DNA from: Actinomycetes bacterium | Lineage (GTDB): Bacteria > Actinomycetota > Acidimicrobiia > Acidimicrobiales > Ilumatobacteraceae | DNA length: 64,000 nt | Assembly: GCA_031415695.1 (NCBI GenBank) | Contig: JANOSH010000001.1 | Location: forward strand, 43,988 to 107,987 | Direction: 5' to 3' | The notes under the pieces: model-generated | The model's database searches: none | Seen by the model: only the letters and a program-made list of their open reading frames with translations | What the model was told of the DNA's origin: nothing | Shown: piece by piece, positions 1 to 64,000 of the stretch | Position numbering within the stretch: position 1 is the stretch's first letter | Layout: the number at the start of each line of letters is the position of its first letter | Translations under genes and position numbers: made by a program

Positions 1-9592: not shown

Positions 9593-9817
9593 TCAGGGGC
9601 CAACCGCAGGGGTGGTGTCGATGTTGTTGGCCAGATCACGGACCTTGGTCATGATGATCGCGCCAGCAGCGAGGGCGATGCCTACAGCCACGCCGGTGAG
9701 AACGACTTTTTCGACGGTCGTGAAACCAGCGTCGTCGGTGTCGATGTCGAGTGCGCACGCCAGACGGCGAAGTGCCAAAGAGGTACGGCACTGGATAAAG
9801 GTGAGAGTGGTCAGCAT
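9593..9817 (-). CDS. flp: Flp-family pilin (prepilin)
   Basis: It is 74 aa from the internal Met, with a charged leader, an AG/FTTVEK processing-like motif (Gly then Glu at +5) and a hydrophobic helix VVLTGVAVGIALAAGAIIMT. It sits between tadE and tadC. Confidence 0.6.
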   Translation of the reverse strand: MLTTLTFIQCRTSLALRRLACALDIDTDDAGFTTVEKVVLTGVAVGIALAAGAIIMTKVRDLANNIDTTPAVGP

Positions 9818-9885
9818 GAGTGGGCTCCTTGGCCGAGGTGGTACTTGACAGTGGGAATGACAGACAGCGAATCGGAAACGAAGTT

Positions 9886-10764
9886 CTAGGAATTCAGAAC
9901 TTCCATGACCGCCGGATAGCCGACGAACAAGATGAATGCGCACACAAGTAGCAACAGCGGGAACACCATCCGTGTCGACGACTGTTCGGACGCGGCTTCT
10001 TCGTGGGCGAGAGCGCGATCGCGAAGCGTGCGCGCCTTGGCCACCAAACTCGCCCTCACCGATGCGCCTTCGCTACCGGCGAGATGCGCAGCGCTGGACA
10101 GTTCGACAAGGTCGTTTACGCCGTATCGCTCGCCGAGGGAGCGCAACGCCGCCCACGGCGTAACAGCAGTCAGTCGCGATTCACCGAGCGCTCGACGAAG
10201 CTCGACGAATGGCCACGACCCACCAGCCGATGCAGCCTGCTCGAGCGCCCCGGTGACGCCTTCATCAGCGGTGAGCAGTAGAACGACCAGGTCGATGTAC
10301 GACCCGAGGCAGTGTCGGAACTCGCTTCGTCGACGAGCAACGACCCGGTGCAACTCAATGGTCGGGATCGACCACCCCAGCCCGGCACCGAGCAACGAAA
10401 CCCACAACGGGAACGCCGTCACCACAGCAATGCCCGCCAGCCACATCGCCCCACCGACGAGCGATCCACCAAAGAGTCCGCAGAGCGCTCCGGCCATTTG
10501 CAGCCCAAGATGCACTTCAGCTGATCGACCTGCGATGGCCAGATCGGCACTTGCAGTGCCGGCGGCACCGATCGGACGGCCGACGAATGTCGCCCCAAAT
10601 CGGCCAGCCCGCGAGACGACGCCCGTGACTGTTTCACGTTGCTCGGCCGGTCGATTGAGACGAGCGGCAGCCTCGATCAAACTCCGTTGTTCAGGCGCGA
10701 GGGATGAACCGCCAAGCCAGAGGCCGAGTCCAATGGCGAGTCCACTCAATAGCGCAAACATCAT
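9886..10764 (-). CDS. tadC: Flp pilus assembly inner-membrane protein TadC (T2SS-F domain)
   Basis: T2SSF-like topology and a C-terminal conserved region (VTPWAALRSLGERYGVNDLVELSSAAHLAGSEGASVRASL...). The internal start MMFALLSGL at 10764 forms an ATGA overlap with the tadB stop. The long ORF-track N-terminus (Arg/Cys-rich) was rejected. Confidence 0.8.
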   Translation of the reverse strand: MMFALLSGLAIGLGLWLGGSSLAPEQRSLIEAAARLNRPAEQRETVTGVVSRAGRFGATFVGRPIGAAGTASADLAIAGRSAEVHLGLQMAGALCGLFGGSLVGGAMWLAGIAVVTAFPLWVSLLGAGLGWSIPTIELHRVVARRRSEFRHCLGSYIDLVVLLLTADEGVTGALEQAASAGGSWPFVELRRALGESRLTAVTPWAALRSLGERYGVNDLVELSSAAHLAGSEGASVRASLVAKARTLRDRALAHEEAASEQSSTRMVFPLLLLVCAFILFVGYPAVMEVLNS

Positions 10765-11594
10765 TTGGCTGGCTCCTCGCTGGCCACAAGAACCCGTGGC
10801 GTAGGGCGAAAGCGGCTCAATGCGCTCAGCCACCACAGCGCCAACCCGGCAAGGCTGGCTACGCCAAGCAGAACCAACTGTCCTGACACGCTGCGATACG
10901 GCTCCATGAATGAGCCGCCAAATGCCGCAAGACCAACGAAGAAGACCAGCGAAAATCCAATGAGTGAACGAGCTTCGGACCGCACTGCTGAACGTCGTGC
11001 GTCGATACGGAGTCGAAGCGCTACACGGTCGCGAGCAACGTCGGCGGTAGCGGAGAGCAACTGACCAACGTCGCGTCCCGAACGCGTGGCGGCGAGAAGC
11101 AGCACGGACGCAATCAGATCCGCTGTGGCATTGTCCAGGTCGTCGGCCCATGTCCGCAACGCAGTTCCGAGGCGTTGATGCTGGATGCGGCGAGCAAGGG
11201 TCTGAACGGTTCCCCGAATCGCGAGTGGGGAGATGTCAGCCGTGCTGCGGATGGTCTCGGTTATGCCCTGGCCAGCTACAAGAGTGTCACGGAGTTGTTC
11301 GGCCCAGCTAGCAAGTGCTTCGATCGTCTCTGTGTCGCGACGAGTCTGCCCTCGGCCCGACGACCCCCCGGCGAGGATCGCACCAGCCACGCCCGCGACG
11401 AGGGCGGCAATCGGCCATCTCGTCGCGACACCGACTACAGCTGCCCCTGTCACGCCAGCGGCAACCCGCAGCAGTAGCCGACTGGCAGGTCGCACACCAC
11501 GGCGCCGCGCCAGCGCATGCTCGGATCTGCGGGTTGTCCCAAGGATCAAACCAAGGCCAACGCACGCCCCGCACACCACCACCAGGCCACTCAT
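10761..11594 (-). CDS. tadB: Flp pilus assembly inner-membrane protein TadB (T2SS-F domain)
   Basis: Polytopic membrane protein with a T2SSF-like middle domain (ETIEALASWAEQLRDTLVAGQGITETIRS). The start at Met10 gives an ATGA overlap with the tadA stop. Confidence 0.75.
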   Translation of the reverse strand: MSGLVVVCGACVGLGLILGTTRRSEHALARRRGVRPASRLLLRVAAGVTGAAVVGVATRWPIAALVAGVAGAILAGGSSGRGQTRRDTETIEALASWAEQLRDTLVAGQGITETIRSTADISPLAIRGTVQTLARRIQHQRLGTALRTWADDLDNATADLIASVLLLAATRSGRDVGQLLSATADVARDRVALRLRIDARRSAVRSEARSLIGFSLVFFVGLAAFGGSFMEPYRSVSGQLVLLGVASLAGLALWWLSALSRFRPTPRVLVASEEPAK

Positions 11595-12949
11595 CGCGCG
11601 GCTGCTCGAGGGGCCGACCATCCGGCCGTATGGTCGATGGGCGAGTAACCGAACCGGGTAAGAAGTTCACGATGTCGGGGTGAGAGCGCTGCCTTGGGTT
11701 GGAGCCGACGACCGTCGTCAAGCCCGAACACCTCGCTCGACGCCACGCGCCCCGAATCTGCCAGCCCAGTCACCTCACGAATCGACGAAACGTAACGACG
11801 CATTGGCTGGTTTGCGCCGCGGTCGGCATCGACAAAGACCACGAGGTGGACAGCGCCGGCCACCAGGGCTGCTGTGGCATCGTGCGACATTCGTTCGGGG
11901 GCTTGAATGGCATAGGTGGCCAGGCGGCTAAAGGTGGTCTCGCTGGAGTCGGCATGGATGGTGCACATGGAGCCGTCGTTACCTTGGCTCATAGCGTTCA
12001 ACATCGGGATGACCTCGTCGCCGAGAACTTCGCCGACGATGACTCGGCTTGGATTGAGACGAAGGGTCGCTTGGACGAGCCGAGCGACGCTGACTTCACC
12101 TTCGCCCTCCACGTTGGACTGTCGCGAGTGCAGTGGAACAACGTTCGGATGTCGCGAAGATCGGTGAAGCCCTAGTTCGAGCAGGTCACGTTCAATCGTC
12201 ACCAATCGTTCGTAAGCGGGGATTTCGTGGCACATCGCTCGAAGTAACGTCGTCTTGCCGGTGTTCGTACCACCGGAAACCAGAATGGTTCGGCGAGCGA
12301 GAACGGCCGCTCGCAGAAATTGCGCGGCTTGCTTGGTGAGCGCCCCACGCCCTACTAGATCATCGAGTTGCAAGTCGTGGAGCCGGTGGCGACGGATCGA
12401 AACAATCGGGACGGGTGACATGCCACGCTCGGTTCGCCCGCCGAGCACGGCCGTGAGACGGCTGCCGTCGGGGAGCTGAAGGTACAGCACTGGCTCGGTA
12501 GTGTCCCATCGCCGCTCGCCAAGGCCGAGTCGACGAGCGGCAGCCTTGATCACTTCAATGAACTCGATTTCCGACGACGCCACCGGGGCAACGGTCACCA
12601 CTCGGCCATCCGCGTACTGAACAAAAACTTCAGCGTGTCCGTTCGCATCGATCGACTCGACGTCGGGGTCGTCGAGATACATCTGCAGACCAGCCAAACC
12701 GAAAAGGTGAGCGAGCAATCCATCGTTGAGGACGGCGATTTCGTTGCCTGATAGCCGGGCGCGACCCGCTCGCAGTCGACCGGCATCGAGGTTGGCTAGT
12801 TCGTCATTGGCAAGTCGAATTGCCAGTACTCGTTCGTCGGCAGTGTCAAGGAGCGAGCCGTTGGCGACGAGACGTTCAACCTCGTCGGGCAGGCGACGCG
12901 ACACTGCTGAAACAACATGACGCAATTCGTCTGTGTCTGTCGAACTCAT
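11591..12949 (-). CDS. tadA: Tad secretion ATPase TadA/CpaF (type II/IV secretion NTPase)
   Basis: Walker A ILVSGGTNTGKTTLLRAM, Asp box and His box are typical of CpaF/VirB11-like ATPases. There is an ATGA overlap with the upstream tadZ stop. Confidence 0.9.
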   Translation of the reverse strand: MSSTDTDELRHVVSAVSRRLPDEVERLVANGSLLDTADERVLAIRLANDELANLDAGRLRAGRARLSGNEIAVLNDGLLAHLFGLAGLQMYLDDPDVESIDANGHAEVFVQYADGRVVTVAPVASSEIEFIEVIKAAARRLGLGERRWDTTEPVLYLQLPDGSRLTAVLGGRTERGMSPVPIVSIRRHRLHDLQLDDLVGRGALTKQAAQFLRAAVLARRTILVSGGTNTGKTTLLRAMCHEIPAYERLVTIERDLLELGLHRSSRHPNVVPLHSRQSNVEGEGEVSVARLVQATLRLNPSRVIVGEVLGDEVIPMLNAMSQGNDGSMCTIHADSSETTFSRLATYAIQAPERMSHDATAALVAGAVHLVVFVDADRGANQPMRRYVSSIREVTGLADSGRVASSEVFGLDDGRRLQPKAALSPRHRELLTRFGYSPIDHTAGWSAPRAAAR

Positions 12950-13719
12950 CTGATCACCATGGGCCGCATAGCGAGCGTGGGAGGCGGGAGTGCAGTGCTA
13001 CGACTGGCGGGCAACCGCTTGACGACCGCTTGCACCAATGGCACCGCGCTGAGCAGAAGACGACTTTTCGATCTCAATCGTGACGACCTCGAATGCCCTG
13101 CGAGGAGCGATGCCCCGAAGGGGTCGTCAGCCAGCGCAACCGTAGCCTGTTGGCCCAGAAAGGCCAACAGTTCACTGGGGGCAAAAGGCGCCGAGCCAAC
13201 GACGGCCACAACTATGGGTACCCCCCTGTTGGCGAGTACCTCGACGAGCCGGCGTGTATGAACGGCGTGGGCAACAGTAAGACCCCGGGCGCGAGGATCT
13301 TGGCGTAGACAGACCACCGCAACGTCGGCCGAGATCGTTGCGTCGGGCAACATTTCGGGGTCAACTCGACCAACGTCAACGATGAATGTCGCCGTCGCAT
13401 CGCGCTGGGACATGGGGAGCAAGCCACGGCTCACTGCGACGATGGCGCCTTGGGCCTCGGAGGCAAGCACTGGAGCAGCAATGACTCTGATGTTCCCGGC
13501 CAGCAACTGGGTGTGGGCGAAAAGCGCAGCGGGCTCGCGAGCGCTGGCCGCGGCCGTAACCAGTCCTGGCGCAGAGGCGAGATCGAAGCGGCTGGCGATG
13601 TCACCTCCGGCAGAGTCGAGTTCGATCACCGCGACGTTGTCGGTTGTCCAGGCCGAGGCGAGCGCCAGCGCGGTAGTCGTGACGGCCGAGCCCTTGGTTC
13701 CGAGTACCACGATGTTCAC
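12946..13719 (-). CDS. tadZ: TadZ/CpaE/Ssd-like ParA-MinD-fold pilus assembly protein with degenerate P-loop
   Basis: The N-terminal NIVVLGTKGSAVTTTALALASA resembles a deviant Walker A in which the invariant Lys and Gly are lost. Position and size (257 aa) match CpaE/Ssd of actinobacterial tad loci. There is an ATGA overlap on both sides. Confidence 0.6.
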   Translation of the reverse strand: MNIVVLGTKGSAVTTTALALASAWTTDNVAVIELDSAGGDIASRFDLASAPGLVTAAASAREPAALFAHTQLLAGNIRVIAAPVLASEAQGAIVAVSRGLLPMSQRDATATFIVDVGRVDPEMLPDATISADVAVVCLRQDPRARGLTVAHAVHTRRLVEVLANRGVPIVVAVVGSAPFAPSELLAFLGQQATVALADDPFGASLLAGHSRSSRLRSKSRLLLSAVPLVQAVVKRLPASRSTALPPPTLAMRPMVIR

Positions 13720-14366
13720 GGTGCCACCGGGCCGGAGACCCGAACAGCAATGGTGGGGGGCTCGTCGGGCCCGACCACAATGAGTCGGACGTCCTTGCTG
13801 ACGGCCACCAGACGAGCGGCCGATGTGGCTAGCCGAATGCTGACCCCAACGGCTGTTGAACTTTGATCAGGTCGCTTGACGTCGACTACCTCGCCATCAA
13901 ACGCGGTGTCACCGACTAGCACTCGAACCAGCGACGTCGACCGAAGGCCGAGTGGAATCGCTTGACTCGGGAGGCTGATGGCGGCGATTGCCTGGCCGCT
14001 GGAGACGGGCATGTGCGTACCGATGTGGCGAGGCTGCAACGGTGCGCCTGCGGTCAAGTGCATTTGGGCGATGCGTTGGGGCATGCGGACAAACTCTTCA
14101 GCGGTGACAACGTCGAGGTGAGTTCCCGTATGCAGATCGATCTCTTCGATGTCGGCGCTTGTCACGAGGGCGCCGGCGCTGACGTCGTGACGCAGTATGA
14201 CAATCGTGCGTTGCTGGCCTGCACCTCTGTACAGCTGCAAGAACACCAACCCGCCGCCGACCACTAACAGGCAAGCAACCGCCATGCGAGCCGGGTTTCG
14301 AGGAGCGCTACGTGCGCCTCGTGGTGGCGCTGCGGGTGAAGTCATGGCGAGCAACGTACGGATCAA
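13716..14366 (-). CDS. cpaB: Flp pilus assembly protein CpaB/RcpC (SAF-domain)
   Basis: N-terminal TM anchor (MAVACLLVVGGGLVFL), then a SAF-like region (RTIVILRHDVSAGALVTSADIEEIDL) and a C-terminal beta-rich domain. It is the first gene of the tad block. Confidence 0.75.
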   Translation of the reverse strand: MIRTLLAMTSPAAPPRGARSAPRNPARMAVACLLVVGGGLVFLQLYRGAGQQRTIVILRHDVSAGALVTSADIEEIDLHTGTHLDVVTAEEFVRMPQRIAQMHLTAGAPLQPRHIGTHMPVSSGQAIAAISLPSQAIPLGLRSTSLVRVLVGDTAFDGEVVDVKRPDQSSTAVGVSIRLATSAARLVAVSKDVRLIVVGPDEPPTIAVRVSGPVAP

Positions 14367-14472
14367 ACGGGTGGTCCGAAAGACCTACAGCCAAGACTTG
14401 AGAGCTACTCAACAAGTAACTGACTGGTTCGAACGACTCATGAATCCATACAGACGTGGCGTGACGTTGCGT

Positions 14473-15144
14473 TTACCTTCCCCGCCGACCAGGGGACGAT
14501 CGACGGGACCGATGCAGGTACACCAACGTCAGGACCACCGACACGTAGGTGATGGTGTTGTACACGAAATGAAGTTGCACGTCGCTGACCTTGAGGGCAG
14601 CATCGCCAATGCCCGGGCACGGGCAGCCCGAGTTGACAATGACGTGATACATGATGACGACGTGCTCGATCATGTGCCAGGTTTCTAAACCCGCACCAAG
14701 GAACAAAAACAACTGATACGCCCACTTCGGCACCGTACCGGCAAGCATGAGTTGTCGAGCACCGACAACCAAAAGGTAGATAGTGATCAGGTACGAAAGG
14801 TTGAACACGAAGTGCATCCACTCGGCGGTGTCTTGAAAGTTGAAGACATACCCGAGAAGGCCGAACGCCTTTTCGCTCGGGATACCGAACCGGTAGACCT
14901 GAATGAGCTGAATGATGTGCTCGACAACATGTACACCTTGGATGCCTACGACAGCGGCGTAGAACGGGTAGAAGCGCGGCGATGCCGACGGCAACCCTCG
15001 CCACGCCGCGGACACATTCGACTTTGAGGACGCTGAAACGACAGACACCGATTTTCCTTTCGAAGATTTGGGTGGGAAATCCACAAGAGCCGAGTTCGAG
15101 CCGCACCGTGCAACAAGAACCCGGCAACTGCGACAATCCTTCAC
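14473..15144 (-). CDS. Integral membrane protein with duplicated W-x-H-x-[IV]-x-H/EH motif and CPCPG (unknown function)
   Basis: It has about five predicted TM helices. The motif is internally repeated (AEWMHFVFNLSY and ETWHMIEHVVIMYHV), and a Cys-Pro-Cys-Pro-Gly lies before the last helix. Local GC (~50-55%) is clearly below the window average. The start is uncertain. Confidence 0.45.
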   Translation of the reverse strand: MKDCRSCRVLVARCGSNSALVDFPPKSSKGKSVSVVSASSKSNVSAAWRGLPSASPRFYPFYAAVVGIQGVHVVEHIIQLIQVYRFGIPSEKAFGLLGYVFNFQDTAEWMHFVFNLSYLITIYLLVVGARQLMLAGTVPKWAYQLFLFLGAGLETWHMIEHVVIMYHVIVNSGCPCPGIGDAALKVSDVQLHFVYNTITYVSVVLTLVYLHRSRRSSPGRRGR

Positions 15145-15156
15145 ATTCGGCTCAGC

Positions 15157-15747
15157 TCAGAGCGGATCGCAACGGTTCGGTCCTGACGGGAATTGGAACG
15201 GATCGCCGTATGCATGCTCCGGGTAGAAGCCAAACGTTCCTACGCCCCGATCCTCGGTCTGAACGGCTTCAAAACCATTTCGAAGTTCGATAGGCCCGTT
15301 CCCCGACAGCCGAAAGGCGTCGTCGAACGTGCCGTGGAACAGTGTGGGCGCCACCTCGGCATTGGCCGACTCAGCTTCGTGTTCGTACTCCCAGTTGTAG
15401 GTATTGCCGTCTTGGTCGACAGCGGTTCCCACCCCATGCCCGCGTCCGTACTCTGTTGTCACGCCGTCGCGAGTCTTGGTCCTAAGCCATGTCGATAACA
15501 CTCCTTTGCCGACGAGGATTGTGCCTTCGGGGACAAGGCTGCACACCAAATACGGCTCGAGCGCCGACGTTTCACCGGGACCCACCATCATCCAGGCAAT
15601 CGGAGTATCGGGCAACTGTTCTAGCTTCCCCGATCCAGTGTCCTTGTCGCCTGTGGCCGAGGCCCCGCTTGCCAACCCGATTGACGTGATCGCGAACAGG
15701 GTGGCTAAACCGAGGGCCAACCTCGTCCGCGTGTGGTTCTTAACCAT
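15157..15747 (-). CDS. Secreted hypothetical protein (signal peptide)
   Basis: From the internal Met the protein begins MVKNHTRTRLALGLATLFAITSIGLASGASA, a signal peptide, and is followed by a Gly/Asp/Thr-rich mature domain. It lies 12 nt upstream of the membrane protein in the same low-GC patch. Confidence 0.5.
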   Translation of the reverse strand: MVKNHTRTRLALGLATLFAITSIGLASGASATGDKDTGSGKLEQLPDTPIAWMMVGPGETSALEPYLVCSLVPEGTILVGKGVLSTWLRTKTRDGVTTEYGRGHGVGTAVDQDGNTYNWEYEHEAESANAEVAPTLFHGTFDDAFRLSGNGPIELRNGFEAVQTEDRGVGTFGFYPEHAYGDPFQFPSGPNRCDPL

Positions 15748-15877
15748 GACTCTCTCCTTGTGTGTCGAGCCCACACACCTTGTGCGGTGCCATCACTCGG
15801 CACAGTCGCAGGACAACCTGACAAAAACCTGACAATCGACACGAACAGTGATCTAGCCCGGCCTTTGAGCGGCTGCA

Positions 15878-16873
15878 GTGTCGTCCACTCGTCATCAGCG
15901 GTATCGTGAAGGTCGTATGGTGACGGTTCTCTCGCACACTCCCCAATCGAACGACCCCTGTTGGTGCGGCAGCGGTCGAAAGTACAAGCGCTGTCACAAA
16001 GGTCTCGAGGGCCGGGTTCTCCCTGGCAACGTCAGTCCAATGCGGTCCGTACCGTCCCACATTGGTCGGCCGCCGTACGCAGATTCGGGCATTCCAGCCC
16101 GTTGGAACGAATCGGCAATCAAGTCCGACGACATCATCGGTCGCATGCGCCGAACAGGCGTTGTGGCAGCCGAGATACTTCGGTTGTCAGGCGAAGCGCT
16201 GCGCGTTGGCATGACAACCGACGAACTCGACGTGTATGTCCACGATCTCTACATCGAGCGTGATTGCTATCCGAGCCCGCTCAACTACGGCGAGTTCCCC
16301 AAAAGCCTGTGTACGTCGGTCAACGAGGTCATCTGTCATGGCATCCCCGACGATCGACCCCTTGAAGATGGCGACATCATCAACCTCGACATCACGGCGT
16401 ACCGAGAGGGTGTCCACGGTGACTGCAGCGCCACCTTCGCAGTTGGTTCCGTTTCGCCCGAGTCGAAACAACTCATGGACGTCACGGCCGAGTGCCTGAG
16501 GCTTGGTGTGGCCGCGGTGCGGCCTGGCCGGCCAGTAAGTGACATTGGTCGAGCAATTGAGGATCATGCCAAGAGGTACCGCTACGGAGTCGTGCGATCA
16601 TTCATTGGCCATGGCATCGGCGAGCAGTTCCACACCGATTTACAGATCCTCCACTACTACGACCCGCGCGCTACAACCGTTATGCGACCGGGTATGACCT
16701 TCACAATTGAGCCGATGATCACGCTCGGCACGGTCAAACATGCCACGTGGGATGACGACTGGACCGCCGTTACCACCGACGGCAAACGCACCGCCCAGTT
16801 CGAACACACTGTGTTGGTCACAACGGACGGCGTCGAAATCCTTACGAAGGAAGCCGGTTCAACCACCAGCTGA
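15878..16873 (+). CDS. map: Methionine aminopeptidase type I with N-terminal SEC-C zinc-binding motif
   Basis: SEC-C motif CWCGSGRKYKRCH. MetAP metal ligands are present (D...DITAYREGVHGD, HGIGEQFH, FTIEP, FEHTV). The start could instead be Met14 at 15917. Confidence 0.9.
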   Translation: MSSTRHQRYREGRMVTVLSHTPQSNDPCWCGSGRKYKRCHKGLEGRVLPGNVSPMRSVPSHIGRPPYADSGIPARWNESAIKSDDIIGRMRRTGVVAAEILRLSGEALRVGMTTDELDVYVHDLYIERDCYPSPLNYGEFPKSLCTSVNEVICHGIPDDRPLEDGDIINLDITAYREGVHGDCSATFAVGSVSPESKQLMDVTAECLRLGVAAVRPGRPVSDIGRAIEDHAKRYRYGVVRSFIGHGIGEQFHTDLQILHYYDPRATTVMRPGMTFTIEPMITLGTVKHATWDDDWTAVTTDGKRTAQFEHTVLVTTDGVEILTKEAGSTTS

Positions 16874-18221
16874 GCAGGGATTCGGGGTCCACACAGTATG
16901 CCTCGATCATCGTACGGCCATACTCTGCGAGTCGACCCAAGCGCAAGGCCTCACCGGCTTGGGTCCACGGTCGGGCTGGCACTGGCAGCGTTAGCAGTTG
17001 ACGAGCTGACAGCTTGACCGCGTCGTGCGACAACCCACCGCCTCCATAGTGCGATAGCGCCCACGACGTTGCCACGGGCGAGCACACCACAGCGGCCAGA
17101 TCCCACAGGTCGATACCGGCGTGGGGGGTGACGGTAAGAACTGGCACCGAAGGCAACCAAGCACCGGCTTCATCGACACAGGCCTCGAGCACCTTCGACT
17201 GGGTTGCTACGAGCAACTTGGGGACAAGGCGCGATGCCGCCCAGGCCGCTATGGCCGGGCTGAGGCCGTCAAGAGCCACCCTCGGGGCGTCGTACCGGGT
17301 CTTGGCGAAGCGCACGGTGCGCTGGCCCCACAGTGAACGTCCGAGGTCGATAAGGCCCGATGTGATAAGTCGCGGACCCGTGGCGTCATCGGAGACGTGC
17401 CCGACCAGGCCGTAGTACTGGTCGCGAAAGTCTGCGGTGGCTGAGGCAAGCGATGCGAGAGTCTCGTGGCCATACAACTCGACTTGCGGATGTTGGGCAA
17501 GGAGATGCGACCACGTGGGGCGAGTTGCCTCGAACTGTACGGCGGATTGCGGCTGGAACGATGGTCCGAACCATCGGCGCACCGGCTCCTGGCGACCCGA
17601 GCGTTCGAGAATCACGGCGACGGTCAGGACCGAGGCGTCAAAAACCGATTCGCCAGCAATCCACAGACTCGTCAGGGCCGCGTGTTCAGAAACGTTGCGG
17701 CGGATATCTTCGATATCGCGTGTGGCGAAAACTGACTGGGGCAAGACGAAGGCCACTCGACCGCCGGGGCGAACCAGTGGGACCGCCATCGCAAGGAATA
17801 AGGCTGCGGTGTCGGCGTACGGCCCCCCACCAAGCGGAGATCTGCCTCCCCTGGTCGACCGCCCCGCCATCTGACTGAGGAACGGCGGGTTCCCGATAAC
17901 CAGGTCAAATGGCGGTTCCGTCGACCAGTCAACCGTGAACGCGTCGCCGTGTCGCAGGTCAGCGCGGTCGCCCAGTGCACTTCGAGCATTGCCAATCGCC
18001 ACACCGTCGACATCAACGCCAACGACATCGAGATCGGTACCGAGACGACGGACCAGTGCGCTGAGGAACCGCCCATCGCCACAGGAAGGGTCCAAAACCC
18101 TGTGGATTGGCCCGTCCATGCCCTCCAGAGCTCGGTCAATAACAAAATCGACCAGGCTCGCCGGGGTGTACCACGACCCCAATTGGCGGCGGCGTTCGCG
18201 GTCGGGCTGGGTAGACGTCAC
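16842..18221 (-). CDS. N6-adenine DNA methyltransferase, gamma-class (M.TaqI/Eco57I-like), apparently orphan
   Basis: Motif [14 protein letters not shown], motif [13 protein letters not shown] and motif IV NPPF are present. A C-terminal ~250 aa is consistent with a target-recognition domain. No restriction endonuclease gene is adjacent. Confidence 0.75.
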
Positions 18222-18241
18222 TGTCTCGTTCTACAGTCCGC

Positions 18242-19162
18242 GTGGTGGAAATATCTCGATACCTCGAGTTCAGTCGTGATGAGTGGGCTGATCTGCGTGC
18301 GGCAACGCCCCTGACGATCCGAGAACGCGACCTTGAGGCGCTGCGAGGCATCGCTGTCGAACTCGAGCTGGACGAGGTAGCCGAGGTGTATTTGCCGCTG
18401 ACACGCCTGATCAATTTGTATGTCTCGGCGACCCAGAATCTTCACCGAGTATCAGCTACCTTTCTTGGCACGATTTCGCCCAAGGTGCCGTATGTCATTG
18501 GCATTGCCGGTTCGGTTGCTGTTGGCAAAAGCACGTTTGCTCGTGTGTTGCAGGCCCTGCTGTCACGCTGGCCCGACCATCCCAAAGTGGAACTCGTGAC
18601 CACCGACGGTTTCTTGTACCCGAACGACCTGCTGGCCGAACGCGGGATCATGAACCGGAAAGGCTTTCCCGAAAGTTACGACACCCGGCATTTGTTGTCG
18701 TTCCTTCGTCAGGTTAAATCCGGTGTTCGAGAAGTGCACGCCCCCGTATACAGTCACGTGGTGTACGACATCACCGACGAACACGTCGTTGTTCATCAGC
18801 CCGATATTTTGATCCTCGAAGGCATCAACGTGCTCCAAGTGTCGTCCAGCGGTAACGAATTCGTTTCCGACTACTTCGATTTCTCAATCTACGTCGACGC
18901 GCTCGAAGAAGACATCGAGAACTGGTACGTGCAGCGCTTCTTGACGCTACGCGACACAGTGTTCAAGAACCCGACATCATTTTTCCGCCACTATTCGCAT
19001 CTTTCCGAGGCTGAGGCGATCTCGACGGCCAAGACTATTTGGCGGGAAATCAACGGTCTCAACCTCAGTGAGAACATCTTGCCTACCCGCGAACGCGCAT
19101 CGCTCGTTATGACCAAGGCCGCCGATCACCGCGTGACGAACGTGAAACTCAGGAAGCTCTAA
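18242..19162 (+). CDS. coaA: Type I pantothenate kinase
   Basis: P-loop [22 protein letters not shown] and CoaA-specific regions ([20 protein letters not shown]). Confidence 0.92.
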
Positions 19163-19850
19163 GCATAAGGTCGGCCAATAGACCAGGCACGTCACTGAAT
19201 TGCCCCGCAGTGGGCGTTCCAACGGCAAGTTCTGCATGCTCGTGCGACCACAGGTGATGTGACGGAACGTGCACGGCTCGACCACCAATGGCGAGCACTG
19301 GAATCACGTCGGACTTGGCGGAATCGCCGACCATCACGAAGCGATGCGGTGCGACGTCTTGGCGTCGGAGAACTTCGGCGTAGATCGCAGGCGTTTTGTC
19401 AGGGACAATTTCGATGTGATGGAAATAGTCGGCAAGGCCGCTACTTGCCAGCTTGCGGCGCTGGTGGAGCAGGTCTCCTTTGGTTACCAAGACTAGTCGA
19501 TGCTGTTCGGCAAGCCCTTCGAGTGTGCTCGAAACGCCGCTAAAGACCTCGACGTCTCCCGTCATCATCGACTTGGCCAGCTCGACCAGCCTCGACAGTT
19601 CCCGGGCGGGTATTCGGCCGTTGGTCGCCTCGATGGCAGCTTCGACCATCGACAACGCAAAAGTCTTTACACCAAATCCGAACACGGTCAGGTTGTTGCG
19701 TTCGGTGGTGTCGAGCGCATGGGATAACACCTGTTGGTCAGCGACCCACGGCTCGACGATCAACGCAAACTGCTCGGTGGCTGCATCGAAGTCGCGCTGG
19801 CAATGCCACAGAGTGTCGTCACCATCGATTCCGACAAGATCAAACGTCAT
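19149..19850 (-). CDS. HAD-superfamily hydrolase (subfamily IA-like)
   Basis: HAD motif [10 protein letters not shown], motif III K (VLVTKGD) and motif [11 protein letters not shown]. Confidence 0.75.
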
Positions 19851-19865
19851 AGACGAGACCGTCGG

Positions 19866-20219
19866 TCATTCGCGCGAAAGGTTGAGGTAGTTGTACACCG
19901 TGATTCGCGACACACCGAGTGCATCGGCTACTGACTCGACTGATCGGCGCATACGAAATGCACCACGCTCGTCCAACAGTCGAACGGCACGCTGACGTTG
20001 CTCTCGAGTGAGCGAGTCGAGCGGCCCGCCGATCTCGCGAGCAACGCCGTCAAGAAGCCGATCGAGGGCCCCATGAAGATGGGTCGGCTCCTCGCCTTGT
20101 TTAGAGACCTGAATAGCAAGGCGGGTAGCGCCAGCGCCAAGTGAGTGCTGAACGAGCGCAGCAATGGCCCGCACGACAGCTTCGTCGCTGCCAACGGCTA
20201 CGTTGTCGAATGGCCCCAT
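19866..20219 (-). CDS. Small DNA-binding protein with C-terminal helix-turn-helix (PucR/Fis-like)
   Basis: C-terminal HTH SVESVADALGVSRITVYNYLN. The ORF-track start at 20453 would overlap the cyclase gene on the opposite strand, so an internal Met was chosen. The family assignment is weak. Confidence 0.4.
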   Translation of the reverse strand: MGPFDNVAVGSDEAVVRAIAALVQHSLGAGATRLAIQVSKQGEEPTHLHGALDRLLDGVAREIGGPLDSLTREQRQRAVRLLDERGAFRMRRSVESVADALGVSRITVYNYLNLSRE

Positions 20220-20358
20220 TTGCACCGGGAGGCCCTGGGCCTCGACCGCGGCAATTCCGGCTAGAACGTGCGGCCCGGGCGAACCTTCAACGAATGGTTC
20301 GACCGTGAAGATGAGTTTCACGAGGTCCACCAGCGAAACGTTAGTTCCTCCAGGCAGA

Positions 20359-21444
20359 ATGGTGACGATGACTTCTGGCGCACGCTCCACAGAGTTCCTT
20401 CTCGAGCACGGTGTTCCTGAAGCCGAAATCGAGGCGGCCATCATTGATGGCACGTTGCCATTCGTTGTCCTGGAAACCCTTTTTCGAGATTCGCCCCTGC
20501 GCTACCGCATCGGCGAGATAGCCGATCGCGTGGGGCAACCCATCGCCGTGGTGCAACGCGTCCGGCGTGCGCTTGGGTTCGCCGACGCCGATCTCGATGA
20601 ACTTGTAGGGACCGACGACGACGTAGTCGGGATACGTCAGCTTTTCGACAGCGCCCAGGGTCGCAGTCTCGGCGTGGCACTTGATCGAGTCCGTACGTCG
20701 GCGAGTGCGATGGAAAAGTTGGCCGACTCGATCGCCGCCTCCTTCGGTGAAGGCATCGGCTCGATGCTCGATGGTGGGGCCGATCCGCTGGCCGTCGCCG
20801 ACTCGGCACTTGCCGAGAACACTCCTGCGAGCATCTTGCGGATGCTCACACACGTTTTACGTCACGAGTTGGCACGATCGTTGCACAGTGAACGTACCAA
20901 CCGGGTTGCCCACGCTGAGCTACCAGAGGGTTCATCGAACCATGTAGCCGTCGGATTTGTCGATCTGGTCGGTATGACCGAGACCATGGAGTTACTCGAT
21001 TCTCAAGCAATCGCCGAGTTGGTTGCTCGCTACGAAGCGGGTGCCTACGACGAGGTGGTTCGCCACGGCGGACGGGTAGTCAAGATGCTCGGCGACGGAG
21101 CGATGTTCACCGCGCCAACCGCCGATCAGGCGGCGACCATCTGCCTGGCTATCGTTGCCGCCGCGGGCAAACGTGGTGTTCCACCGGCGAGGGCCGGCAT
21201 TGCGTGGGGCAGCGTCATCCGTTCTCGGGGCGACATCTACGGGCCGACGGTGAATCGAGCGTCGCGCCTGTGCGACAGCGCTGCGGTCGGGGAAGTCATG
21301 GTGTCGGCAGAGGTCGCCGAACATCTCACCGTGGTTGCCAGCAGGCCCGATGGTGAACGCCGACTTAAAGGCATCGGAAGCGTCGAAGTCTGGACGTTGC
21401 TACCTGACGACGCGTTGCATCCAGCAGTCACGAGTCGGACCTAG
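20359..21444 (+). CDS. Class III adenylate/guanylate cyclase with N-terminal regulatory region
   Basis: Cyclase homology domain motifs VAVGFVDLVGMTE, VKMLGDGAMFTAP and GPTVNRASRL. The N-terminal ~200 aa are of unknown function. The start was moved to the internal Met to avoid a 5' overlap with the opposite-strand gene. Confidence 0.75.
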   Translation: MVTMTSGARSTEFLLEHGVPEAEIEAAIIDGTLPFVVLETLFRDSPLRYRIGEIADRVGQPIAVVQRVRRALGFADADLDELVGTDDDVVGIRQLFDSAQGRSLGVALDRVRTSASAMEKLADSIAASFGEGIGSMLDGGADPLAVADSALAENTPASILRMLTHVLRHELARSLHSERTNRVAHAELPEGSSNHVAVGFVDLVGMTETMELLDSQAIAELVARYEAGAYDEVVRHGGRVVKMLGDGAMFTAPTADQAATICLAIVAAAGKRGVPPARAGIAWGSVIRSRGDIYGPTVNRASRLCDSAAVGEVMVSAEVAEHLTVVASRPDGERRLKGIGSVEVWTLLPDDALHPAVTSRT

Positions 21445-21446
21445 CA

Positions 21447-22268
21447 ATGCCCGAGGGTCACACCATCCACCGCTTGGCTCGCGATCTCAATCGAGATCTG
21501 CGCGGTCAGTTCGTTGCGGTCACGTCCCCGCAGGGCCGGTTTGTCGACGGGGCCGCTGCCATCGACGGCCAAGCGCTCAAGCAGGCAACCGCCAACGGAA
21601 AGCACCTCTTTATGGCGTTTGGGGACGGCGATACAACTGAGCAGGTCATTCATATTCATTTGGGTCTGTTCGGTAAGTTCCGGCGCGCCAGAACCTCGTC
21701 GAACGATCCGCGTGACACGCTACGGCTGCGCCTTGCATCGACCGACTGGACGTGGGACTTGTCGGGCCCAACCGCGTGTGAACTCGTCGACGAGTATCAG
21801 GTGGATGCCATTCACCGTCGGCTCGGCCCCGACCCGTTGCGAGGCGACAGCGACGGCGAGACTTTCGTGCGTCGTGCGGGCAAGAGCAGCCGCTCCATCG
21901 GCTTGATCCTCATGGACCAAGCGGTCATTGCGGGTGTGGGCAATGTGTATCGCAGCGAGATCTGTTTTCGGGCCGGCATCGACCCTCGAACCGCCGCGAA
22001 TTCTTTGACGGCCGATCAGCTCCGAGCGCTATGGGGCGATGCTGTCGAACTGTTGCAACTCGGTGTGCGGCTCGGTCGCATCGTCACCGTGGATCCGTCC
22101 GAAAATGATCTGGTTGGGCCGAAGGCCACGGCGGCCACGTTGAAGGCTGACAAACGCGTCTATGTGTACCGCCGTGAAACGTGTCTTCGCTGCGGTGCGC
22201 CGGTGTCCAAGTTCGACATGGGAAACCGAAACGCGTACGCATGCACGGCCGAGCAGCGCCGGGCGTAG
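21447..22268 (+). CDS. Fpg/Nei-family DNA glycosylase (endonuclease VIII-like)
   Basis: N-terminal MPEGHTI (Pro2/Glu3 catalytic), H2TH region and a C-terminal zinc finger CLRCGAPV...CTAEQ. Confidence 0.88.
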   Translation: MPEGHTIHRLARDLNRDLRGQFVAVTSPQGRFVDGAAAIDGQALKQATANGKHLFMAFGDGDTTEQVIHIHLGLFGKFRRARTSSNDPRDTLRLRLASTDWTWDLSGPTACELVDEYQVDAIHRRLGPDPLRGDSDGETFVRRAGKSSRSIGLILMDQAVIAGVGNVYRSEICFRAGIDPRTAANSLTADQLRALWGDAVELLQLGVRLGRIVTVDPSENDLVGPKATAATLKADKRVYVYRRETCLRCGAPVSKFDMGNRNAYACTAEQRRA

Positions 22269-22277
22269 GATCCCGGG

Positions 22278-23480
22278 ATGGGGAAATCATTGAGTGACGG
22301 CGGCCTACTCGACGAAGCAATCGAGCGTTTGCCTGACGCGGTTCGTTTGCGGCGCCAGTTGCACCAACATCCCGAGATTGGTTTGCATCTTCCGGCCACA
22401 CAAGACGCCATCCTGGCCAACTTGCAGGGTTTACCGGTGACCACTCGGCTGGGCACAACAACGTCGTCGGTGACAGCGGTTCTGGAAGGCGAGAAACCGG
22501 GCCCAACCATTCTTCTTCGAGCCGACATGGATGCACTTCCCATGCCGGAAGACACCGGTTTCGAATTCTCAAGTCGCGTCGAGAACGCAATGCACGCCTG
22601 CGGGCACGACCTGCACGTTGCCATGCTGATGGGCGCCGCCCACATGCTGAGTGAGCGGCGAGGCGAATTGGCTGGGCGGGTGCTGTTCATGTTCCAGCCG
22701 GGCGAGGAGGGCTACCACGGAGCGCGCTTCATGCTCGAAGACGGCCTGCTCGATGGCGTAGGCGAGGTCACATCGGCCTTCGCTATTCATGCCAGCCCAA
22801 GCGTGCCGGCGGGCACCATTGCCATCAAGGGTGGTTCGCTCATGGCCTCGGCCGATCAACTCTTCATCACCATAGTCGGACGGGGCGGGCATGCTTCGGC
22901 ACCTCACCACGCACTTGATCCCATACCTGTGGCGTGCGAGATCGTGCAGGCCATTCAGACGATGATTACCCGAAGCGTCGATGCGTTCGATCCTGCGGTC
23001 GTCACAATCGCCCAAATTGTCGCCGGCACGACGAGCAACGTAATTCCCGAGACAGCCAAGATCATTGGCACTATCCGTGCTGTGTCGGAACACACGCGCC
23101 GTCTCGTCCACGACAACCTTCGCCGTGTAGCCGATGGGATTGCGGCCGCGCACGGCGCCTCTGTTGAGTTCGAGATTGAACACGGCTACCCGGTCACTAT
23201 TAACCACGTCGGGCCCGCAGCCGAGGTGTCGCGGATTGCTACCGACATCCTTGGCCCGAAGCGCGTGATCAACATTGCGAATCCTGTGATGGGTGCCGAG
23301 GATTTCAGCTACGTGCTGCAACGCGTTCCGGGAGCCATGGCATTCCTCGGGGCCACGCCAGTAGGGGGCGATCCAAGGACTGCCGCACCAAACCACTCGA
23401 ATCGGGCAGTGTTCAACGAGGAGTCGATGTCTGCGGGTATCGCGTTGTACACCGCAGTAGCGCTCGATCACCTCCAGTAG
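22278..23480 (+). CDS. M20D-family amidohydrolase (N-acyl-amino acid amidohydrolase/hippuricase-like)
   Basis: Metal-binding motifs HQHPEIG, ADMDALPM and HACGHD, plus the dimerisation lid domain. Confidence 0.85.
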   Translation: MGKSLSDGGLLDEAIERLPDAVRLRRQLHQHPEIGLHLPATQDAILANLQGLPVTTRLGTTTSSVTAVLEGEKPGPTILLRADMDALPMPEDTGFEFSSRVENAMHACGHDLHVAMLMGAAHMLSERRGELAGRVLFMFQPGEEGYHGARFMLEDGLLDGVGEVTSAFAIHASPSVPAGTIAIKGGSLMASADQLFITIVGRGGHASAPHHALDPIPVACEIVQAIQTMITRSVDAFDPAVVTIAQIVAGTTSNVIPETAKIIGTIRAVSEHTRRLVHDNLRRVADGIAAAHGASVEFEIEHGYPVTINHVGPAAEVSRIATDILGPKRVINIANPVMGAEDFSYVLQRVPGAMAFLGATPVGGDPRTAAPNHSNRAVFNEESMSAGIALYTAVALDHLQ

Positions 23481-23560
23481 GCCGCCGCAGCCCCTCAAGG
23501 CATTGGCAGGTCGCAATCGGGGTCTGGCGAGTAGTCGTCTTCCTGCCGATACAAGGAGGC

Positions 23561-24142
23561 ATGCGTCACACGTTCGGAGATCGTCTGGTGCTATTGATTG
23601 TTGTGGTCCTAGCCGGACTTGGCCTCACCAGTTTGGTGAAGCCCGCTGGCGCCGCGGCGACTCTCGATGTCGAAGAACAAACATTTGTGACGCTGATCAA
23701 CAACTACCGAGCGCACAACGGCCCTGAAGCGACGTACCGGTGGTACTGGGTGAACAATTTTGGTACCGTCCTCGACCAGGGAATATCGACTGGCTCCTCG
23801 ACCACCTCAACCACCTCAACCACAGCGCCAACAACACCTCCGGCGACGGTGATCAAGAATCCGCGGTTCGACACCGAGATCCACGATCGGTTGATCGACG
23901 CGTTCGTCGAACGTGTCGTAGACGAGGCGGTACGAGCGCGTCGCATTGCTGAGCGGCCAACCCGCAGAAGCCAGATTCGTGGGCTGGGCTTGAACTCCTT
24001 CGATGCCTCCGCCGTCACTGGAGCAGTCCACGAGCGACGTATCCAACGCCCAACAAATTGTTGCTGCATTCAGCTATCGACGAATGCACTGGTCGATGTC
24101 GAATCGGTGTTGGTGGAGTTGGCGGAAGGCATGATCGGATGA
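23561..24142 (+). CDS. Hypothetical secreted protein with Thr/Ser-rich linker
   Basis: Signal-peptide-like LVLLIVVVLAGLGLTSL, then a TTSTTSTTAPTTPPATV linker. The N-terminal EEQTFVTLINNYRAHNG resembles the start of a CAP/SCP domain, but the rest does not match, so it may be damaged. Confidence 0.3.
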   Translation: MRHTFGDRLVLLIVVVLAGLGLTSLVKPAGAAATLDVEEQTFVTLINNYRAHNGPEATYRWYWVNNFGTVLDQGISTGSSTTSTTSTTAPTTPPATVIKNPRFDTEIHDRLIDAFVERVVDEAVRARRIAERPTRRSQIRGLGLNSFDASAVTGAVHERRIQRPTNCCCIQLSTNALVDVESVLVELAEGMIG

Positions 24143-24158
24143 TTGGATTACAGCGCCT

Positions 24159-25022
24159 TCACGCTCGGCGGCGAACCGTCGGACGGTTTCCTGTTGTCCC
24201 TCGGTTCATTCCCACCCAACCCGACGGGGAAGTAGTTGTTTGTCGACCGGCCGAGGGTCCGGCCGCCGTGAGCCCACCGTCAACAACAATCGCTTCGCCG
24301 GTAATGAAGGCCGATTCGTCGCTGGCTAGAAAGACCATGGCGTGGGCAATGTCGTCGGGTTGGCCAATATCGGGCCAGGGCTGCATTCGATCAGCGGCAT
24401 CCTGAAAGGAGTCTGTTCGGCGACCCTGGTTTGCGAGTGGCGTATTGATGAGCCCGGGGCAAATGGCATTAACGCGTATGCGGTCGTTGGCAAGTTCGAG
24501 CGCAGTTGACTTTGTCAGGTTGATGACCGCCGCCTTCGCGGCCGAGTAGGCCACAGGCCCGGCTCCCCCGGACAGCCCGGCAACCGACGCGGTGTTGATG
24601 ATGCTGCCGCCCCCACCCTGGGCTCGCATCTGACGCACGGCATGTTTGGTACCCAGGAAAACCCCACGTACAAGCACTGAGAATGTTTCGTCCCAGTCGT
24701 CGACTTCGAGGTCGGTGATAGACCCGAACGCACCGCCGATCCCAGCGTTGTTGCACACAATGTCGAGCCGGCCAAACGCGTGCTCGGCTTCGGCAATCAT
24801 TGCGGTCACGTCAGGCTCGCTGGCAACGTCAGCCCGAATGAACCGGACCTGGGAGGCCCGACCTTCGTTCGCAACTTCGGCCATAAGCGCCAGACCGTTT
24901 ATCTCGTTCAAGTCAGCTGCGACGACACGACCGCCCTCGTCAAGAAATCGGTAGACGGCAGCACGCCCCATCCCGCTACCTGCTCCAGTTATTACCGCTA
25001 CCTTGCCGTCTAGACGCCCCAT
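24159..25022 (-). CDS. SDR-family oxidoreductase (short-chain dehydrogenase)
   Basis: TGAGSGMGRA Rossmann motif, NNAG, and catalytic YSAAK followed by PG.IN.P. It has a C-terminal extension beyond typical SDR length. Confidence 0.85.
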   Translation of the reverse strand: MGRLDGKVAVITGAGSGMGRAAVYRFLDEGGRVVAADLNEINGLALMAEVANEGRASQVRFIRADVASEPDVTAMIAEAEHAFGRLDIVCNNAGIGGAFGSITDLEVDDWDETFSVLVRGVFLGTKHAVRQMRAQGGGGSIINTASVAGLSGGAGPVAYSAAKAAVINLTKSTALELANDRIRVNAICPGLINTPLANQGRRTDSFQDAADRMQPWPDIGQPDDIAHAMVFLASDESAFITGEAIVVDGGLTAAGPSAGRQTTTSPSGWVGMNRGTTGNRPTVRRRA

Positions 25023-25056
25023 CGCTCCATAGTGTCACGTGGCCTTTGGGTGGCCG

Positions 25057-26055
25057 TCAGTCGAGCAGTCCTTGGATGATGAACTCGACGCGTCGGTTGA
25101 CCTGCAGCGCGTCGCCACTGCCATCGAGGTTAATGGGCTCGGCCTCGCCCAGCGCCTCGCCTGACAACCGCTGGACCGACACTCCCTTGGATGCAAAGTA
25201 GGCAATGGCAGCAGCTACCCGCTTTTGAGACAGTTCGAGATTGTGTTCAGCGCTTCCACGCGAATCGGTGTGTCCGCGAATGACGATTGTGACCTTGGGG
25301 TTCTGGTTCATGAGAACCACGCCCAAGTCGAGTAATTGTCTGTACTCCGGCCGCAACACCGCGGAGTCAGAGTCGAAAAGCACCAGGTCTCCAACATAGA
25401 GCGGTGCGCTTGACGGCACCGGAGCCCCGGCAATTCGGGTGTATTGATCAATGACGTTTTCAGGGCCGACGATCGCCGCCCCACGCGCAATGATTTGCGA
25501 AGCAATGGTGTCGCTCGGCACCACACCACGCAAGTACAGCTTGCCGGCGGTGTACACAGCCCACCGGACTGGTTGAGTGGCCGATTGTGGTGAACTTGCT
25601 GCCGGTGCCGCCGTAGAGGGCACGGCCGGGGCAACCGTCGGGGCCGGTGTGGTGGATGGCGCCAGGGTCGTTGTACGAGGAACTGTTGTTGCGATCGTTG
25701 ATGTTGCTGCGATCGTTGATGTTGTTGCGATCGTTGATGATGGCGTTGTGGTCGATGCGAGCAACGAGGTTGAAGGCGTCGTTGCCGACGTCGACTTGCT
25801 TGACGGCCGAGACCGGGACATTCCTACGGCAACGGCGCACAGAACCAGAACGGGTAGCATCACCAGCGCTGCGAACCGCACGGCCGATCGCAGGGTCGAC
25901 GGCCTATGACGACGGGGCGCGGGCTCGCGATCCTCGCTCTCCAGAGCAAGTGTTACAACCGAGCCGACCTCGTTCGGCGACGCCGCAGTGTCGTCATCAA
26001 CAGATAACCGTTGCGCAGCCCTCGGTGGAGGAAGCCGCCAATCCCATTCCGCCAT
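25057..26055 (-). CDS. OmpA/MotB-family peptidoglycan-binding protein with TM anchor and Thr/Ser/Ile-rich repeat linker
   Basis: C-terminal OmpA_C motifs (IRGHTDSRGSAEHNLELSQKRV, NRRVEF). A TM helix (FAALVMLPVLVLCAVAV) precedes the repeat linker TIATTSTIAATSTIATT. The internal start at 26055 was chosen so as not to overlap the divergent CoA-transferase gene. Confidence 0.7.
   Translation of the reverse strand: MAEWDWRLPPPRAAQRLSVDDDTAASPNEVGSVVTLALESEDREPAPRRHRPSTLRSAVRFAALVMLPVLVLCAVAVGMSRSRPSSKSTSATTPSTSLLASTTTPSSTIATTSTIAATSTIATTVPRTTTLAPSTTPAPTVAPAVPSTAAPAASSPQSATQPVRWAVYTAGKLYLRGVVPSDTIASQIIARGAAIVGPENVIDQYTRIAGAPVPSSAPLYVGDLVLFDSDSAVLRPEYRQLLDLGVVLMNQNPKVTIVIRGHTDSRGSAEHNLELSQKRVAAAIAYFASKGVSVQRLSGEALGEAEPINLDGSGDALQVNRRVEFIIQGLLD
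25686..25742. repeat. Tandem 18-bp repeat (~3 copies, gcgatcgttgatgttgtt-like) encoding a TIATTS hexapeptide repeat inside the OmpA-like gene
   Basis: Direct inspection of the sequence: ...tgttgttgcgatcgttga tgttgctgcgatcgttga tgttgttgcgatcgttga... Confidence 0.8.
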
Positions 26056-26191
26056 CCAGACACGGTGACCGCGCCGCCCGCAGGTGTCGAGCCTGTTCGC
26101 ACATCTTGATCGTGGCTTGACTAGCTTGCCACGTACGGTCGATGCACAGTCTGGATGAGAGATCGGCCCAGCGGGACAGTACCGTTCGGCC

Positions 26192-27430
26192 ATGACTGAA
26201 ACCGATGTGCTTCCCGGCCCACTCCACGGCGTCGTCGTCCTCGATTTGTCGCGTGTGCTTTCAGGCCCGCATTGTGGACGCATGCTTGCTGACCTCGGTG
26301 CCACGGTCATTAAGGTCGAGCCTCCCGAGGGCGACATGACTCGTTTTGGGTTTCCTCGGCCCGGTGGCATCGCGTCGTACTTCAGCCAACAAAACTGTGG
26401 GAAGTCCAACGTAAGCATCGACCTTCGCCAGCCAGATGGGCTGCGCCTCGTCAAGGACCTCGCCGACACGGCGGACATCGTTGTCGAGAATTTTCGGCCG
26501 GGGGTGATGGATCGTATGGGGATCGGCTTCGCAACGCTCGCGGCGTCGAACCCTCGCGTCATCCTGGCATCAATTAGCGGGTACGGACAGACGGGTCCCT
26601 GGACCAAGCGCCGGGCCTTTGCACCGGTGGTCGGTGCCGAATCTGGATTCACCTGGACTCAAGGCGAGGCTCGGGGCAATCAGTTCGCCAACGACGCCGT
26701 CAGCCACGGCGATGTCTACAGCGGCCTGGAGCTCCTGTCCGGCATCCTGGCCGCGTTGTACCAGCGTGAGCGAACCGGGCGCGGACAGTGGGTAGAGGTG
26801 TCGATGACCGAGACCCTCTTGTCGGTCAATGAGCACGTGCATTGGGAACTCCTGAAGGACGACTTCGACGGCAGCAACGAGGTTCCGTCGTTTCTCCCTG
26901 CCGACTATCCGGTACTGATGACAGGTACAGGCGAGATGGTCATCGTTGCCGGGCACGCCGCATCGAACGGCAACTTTCAGAAGTTCATGGCGTTGTGCCG
27001 CCGCGACGACCTAGCCAGTGACCCGACCCTGTCCACGGTTCGCGGTCGCAGGGAACGACTTGCCGATATCCATGACGCGCTCAACCAATGGACCTCCACG
27101 TACACCGATCTTGTGGAGCTCGAAAACGCTCTGGCCGAGCAGGGATTCGCGATGGGCGTGTTGCGCACTGTTCAAGATGTAGCCGAGACCGATTGGGCGC
27201 GCGAGCGCAACGCCATCGTCGAGGTTGACAACCGCGTCGGTGGTCTTTTGCGGCTACCGAATTCCCCGTGGCATTTCAGCGATGCTCATTCTGGCATTCG
27301 AGGTACACCGCGCTACCGGGGTGAAGACAATCGATCGGTCTTATCGTCGGTGCTTGGCCTGACTGATGAGCGGATCGACGAGCTCGAGCAATCCGGTGTG
27401 TTGTCGTCACGTGTTCCAGCGGCGCAATAG
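26192..27430 (+). CDS. Family III CoA-transferase (CaiB/BaiF-like)
   Basis: N-terminal GPLHGVVVLDLSRVLSGPHCGRMLADLGATVIKVE, typical of CaiB/BaiF, with a conserved Asp region downstream. Confidence 0.85.
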   Translation: MTETDVLPGPLHGVVVLDLSRVLSGPHCGRMLADLGATVIKVEPPEGDMTRFGFPRPGGIASYFSQQNCGKSNVSIDLRQPDGLRLVKDLADTADIVVENFRPGVMDRMGIGFATLAASNPRVILASISGYGQTGPWTKRRAFAPVVGAESGFTWTQGEARGNQFANDAVSHGDVYSGLELLSGILAALYQRERTGRGQWVEVSMTETLLSVNEHVHWELLKDDFDGSNEVPSFLPADYPVLMTGTGEMVIVAGHAASNGNFQKFMALCRRDDLASDPTLSTVRGRRERLADIHDALNQWTSTYTDLVELENALAEQGFAMGVLRTVQDVAETDWARERNAIVEVDNRVGGLLRLPNSPWHFSDAHSGIRGTPRYRGEDNRSVLSSVLGLTDERIDELEQSGVLSSRVPAAQ

Positions 27431-27442
27431 CCCGACGAACCG

Positions 27443-27850
27443 CTATTTGTTAGCGGCTTGGCGAAAGATTGACGGCACGTCGCCGTACACAGCAACCGCC
27501 TGGCGAAGCGGCACCAGGTCGCGTCGGTTTCGCCGTTCGGCTTCGATGCGAACTGCGTGCAGTTCTACCTGGGCGGCGGCCAGTTCGCCCTGAGATTGGG
27601 CGAGCTCCGCTTCGAGAGCTAGGACCCTGCGAACACCAGCAAGATTGAGCCCCTCGTCAGTCAGCTCAGCTATTCGCCGTAAGCGGTACAGGTCGGCGTC
27701 GGAGTAACGACGGTTACCGCCACGGGTCCGAGCCGGGTCGAGCAGCCCTTTGCGCTCGTAGATTCGAAGCGTTTGGGGATGCACGCCAGCGAGTTCGGCC
27801 GCTACCGAGATGACGTACACCCCATGCAGATCGCTATGTGCCGAAATCAT
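27443..27850 (-). CDS. hspR: MerR-family heat-shock repressor HspR
   Basis: MerR HTH ([38 protein letters not shown]). It is the last gene of the dnaK-grpE-dnaJ operon, as in actinobacteria. Confidence 0.9.
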
Positions 27851-28966
27851 TTACCCCTCCAGACCCGCTCGTGGCGTAATACTGGTTACCTGACGTAATG
27901 CTTCCACAGCTGTCAACTCGGCCGCAGTTGGTTCCTTCGGTACAACGATGTCGACCATGACGATGAGGTCACCTGTGTCTTTTGCGGTCGCTATGCCTTT
28001 GCCGCGTACTCGATGACGGCTTGCCGTTTGCGTTCCTGGCTTGAGCCGTAACGTGACGCGCCCGCCGTCGAGGGTTGGAACGCTGATTTCCTCGCCGAGC
28101 ACAGCCTCCGGATAGGTAATCGGGACTCGGATCAGCAGGTGATTGCCGTCTCTCGTAAAGAGCGGATGCGGTCGTACGCGACATTCCACAAGAAGGTCAC
28201 CGGAAGGTCCGCCGTTGCGACCCGGGCCACCACGTTCTTTGATGCGGATGGTTTGGCCATCGGCCACACCGGCCGGGATGCGAACGCTGACCTCTCGGGC
28301 ACGCCGTTCGGTGCCCGTACCGCGACACGTTGGGCACGGCGTGTCGATTACAACCCCACGACCTTGGCAGACCACACACGGGGACGACAGCGAGAAGAAA
28401 CCTTGGTTGTCGTCGATGACACCTCGACCACTGCAGCTACTACAGGTGCGAGGTTGTGTTCCGGGTGCGGCGCAGCTGCCAGAACACGTGGAACATGTCG
28501 CTTCAGATGTGAGGTTGAGCGCAGTAGTTAGACCAACAGCCGCATCGGAAAACTCCAGGGTGATAGTCGTTTGGAGATCGTCGCCCTTTCGCGGCCCTAC
28601 GCCACCACGACCAGCACTGCCAGGCCGGCGCGAACGATTGGTGAACAGGCCGCCAAGAAGGTCGGACAACCCGTCCGTGCCAACGTTGAAACTTTGGCCA
28701 CTTTGGCCGCCGCCAAAGCCGCCGACTGGCCCGCCCTTACGGACCTCGTCGTACTCGGCTCGTTTGGTGTCGTCACCAAGTACGTCGTATGCCGCAGACA
28801 CCTCCTTGAAACGCTCCTCGGACTTTGCGTTGCCGGGGTTGGCGTCGGGATGTAGTTCACGGGCCAGTTTGCGGTAGGCCTTTGTGACGTCTTTGGAGGC
28901 GGCCGTTTGCGGTACCCCTAACGTCTTGTAGTAGTCCTTCTCGTACCATTCGCGTTGTGCAGCCAT
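27851..28966 (-). CDS. dnaJ: Chaperone DnaJ
   Basis: J domain with HPD (KAYRKLARELHPDAN), a Gly-rich linker and four CxxCxGxG zinc-finger repeats. Confidence 0.95.
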   Translation of the reverse strand: MAAQREWYEKDYYKTLGVPQTAASKDVTKAYRKLARELHPDANPGNAKSEERFKEVSAAYDVLGDDTKRAEYDEVRKGGPVGGFGGGQSGQSFNVGTDGLSDLLGGLFTNRSRRPGSAGRGGVGPRKGDDLQTTITLEFSDAAVGLTTALNLTSEATCSTCSGSCAAPGTQPRTCSSCSGRGVIDDNQGFFSLSSPCVVCQGRGVVIDTPCPTCRGTGTERRAREVSVRIPAGVADGQTIRIKERGGPGRNGGPSGDLLVECRVRPHPLFTRDGNHLLIRVPITYPEAVLGEEISVPTLDGGRVTLRLKPGTQTASRHRVRGKGIATAKDTGDLIVMVDIVVPKEPTAAELTAVEALRQVTSITPRAGLEG

Positions 28967-28999
28967 AGCCGGCCACCTCCCTTCTTCGACGTGTTGTGG

Positions 29000-29527
29000 T
29001 TAGGAACGGACCTTGACCATGGCGGGGCGCAGAACCTTGCCCTTCCAGCGGTAACCGGTTCGAAGTACTTCGCAAACCACGGGCTGGGTATCGTCACCGG
29101 GCTCGTGAATCACCGCTTCGGCTTCGGCCGGGTTGAATACCTGACCCGAGATATCCATTGCTTCTAGGCCCTGTTTGCCCAGCACCCCCATGAGCGCCGA
29201 CCAGATTGGCTCGACGCCATCGGTACCGTGGGTGAACGCTGCTTCGCAGGCGTCGAGTACCGGCAGAAGTGCTTCAGCGATTCGGCCGGTGGCTCGGTCG
29301 ATCTCGTCAGACTGCTGTCCTGCGACGCGCTTTCGATAGTTCTCGAAGTCGGCCTGTAGTCGAAGCGCGATGTCTTTGTATTGATCGCGTTCGGCCACAA
29401 GCGCTTCGGCATCGACGATGGCAGACAGCGGTGCTTCTTCGCCTTCGAAATCACGAGGTGATTCCTCTACCGAAGACACCACCACATCGTCGACGCCATA
29501 TGGCTCGTCGACCATGTCGGCGTCCAT
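29000..29527 (-). CDS. grpE: Nucleotide exchange factor GrpE
   Basis: GrpE coiled-coil and motif DFENYRKR. It lies between dnaK and dnaJ. Confidence 0.92.
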   Translation of the reverse strand: MDADMVDEPYGVDDVVVSSVEESPRDFEGEEAPLSAIVDAEALVAERDQYKDIALRLQADFENYRKRVAGQQSDEIDRATGRIAEALLPVLDACEAAFTHGTDGVEPIWSALMGVLGKQGLEAMDISGQVFNPAEAEAVIHEPGDDTQPVVCEVLRTGYRWKGKVLRPAMVKVRS

Positions 29528-31369
<1,842 letters not shown>

Positions 31370-31447
31370 TGATTTTTCCTTCCAGGGGAATACCGTGAGG
31401 TGAATATCACGCCGTGGCGTGGCTAGTTGCAGTGACCAACCGCAAGC

Positions 31448-31472
31448 AAGTTGAGTGTATTCCGCTCAACTT
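31448..31472. promoter_or_regulatory. HAIR-like operator (HspR-associated inverted repeat) upstream of dnaK
   Basis: Perfect 8-bp inverted repeat AAGTTGAG-N9-CTCAACTT containing TTGAGT-N7-gCTCAA. This matches the HAIR consensus CTTGAGT-N7-ACTCAAG with the correct spacing. It lies ~80-100 bp upstream of the dnaK start. A second, weaker inverted repeat, CGTGAggtgaataTCACG, is at 31394-31411. Confidence 0.6.
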
Positions 31473-31523
31473 TGAAATCGGCCGCTAAGGCTTTACGTTT
31501 CGTGTAAACAACGTCACACTGGG

Positions 31524-32474
31524 GTGGTGCTGATCTGGCTTTTGGTTCTCCTTGGCGCGCTCTGCGGCATTGGCTTTGGCCTGGCTCGCCTTTTGCCCCA
31601 ACCAGCGGCGGTGCCACTTACGGTGCCCAACATTGGTCACCGGCTCGAACTCCATGTGGCCGACGTCGCCACCGTTGTCGGTGTTGCGCTTGTCACTACG
31701 TTTGCTGCGGCCGTCCTGTGGGTGAACCGACCGGAAATGCGCACCGTGGCGATGCTGCTCCTCGTTGGCACAGTTGTTGGCGCAGCCCTATCTCTCAAGG
31801 TCGAGCATCTTGGCCAAAACGACCTGTTGTTTCTCACTCAAGGTCGAGCCCTGGCCAAGACGTGGCGCGGAGAGACTGTCGTAGTTCTCGGCAAATGGCA
31901 CAAGACCACGACGTCGAGCGTTGGCTTCCAAGCTGCCAAGGTTGACGTTGAGGCCCTGGCAAATGACGCTGTGAAACTCAACGTCGAAATTTCGTTTGCC
32001 TACATAATCGCAGCATCTACCGACCCCACCGACCCCGAGTACATTCGGAAGTTCTGGAAGCAAGGCTCGTCCGATTCGGTTCGCGACAACGTTGCCAAAC
32101 CACAAGCGATGATGGCGGTGCGAGAAATTCTCGGCGGCTATAGCGCCATCGAAGCAGCGACAACGCTTCGTGAACCAATTCGCCAGCAGATTCACGATCG
32201 CATGGTCGTTCTGTACACCCTGAACAAGCTGTCGCTACTGGGCGTGACGCTCGGAAACGTTAGCGTCGAAGAGGCCTATCGGGAGCGCCTTCGAGAAGCT
32301 CGAAGCACGCGCGCCTACAACCAGGACGTTAGTGAGAGCTTGTCGCCGAACATTCTCGAGCAAGAACGAATCCACGCAATCGAGAAGGCAAACACCATCT
32401 ACATACCTACAGGCCAGGCATTGCACGGCATGCTGCCAGGCAAAACACCTGTGCAGGGTGAATCACCTCGGTGA
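31524..32474 (+). CDS. Membrane protein, possible SPFH/band-7 family
   Basis: Two N-terminal TM helices, then an alpha/beta domain with SPFH-like character and a C-terminal coiled region. The assignment is by overall architecture only. Confidence 0.4.
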   Translation: MVLIWLLVLLGALCGIGFGLARLLPQPAAVPLTVPNIGHRLELHVADVATVVGVALVTTFAAAVLWVNRPEMRTVAMLLLVGTVVGAALSLKVEHLGQNDLLFLTQGRALAKTWRGETVVVLGKWHKTTTSSVGFQAAKVDVEALANDAVKLNVEISFAYIIAASTDPTDPEYIRKFWKQGSSDSVRDNVAKPQAMMAVREILGGYSAIEAATTLREPIRQQIHDRMVVLYTLNKLSLLGVTLGNVSVEEAYRERLREARSTRAYNQDVSESLSPNILEQERIHAIEKANTIYIPTGQALHGMLPGKTPVQGESPR

Positions 32475-32493
32475 GGTCTGGCACGATCGCGTA

Positions 32494-33237
32494 ATGCGTT
32501 CCACCCTTGTCATCGTCCGCCACGGCCAAAGCACGTGGAATCAAGAGAACCTTTTTACAGGCTGGCACGATGTCGACCTGTCAGACCTTGGTCGAATCGA
32601 AGCCGCTCGGGCTGGCGTCACCATGGCTGAAGCTGGGTTGTTCTTCGATGTGGGTCATACCTCGCTCTTAACCCGAGCCGTCGACACGGCAACGCTTGTT
32701 CTTGGTGCGATGGGGCAGCCTTGGCTACCCATCCAGCGCCACTGGCGTTTGAACGAGCGTCACTACGGAGCCCTCCAGGGACTTGACAAAAAGGCGACCA
32801 CCGAACGTCACGGTGACGTTCAGACAAACTTGTGGCGACGCAGCTTCGATGTACCGCCGCCGCCTGTTTCGACACGATCTCCCGAGCATCCCGCCAACGA
32901 CCCGCGGTACCGGCTTTTGCCACCCGACGTGCTGCCAGCATCTGAGTGTCTGCGTGATGTTGTAGTCCGAGTCCTCCCGTACTGGCATGACGTGATCGTG
33001 CCGCAGCTTCGCGCTGGCCTCACTGTCCTGGTAGTCGCCCACGGCAACTCACTAAGAGCGTTGATGAAACATCTGGAGAACATCAGCGACGAAAAGATCG
33101 CAGAAATCAATGTTCCCACGGGGGCGCCACGCCAGTATTTGTTCGACAATCGGCTTCGTATTAGGGACGTCACCTACCTCGGCGATCAAGAAGAGGTGGC
33201 TGCGGCTGCGAGAGCCGTCGCTCAACAGGCTCAATAG
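32494..33237 (+). CDS. gpmA: 2,3-bisphosphoglycerate-dependent phosphoglycerate mutase
   Basis: LVIVRHGQSTWNQENLFTGW with the catalytic His, RHYGALQG, and C-terminal VAHGNSLRAL. The start was moved to MRSTLVIV. The ORF-track N-terminus overlaps the upstream gene. Confidence 0.92.
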   Translation: MRSTLVIVRHGQSTWNQENLFTGWHDVDLSDLGRIEAARAGVTMAEAGLFFDVGHTSLLTRAVDTATLVLGAMGQPWLPIQRHWRLNERHYGALQGLDKKATTERHGDVQTNLWRRSFDVPPPPVSTRSPEHPANDPRYRLLPPDVLPASECLRDVVVRVLPYWHDVIVPQLRAGLTVLVVAHGNSLRALMKHLENISDEKIAEINVPTGAPRQYLFDNRLRIRDVTYLGDQEEVAAAARAVAQQAQ

Positions 33238-33453
33238 AGCACTGTAAGTGACGAACTGCCACGGCAATGGTCTGTATTTCGTCAACTATTGTCCCCAATA
33301 TGGAGGTTCTGCGAAGTTGGCCTTTCGACCCTTGCCGTAGGTCGATCCATTCTTTAGCTTTCTTCGTACCAGTTGCAGCGTTCCCGTAGCTGTCTCCTCC
33401 TTTCAAGGGCCTCTATACACGTGAGTTTGGCTGAACAGCTCTCCAACAAGCCG

Positions 33454-34929
33454 ATGGCGAAGCACCGACGTCTAGAAGTCGTTGGCCAACCCGTTGCCAC
33501 TCAGAGTGATTTTTCTATTCGTCTTCGCAACCGGCTCATCCTTACTGACCTGACCGCTCTGTTGTTGGCTTGGCTGCCTGTCCGATTCCTGCCATCACAA
33601 TCAACCCGCCTGGTTGAAGACCTGCTTATCCCCGTCGGCGCCAGCCTCGTCGGTCTGTTCATCATGGGCACCCAAGAACTTTTCCTCAGTAGAGTTTCCG
33701 CAATTCGGGCGTTGGAACTGGCCCGCCTAGTGCGAGTGTCGCTGCTGCTTGTTCTCGCCGGGCTAGCGACCCGTGCGATTCCTGACATCCTCAATCGCGC
33801 CGGTACGTTGCGAATCTCCTACGTTTTGATCGGCAGCACCTTGTCATTGGTGGCGTTGGTCATAGCTCGATCAGTGTTCCGGGCCTGGTTAGCATCGGCT
33901 CGAACCGGCGGCCGATATCTGAGGGACATCATGATTATCGGCTCCAACGAAGGTGCAGCCGAACTGACCAACCTCGTCACCGACCATCCGGAGTCCGGGT
34001 ATCGAGTCGTCGGAGTAGTTGGAGATCGCGACGACGCTGTCATGAACGGACTGGGAAGCCTGTGGGCAAGCCCACTTGATGAAGTACTGCTCGCCCTCAG
34101 CGGACACTCGGTGACGGGCGTAATCATCGCAACGGGTTCGCTGAATGCAGATGACCTCCAAGAATGCATCAAGGTGTTACAGGCACGACGTGTTCATGTG
34201 CAGTTGGCGAGCGGACTGCGAAACACCGACTATCGACGCCTACGAGCCACGCCCATCGCCTACGAGCCGGTCTTTTATCTTGAGCCAACTATTCTGAGTG
34301 GTTGGCAGGTGGTCGCCAAGCGATTGGGAGACATTTTATTTGCAACGGTCGCTCTGGTTGCCAGCGCACCAGCGTTCGTGGCAATAGCGCTCATCATTAA
34401 GCTCGAAGACCGCGGCCCGATCTTCTTCCGCCAGACTCGAGTTGGGCGCGACGGCCGTCATTTCAATGTGCTCAAATTCCGTACGATGTGCGTTGACGCC
34501 GAGGCACGGCTTGCCGCACTACGGGCCGCCAACGAACGATCCGGTCCTCTATTCAAGATGGATCGTGACCCCCGAATAACGAGAATCGGCCGATTGCTCC
34601 GTGAATCCAGCCTCGATGAACTCCCGCAGTTCCTTAACGTGTTACGCGGCGAGATGAGCGTTGTTGGACCACGACCAGCGTTGCCATCCGAGGTCGCCGA
34701 GTTCGATCCTGAACTCTTGAACCGCACCAAGGTTCACCCTGGAATTACCGGGCTATGGCAGGTGGAGGCCCGAGACAATCCGTCGTTCGGAGCCTACCGT
34801 CGCCTCGATTTGTTTTACGTCGAAAACTGGACTCCGAGCCTCGACTTCGTGATCATCCTTGCCACCGTCGAGCAGGTTGTTTCCAAGCTGATCCTGTCCC
34901 TTGTTCGACGCAAGCCAACAATGAAATAA
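33454..34929 (+). CDS. Polyprenyl-phosphate hexose-1-phosphate transferase (WbaP/exopolysaccharide priming glycosyltransferase)
   Basis: Multi-TM N-terminus, then a C-terminal bacterial sugar-transferase domain (LKFRTM, DELPQFLNVLRGEMSVVGPRP). The start could instead be the upstream GTG at 33373. Confidence 0.85.
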   Translation: MAKHRRLEVVGQPVATQSDFSIRLRNRLILTDLTALLLAWLPVRFLPSQSTRLVEDLLIPVGASLVGLFIMGTQELFLSRVSAIRALELARLVRVSLLLVLAGLATRAIPDILNRAGTLRISYVLIGSTLSLVALVIARSVFRAWLASARTGGRYLRDIMIIGSNEGAAELTNLVTDHPESGYRVVGVVGDRDDAVMNGLGSLWASPLDEVLLALSGHSVTGVIIATGSLNADDLQECIKVLQARRVHVQLASGLRNTDYRRLRATPIAYEPVFYLEPTILSGWQVVAKRLGDILFATVALVASAPAFVAIALIIKLEDRGPIFFRQTRVGRDGRHFNVLKFRTMCVDAEARLAALRAANERSGPLFKMDRDPRITRIGRLLRESSLDELPQFLNVLRGEMSVVGPRPALPSEVAEFDPELLNRTKVHPGITGLWQVEARDNPSFGAYRRLDLFYVENWTPSLDFVIILATVEQVVSKLILSLVRRKPTMK

Positions 34930-34964
34930 CTCGCTGTCACGCACCCCGCGGGCAAGGCTCTAAG

Positions 34965-35399
34965 ATGCCAGCTATGGCCAGTGAAAAGACATACCTCGCA
35001 CACCTCCGTCAGGTCCCCCTGTTTGCGGGATGTTCGACGAAGGAACTTGTTCTCATTGCCAAGGCGGGCGACGAGGTTTCGGTCCCGACTGGCCACGTCA
35101 TTTGCGATCAGGGGCAGACCGGGCGCGAAGCGTTCGTGTTGCTCACCGGTGCAGCCACCGTTCGGCGCAACGGCAAGAAGGTGGCCGAGTTGGGGCCTGG
35201 TGCCGTGCTCGGGGAACTCGCGCTGCTCGACCACGGACCCCGAACCGCCACCGCTGTCACAACGCAACCGAGTACGTTGCTTGTCCTCGAAGCGCGCCGG
35301 TTCAGCGCTCTGGTGTTGAACGTTCCATCGGTGGGTCACAAGATGCTCGCAGCTCTAGCAGGAAGAATTCGCGACCTAGACCGCCAGATCTACGGGTGA
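34965..35399 (+). CDS. Cyclic-nucleotide-binding domain protein (Crp-like effector domain only)
   Basis: cNMP-binding beta-roll motifs (GHVICDQGQTGREAFVLLTGAATV, GELALLDHGPRTATAVT). No DNA-binding domain is attached. The internal start MPAMASEK was chosen. Confidence 0.75.
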   Translation: MPAMASEKTYLAHLRQVPLFAGCSTKELVLIAKAGDEVSVPTGHVICDQGQTGREAFVLLTGAATVRRNGKKVAELGPGAVLGELALLDHGPRTATAVTTQPSTLLVLEARRFSALVLNVPSVGHKMLAALAGRIRDLDRQIYG

Positions 35400-35470
35400 G
35401 CGAAGCTCACACGTGAGCAGGCCGATAGGCCGTGGTGCCGAAGGCGCAGGGTGAGCGAAGCTCACACGTG
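35395..35470. repeat. Two copies of a 21-bp palindrome-containing element GGTGAGCGAAGCTCACACGTG (hairpin GTGAGC-GAA-GCTCAC), 54 bp apart
   Basis: Exact direct repeat at 35395-35415 and 35449-35469. The first copy overlaps the stop codon of the cNMP-binding gene. It marks the left edge of the accessory island. Confidence 0.8.
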
Positions 35471-35532
35471 TGAATTGTAAAGATGTCGTATGCTCACTCT
35501 CCGACCAGGCGCGGGGAGTAGACGGGACGTCA

Positions 35533-36963
35533 ATGGCAAAGGGGCTCGAGAATCCGATTCTGAACTCGCCCTACGACGCGCCCGCGGCCCATTTCGAGGT
35601 CGAGCCGGGCGTCGGCCCCACCGGCGTCGTTGTCAGCGGTAGGCGGGCGAGCGAGTCGTTTATCCCCATCCCGTTGGCCCGAAAAGGCAAAGGGGCGCAG
35701 GCCAAACTGGCGTTCGATGGGGCCGAGCGCCGTGAGGTGAACCCGCTCATCAACGACGTCCGCCAGGCGGTCGACCTGTGGCGGGCTCTGGGCTATCCGG
35801 GCGTCACGACGATCTCGCGCAAGCTGCTGCAGCACTGGGCCGACCCGACCCGTGAGAACCGGGTGTTGTTCTGCCAACGTGAGGCGGCCGAGACGGCGAT
35901 CTTCCTGGCCGAAGCGGCGGGTCGCAACGGCAACCCCGACTTTCGGCCCCGGCTTGGTGAGGCCAACCTGCTGCACAACGACGGGCTGCCACGTGTCGGG
36001 TTGAAGATGGCCACTGGTAGCGGCAAGACGGTGGTGATGGCGATGCTGATTGCGTGGCAGACCATCAACAAGGTGTATGCCGGTCAGGGGCCCGACGAGG
36101 CTGACGTAGCTGCACCGGCGATTGGTGACACGGTCTCATTCGAGCAGACCATTCTCGACAACCTCGCCAAGGCCGGCATCCAGAACGGGCGCAAGAACGA
36201 GCGGTTCACGTTTGAATCGGTTGAGCCGTACGCCGGTCGGCACATCCAGGCCGTCGCCGTTCGGTCCGACGCCCCCGAGGGTGCGCCCAAGCGGGTGGCT
36301 ATCTGTGTGGGGCCGCAGTAGGGCACGGTTGGTGGTGGGTTCATCAAGGACGCCACCAAGGAAGCAATCGTCGATTCCGAAGTTGATCTGCTTGCCGTGC
36401 TGGCGTTCGCGTTCGACCCGAACGCGGTAGGGCAGTCCGACGGGCTGAACGTGTCCGACGAAGGGTTCGCCAACGTCGACGCCGAACGAAAGATCGGACG
36501 TATGCCGGTGCTGCTGGTACGCATGAACAACGACCTACTCATGGGTGAGGATCTGAAGAAGACCGGTAGCGGCAACCTGTTCACCGTGTTTGGTGAACCC
36601 GACATCGAAGTGCGCCAACTCGACGGCGGAATGGTCGAGGTTGAGGTTCTCGGGGTTGACGTGTACGACCCGACCACCGGCGAGGTACGCAGCCGAGACG
36701 TCGACCACATTGCGTTGTGGATGATCGATACCAACTACAACGAGGAATCGTTCTTCGTGCGTCACTGCTACTTCACCGGCGGTAACGACCCCTACAAACG
36801 CCTCAAGACCGCGTTGAAAGCCGACATCGACGAAGAAGCTTGGGCCAGCCTCTACCGCACCGTCAGCCGACCGTTCCCGTCACCCGAGACCGGCAAGCTA
36901 GCCATCAAGGTCATCAACGACTACGGCGACGAAGTCGTCAAAGTGGTGCAGGTTGCGCCATGA
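35533..36963 (+). pseudogene. Degraded Type III-like restriction-modification remnant: helicase/Res-like N-terminus fused in frame (with an internal TAG) to an adenine-methyltransferase (Mod-like) C-terminal domain
   Basis: The N-terminal piece has ENPILNSPYDAPAAHFE and the helicase motif I KMATGSGKTVVMAMLIAW. It ends at the TAG at 36319-36321. The same frame continues directly into a C-terminal piece (WMIDTNYNEESFFVRHCYFTGGNDPYKRLKTALKADIDEEAW...KLAIKVINDYGDEVVKV) that resembles MTase C-terminal domains. The total is ~490 aa, far too short for either a Res (~900-1000 aa) or a Mod (~600 aa). Confidence 0.5.
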
Positions 36964-36989
36964 CCGACGGCCCGCCCCATGGTCGGTAG

Positions 36990-37695
36990 CTATCTGTCGG
37001 TAGCGGAGTCGATTCTGGTGATGAGCTGCCGAACAGCCGCAGCAGCGTGGGCAACGTCGGTGACGTGGAAGCCGATGTCGTCGGCCATGGCCCGGTAGCC
37101 GGCATGCCATGGTTCAGGGATTGTGACCGTCGGGGGCCACGCATGTTTCGCCCGACCGGCGAATACCTCGATACACGCGAGCCGGGCATCGCGCCATCCA
37201 TTGTCGCTGACCAGTTCGCCGAGTAGCTGGAGGTCGAGAAGGTCTCTGAATCGATCGTTCACTCTATCGACGGGCTGTTCGGTGCACGCGTGGAGTTTCT
37301 GGGCAATCTGCCAGCGAACCGCAATGCATGCCACGGTCGTCGGTCCCTCGATGCCAACATGTGCCAGCGATAGCGCTGGTACATGATCCACGTCGTCACC
37401 CATGCTGGCCTCGACGCTGGCGATTTCGAATGGCACGGTCACGACGGGCTTGTTCCGGTAGGCGATTTTGATCTCGCAGCGCCGGGTCGAGGTGTTCGGC
37501 AAGATCGGCGGTGTCGGCTCGCAGAGCGGTGTCGAAGTCTTTCGTCGCTCGTGCCGAACCTCGGGTACGCAGTTCCATTGCGACACCGCCCTTGACGAGA
37601 AAGAGCGGCTGACCTTGATGGCTGTCTCGGGCAGAGTCCAAGATTGCCGCTGCGTTACGCGGTGCAGCATCGTGAATGGGCGAGGCCTCGGTCAT
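36990..37695 (-). pseudogene. AbiEii-family nucleotidyltransferase toxin (type IV TA), frameshifted
   Basis: The N-terminal 99-aa ORF (37396-37695) carries LFLVKGGVAMELR...TKDFDT, the AbiEii NTase motif. The remaining ~190 aa lie in a different frame (36990-37670), so a frameshift is implied near 37400-37500. Confidence 0.6.
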
Positions 37696-38261
37696 GATGT
37701 GACCTCCGCTAAGCGAGACATTTCGTCGCCAATGAGGAGACCGCGTCGTTGCGCCCCGTCGATCGCTTGGCGGATCAGTCGATCATCGAGGTGACGCTCG
37801 ATGCCGTCGAGAATCGCTCGCAGCGGTGTAACTGCAGGAATGCCGTCGACGTTGGTGACGTCGCCCACCTCGAGGTTGCGAACGTGCACGGCATACGACG
37901 GCGGGACCTGGCGACGGACTCGGGCGGTCCTTGGGACGGTGACGTGAATCTTGGTCGGGTTGACATCGCACAGATCCCACAGGTCGAGGGCGGAGTCGTG
38001 CGAGATCACACCCAACCTGTCGGGCCACAACGTGGCCGCCATCAACTCGTCGCGGTCGGTCGGAGGGAACGACTTGAATCGGTACAGCCCTCGGCACACT
38101 CGACTGAGGTGACCGTGGCGTTCCATATCAACGAGCACCTGATTGCGCGCCCCGATTCCCGCTGTGTCGTGGGGGGTCACGTAGCCATACTGATCCGCCG
38201 CGATGTCGAACAGTGCTGCGTACCATTTCCCGGGCATGCCAAAAGTATGGAGGAAATCCAT
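37692..38261 (-). CDS. AbiEi-family antitoxin/transcriptional regulator (type IV TA)
   Basis: N-terminal wHTH YVTPHDTAGIGARNQVLVDMERHGHLSRVCRGLYRF, typical of AbiEi. It overlaps the start of the AbiEii ORF by 4 nt. The start was moved to MDFLHTFG, because the ORF-track N-terminal 82 aa are Ser/Thr/Arg-rich and implausible. Confidence 0.65.
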   Translation of the reverse strand: MDFLHTFGMPGKWYAALFDIAADQYGYVTPHDTAGIGARNQVLVDMERHGHLSRVCRGLYRFKSFPPTDRDELMAATLWPDRLGVISHDSALDLWDLCDVNPTKIHVTVPRTARVRRQVPPSYAVHVRNLEVGDVTNVDGIPAVTPLRAILDGIERHLDDRLIRQAIDGAQRRGLLIGDEMSRLAEVTS

Positions 38262-38517
38262 AAAGTTGGCAACCCCCGAAACGATGATCCCAGGTCTTGA
38301 TGGAGTTCGTGTCGTGACACCTTCCAGACCGCATCTGCATCGTATGCGCACTAGGCCGATCGTTCCCGGCTGTGCCCTCCGCTCGGGGCTACTCGTCGAA
38401 CTTGTGGTCGAAGCATTCAACCGTCGCAAGGTCGGCAGCGGCCCCACATCGTGGGTCCTGGGCCGCGAACTCACCGACGAGGAGTTCGACGACGGAATTA
38501 CCGTCACCGACGCATGA

Positions 38518-38806
38518 CTAGGCGGCTCCTCGTCGACACCGGTGTCCTCTGGTCGTTCGTCGTTTCCAACTCCTTGTGATGCCTGGTGCGTTAGCGAGGC
38601 GGGTGTCGGTCGTGAGCAGCGCTGTCGCGCCGATCATCTCGGTCAGCGCGACATAGGTGGCGTCGTAGGCGCTGAGATTGTGCCGCAGTGCCCACATTCT
38701 TGGTCGGAGCCAGTCGGCCGGGAAACGGGCCAGGGTAAGGCGGGTGAAGCCGACGAGCGCGGTTGGCGACGAGTTCGACGATGACGCTGGCATCGAGAAC
38801 TTTCAA
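38518..38806 (-). pseudogene. VapC-like PIN-domain toxin, frameshifted
   Basis: A TTG start overlaps the antitoxin stop (TTGA at 38803-38806) and gives LKVLDASVIVELVANRA, a PIN N-terminus with the first catalytic Asp. The C-terminal PIN region (YDATYVALTEMIGATALLTTD) is in another frame (38518-38793). A ~1-bp indel is therefore implied near 38740-38760. Confidence 0.6.
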
Positions 38807-39045
38807 TTGTTGCGTCCTTCGTGCAAGGCGGCGAGGATGGTTTCGCGATCGACGCGACCTCGAACGCTCGCCTGGGTTTCGCGGATTACCGCAGCGTTGT
38901 CGTGCGCTCTTTGAGCGCGCTTGGCCAGATGTTCGAGTTCGCGCAACACGTACCGAGTAAGGGAGAGGCCCTGCGCCTCGGCCGCGCCGGCTAGGGCGTG
39001 GTGCACGTCGTCGGGCACGTCTCGGACCTGGATCACCTTGGGCAT
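38803..39045 (-). CDS. VapB-like antitoxin (ribbon-helix-helix type)
   Basis: MPKVIQVRDVPDDVHHALAGAAEAQGLSLTRYVLRELE shows an RHH-like pattern. It lies immediately upstream of the PIN gene and overlaps it. Confidence 0.6.
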   Translation of the reverse strand: MPKVIQVRDVPDDVHHALAGAAEAQGLSLTRYVLRELEHLAKRAQRAHDNAAVIRETQASVRGRVDRETILAALHEGRNN

Positions 39046-39220
39046 GGTCGCCGCAATACCTCTCATGGGTGCACACTGCACCCACATTTCGAGATTGGTG
39101 CTTTTCGGGCCTTCGCCGAGCTCGACTACAAGGCCATTGTCGACGAGATTGCTGAGTGAACGTCGGAGCCGCGGTGCGGCCCTGAGCACGTTTGCGGCAC
39201 GCCCAGATTTGCCACGCTAC

Positions 39221-42200
39221 CTAGCGCCAGAGTCGGGTGCCGGCCGATGCGACGGCGACCGCAGCGGGGATGGCGAGGGCGATGACCACGGCCCGCCAGT
39301 CGTGCATCCAGCGGGCGGCATCGACCCAGCGATGGCTCTGCAGCCCGTAGCGAACCACCGCCCCGATGGCCAGCCACCCAAGGGCGGCGATGACGCCGGT
39401 GCGCAACAACTGCGGCGCGTTGGCGCGCCACCGTGCCGCGGCGATGGCGAATGCAGCGATCATCAACGCCGCCCCTACGTAGTGCACTAGTGGTTTCCAC
39501 GACGGGGTGTCGGGGTTGAGGAACAGCGTGGTGGCGTCGTTGGCGTCGATGGATGCGACCACCACCAGTGCGAGGGCCAGACCGACCGAACCGAGGGCCC
39601 GCCGCCAGCCGACAACGAGCGCTACCAGCGCCACGAAACCGGCCAACAGGTACATGCCGATGACCAATGGACCCGTGGGAATATTGGCTCCCAGCAGCCG
39701 AGCGGTAACCAGCGCGCCGCCGACGGCGAGCAGCGTCATCATGATGCCGGTGGCGGTGCGGGTGCCGCGCAGCATGCTGTCGAGCAGCACATACACCCAG
39801 GCCAGCGCGCGACGAACCACCGCGAACGCGGCGCGCACCGGGGCCACCGAGTTGCTCTTGCCGGCCAGCACTCCCGACGCGACCGCCGCAACGCCCAGCC
39901 CCGTGCGCGACAGTGCGTCGGACCCGATCTCCTCGCCTACCGTTTCGCCGCCTACCCGGCACGCTGCCACGAGACGGTCGACGGCAGCGACCGGCACCCG
40001 CCCAGCCGGTTCGCGAACGGCGGCCACTTGGCGGACAAATTCGAGCGCCTCTGGCACTGCGGAGGCGCCTTCGCGTTGGGATCGCTCGATAGCGTCGGCC
40101 ACGACGGGAAGTTCGTCGGCCGCGGCGAGGCGAACCAGCGCGCTGGCGACGAGTTGTAGAGTCCTGGGGAGCCGGGCAGGCAGGCGTCGCCGGTTGGCGC
40201 CGTCGAGGAACGCCAGCTCGTCGCCAATCGCTGCGATGATGTCGGCGACGTCGAGGCCGAGCCTCGGCTCAGATGCCAGCATTGTGGCCAAAGCGTCGAC
40301 GCATTCGCTCTGGCTGACGTAGCACTGACGCAGCCGGGCCGGGGTCACCAGCAACGCGGCGAGGTGGGTGGCGCCATCGAGCCGGCCCCACATCCAGTCG
40401 TTGGCCCTCCATGACGATTTGAGGAACCCGCCGAAATGCCCGAGGCTCAGGCCCCGCACCTTTTCGGTCGGGGTGCGGCCCGGGTCGATGGGACACACCG
40501 TCGTGGCTGCGACTTGCACGAAGGTGAGGCTGGGTCGTTCGCCGGGCTCGTCGTCGCTGATGTCCTGAATGACAAACAGTGCAAGTAGCCGGCGAATGAT
40601 GGCATGGTCGTCGTCGATGTGGGCGAGGTCGGCGGCGTCGGGGTTGCCGGTGGCGAGCGACGAAACCAGACGGGTGAGTATCCGGGTAGGTGGATTGGTG
40701 TCGTCGGTGTCGGCGAAGTTGCGCTGGTGGGCTTCGACGGCAGCAGCGCGCAGGTCGGGGAGGGCATCGCGCAGGGTGTGGACGATTTCGGTGAGTACTG
40801 GGGTGAGGTGCAATGCGGCGTCGCCGAGTTGGGCAAATGACTGGTCGGCCCATTCGGCGAGGCCCTCGTCGGGCACGCCGGCTTGTAGACGGACCGCCCA
40901 CCATTGCAGGTCGGTGTTGCGTGCCTCGGCGGATTGGGCTCGGCAGTCGTCGAGGCGGGCTCGGGCGATGGCGAGCCGCTGATCGAGAGCGCCTGGCGCC
41001 ACCAGGTCGAGGGCCCGCTGCACCATGTCGGCCACGGTGGCGGCCGCGGCTTCTACGGCACGGGCACCGTATCGCCAGGGGACATCGGTGGCGGCGGCGG
41101 TGGCCACGAGGAATTGGCCGTCGAGTAGGTCGGCGCGACCTCGGGCCATGCGAATGGCATTGGCGGCGCTGACCCACGACCGTGATTCGTTGGGGCCGAT
41201 CGGGTCGGCGAACGTGCGCCCGATACTGCGCAGGTGCGAGGCGACTATGGCGTCGGCGGAGGCGATGCCATCGCGTCGTAGCCAGATGGGATAGAGCTGG
41301 GTGGCGAGGTCGACGAGGTCGATTCGGGCTTCGGTGTCGCCGCCGGTCGACACGCCGAGCAGCAGCGACTCGCGCAGCCGTCGGCGCAGACCGAACTTGC
41401 GGTTGTACTCATCGATGATGGCCAGTTCCTCGGCCAGCGATTCGGCGCGAGGGAGCGAGAACAGCGACTTCGCAATGACCATGCCGAAACTGGGTGGGCT
41501 GTCGCGCACCGCAGCCGGTGGTTCGGGCGGGGTGCCGGGGTCGGGGTTGATGTACACCAGGATGCGGTCACCGGGCCGGTCGGAGCGGTGGCGGGCGATG
41601 AGTTCGAGGGCGGGGCCGACCGGCTTGTTGACCAGCACGCCACCGTCGACCGCCCACATCGATTGGCCAAACGAGGCGATGTCGATCATGTCGGGGTCGA
41701 CGGCATCGCCGGCTCCAACGCTGACGAACGACGGTTCAAAGGCACCGGGGAACGACGCGCTGGTACGGGCGGCACGGGCGAGTTGTCGGGCGGTGAGCGC
41801 CGCATCGGCGCCGCGCAGCCGTGCTCCGGTAAACGTGAACCGGGCGCGGTGACGGGGGTCGACGATGCGGTTGCCGGCTGCGTCGGTGGCGCGGGTGGGC
41901 ACTGGGTCGAGCGTCGAGGCGGTCATCACCAACTCGATGTCGGTTCGTCCGTCGGGTGCGGCGACGGCCGGTGCGGCCATCCACCTCGCTAGCACTTTGC
42001 CGGCCTCGGCCAGAAATACCTCGTCGCCCTTCAGCACCGAGGGCGGGTCTTTCGTGGCGGGGTTGCGCAGCAAATTGCTGAACGACCCGACCGACAGCCA
42101 CACGTCGCGTAACTCGTCGAACGCCGTGGCGGGCAGATCGCGGGTGGTGGCCGCAGCGAGGAACACCCCGTTCAAACCGCCGGCGCTTGCGCCCGTCATC

Positions 42201-42394
42201 ACGTCGATGACCACGGACGTGTCGACGAACTGTTCGAGCGCGCCATAGAGGCCTTCGCCTCGGGTGGCCCGATAAAACTCCGAGCTCACCCCGCCGATCC
42301 ACACGGCGAGGCTGACGCCGCCGTTCATGGCCAGCGCAACATTCAGGTCGCGAGCGGTTGGTGACATCCCTGCACCCCCAGTGGCGACACCCAT
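39221..42394 (-). CDS. Large patatin-like phospholipase with C-terminal polytopic membrane domain
   Basis: Patatin oxyanion motif ALAMNGGVSLAVWIGG and nucleophile elbow GASAG (MTGASAGGLNGVF). The catalytic Asp region is later in the protein. There is a ~600-aa middle region, and the C-terminal ~250 aa hold 6-8 TM helices. The start was moved to Met23 to avoid overlapping the divergent CHAT gene. Confidence 0.75.
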   Translation of the reverse strand: MGVATGGAGMSPTARDLNVALAMNGGVSLAVWIGGVSSEFYRATRGEGLYGALEQFVDTSVVIDVMTGASAGGLNGVFLAAATTRDLPATAFDELRDVWLSVGSFSNLLRNPATKDPPSVLKGDEVFLAEAGKVLARWMAAPAVAAPDGRTDIELVMTASTLDPVPTRATDAAGNRIVDPRHRARFTFTGARLRGADAALTARQLARAARTSASFPGAFEPSFVSVGAGDAVDPDMIDIASFGQSMWAVDGGVLVNKPVGPALELIARHRSDRPGDRILVYINPDPGTPPEPPAAVRDSPPSFGMVIAKSLFSLPRAESLAEELAIIDEYNRKFGLRRRLRESLLLGVSTGGDTEARIDLVDLATQLYPIWLRRDGIASADAIVASHLRSIGRTFADPIGPNESRSWVSAANAIRMARGRADLLDGQFLVATAAATDVPWRYGARAVEAAAATVADMVQRALDLVAPGALDQRLAIARARLDDCRAQSAEARNTDLQWWAVRLQAGVPDEGLAEWADQSFAQLGDAALHLTPVLTEIVHTLRDALPDLRAAAVEAHQRNFADTDDTNPPTRILTRLVSSLATGNPDAADLAHIDDDHAIIRRLLALFVIQDISDDEPGERPSLTFVQVAATTVCPIDPGRTPTEKVRGLSLGHFGGFLKSSWRANDWMWGRLDGATHLAALLVTPARLRQCYVSQSECVDALATMLASEPRLGLDVADIIAAIGDELAFLDGANRRRLPARLPRTLQLVASALVRLAAADELPVVADAIERSQREGASAVPEALEFVRQVAAVREPAGRVPVAAVDRLVAACRVGGETVGEEIGSDALSRTGLGVAAVASGVLAGKSNSVAPVRAAFAVVRRALAWVYVLLDSMLRGTRTATGIMMTLLAVGGALVTARLLGANIPTGPLVIGMYLLAGFVALVALVVGWRRALGSVGLALALVVVASIDANDATTLFLNPDTPSWKPLVHYVGAALMIAAFAIAAARWRANAPQLLRTGVIAALGWLAIGAVVRYGLQSHRWVDAARWMHDWRAVVIALAIPAAVAVASAGTRLWR

Positions 42395-42493
42395 CGCCAA
42401 GCTTACGACCGTAGCGTAGTTGTCGGCTTGGTCTTGACGAACTGCTCTGCAGGGGCTCAACTGACAGCAACGACGCTTTGGGTGGGGGCATCC

Positions 42494-45250
42494 ATGGGGG
42501 CATTATCTGTTCGGGCGGCAATCGACGGGCACTACGCACACGAGGCCGACACCGTGCTGCGCTGGGCGTGCTGGCCGCCTTATGACTCTGGCAGTGCTCG
42601 CGAATGGGCTCGGCGGGCCGATGCGGTGCACGAGCCGTTACCGGTCGTGTCATGCGACGACGTCACGGCCAGCGACGACAACAGCCCGGCTGCATCGGCC
42701 GCGTCGGGTGGATTGGGCGATCCTGCGTCGCTGCTGCGGCTCGGTATCGAACACCCCGGGTTGAGTTCGCGCCGGGCCAGCGAATTGCTTGGTCGACAGG
42801 TGGCCGCGCACTGTCCTATCGACGCGCGAGCGGTGGCGTGGGGGTGGCCGTTGCGGGTCACAGCGCTCGATTCGCATGTGCTCGGTGAATTGTCCAGCCT
42901 TCAGTCGTATCGCCAGCTGTATGACGTCGTCGAAGTCCCCGAGGTGCAGCACGAGCGCTACGACATCATGGTGGTCGACCCAGCGCAGGTCATGCAGATT
43001 CCGTCTCGCGTCTGGCCGACGGTGGTCGTGGTGCGCAGCACCGAGGTCGACCTGGCGTTGTTGGACCACGCGGTTGGGCAATTGGGGGCGGGTGCGGTGC
43101 TGTTCACCGGCCGACCGGTTGGCGACTGGTTCAGCGGGCTGATTGCCCAGTTGTCGCATGACAACCCGCTCGACGTGGCCCTCGCCATGTCCGAACTCGA
43201 CGCCGTGCTGTTCGCCGATTGGCGACAGCTGCAGATGACCTCGCTGCGAGTGCTCGTGCAGCGCTGGCGTCAGCAGGTATTCCTGTGGGATGGCACCGAT
43301 GTGACGGTGCCCGACCCCGGACAGGGGGTGCGATATTCCATGCCGACTGGTGCAACGGTGTCGGCACCGGAGTTCGCCGACGACCTGGTGCGCATCGCCA
43401 CCACCTACGCGTTCGAGATGGAGCGCGGGACCGGCACCACTGAAGCTAACGGGTCGCGGGCGTTGGAGGCAGCCGGGGTGGGGCGGATCGAGTTGGAGAT
43501 ACGGCTCGACCTGACGGCGTCGGCGGCAGGACCGCCGGAGGCGGAAGAACCGCCGCCACCACCCCCGCCCGCTGCGCCGACGGTGGTGCCAAGACCCACC
43601 GCGCCCACCGGGCAGCCGCCGGGCGGTCTACCCATGACGGGCCCCGGCCGGGGCGGCGAACCCGAGACGGTGGCCGCAGCCCGCTACCTCAACGTGTCGC
43701 CAGCAGCGCTCGACGCCGACGGTGCCGAACTCGATAACGAGGTCACCGCGTTCGTGGCCGGGGCCCCCTACCGCATCAGCGTGGCGGTGCGCGAGCGACG
43801 GGCCCGGGGTGCGCTGTCGCTGATGGCCGCCTTGCCCGAACCCACGCCGGGGCGGGCCACCACGCTCACCATCACGGTGTTTCAGCGCGGTCGCATCGAC
43901 ACCGCTCAAAGCAAACCGCTCGACCTGCCGGCCCGTGGCGATACCGGCTGGTGCACGTTCGATGTGGTGGCCCCGGTCGGCGCACAACAATTCGACTTGG
44001 TGGTGGTCGTCTATCACGACAACGCGTTGCAGGTGGGCGTCGTGTCGGGGCCCATCGTTGCGACCGCCGCCGACTTGCCCGCGGTTTTGGCGTGGACGTT
44101 CAACCTCGGGTCGGCCGGCGACTTCGGCGGCGGCAGCCCGACGCCGGCCATACTCGTCGACGATGCCGCCTTTGCCCGCCTCGATCTTGGCCCCGGCATG
44201 CTCAGCCCCACTGCGGTCACTGCCGGCAAGGCCCGGATGCGCCAGCGGATTCTTCAGGCGCTCGAGGCGGAAACGTCGAGACCCAAGCTGGCCAAGCTGT
44301 CGCCGGTGCTCGCCGATCTGGCCATCGACGGGCGGTTGATGCGCGATCAGTTGCTCGGTGCCGGGCCGTCGTCGTTCGATACTGCCGAACGCGTGCGGGT
44401 GGCCAGCATCGAGGCGGGCGACCCGCTGCCCCTCGAAGCGCTGTACGACCACGCTGCACCGGTCGACAATACCGTCAAGTTGTGTCAGCCGGCCCGTGAT
44501 GGTGCCGCCACCTGCACGTTGTCGTGCGCCGATCGCAACAACGCTCAGGTGGTGTGCCCGTTCGGGTTCTGGGGTATCAGCAAGTCCATCGAGCGGGTAC
44601 GAGCGCCGCGACCGGCGGCCGAGGCGCGTCCGATGGCCACCAGCTCGCTGGCCATCACGTCGTCGGCGCTCGTAGGCATTTGCGAGCGGGCCAGCAACAA
44701 GAACACGTCGGCGGCACGCAAGATCCTCAAAGCGTTTCGTGGGCTGGTGGGCCGGGCGAATCTCGATGACGTGTGGACGTGGGACGACTGGGACCGCGCC
44801 GTCGCCTCTTCGCCCAGGCTGTTGGCGCTGGTCACCCACACCGAGCAGGCCGATGGGCGTCCGGCGCTCGAAATTGGCCCGGGCGTGCTGCGCCCCATCC
44901 ATCAGGTAACCGCAGCGACCATCAACCCCACCGGGGCCAATCCCGGGCCGCTGGTGTTGTTGCTCGGTTGCGATACCGCGCATCTCGAAACCGCGTACAC
45001 CGATCTGGTCGACCGTATCCATGCAGTGGGCGCCGAGATAGTCGTAGCGGTGCAGACCCCGGTGCGCGGCGCGCAGGTGGCCGAACTGGTCGACGCTATG
45101 GTCGAGGCGTTACGCAACCAAGTGTCGGCACCCGGCACCAAACGGATGGGCGAAGTGTTGCGGGCCACCCGCCACCAGCTGCTGCTTGAGGGACGGATCG
45201 CCGGGCTGGCCGTGGTGTCGACTGGCGACGGGGGCATCGAACTGTCATGA
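42494..45250 (+). CDS. CHAT-domain (caspase-like) protease with large N-terminal domain of unknown function
   Basis: The C-terminal ~300 aa hold the caspase His/Cys dyad context: ALVTHTEQADG (His) and LVLLLGCDTAHLE (Cys, cf. CHAT LSACxTA). A Pro-rich linker (EAEEPPPPPPPAAPTVVPRPTAPTGQPPGG) is mid-protein. Nothing is recognisable in the first ~450 aa. The start was moved to Met23. Confidence 0.65.
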   Translation: MGALSVRAAIDGHYAHEADTVLRWACWPPYDSGSAREWARRADAVHEPLPVVSCDDVTASDDNSPAASAASGGLGDPASLLRLGIEHPGLSSRRASELLGRQVAAHCPIDARAVAWGWPLRVTALDSHVLGELSSLQSYRQLYDVVEVPEVQHERYDIMVVDPAQVMQIPSRVWPTVVVVRSTEVDLALLDHAVGQLGAGAVLFTGRPVGDWFSGLIAQLSHDNPLDVALAMSELDAVLFADWRQLQMTSLRVLVQRWRQQVFLWDGTDVTVPDPGQGVRYSMPTGATVSAPEFADDLVRIATTYAFEMERGTGTTEANGSRALEAAGVGRIELEIRLDLTASAAGPPEAEEPPPPPPPAAPTVVPRPTAPTGQPPGGLPMTGPGRGGEPETVAAARYLNVSPAALDADGAELDNEVTAFVAGAPYRISVAVRERRARGALSLMAALPEPTPGRATTLTITVFQRGRIDTAQSKPLDLPARGDTGWCTFDVVAPVGAQQFDLVVVVYHDNALQVGVVSGPIVATAADLPAVLAWTFNLGSAGDFGGGSPTPAILVDDAAFARLDLGPGMLSPTAVTAGKARMRQRILQALEAETSRPKLAKLSPVLADLAIDGRLMRDQLLGAGPSSFDTAERVRVASIEAGDPLPLEALYDHAAPVDNTVKLCQPARDGAATCTLSCADRNNAQVVCPFGFWGISKSIERVRAPRPAAEARPMATSSLAITSSALVGICERASNKNTSAARKILKAFRGLVGRANLDDVWTWDDWDRAVASSPRLLALVTHTEQADGRPALEIGPGVLRPIHQVTAATINPTGANPGPLVLLLGCDTAHLETAYTDLVDRIHAVGAEIVVAVQTPVRGAQVAELVDAMVEALRNQVSAPGTKRMGEVLRATRHQLLLEGRIAGLAVVSTGDGGIELS

Positions 45251-46350
45251 GCGGCGAATGGGTCGAACTCGAAGTGCTGCCCGGCGGCTACGGCGACGCC
45301 TTACTGTTGCGGTACGGCAACCGCACCGTCGAGCACACCATCCTCATCGACGCGGGGCCTGCCGAGGCCGCCACGTGGGTGCCGGTGTCGGCTCGCCTGC
45401 GGGCGCTCACCTCACCGATCGACCTGTTCGTCGTCACCCACATCGACGTCGATCACATCGCCGGAACCAAGGCGCTGCTGGCCGACGACGACTTGGCGGG
45501 GCGCATCAAGGCGGTGTGGTTCAACGGGTTCAAACACCTGGAACGGGCCGCCGATTGGCTGGGCGGCATCGACGGAGAGCTGTTCACCTCGGCCATCAGG
45601 TCCCGAGGCTATCCGTGGAACGCCGGATTCGCCGGGGCCATCGACAACCTGGTGGGCGGCCCCATACTTGTACCGGCAGCCGGCCCGCTGCCAAGGGTGC
45701 CGTTGCCGGGCGGGGCCACTGCGGTGCTGTTGTCGCCCAGCCCGAAAAAGCTCACCCGGTTGATCAAGTCGTGGCGCAAGGTGGTGGAGGATGCCGGGTT
45801 GAAACCGGGCCAGGGCGCGCACCTTGAATCGCCCCGCAAGCCGGTGGCCGACGACTGGCTGGGTGTCGCCAACCTCGCCCGAACCGCGGCCAAGGTAACG
45901 CCACGCGACACCAAACCGGCCAACGGTTCGAGCATCGCCTTCGCGTTCGAGTGGGGAGATTTCCGGGTGTTGATGGCCGCCGATGCTCACCCCGATCTGC
46001 TGACCACCAACCTGGCGCGGCTCGCCGCCGAGCACGGCGACACCCGGGTGCGGTTCGATGTCGTCAAGCTGCCCCACCACGGCAGCGCGTCGAATGTCAC
46101 CAACGACCTGCTCGCGCTCATCGAGTGTCGCGATTGGGTGATTTCCACCAACGGGGCCCGGTTCGGCCACCCCGACGACATCGCACTGGCCCGGGTGCTC
46201 ACCGCGTCACCGGGGTCGCGGCTGCACGCCAACGACAACTCCGAACGGATGCGGGCGTGGGCCAAGTTCGCGCCACCCCATGATCACGGTTACGAGCTGC
46301 GCACCCCGGCGGCCGGAACCGCCGGCTGCGTCATTCGCCTGGGGCCCTAG
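45247..46350 (+). CDS. Metallo-beta-lactamase-fold hydrolase (ComEC-type MBL, possible nuclease)
   Basis: HxHxDH motif VTHIDVDHIAG, later Asp, and VKLPHHGSASN (the PHHGS motif of ComEC-like MBLs). There is an ATGA overlap with the CHAT gene stop. Confidence 0.7.
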   Translation: MSGEWVELEVLPGGYGDALLLRYGNRTVEHTILIDAGPAEAATWVPVSARLRALTSPIDLFVVTHIDVDHIAGTKALLADDDLAGRIKAVWFNGFKHLERAADWLGGIDGELFTSAIRSRGYPWNAGFAGAIDNLVGGPILVPAAGPLPRVPLPGGATAVLLSPSPKKLTRLIKSWRKVVEDAGLKPGQGAHLESPRKPVADDWLGVANLARTAAKVTPRDTKPANGSSIAFAFEWGDFRVLMAADAHPDLLTTNLARLAAEHGDTRVRFDVVKLPHHGSASNVTNDLLALIECRDWVISTNGARFGHPDDIALARVLTASPGSRLHANDNSERMRAWAKFAPPHDHGYELRTPAAGTAGCVIRLGP

Positions 46351-46364
46351 CAGGAGAGTCAAGT

Positions 46365-46455
46365 GATCGCTCTGGAATAGGAACTCGACTTATTCTAGCA
46401 AAAGTCGAATTACTGGAATACACTAGGCCTGTAGCCCAGTCGACTGGAATAGCGA
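46365..46455. promoter_or_regulatory. AT-rich intergenic region with three direct copies of TCGA-N(0-3)-CTGGAATA and an imperfect palindrome (CTGGAATAGG...CTTATTCTAG) upstream of fic
   Basis: CTGGAATA occurs at 46372, 46413 and 46444 (spacing 41 and 31 bp). Local GC is ~45% against ~65% for the window. It lies immediately 5' of the fic start at 46457. Confidence 0.5.
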
Positions 46456-46456
46456 G

Positions 46457-47596
46457 ATGGTGAGCACCCGAGCCGAGCGGTATCAAGGTCAGGTCACCGG
46501 CTATCAGGCGTTCTTGCCGACCCCACTGCCCCCAGACCCACCGCTCAAGTGGACACCCGAACTGTTGAAAGCGCTCTCGAACGCCGACCGGGCCGTCGGC
46601 AGACTTGATGGACTCGCACGGGGCTTACCGAATCCCGACCTGTTCGTCGCGATGTACGTCCGACGCGAAGCGGTGCTCTCCTCCCAGATCGAGGGCACAC
46701 AGTCCAGCCTTGACGACATCTTGGCCTTCGAGGTGGATGCGCCGGGCATGATCCAACCAGCCGATATCACCGAGACCGTCAACTATGTCAGGGCGATGAA
46801 CACAGGCCTTCGCCTGCTGGACGAATTACCGCTGTCGGGTCGCCTCATCCGCGAAGTTCACAAGGAGCTCTTGACCGGAGTACGGGGTCAGGAACGACAC
46901 CCCGGCGAGTTCCGGCGAACACAGAACTGGATCGGCCCAGCCGGTTGCACGCTTGACACCGCCAGCTTCGTACCACCGCCACCAGGCGAACTGTCCGACT
47001 GTTTCGGCGCTTTGGAACGGTTCCTCCACGACCATGATCAACCACCTCTTGTGCTCGCTGGGTTGGCCCACGCCCAGTTCGAAACGATCCATCCGTTCCT
47101 CGACGGCAACGGTCGCGTTGGGCGTTTGCTAATCACACTGGTGCTGGTGGAACGCAATGTGCTCAGTCGACCGTTGCTCTACCTCAGCCTGTTCCTCAAA
47201 CAAAACCGCACCGAGTACTACGAGCGACTCAGCGCCGTGCGCTCGACCGGTGACTGGGAAGGTTGGCTGCGTTTCTTTCTCACCGGTGTCGAGGTCACCG
47301 CCAACGACGCAGTCAGCGTCGCTAGCGCCGTCGCCGAACTACGCGACCGTCATCTACGCCTCGCCGCGACGCAGAACGTTGGCCGGTACGGCGTGCCGAT
47401 GCTCGACCTGTTAGCGCAGCAACCGTTGGTCACCGTGAAGTACGCGGTCGAACATCTCGGTACGACATCCACGACGGTTGGTGCGCTCCTCGACCGGTAC
47501 GCTGCGCTCGGCGTTGTCGAGGAAGTAACCGGTCTGAAACGCAACCGGGTCTACCGCTACTCGCCATACCTCAACCTGTTCACCACTGGTCAATAG
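46457..47596 (+). CDS. fic: Fic/Doc-family protein (AMPylator-type) with C-terminal winged helix
   Basis: Canonical Fic motif HPFLDGNGRVGR. An N-terminal Fic_N-like region is present, and the C-terminal ~80 aa are wHTH-like. Confidence 0.9.
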   Translation: MVSTRAERYQGQVTGYQAFLPTPLPPDPPLKWTPELLKALSNADRAVGRLDGLARGLPNPDLFVAMYVRREAVLSSQIEGTQSSLDDILAFEVDAPGMIQPADITETVNYVRAMNTGLRLLDELPLSGRLIREVHKELLTGVRGQERHPGEFRRTQNWIGPAGCTLDTASFVPPPPGELSDCFGALERFLHDHDQPPLVLAGLAHAQFETIHPFLDGNGRVGRLLITLVLVERNVLSRPLLYLSLFLKQNRTEYYERLSAVRSTGDWEGWLRFFLTGVEVTANDAVSVASAVAELRDRHLRLAATQNVGRYGVPMLDLLAQQPLVTVKYAVEHLGTTSTTVGALLDRYAALGVVEEVTGLKRNRVYRYSPYLNLFTTGQ

Positions 47597-47688
47597 CGCA
47601 ATTTTCCGGCCAGCCCGTCTCAAGCCGGGAAGTCCACGCTTCGTGCCTGCGGTCCAAATGGTCCGGCTCGACTAACGTCAGAGCTTGT

Positions 47689-49971
47689 ATGAGCGCTGAC
47701 ACATCTGGTCCAGCGGCGACCCCAACAGGTCTCCGCGTCATTCGTCCCTACCACTACGTTCTCGGCCTAGGGGCATTCGCCGCACTGTTTACGCTGGCCT
47801 CTGGAATCATCCCGCTTATCACCAAGTGGCACGACTCATCCACGGTGACACGAGAGATCTTCACCGGCATACCGGCCGCCTTCCAAGTGATGTTCTACGT
47901 CGTCGTTCCGGTACTGCTTGTGTACGCCTCGTGGGCTTTCGCCCAGCGAATCCGCAACTGGGAGCGTGGTGCACCCGACAACCGGGCCACAACCCCCAAG
48001 AACGCTAAACATCGGCTCGCCGACTTCCGAGCCGGTGTGTACATGAAGACCTTGCTGCGAGACCCGGCAGCAGGCGTCATGCACTCGTTCATCTACTTCG
48101 GGTTCCTTATCCTGCTTGGCGTCACAACGGTCAGCGAGATCGACCATCAAATGCCTGAAGGGTTGAAATTCCTGCACGGCGGCACGTACCAAGGTTTCGC
48201 GTTCATGGGTGACCTCGCCGGGCTCATCTTCACCGTCGGCATGATCTGGGCTCTTCTTCGTCGCTATGTACAGCGGCCTTACCGAATCCGCATCAAGTCC
48301 AAGCCCGAACATGTTGCCGCGTTAGCGGTCCTGCTCATCATCGGGTTGTCGGGGTTTGCTGCCGAGATGTTCCGGATTGCCCGGGCCATCGGTGATGGCG
48401 TCGACATGGATTTCGAACGGTGGGCGTTCATTGGATACCCGCTCGCTCGGCTACTCGATGGTGTTGGCACCAAGACACTTGAAGTGTTCCATCAGATCTT
48501 TTGGGTGTCGCACGTCGTTGCATTCTTCGTGTTCTTGATCATGTTGCCGATCACCATGTTGCGCCACATGGTCACATCGCCCGTCAACATGTACCTGCGC
48601 AATCGTGAGCGTCCGAAAGGCGCCATGCGGGCCATGCCTAACCTAGCCGAGACGTCTCTCGAAACGTTCGGCGCTTCGGTTGTCGACGATTTCACGTGGA
48701 AGCAATTGCTCGACCTCGACTCGTGCACGATGTGCGGACGTTGCACGGCGGTGTGCCCCGCACACGCCACTGGCAAACCGCTCGACCCTCGCGAAATCGT
48801 GCTGAAGTCTGGTGCAGTTATGGCTGCCTCGGGGGCGCATGGCCCGGTTTCGGCTCCCCTGTCCGAGGATCGCGAGATCACAATCTCGGCCAACTCGCTG
48901 TTCGAACGAATCACTGCCGAGGAAATCTGGTCGTGCACGACGTGCCGTGCTTGCGACGAGGCATGCCCGGTCCACATTGAAATCCTCGACAAAATCCTCG
49001 ACATGCGCCGCTATCTCGCGCTCATGGAAAGTGACTTCCCCAGCGAACTGGGCACCGCATACCGAGGCATGGAGAACCAGGGCAACCCGTGGGGAATGAG
49101 CCAGGGAGAGCGTGGCGATTGGGCCAAAGATCTCGACGTCACCATTCTCGATCCGGGCGAAGCCCTCAGCCACGAATACCTGTACTGGGTGGGGTGCGCC
49201 GGTAGCTTCGACGACAAGAACAAGAAGGTCACCCAAGCAATGGCCAAGCTGCTCAAACGAGCCGGCCTTGACGTGGCCATCTTGGGTCCGAGCGAAATGT
49301 GCACCGGTGATTCTGCTCGTCGTTCCGGCAACGAGTACCTGTTCCAGATGTTGGCAACTCCCAACATCGAGATGCTCAACGGAATGGGCGTCAAGAAAAT
49401 CATCACGCAATGCCCGCACTGCTTCAACACCTTGCAGAACGAATACCCACAGCTCGGCGGGAACTACGAAGTTATCCACCACAGCCAACTGCTCGATGAA
49501 CTGATCTCGTCGGGCAAACTCGATGTGAGCAATGCAACGTTGGAAGAGCGTGTCGTCTACCACGACAGCTGCTATCTCGGTCGTCACAACGACGTGTATC
49601 TCGCTCCTCGCCGGGTCATTGGTTCCCTCAAGGGAATCCAGGTTGTCGAGATGGGTCGCAACGGCACCAAGGGCATGTGCTGCGGGGCCGGTGGCGCGCG
49701 CATGTGGATGGAAGAATCCATCGGCACGAAGGTCAATGACGAACGGGCCCGCGAAGCAATCGCCACAGGTGCTAGCCGCGTCGCCACCGCATGCCCGTTC
49801 TGCTACATCATGCTCGACGACGGCGTAAAGGCCGCCGGCAACGACGACATCAAGGTCGCTGATCTTGCCATTCACGTCCTCGACGCCATCGAGGCGGGCG
49901 AGCTCGCCCGGGCCACAGCTAGCGCGCCCCTTTCCGACCAGTCGACTGGCACCCCTGTCGCTGGCGACTGA
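47689..49971 (+). CDS. Membrane-bound iron-sulfur reductase (NarI-like membrane domain + 2x[4Fe-4S] ferredoxin + CCG domains; HdrD/GlpC-like, cf. mycobacterial Rv0338c-type)
   Basis: N-terminal ~5 TM helices with conserved His residues. Ferredoxin motifs CTMCGRCTAVCP and CTTCRACDEACP. Cys-rich CCG-type regions (CPHCFNTL, MCCGAGG). Confidence 0.65.
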   Translation: MSADTSGPAATPTGLRVIRPYHYVLGLGAFAALFTLASGIIPLITKWHDSSTVTREIFTGIPAAFQVMFYVVVPVLLVYASWAFAQRIRNWERGAPDNRATTPKNAKHRLADFRAGVYMKTLLRDPAAGVMHSFIYFGFLILLGVTTVSEIDHQMPEGLKFLHGGTYQGFAFMGDLAGLIFTVGMIWALLRRYVQRPYRIRIKSKPEHVAALAVLLIIGLSGFAAEMFRIARAIGDGVDMDFERWAFIGYPLARLLDGVGTKTLEVFHQIFWVSHVVAFFVFLIMLPITMLRHMVTSPVNMYLRNRERPKGAMRAMPNLAETSLETFGASVVDDFTWKQLLDLDSCTMCGRCTAVCPAHATGKPLDPREIVLKSGAVMAASGAHGPVSAPLSEDREITISANSLFERITAEEIWSCTTCRACDEACPVHIEILDKILDMRRYLALMESDFPSELGTAYRGMENQGNPWGMSQGERGDWAKDLDVTILDPGEALSHEYLYWVGCAGSFDDKNKKVTQAMAKLLKRAGLDVAILGPSEMCTGDSARRSGNEYLFQMLATPNIEMLNGMGVKKIITQCPHCFNTLQNEYPQLGGNYEVIHHSQLLDELISSGKLDVSNATLEERVVYHDSCYLGRHNDVYLAPRRVIGSLKGIQVVEMGRNGTKGMCCGAGGARMWMEESIGTKVNDERAREAIATGASRVATACPFCYIMLDDGVKAAGNDDIKVADLAIHVLDAIEAGELARATASAPLSDQSTGTPVAGD

Positions 49972-49990
49972 CCCGAAAGCCACCTGACCC

Positions 49991-52894
49991 GTGCTCCACG
50001 CGGCTTGGCGCGATGGGCTTGTGGTCTTTGGTTATCGCGGCCGAATTCTCGACAGCAAGTCGGTGGCGTCGTTCGCATCAACCCTCTTTGTCGGTGCGAA
50101 GCGCTCGACCACCTTTCCGGTAACGCTGTATCCGCCCGGACGGGTCGGGTCCTTTACTGTCGAGGCCCTGACCATTCCGGTTGCTGACGCGGCCGAAGCA
50201 TTCCTGCTGCGCGATTGGGTGCCGTGGCGAAGCCTCAGCCCATCACTCGCGTGGTTTGCGCGAGTTGCCGCGTTGGCACGTGACGTAACAACAGCTGGGC
50301 TCGTTGTGCCAGCTGCCGACAATTCCGGGGTCTTTTGGTGGCAGCCCATAGCAACCGATGTTGTTGCCCGAGAGCTAGTGGCACTCACCGAGTCGATGCC
50401 CGAAGTGGTCATGACGCTCACCGTCGGACAGGCACCGTGGCAGATCACGCATTCAGCCGTGTGTGCGTTCACCACCGACGCTGTACACGTGGCGTTGTAC
50501 GACGCCCCGCTGCCCGATCCCGCGCCCGGCCAACGCAAGCCGATCGAGAAAGCAGCCCGCCGAATCATCACGAGTTTGGCCACGGGCGAACAGACCGGCT
50601 CGTCGGCTGGGCCAGCCGACCGTGCCGCCGGCGAACGATGGGCGGTTGCGCTGCAACGTTGGGCATCACCGGTAACGGGACGATCGCCATTAGCCGATCT
50701 TGAAACCACGGTACGCCTTGTTCCACCTGACGACGTCGAGACCGATATCGACGACTTCGACGAGGTTCCGTGGGTCATCGAGATTTCGGTCGCGCCGCGC
50801 AACGACCCGAGTCTGGTGGTCAACATTGGTGATTTGTGGGCTGGTACCGGGCGCCAACGTCTGCTGCTCGATCAAGAAGCCGCCGAGACATTGGCGCGCC
50901 TAGTCGCGGTTCGTATTTGCCGAGTCGCTCCGACGCTGACGCCGCAGCTCAACGGTGAGCGACCCTCGCATGCTGCGCTCGATATCGACGGTGTCATGGC
51001 GTTCATGGCCATCGATGCCCCTGCTCTTAAGAAGGCCGGCATTCGGGTGCTCGTGCCGGGGTGGTGGGGCACCTCATCGACCGCAAGCGTGCTCGGGCAG
51101 GCCCGGCCCGCAACGGAGGCGCCGATCGTGCCGGGCGGGTTGGATCTGGCATCGGTTGTGGCGATCGACTGGCATGTCGCTCTCGACGGTGAGCCGTTGA
51201 CCGCAAGCGAACTGCGGCGGTTGTCGCTCGCCAAACACGACTTGGTTCACCTTCGCGGTAAATGGGTTGCCTTCAACCCGGACCAGGTGCAACAGGTTCT
51301 CGCCGCCGTTGGCCGACGCCGCACCGAGCAGGCAGTCGTCAGCGCTGTTGGCGTTTTGCAGGCCGCGTCGGAGGTGGCCGTCGTTGGTCAGGACTGGATC
51401 GCCGAACTTCTCAACGGCCTGCCCGACGAGCGTCTCACCCCACTTGCCGACCCACCCGGCTTCACCGGTCAACTACGGCCGTATCAAAACCGTGGGCTTG
51501 GCTGGTTGGCGTTCCTCGACCGGCTGCACCTAGGCGGTTGTCTCGCCGACGACATGGGCCTCGGCAAGACGGCACAACTTCTTGCGTTGATGTTGCACGA
51601 ACGAGCGACCCAAACTGTCGGGCCGACGCTTGTGGTCTGCCCGCTATCGGTCGTAAGAAACTGGGAGACCGAATCCGAACGATTCGCGCCCCAGTTGCGG
51701 GTGGTGGTTCACCATGGCGCAGGCCGACAACGCGCCGAGGACTTCGCCGAGCAGATCGAAGGCGCCGACTTGGTGATCACGACCTACGCGCTAGCAGCAC
51801 GAGACGTTGACACCCTGTCCAAAACGGCGTGGCGTCGACTGGTGGCCGACGAAGCCCAGCAGGTGAAGAACCCGGTGACCGCTGCGGCTAAGGCGTTGCG
51901 ACGCATTCCCGCTCGCACAAAACTTGCGCTCACCGGAACCCCCGTCGAGAACCGTTTGTCGGAGCTATGGGCAATTTGTGACCTGGTCAATCCAGGCCTA
52001 CTCGGTACCGCATCGTCGTTTCGGCACCGGTTCGCTATTCCAATCGAACGTCACCGCGACGCCGACATCACGAGTCAACTTCGAGCGTTGGTTCAGCCGT
52101 TCCTTTTGCGTCGCTCGAAATCCGACCCGACCCTGGTGCCGGAACTGCCGCCCAAGGTGGAACAGGTGGCGTGGGCGCAGCTCACTCGTGAGCAGGCCGG
52201 GTTGTATCAATCGGTGGTGGATGTTCTGCTCGCTCGACTCGACAAGCTCGATGGTGGTAGCCAGATCGACCGGCGCGGCGCAATCCTGGCCGCACTTACC
52301 CGGCTCAAGCAGATCTGCAATCACCCGGTGCACTACCTCGGCGACGGCGGGAGGCTCGACGGACGCTCGGGCAAACTTGCTCGCTTCGACGAGTTGATCG
52401 ACGATGCCTTGGAAGCCGACGAACGGGTACTGGTCTTTACGCAGTATCGGGAGATGGGCCTGTTGCTGCAACGCAGTATTTCGGACCGACTCGACATCGC
52501 CGCACCCTTCCTGCATGGTGGCGTATCGAAGGCTCGACGCGATCAGATGGTCGACAGATTCCAGTCGCACGAAGCCGGGCCCATTTTGCTGGTAAGCCTC
52601 AAAGCTGGTGGAAGTGGCCTCAACCTCACTGCCGCCAGCCATGTCATTCACTACGACCGATGGTGGAACCCCGCTGTCGAAAATCAGGCCAGCGACCGGG
52701 CCTGGCGCATTGGTCAGAAGCGTTCGGTTCTCGTGAGCAAACTCGTGTGCCAAGGCACTGTCGAGGAACGAATCGACGCGCTTATCGCGGGTAAGCGCGA
52801 CCTGGCCGATCGGGTCGTCGGTGCCGACGAAGCATTCCTCACCGAGCTGTCGACCGAAGAAATTCGCGATCTCATTCGACTGCGCGACCGATGA
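49991..52894 (+). CDS. helZ: SNF2/RapA-family helicase with ~480-aa N-terminal domain of unknown function
   Basis: SNF2 motifs LRPYQNRGLGWL, DDMGLGKT (motif I), DEAQ..N, and the C-terminal helicase domain (LVSLKAGGSGLNLTAASHVIHYDRWWNPAVENQASDRAWRIGQ). The pairing with a downstream SWIM gene matches the mycobacterial helZ arrangement. Confidence 0.8.
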   Translation: MLHAAWRDGLVVFGYRGRILDSKSVASFASTLFVGAKRSTTFPVTLYPPGRVGSFTVEALTIPVADAAEAFLLRDWVPWRSLSPSLAWFARVAALARDVTTAGLVVPAADNSGVFWWQPIATDVVARELVALTESMPEVVMTLTVGQAPWQITHSAVCAFTTDAVHVALYDAPLPDPAPGQRKPIEKAARRIITSLATGEQTGSSAGPADRAAGERWAVALQRWASPVTGRSPLADLETTVRLVPPDDVETDIDDFDEVPWVIEISVAPRNDPSLVVNIGDLWAGTGRQRLLLDQEAAETLARLVAVRICRVAPTLTPQLNGERPSHAALDIDGVMAFMAIDAPALKKAGIRVLVPGWWGTSSTASVLGQARPATEAPIVPGGLDLASVVAIDWHVALDGEPLTASELRRLSLAKHDLVHLRGKWVAFNPDQVQQVLAAVGRRRTEQAVVSAVGVLQAASEVAVVGQDWIAELLNGLPDERLTPLADPPGFTGQLRPYQNRGLGWLAFLDRLHLGGCLADDMGLGKTAQLLALMLHERATQTVGPTLVVCPLSVVRNWETESERFAPQLRVVVHHGAGRQRAEDFAEQIEGADLVITTYALAARDVDTLSKTAWRRLVADEAQQVKNPVTAAAKALRRIPARTKLALTGTPVENRLSELWAICDLVNPGLLGTASSFRHRFAIPIERHRDADITSQLRALVQPFLLRRSKSDPTLVPELPPKVEQVAWAQLTREQAGLYQSVVDVLLARLDKLDGGSQIDRRGAILAALTRLKQICNHPVHYLGDGGRLDGRSGKLARFDELIDDALEADERVLVFTQYREMGLLLQRSISDRLDIAAPFLHGGVSKARRDQMVDRFQSHEAGPILLVSLKAGGSGLNLTAASHVIHYDRWWNPAVENQASDRAWRIGQKRSVLVSKLVCQGTVEERIDALIAGKRDLADRVVGADEAFLTELSTEEIRDLIRLRDR

Positions 52895-53490
52895 AACCGC
52901 CGGGCCCGGTTACACAACACGTCGGACGCTTGTTGGCGCAACGAGCCGACAGCTTGCGCCTCGTCAAGGGCTACGAGTTGTGGGACGACTCGTGCGTGCG
53001 GGATCTTGTCGTCACGACGGGCGGTATTAATGCCGTCGTACTTGGATCGCGTCCTTCGCCATATGAAGTCACCATCAACTGGGCCGATTCCGATTGGCCC
53101 GACGATGCCCGAGACCTTCGATTTCGGTGCGACTGTCCCGATTGGGGCGACCCCTGCAAGCACGCAATCGCCGTGGCGTTGGCCGCCGCGTCACAAGCTG
53201 ACAGCGACGACAGGGACGTTGACGACGTTGATTTCAGCCGGGCGGCGCGGCCCGAACCGACGCCCTTGCCCATTGTCGATGATCGACAATCTTGGGCCGA
53301 ACACCTCGCGGCACCGAACCGGGCCACATCGCTCGATCACTGGCTTGGCGATACCCCTGAACCGCGTCGGCGAATCAATGTGGACGGCGACCCCCTTGAG
53401 CACTACGTTGGCCTCGGCCCTCTGGTAGTCGATGGAGTCGACCTGGCACCAGCAATCCAGTTGTTGATCTTTCGGCTTATTGAGAGTTAG
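52891..53490 (+). CDS. SWIM zinc-finger protein (SNF2-helicase partner)
   Basis: SWIM motif CxCx(n)CxH, RFRCDCPDWGDPCKHAIAVAL. There is an ATGA overlap with the helicase stop. Confidence 0.8.
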   Translation: MKPPGPVTQHVGRLLAQRADSLRLVKGYELWDDSCVRDLVVTTGGINAVVLGSRPSPYEVTINWADSDWPDDARDLRFRCDCPDWGDPCKHAIAVALAAASQADSDDRDVDDVDFSRAARPEPTPLPIVDDRQSWAEHLAAPNRATSLDHWLGDTPEPRRRINVDGDPLEHYVGLGPLVVDGVDLAPAIQLLIFRLIES

Positions 53491-53511
53491 CGCGCTACGA
53501 AAGGAAACGCA

Positions 53512-55155
53512 ATGACCGCCTTTCCCCCACCAGGTCCAGGGCATTGGGCACTCGACCGGTCGCACTATCCGGGTGGAACCACCCGGTTGTCCAAGCAACT
53601 CATGACCGCTGGAATGGACGCCGGCATGAAGACCGTTTTGGCCGAACTTGGTATGCCAGCGCAGACCTTGCGGGCGGCCTTTGTCAACGGGTTCATGTAC
53701 ACGCGCCTTGTGCCACTCATTGCACCTGATAAGCCCGCGACCAGGTTGCCTCCACTTTGGGTGCTCAAAATGGCGACACGTCTACATCCGGAATTTCGCC
53801 GGCGAAACAGGTCGGCAGTTCGCAACCTCGCCCAGCCGCCCGCGCCCGCCGTCGTGGCCCGCTGGTCTACCGAGCTGAAACCTCGCTTGGTCGCAACGAA
53901 CCGGGCGTTCCAGGCGACTGATCCGGCCGAAATGACCGACGTCGCGTTGGGTGACCATGCCGATGCCCTGGTGTCGCATCTCGCCGAGATGGCCGAGCTG
54001 CACTTCTGGTTACACGGGTACGACCTCGGGCCTATCGCAATCTTTGTCTCCACCGTTCAGGGCTGGGGTATTGAACCGGCGGAGGCTGTGGCGGCCTTGG
54101 CCGGAGCCTCACCATCGACAACCGAACCAAGAAAACTCCTGGTCGCGATCCGTGAGGAACTCACCTCCAACGCCAACGTGCCGACCTCGCTCGACGACGT
54201 ACGGCAATCGTCCCCACGTGCTGCCGCATTACTCGACGAGTACCTGGCCGATCGCCGCCATCTACTGGTGACCCGATACGACATCGACGGACTCACGCTG
54301 GGAGAACTACCCGAGGTGGTACTCACCAGCATCCTCACCGCCGAACCACCAGCCCCTGACACAAGCAGCCAGACCGCCGCCCAACTGCGTGACCGACTGC
54401 CCGGCCAGCACCAAGCCGAATTCGATCAGCTGCTCGACATGGCGCGTTCGGTCATGGACATGCGAGACGACAACGGCCCCATAACGTTCCAATGGCCTGC
54501 TGGGCTGCTTCGGCGTGCCCTTCTCGAAATCGGACGCCGTCTCGTGAGCGCTGGCCGGGCACGTTCCGTCGAACATGTCTTCGAACTCGATGCCAGCGAG
54601 ATCGCCCCGCTGCTCAATGGTTCATCGCACCCAACGGCCGACGCACTGGCCGCCCGCGCCGCCGAACGACATGCTGAAGCGCTGCTGGACCCGCCGCCAA
54701 CCCTTGGACCGCTAGAACCCCAACCGCCGCTGAGCGTCCTACCTGCCGCATTGCAAACCCTCGTACAGGCGGTTGAGGTAGCCCTTGTGCAGATGGGCAT
54801 GAGTGGCACCTTGGCCGAGGATCCCCTCGCAGGCACCGGCATCGGCGCAACGCCGTATCGGGGCCGGGTATGTCGAGCCGATAGCCCCGAGGCCGCCATC
54901 GATGCCATGGAACCGGGCGATGTACTGGTGATACGAGCCACGTCGCCGGCGTTCAATGTGATCTTGTCGATCGCTGGTGCCGTCGTTACGGCCGATGGTG
55001 GGCCGCTGTCACACGCTGCGGTGCTCGCTCGCGAGTTGGGAATTCCCGCTGTTGTTGGAGCACGCGGAGCGCTGGGGCTGACCAACGGCGCGATGGTGGA
55101 AGTTGACCCCGTACGCGGAACGGTGCGCCTGCTTCAAGACCAGGCACACCGTTGA
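53512..55155 (+). CDS. PEP-utilising-enzyme mobile (phosphohistidine swivel) domain protein with unknown N-terminal region
   Basis: The C-terminal ~90 aa match the PEP-utilizers mobile domain (GGPLSHAAVLARELGIPAVVG). There is no recognisable ATP-grasp or PEP-binding TIM domain in the N-terminal ~430 aa. Confidence 0.6.
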   Translation: MTAFPPPGPGHWALDRSHYPGGTTRLSKQLMTAGMDAGMKTVLAELGMPAQTLRAAFVNGFMYTRLVPLIAPDKPATRLPPLWVLKMATRLHPEFRRRNRSAVRNLAQPPAPAVVARWSTELKPRLVATNRAFQATDPAEMTDVALGDHADALVSHLAEMAELHFWLHGYDLGPIAIFVSTVQGWGIEPAEAVAALAGASPSTTEPRKLLVAIREELTSNANVPTSLDDVRQSSPRAAALLDEYLADRRHLLVTRYDIDGLTLGELPEVVLTSILTAEPPAPDTSSQTAAQLRDRLPGQHQAEFDQLLDMARSVMDMRDDNGPITFQWPAGLLRRALLEIGRRLVSAGRARSVEHVFELDASEIAPLLNGSSHPTADALAARAAERHAEALLDPPPTLGPLEPQPPLSVLPAALQTLVQAVEVALVQMGMSGTLAEDPLAGTGIGATPYRGRVCRADSPEAAIDAMEPGDVLVIRATSPAFNVILSIAGAVVTADGGPLSHAAVLARELGIPAVVGARGALGLTNGAMVEVDPVRGTVRLLQDQAHR

Positions 55156-55213
55156 CACGCCACAGATCACAACCACTTACGGTGGCAACTATCGGTCACT
55201 CAACGTGGGGACT

Positions 55214-55777
55214 TTAGAGAAAGTTCTGAAAATATCTGCTTGGGGTGGGCCCCCGTTGACCTTGATACTTCGATCCGTTCACACCAGATCCGTACGGGTT
55301 CTCGGCTGGGGTGGTCATGGTGAGGAAGCTGATCTGACCAATCTTCATGCCGGGGTACAACGTGATGGGAAGGTTGGCGACATTCGCCAGTTCCAAGGTG
55401 ACATGGCCATCGAACCCGGCATCGATGAACCCCGCCGTCGAGTGAATGAGCAGACCAAGGCGGCCCAGGCTGCTCTTGCCTTCGATGCGGGCGACTAGAT
55501 CGTTGGGAACGCCGACTCGTTCGAGGGTGGAGCCGAGCACGAACTCGCCCGGGTGCAACATGAAGACTCCGTCGGCGGCTACCTCGACCAGTTCGGTGAG
55601 ATCGCGCATATCACGCTTGACGTCGATAACACCGGCGGTGTGGTTTCGAAAGACCCGGAACAAATGATCGAGCTTGATGTCGACCGACGACGGTTGCACA
55701 CATGCTGGGTCATACGGCTCAAGCACAATCCGACCGGCGGCAACCTGTTCGCGAATTGTTCGATCAGACAGAATCAT
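55214..55777 (-). CDS. dcd: dCTP deaminase (actinobacterial bifunctional dCTP deaminase/dUTPase type)
   Basis: [11 protein letters not shown]-terminus, Dcd motifs ([18 protein letters not shown]) and a C-terminal extension. Confidence 0.9.
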
Positions 55778-55845
55778 CGTCCGGAACCTTACCGGCTGGT
55801 TCTCGCCGACGTCGCCGAGCCGCGCTAGCCTGACGGAGTGATTCT

Positions 55846-55919
55846 GCGGGTGTAGTTCAGAGGCAGAACATCAGCTTCCCAAGCTGAGAACGCGGGTTCG
55901 ATTCCCGTCACCCGCTCCA
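55846..55919 (+). tRNA. tRNA-Gly (anticodon CCC)
   Basis: Manual cloverleaf: acceptor GCGGGTG/CACCCGC, D-arm GTTC-AGAGGCA-GAAC, anticodon stem TCAGC/GCTGA with loop TTCCCAA (anticodon CCC), T-arm GCGGG-TTCGATT-CCCGT, and a 3' CCA encoded. Confidence 0.85.
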
Positions 55920-56085
55920 GCACGTTTAGCCTGGTCAGACGCCGCAACAGTACCGCCCAGAGCAGGGACGGCCTGCCTACAAGGCTTCGGGGCCTGCGGC
56001 CTCTGTGCCCACCTCATCGGGCCACGGACGGCGCGATTGACAGCTACAGTCCCTTCCGGCAGCGCGCTATCGGAGGTCTAATCGT

Positions 56086-64000: not shown

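Follow-up and report, generated by a model that had tools for sequence, protein, structure and literature searches.

Known protease-activated nucleases

The canu (caspase-nuclease) system KaeCanABC of Klebsiella aerogenes is anti-phage by experiment (PMC12799240, Science 2025): CanC is made a DNase by CanAB, defence is lost with G104K or G189K, and escape mutations lie in dda of phage T4 (PMC12799240). In PMC12642450 the equivalent of KaeCanABC is the group "MBL clade 2, caspase-like protease". Two cleavages are required by MBL zymogens (PMC12642450; bioRxiv 10.1101/2025.09.03.673762), and double cleavage by a caspase-like protease also turns on a lipase-like alpha/beta-hydrolase zymogen (PMC12642450). 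Anti-virus suicide switches of the canu kind were first described in late 2025.

In the window, i.e. the whole 64,000-nucleotide stretch of DNA analysed here, positions 42494-46350 probably encode a two-gene protease-activated nuclease module of the canu or MBL clade 2 kind, in which a CHAT protease precedes an MBL-fold protein. Its cleavage, DNase activity and role in phage defence we infer by homology to a nuclease 31% identical to the MBL protein. A sequence-only reading had grouped both genes with a divergent patatin-like gene as an undescribed combination. The CHAT-MBL operon, the defence-type effector module and the island setting hold; the claim of an undescribed combination gives way, as CHAT-MBL fits "canu" (PMC12799240) and "MBL clade 2" (PMC12642450), and so does the patatin as a conserved partner. 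The three genes are not one demonstrated system.

Organization of the locus

Gene starts are taken from the public annotation of the same contig (GCA_043718545.1, JAYSVO010000095.1).

39221..42394, minus strand: patatin-DUF3376 gene (public gene call, ATG start at 42394, 1057 aa; ORF 39221-42460(-))
42395..42493, unstranded: divergent intergenic region, 99 bp, between the patatin and CHAT starts
42494..45250, plus strand: CHAT gene (called start ATG at 42494, 918 aa; ORF 42428-45250(+))
45247..46350, plus strand: MBL gene (367-aa ComEC-like MBL-fold predicted pro-nuclease; start overlaps the CHAT stop codon)

The three ORFs are real, intact and placed as the sequence-only reading had them; the ATGA overlap of CHAT and MBL at 45247-45250 was verified in the sequence and supports its operon interpretation, with the two genes translationally coupled, and the shared region that it put at about 100 bp (42395-42493) measures 99 bp by the called starts. 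The block common by blastn to the window and the closest relative, locus L017, begins at 42376 and thus takes in this region, which is likely the CHAT-MBL promoter/RBS region because it is conserved there together with a few upstream bases. A consensus scan of 42395-42493 found no sigma-70-like promoter, a result uninformative for a high-GC organism.

All three genes have a GC of about 0.68 (patatin 0.688) and a GC3 of 0.81-0.86, compared with a GC of 0.59-0.64 for fic and the flanks. The proposed island context was borne out, with a ResIII fragment, AbiEii/AbiEi, an RHH antitoxin and Fic around the genes, and so was the lack of a recognisable sensor nearby: neither a cyclase, STAND NTPase, CRISPR nor gasdermin gene was found around them. 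The Fic gene downstream is SoFic-like and separate. Among the fragments in the surrounding island are a PIN-like piece of 91 aa and, at 35470-36963, a split ResIII-like ORF.

The protease and its predicted substrate

The first gene of the operon encodes a 918-aa multidomain clan-CD (CHAT/separase-like) cysteine protease.

42731..43504, plus strand: alpha/beta domain at the N-terminus, residues 80-337 (from the secondary structure and pLDDT of the AF2 model)
43508..43666, plus strand: Pro-rich disordered linker, residues 339-391, pLDDT <50, sequence PPPPPPPAAPTVVPRPTAPTGQPP
43685..44185, plus strand: beta-sandwich (Ig-like) region, residues 398-564
44390..45226, plus strand: catalytic caspase-like (CHAT) domain, residues 633-911
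44837-44839, plus strand: His782 of the His782/Cys826 dyad, codon verified
44969-44971, plus strand: Cys826, codon verified

Its fold matches TPR-CHAT, SAVED-CHAT, separase, gingipain and caspases. Pfam CHAT gives a weak match at residues 756-898 and matches 8 of 55 relatives (best E 7e-7). H782, C826, C664, C688, F692 and W763 are invariant in the family alignment of 121 sequences, and a conserved Cys-rich segment, CPxGFWG (C664, C688), precedes the catalytic domain. The N-terminal alpha/beta domain (residues 80-337) has no Pfam match and carries WxWPLR and LSHxxPLDxAL motifs kept in the family consensus; it is a candidate regulatory, sensor or pseudo-protease domain. An hhalign test for internal duplication in the protein was not significant.

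The MBL protein, previously taken as an independent third enzyme, is better read as a protease substrate, a predicted pro-nuclease nearest to KaeCanC (31% identity, E 8e-47, 150 bits).

45439..45456, plus strand: metal-binding motif HIDVDH, residues 65-70, coordinates verified
45553..45564, plus strand: first predicted protease site, residues 103-106 (DWLG), within disordered insertion 1
45853..45864, plus strand: second predicted protease site, residues 203-206 (DWLG), where disordered insertion 2 ends

Three trypsin-type MBLs score lower against it (89-112 bits), KaeCanC outscores them for 68 of 69 MBL family members, and a neighbour-joining tree places KaeCanC at the base of the clade. PADLOC profiles for MBL-type LmuA (9e-57), RTasMBL (3e-39) and Avs1a (5e-34) also match, and the top Foldseek match is the ComEC MBL domain 9ic4. 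A PHHGS metal-binding motif is present as well, and H65, D69 and H70 are invariant across 118 homologues.

Confidence in the AF2 model (pLDDT 89.3) drops below 50 in exactly two segments, 102-106 and 187-200. Across the same 118 homologues G106, which aligns to KaeCanC Gly104, is invariant and L105 nearly so. The second loop carries xx[LIMV]G in 64 of 65 MBLs; a subclade (e.g. P0017, P0035) lacks Leu-Gly there. In 29 of 65 family members, spanning nine motif classes, both loops carry one and the same tetrapeptide, a level reached in 0 of 5000 permutations; in the sequences compared, the two tetrapeptides change together across the family. By analogy with described zymogens, the protein would be an auto-inhibited pro-DNase shut by its two loops.

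Conservation of the pair

The co-occurrence check that the sequence-only reading proposed for all three genes gave a divided answer. In 66 of 69 loci the CHAT homologue is followed directly, within tens of bases, by an MBL homologue, the other three loci being truncated, while the patatin accompanies neither (0/69 and 0/80). The linkage is equally seen when loci are collected from the MBL side, and the pair occurs in at least seven phyla (Actinomycetota, Acidobacteriota, Pseudomonadota, Bacteroidota, Verrucomicrobiota, Gemmatimonadota and Chrysiogenota). CHAT-domain and MBL distances are correlated (Spearman rho 0.643, 61 loci; reached by 0 of 2000 Mantel permutations). On a comparison with L017, the pair is the heritable unit. 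The proteins of L017 show 76% (CHAT) and 86% (MBL) amino-acid identity to those of the window, and the homologous DNA covers window positions 42376-46343 only, at 79% nucleotide identity (blastn).

The divergent patatin

41606-42334, minus strand: patatin domain, within the 1057-aa patatin gene
42185-42187, minus strand: Ser70 of GASAG, motif read
41645-41647, minus strand: Asp250 of DGG, motif read
39236-39757, minus strand: 6-TM C-terminal region, six hydrophobic segments, residues 880-1053

Profile matches of the protein are to Pfam Patatin (E 1e-12), to DUF3376 and, at 364 bits (cut-off 262), to NCBIfam TIGR03607. It is conceivable, if rather doubtful, that it is a partner of CHAT-MBL, for example a second, membrane-targeting effector controlled or processed by the protease, so that killing would proceed through DNA plus membrane damage. 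Lipases do recur beside CHAT, in 21 of the 60 related loci with enough upstream sequence: 18 have short patatins (Pfam E 1e-8 to 4e-24, most of them on the CHAT strand with gaps of 0-54 bp) and three have Tle1-like/DUF2235 lipases, one of them (L067) fused to CHAT in a single 1021-aa ORF. Of the Pfam families in 139 immediate neighbours, patatin is the most frequent, the divergent layout recurs in L025, L026 and L038, and a caspase-like protease acting on a hydrolase zymogen has a precedent (PMC12642450). These lipases, and the deviant GC and GC3 that the window patatin shares with the pair, keep a functional link as a possibility. Yet the window patatin belongs to a different family, as an HMM of the CHAT-partner patatins does not match it; none of the 69 CHAT loci has a homologue of it, and none of the 80 loci of its family has a CHAT or MBL gene. 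Its standing as a conserved third member fails also on L017, which lacks it, the shared DNA ending about 18 bases inside the patatin gene. The window patatin contains no DWLG-like site, and the cognate MBL tetrapeptide is found in 1 of 14 partner patatins. No conserved neighbour of any kind was found in the 80 loci of the TIGR03607 family, which by its gene neighbourhoods appears stand-alone. Most likely, then, the window patatin is an independent membrane phospholipase that came to adjoin the CHAT-MBL pair.

Genomic setting and proposed mechanism

Elsewhere, neighbours of the pair are mostly housekeeping genes with few defence matches, and no homologues were found in the known plasmid and phage collections searched, so that the defence-island signature is weak outside the window. 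Family members are common among environmental and filamentous taxa (such as Streptomyces, Accumulibacter and Acidobacteriota). All this would suit a role in stress- or development-linked programmed cell death, DNA turnover or toxin-like addiction, with a trigger other than phage. We regard such a role as improbable, since KaeCanC, the nearest characterised relative, belongs to the experimentally anti-phage CanABC, the window pair lies among AbiE, toxin-antitoxin, restriction-enzyme remnant and SoFic-like genes, and close relatives differ in genomic context, an indication that the pair is mobile. That the pair is a decaying, inactive remnant, as the fragments in the surrounding island might suggest, is very improbable given ORFs of full length relative to homologues, invariant catalytic and metal-binding residues and both loop motifs all kept, and an identical protein on 11 contigs from several samples.

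As a protease-activated nuclease, the module would rest with the MBL pro-DNase auto-inhibited by its two loops. An infection-derived cue would act on the N-terminal alpha/beta domain of the protease, its Ig-like domain or both, and the protease would be switched on, likely by oligomerisation as in other protease-effector systems. The active CHAT domain would cut both loops of the MBL protein, at Leu-Gly or beside it, and the freed nuclease would degrade DNA indiscriminately, leading to death or arrest of the infected cell (abortive infection).

Comparison with known systems

The window patatin is a full member of the TIGR03607/DUF3376 patatin-like proteins, with Ser and Asp motifs intact. Like CapV of CBASS, it is a predicted phospholipase that could act on membranes; unlike CapV, it has about 1,000 aa, a 6-TM C-terminus and neither a cyclase nor another conserved neighbour. 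The LcCaspase/alpha-beta-hydrolase pair (PMC12642450) offers a precedent for the lipase partners beside the window CHAT family but differs in its hydrolase family, its Arg-Gly cut sites and its lack of an MBL. From type III-E CRISPR Craspase (Csx29 TPR-CHAT cleaving Csx30) and SAVED-CHAT the window differs in having no CRISPR, gRAMP, SAVED or cyclic-nucleotide component and in its unrelated non-catalytic domains; its substrate is a predicted nuclease zymogen, that of Craspase a sigma-factor regulator.

Trypsin-MBL modules (HamMAB Hachiman, Avs1/Avs2 AVAST, Lamassu LmuA-H, DRT UG9) share a homologous MBL pro-nuclease (PADLOC 1e-34 to 1e-57) and, presumably for the window too, two inhibitory loops that both need cuts and an abortive-infection outcome. 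In them the MBL gene precedes the protease gene, the cleavage motifs differ (e.g. KSS), and the trypsin-like serine protease is fused to a recognised sensor (HamA, STAND, LmuA or RT), whereas the window pairs its MBL with a cysteine protease that has no such sensor.

Canu is the closest match, although the proteases differ: the window has a 918-aa CHAT/separase-like enzyme with an extra N-terminal domain, CanA is a 390-aa MALT1-like protein, and the two show no detectable similarity by sequence or profile. With no CanB homologue found at the window locus or in 69 related loci, the activation logic may differ as well. Identical xxLG tetrapeptides at the twin MBL sites and frequent lipase partners further set the window family apart. 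Shared with canu are a protease gene followed by an MBL nuclease gene, an MBL closer to CanC than to trypsin-type MBLs, two disordered insertions with a conserved Gly in each, an Ig-like domain accompanying the protease, and the presumed logic of a protease that unlocks a DNase.

Organisation and composition of the locus

The window is a portion of the MAG contig JAYSVO010000095.1 (GCA_043718545.1), whose public gene calls were adopted for ORF starts. The sequence-only reading had proposed that three genes, encoding a patatin, a CHAT protease and an MBL-fold protein, make up one undescribed defence/toxin module. The three ORFs are present as it described them, and both the divergent spacer between the patatin and CHAT genes (99 bp) and the ATGA stop/start overlap of the CHAT and MBL genes (45247-45250) were verified. 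Promoter and terminator scans of 42200-42700 and 46200-46600 found none, such scans being uninformative for a high-GC organism.

Features of the island in the window (public gene calls for the patatin, CHAT and MBL genes)
35470-36321 and 36397-36963: ResIII-like split ORF
36990-37670: AbiEii
37692-38261: AbiEi
38518-38793: 91-aa ORF
38803-39189: RHH FitA-like antitoxin
39221-42394, (-): patatin, 1057 aa
42494-45250, (+): CHAT protein, 918 aa
45247-46350, (+): MBL, 367 aa
46457-47596, (+): Fic_N + Fic protein, full-length match to PADLOC SoFic, E 1e-117

The genes upstream of the patatin (35470-39189) are defence and toxin-antitoxin debris, and the island is bordered by core genes, DnaK/DnaJ upstream and an Hdr-like gene with SNF2/SWIM downstream. 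Patatin, CHAT and MBL have a common GC of 0.68 and a GC3 of 0.81-0.86, the flanks having a GC of 0.59-0.64, and form a sharply bounded composition block (39221-46350) that comprises exactly these three genes inside a window of 0.62 GC. The genome carrying L017, the closest relative among the CHAT loci described below, also has a GC of 0.68, which points to a probable origin of the block in a higher-GC actinomycete. Fic is a separate, SoFic-like gene with a host-like GC of 0.615; its NCBIfam SoFic score of 166 bits lies under the cut-off of 550, and no link between Fic and CHAT-MBL was seen in the 69 related loci.

CHAT and MBL as a conserved unit

A genome scan for the protease family with a four-sequence alignment recovered 69 loci, which span at least seven phyla. 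An MBL homologue starts within tens of bases 3' of the protease gene in 66 of them, the remaining three being truncated, which together with the ATGA overlap bears out the proposed CHAT-MBL operon. A scan starting from MBL homologues was concordant (Accumulibacter, a Mycobacterium and metagenomic contigs), and identical copies of the window MBL protein occur on 11 contigs. The partners are co-inherited: distances between protease domains and between MBLs correlate with a rho of 0.643, reached by 0 of 2000 Mantel permutations, and the published correlation for trypsin-MBL pairs is 0.677. In L017 the amino-acid identity is 76% for the protease and 86% for the MBL, and the DNA common to L017 and the window covers only 42376-46343, that is, the pair and about 118 bp upstream.

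Lipases aside, no third conserved gene was found in the family that would resemble CanB, a component of the Klebsiella aerogenes caspase-nuclease (canu) system KaeCanABC. The search gave no match to a plasmid or phage copy of the pair, and housekeeping genes predominate among its immediate neighbours elsewhere, a few defence matches apart; support for a defence role therefore comes chiefly from homology and from the island in the window.

Individual loci depart from the plain pair in several ways. Proteins with BNR/Sortilin-Vps10 repeats are encoded divergently upstream of it at four loci, including L017:5159-8311 (-) and L053:7170-9563 (-). Directly upstream of the CHAT gene of L017 lie two short ORFs on its strand (8736-9848); neither matches Pfam, and they have no counterpart in the window. 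At L084:4995-13583 a patatin gene is followed by genes for a 615-aa protein lacking Pfam matches, a 466-aa MBL, the CHAT protein and a second MBL, an order that may represent a tandem or duplicated system.

A divergent clan-CD protease

The AF2 model of the CHAT protein (pLDDT 84.4) has five parts.

Parts of the CHAT protein in the AF2 model
Residues 80-337: N-terminal alpha/beta domain
Residues 339-391: Pro-rich disordered linker
Residues 398-564: beta-sandwich (Ig-like)
Between the beta-sandwich and the caspase-like domain: helical hairpin
Residues 633-911: C-terminal caspase-like domain

Top Foldseek matches of the model are the Craspase TPR-CHAT protease (Csx29), separase, DdvA, SAVED-CHAT and gingipain. 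It was fold comparison alone that succeeded here, as PDB sequence searches with the protein and with a 121-sequence profile gave no match. The caspase-like alpha/beta fold and the ordered His...Cys dyad of clan CD are both present, with His782 and Cys826 invariant among 121 homologues. The Pfam CHAT (PF12770) score of 19 bits lies below the gathering score of 24, and among 55 relatives CHAT is matched by eight (best E 7e-7) and Peptidase_C25 by two; the most fitting description of the protease is that of a divergent clan-CD family of CHAT/separase-like type. A Cys-rich segment (window 44483-44575, residues 664-694; C664, C674/678, C688-P-x-G-F-W-G) is likewise invariant among the 121 homologues; this CPxGFWG segment directly precedes the caspase-like domain and may bind a metal or form a disulphide.

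Two other views of the protein were not borne out. A word-indexed search, with a single query or a four-sequence profile, gave 3 proteins, as if it were an orphan; an exhaustive HMMER scan gave 1239 representative clusters, with 1016 reaching E<=1e-10, and the majority of members measure 850-1000 aa. That the N-terminal domain arose by duplication as a pseudo-CHAT domain drew no significant support from hhalign (probability 1.3%). The fold comparison advised for the unknown domains was fruitful for the caspase-like fold.

The MBL nuclease and its predicted cleavage loops

The MBL model (pLDDT 89.3) is nearest to the ComEC MBL domain, Pce and RNase J; the ComEC domain is the top Foldseek match (E 1e-13), and 9ic4 was also matched by PDB sequence search. 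The protein combines this fold with the HxHxDH-type motif and the downstream His/Asp ligands of ComEC-like nucleases, its metal ligands being invariant or nearly so: HIDVDH (residues 65-70), D246/H248, H277/H278 and H308.

For comparison, KaeCanA, KaeCanB, KaeCanC and three trypsin-type MBLs (HamM, Avs1a and LmuA-H) were taken from Table S1. The window MBL shares 31% identity with KaeCanC (E 8e-47, 150 bits), the trypsin-type MBLs scoring 89-112 bits, and KaeCanC outscores all three in 68 of the 69 family MBLs. An NJ tree agrees with this relationship, being a crude tree with four reference sequences and distinct from the published one. Sequence similarity accordingly places the window MBL, as a CanC relative, in the caspase-associated MBL clade.

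The model contains exactly two low-pLDDT segments (102-106 and 187-200), and the tetrapeptide DWLG lies at residues 103-106 and 203-206, each disordered segment ending in or containing it. G106 is invariant across the family and aligned to CanC G104, and a second Leu-Gly stands at 205-206; as reported in PMC12799240, mutation of CanC G104 or G189 abolishes defence. The modelled protein accordingly has two disordered insertions that would act as gates, and both contain a conserved Gly. Among 65 protease-linked MBLs, xx[LIMV]G occurs in loop 2 of 64, and 29 carry one and the same tetrapeptide in both loops, nine motifs being represented (GLLG, DLLG, DWLG, DILG, DALG, DTLG, PILG, GVLG and DVLG); the observed loop similarity was reached by 0 of 5000 shuffled pairings. 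Such concerted change would be the expected product of a single protease reading, and presumably cutting, both loops. As the twin xxLG tetrapeptides change together from lineage to lineage, they provide a ready prediction of protease specificity, by which substrate recognition could be tested directly and perhaps re-programmed.

One MBL subclade (P0017, P0035 from L015:5861-9104 of Mycobacterium sp. MMS18-G62, and the MBL of L080) keeps xVLG in loop 1 and has no Leu-Gly in loop 2; its partner CHAT protein is shorter (710 aa), with most of the N-terminal domain missing. Because of these two features, the second site or the regulation may differ in this subclade.

Phospholipases beside the pair

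The window patatin matches Pfam Patatin and DUF3376 and, over its full length, TIGR03607 (364 bits, cut-off 262); it has the catalytic motifs GASAG and DGG, and six hydrophobic segments at its C-terminal end. Its place in a conserved three-gene module did not survive the co-occurrence analysis, which upheld the linkage of CHAT and MBL: homologues of the window patatin occur in 0 of 69 CHAT loci, and CHAT, MBL or Fic in 0 of 80 loci of its own family, which have no conserved neighbour either. L017 lacks it, the DNA common to that locus and the window ending at 42376 on the patatin side. The window patatin also contains no DWLG-like site. In favour of partnership, it shares the GC signature of the pair; on balance its functional coupling to CHAT-MBL appears rather improbable.

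Also in favour of partnership, and unexpectedly, lipases of other kinds recur at the pair, being beside or fused to CHAT in 21 of the 60 loci with sufficient upstream sequence. In 18 of 69 loci the gene immediately 5' of the protease gene encodes a short patatin of another family (336-541 aa; motifs GGGxR, SVSGG and DGG; TM helices in some); as a rule the two genes are co-directional and share an operon, 0-54 bp apart. Patatin-CHAT-MBL operons of Accumulibacter or Burkholderiaceae are represented by L044 and L069. Tle1-like lipases occur at three loci: adjacent in L052, divergent in L025 and fused to the protease in L067. Divergent lipase-CHAT arrangements are found at L025, L026 and L038.

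Lipase genes at CHAT loci
L021:7651-9276, L030:7423-8556, L044:790-1938: short patatins
L064:6896-8008, L069:8393-9544, L075:7020-8357: short patatins (12 further loci have one)
L052:7706-8824, (+): Tle1-like, separate gene
L025:1734-2885, (-): Tle1-like, separate gene
L067:7955-11020, (+): 1021-aa ORF, Tle1-like (DUF2235) at residues 5-274 (E 8e-74) plus CHAT protease

The linker of the L067 fusion contains EELG, resembling the cognate MBL loop motif DELG. Cleavage of partner lipases at the MBL motif was not supported, the cognate tetrapeptide occurring in only 1 of 14 patatins; the L067 EELG is one suggestive case.

Lipase types beside CHAT-MBL thus comprise short patatins, Tle1-like/DUF2235 proteins (once fused) and the 1057-aa patatin-DUF3376-TM protein of the window. 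Neither the short patatins beside CHAT-MBL nor a dual-effector arrangement of DNase and membrane lipase appears in the text of the two canu/MBL papers. It is a tentative and not very probable idea that CHAT-MBL is a protease hub repeatedly recruiting phospholipases, with a single caspase-like protease governing a DNase as well as a membrane lipase. The recurrent lipase partners, including one fusion, hint that two or more death effectors could be under the control of such a protease, which, if true, would parallel eukaryotic caspase cascades.

Proposed mechanism and comparison with known systems

Three 2025 papers (PMC12642450 and PMC12799240 among them) show that the MBLs of defence systems are DNases kept inactive by auto-inhibition until a protease has cut them twice. 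A similar course can be proposed for the pair, a co-inherited operon with intact catalytic residues and twin disordered motifs. By analogy with its homologues, the MBL would be a latent DNase and the CHAT domain would cut both of its loops, by prediction at or beside L105-G106 and L205-G206, the ensuing DNA degradation aborting the infection; release of the protease by a ligand or by oligomerisation is a guess.

Membership in AVAST, Lamassu, DRT or CBASS was rejected, as partner genes are absent and scores lie under the cut-offs. Trypsin-MBL systems, AVAST type 1 (Avs1a) and Lamassu (LmuA) need an adjacent trypsin-like protease fused to a STAND NTPase, HamA or LmuA core, together with the partner genes, whereas the MBL of the window neighbours the CHAT protein, Fic and the patatin, with no STAND, SMC/LmuB or helicase partner. 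CBASS with a CapV patatin effector requires a cyclase in the operon, and there is none among the called genes around the window patatin. The PADLOC search advised for the contig was informative for the MBL, which matches LmuA (9e-57), RT-associated MBL (3e-39) and Avs1a (5e-34) models, and returned nothing for the patatin; the NCBIfam Avs1a score of the MBL, 164 bits, is under the cut-off of 420. PADLOC-DB v2 (2023) has no model for the CHAT partner, and the MBL, which alone matches those three models, is therefore in danger of being mislabelled as one of them.

The closest likeness is to canu loci, defined in PMC12799240, where KaeCanABC was tested; the caspase-associated MBL clade 2 was named in PMC12642450. 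Protease-unlocked nucleases were first described experimentally in late 2025, and KaeCanABC is the only caspase-type example known to have been tested. As in canu, a caspase-family protease gene, here with a clan-CD fold confirmed by fold comparison, lies immediately 5' of the gene for a CanC-like MBL. The window protease, however, has no detectable relation to CanA, a MALT1-like paracaspase, and neither CanA nor CanB homologues were found in the window or the 69 related loci; by analogy, the pair would therefore work like canu, its protease coming from another clan-CD family and CanB being absent. The 'variable canu loci' in figures of the two key papers may already depict the CHAT-type architecture. 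The combination that the sequence-only reading did not recognise has a core that is already described: the pair is a caspase-nuclease variant with a CHAT-type protease and with an unexplained recurrent lipase association. It belongs to a large family, comprising over 1,000 clusters at 50% identity in at least seven phyla, which couples a separase/CHAT-like protease with the same sort of pro-nuclease as canu.
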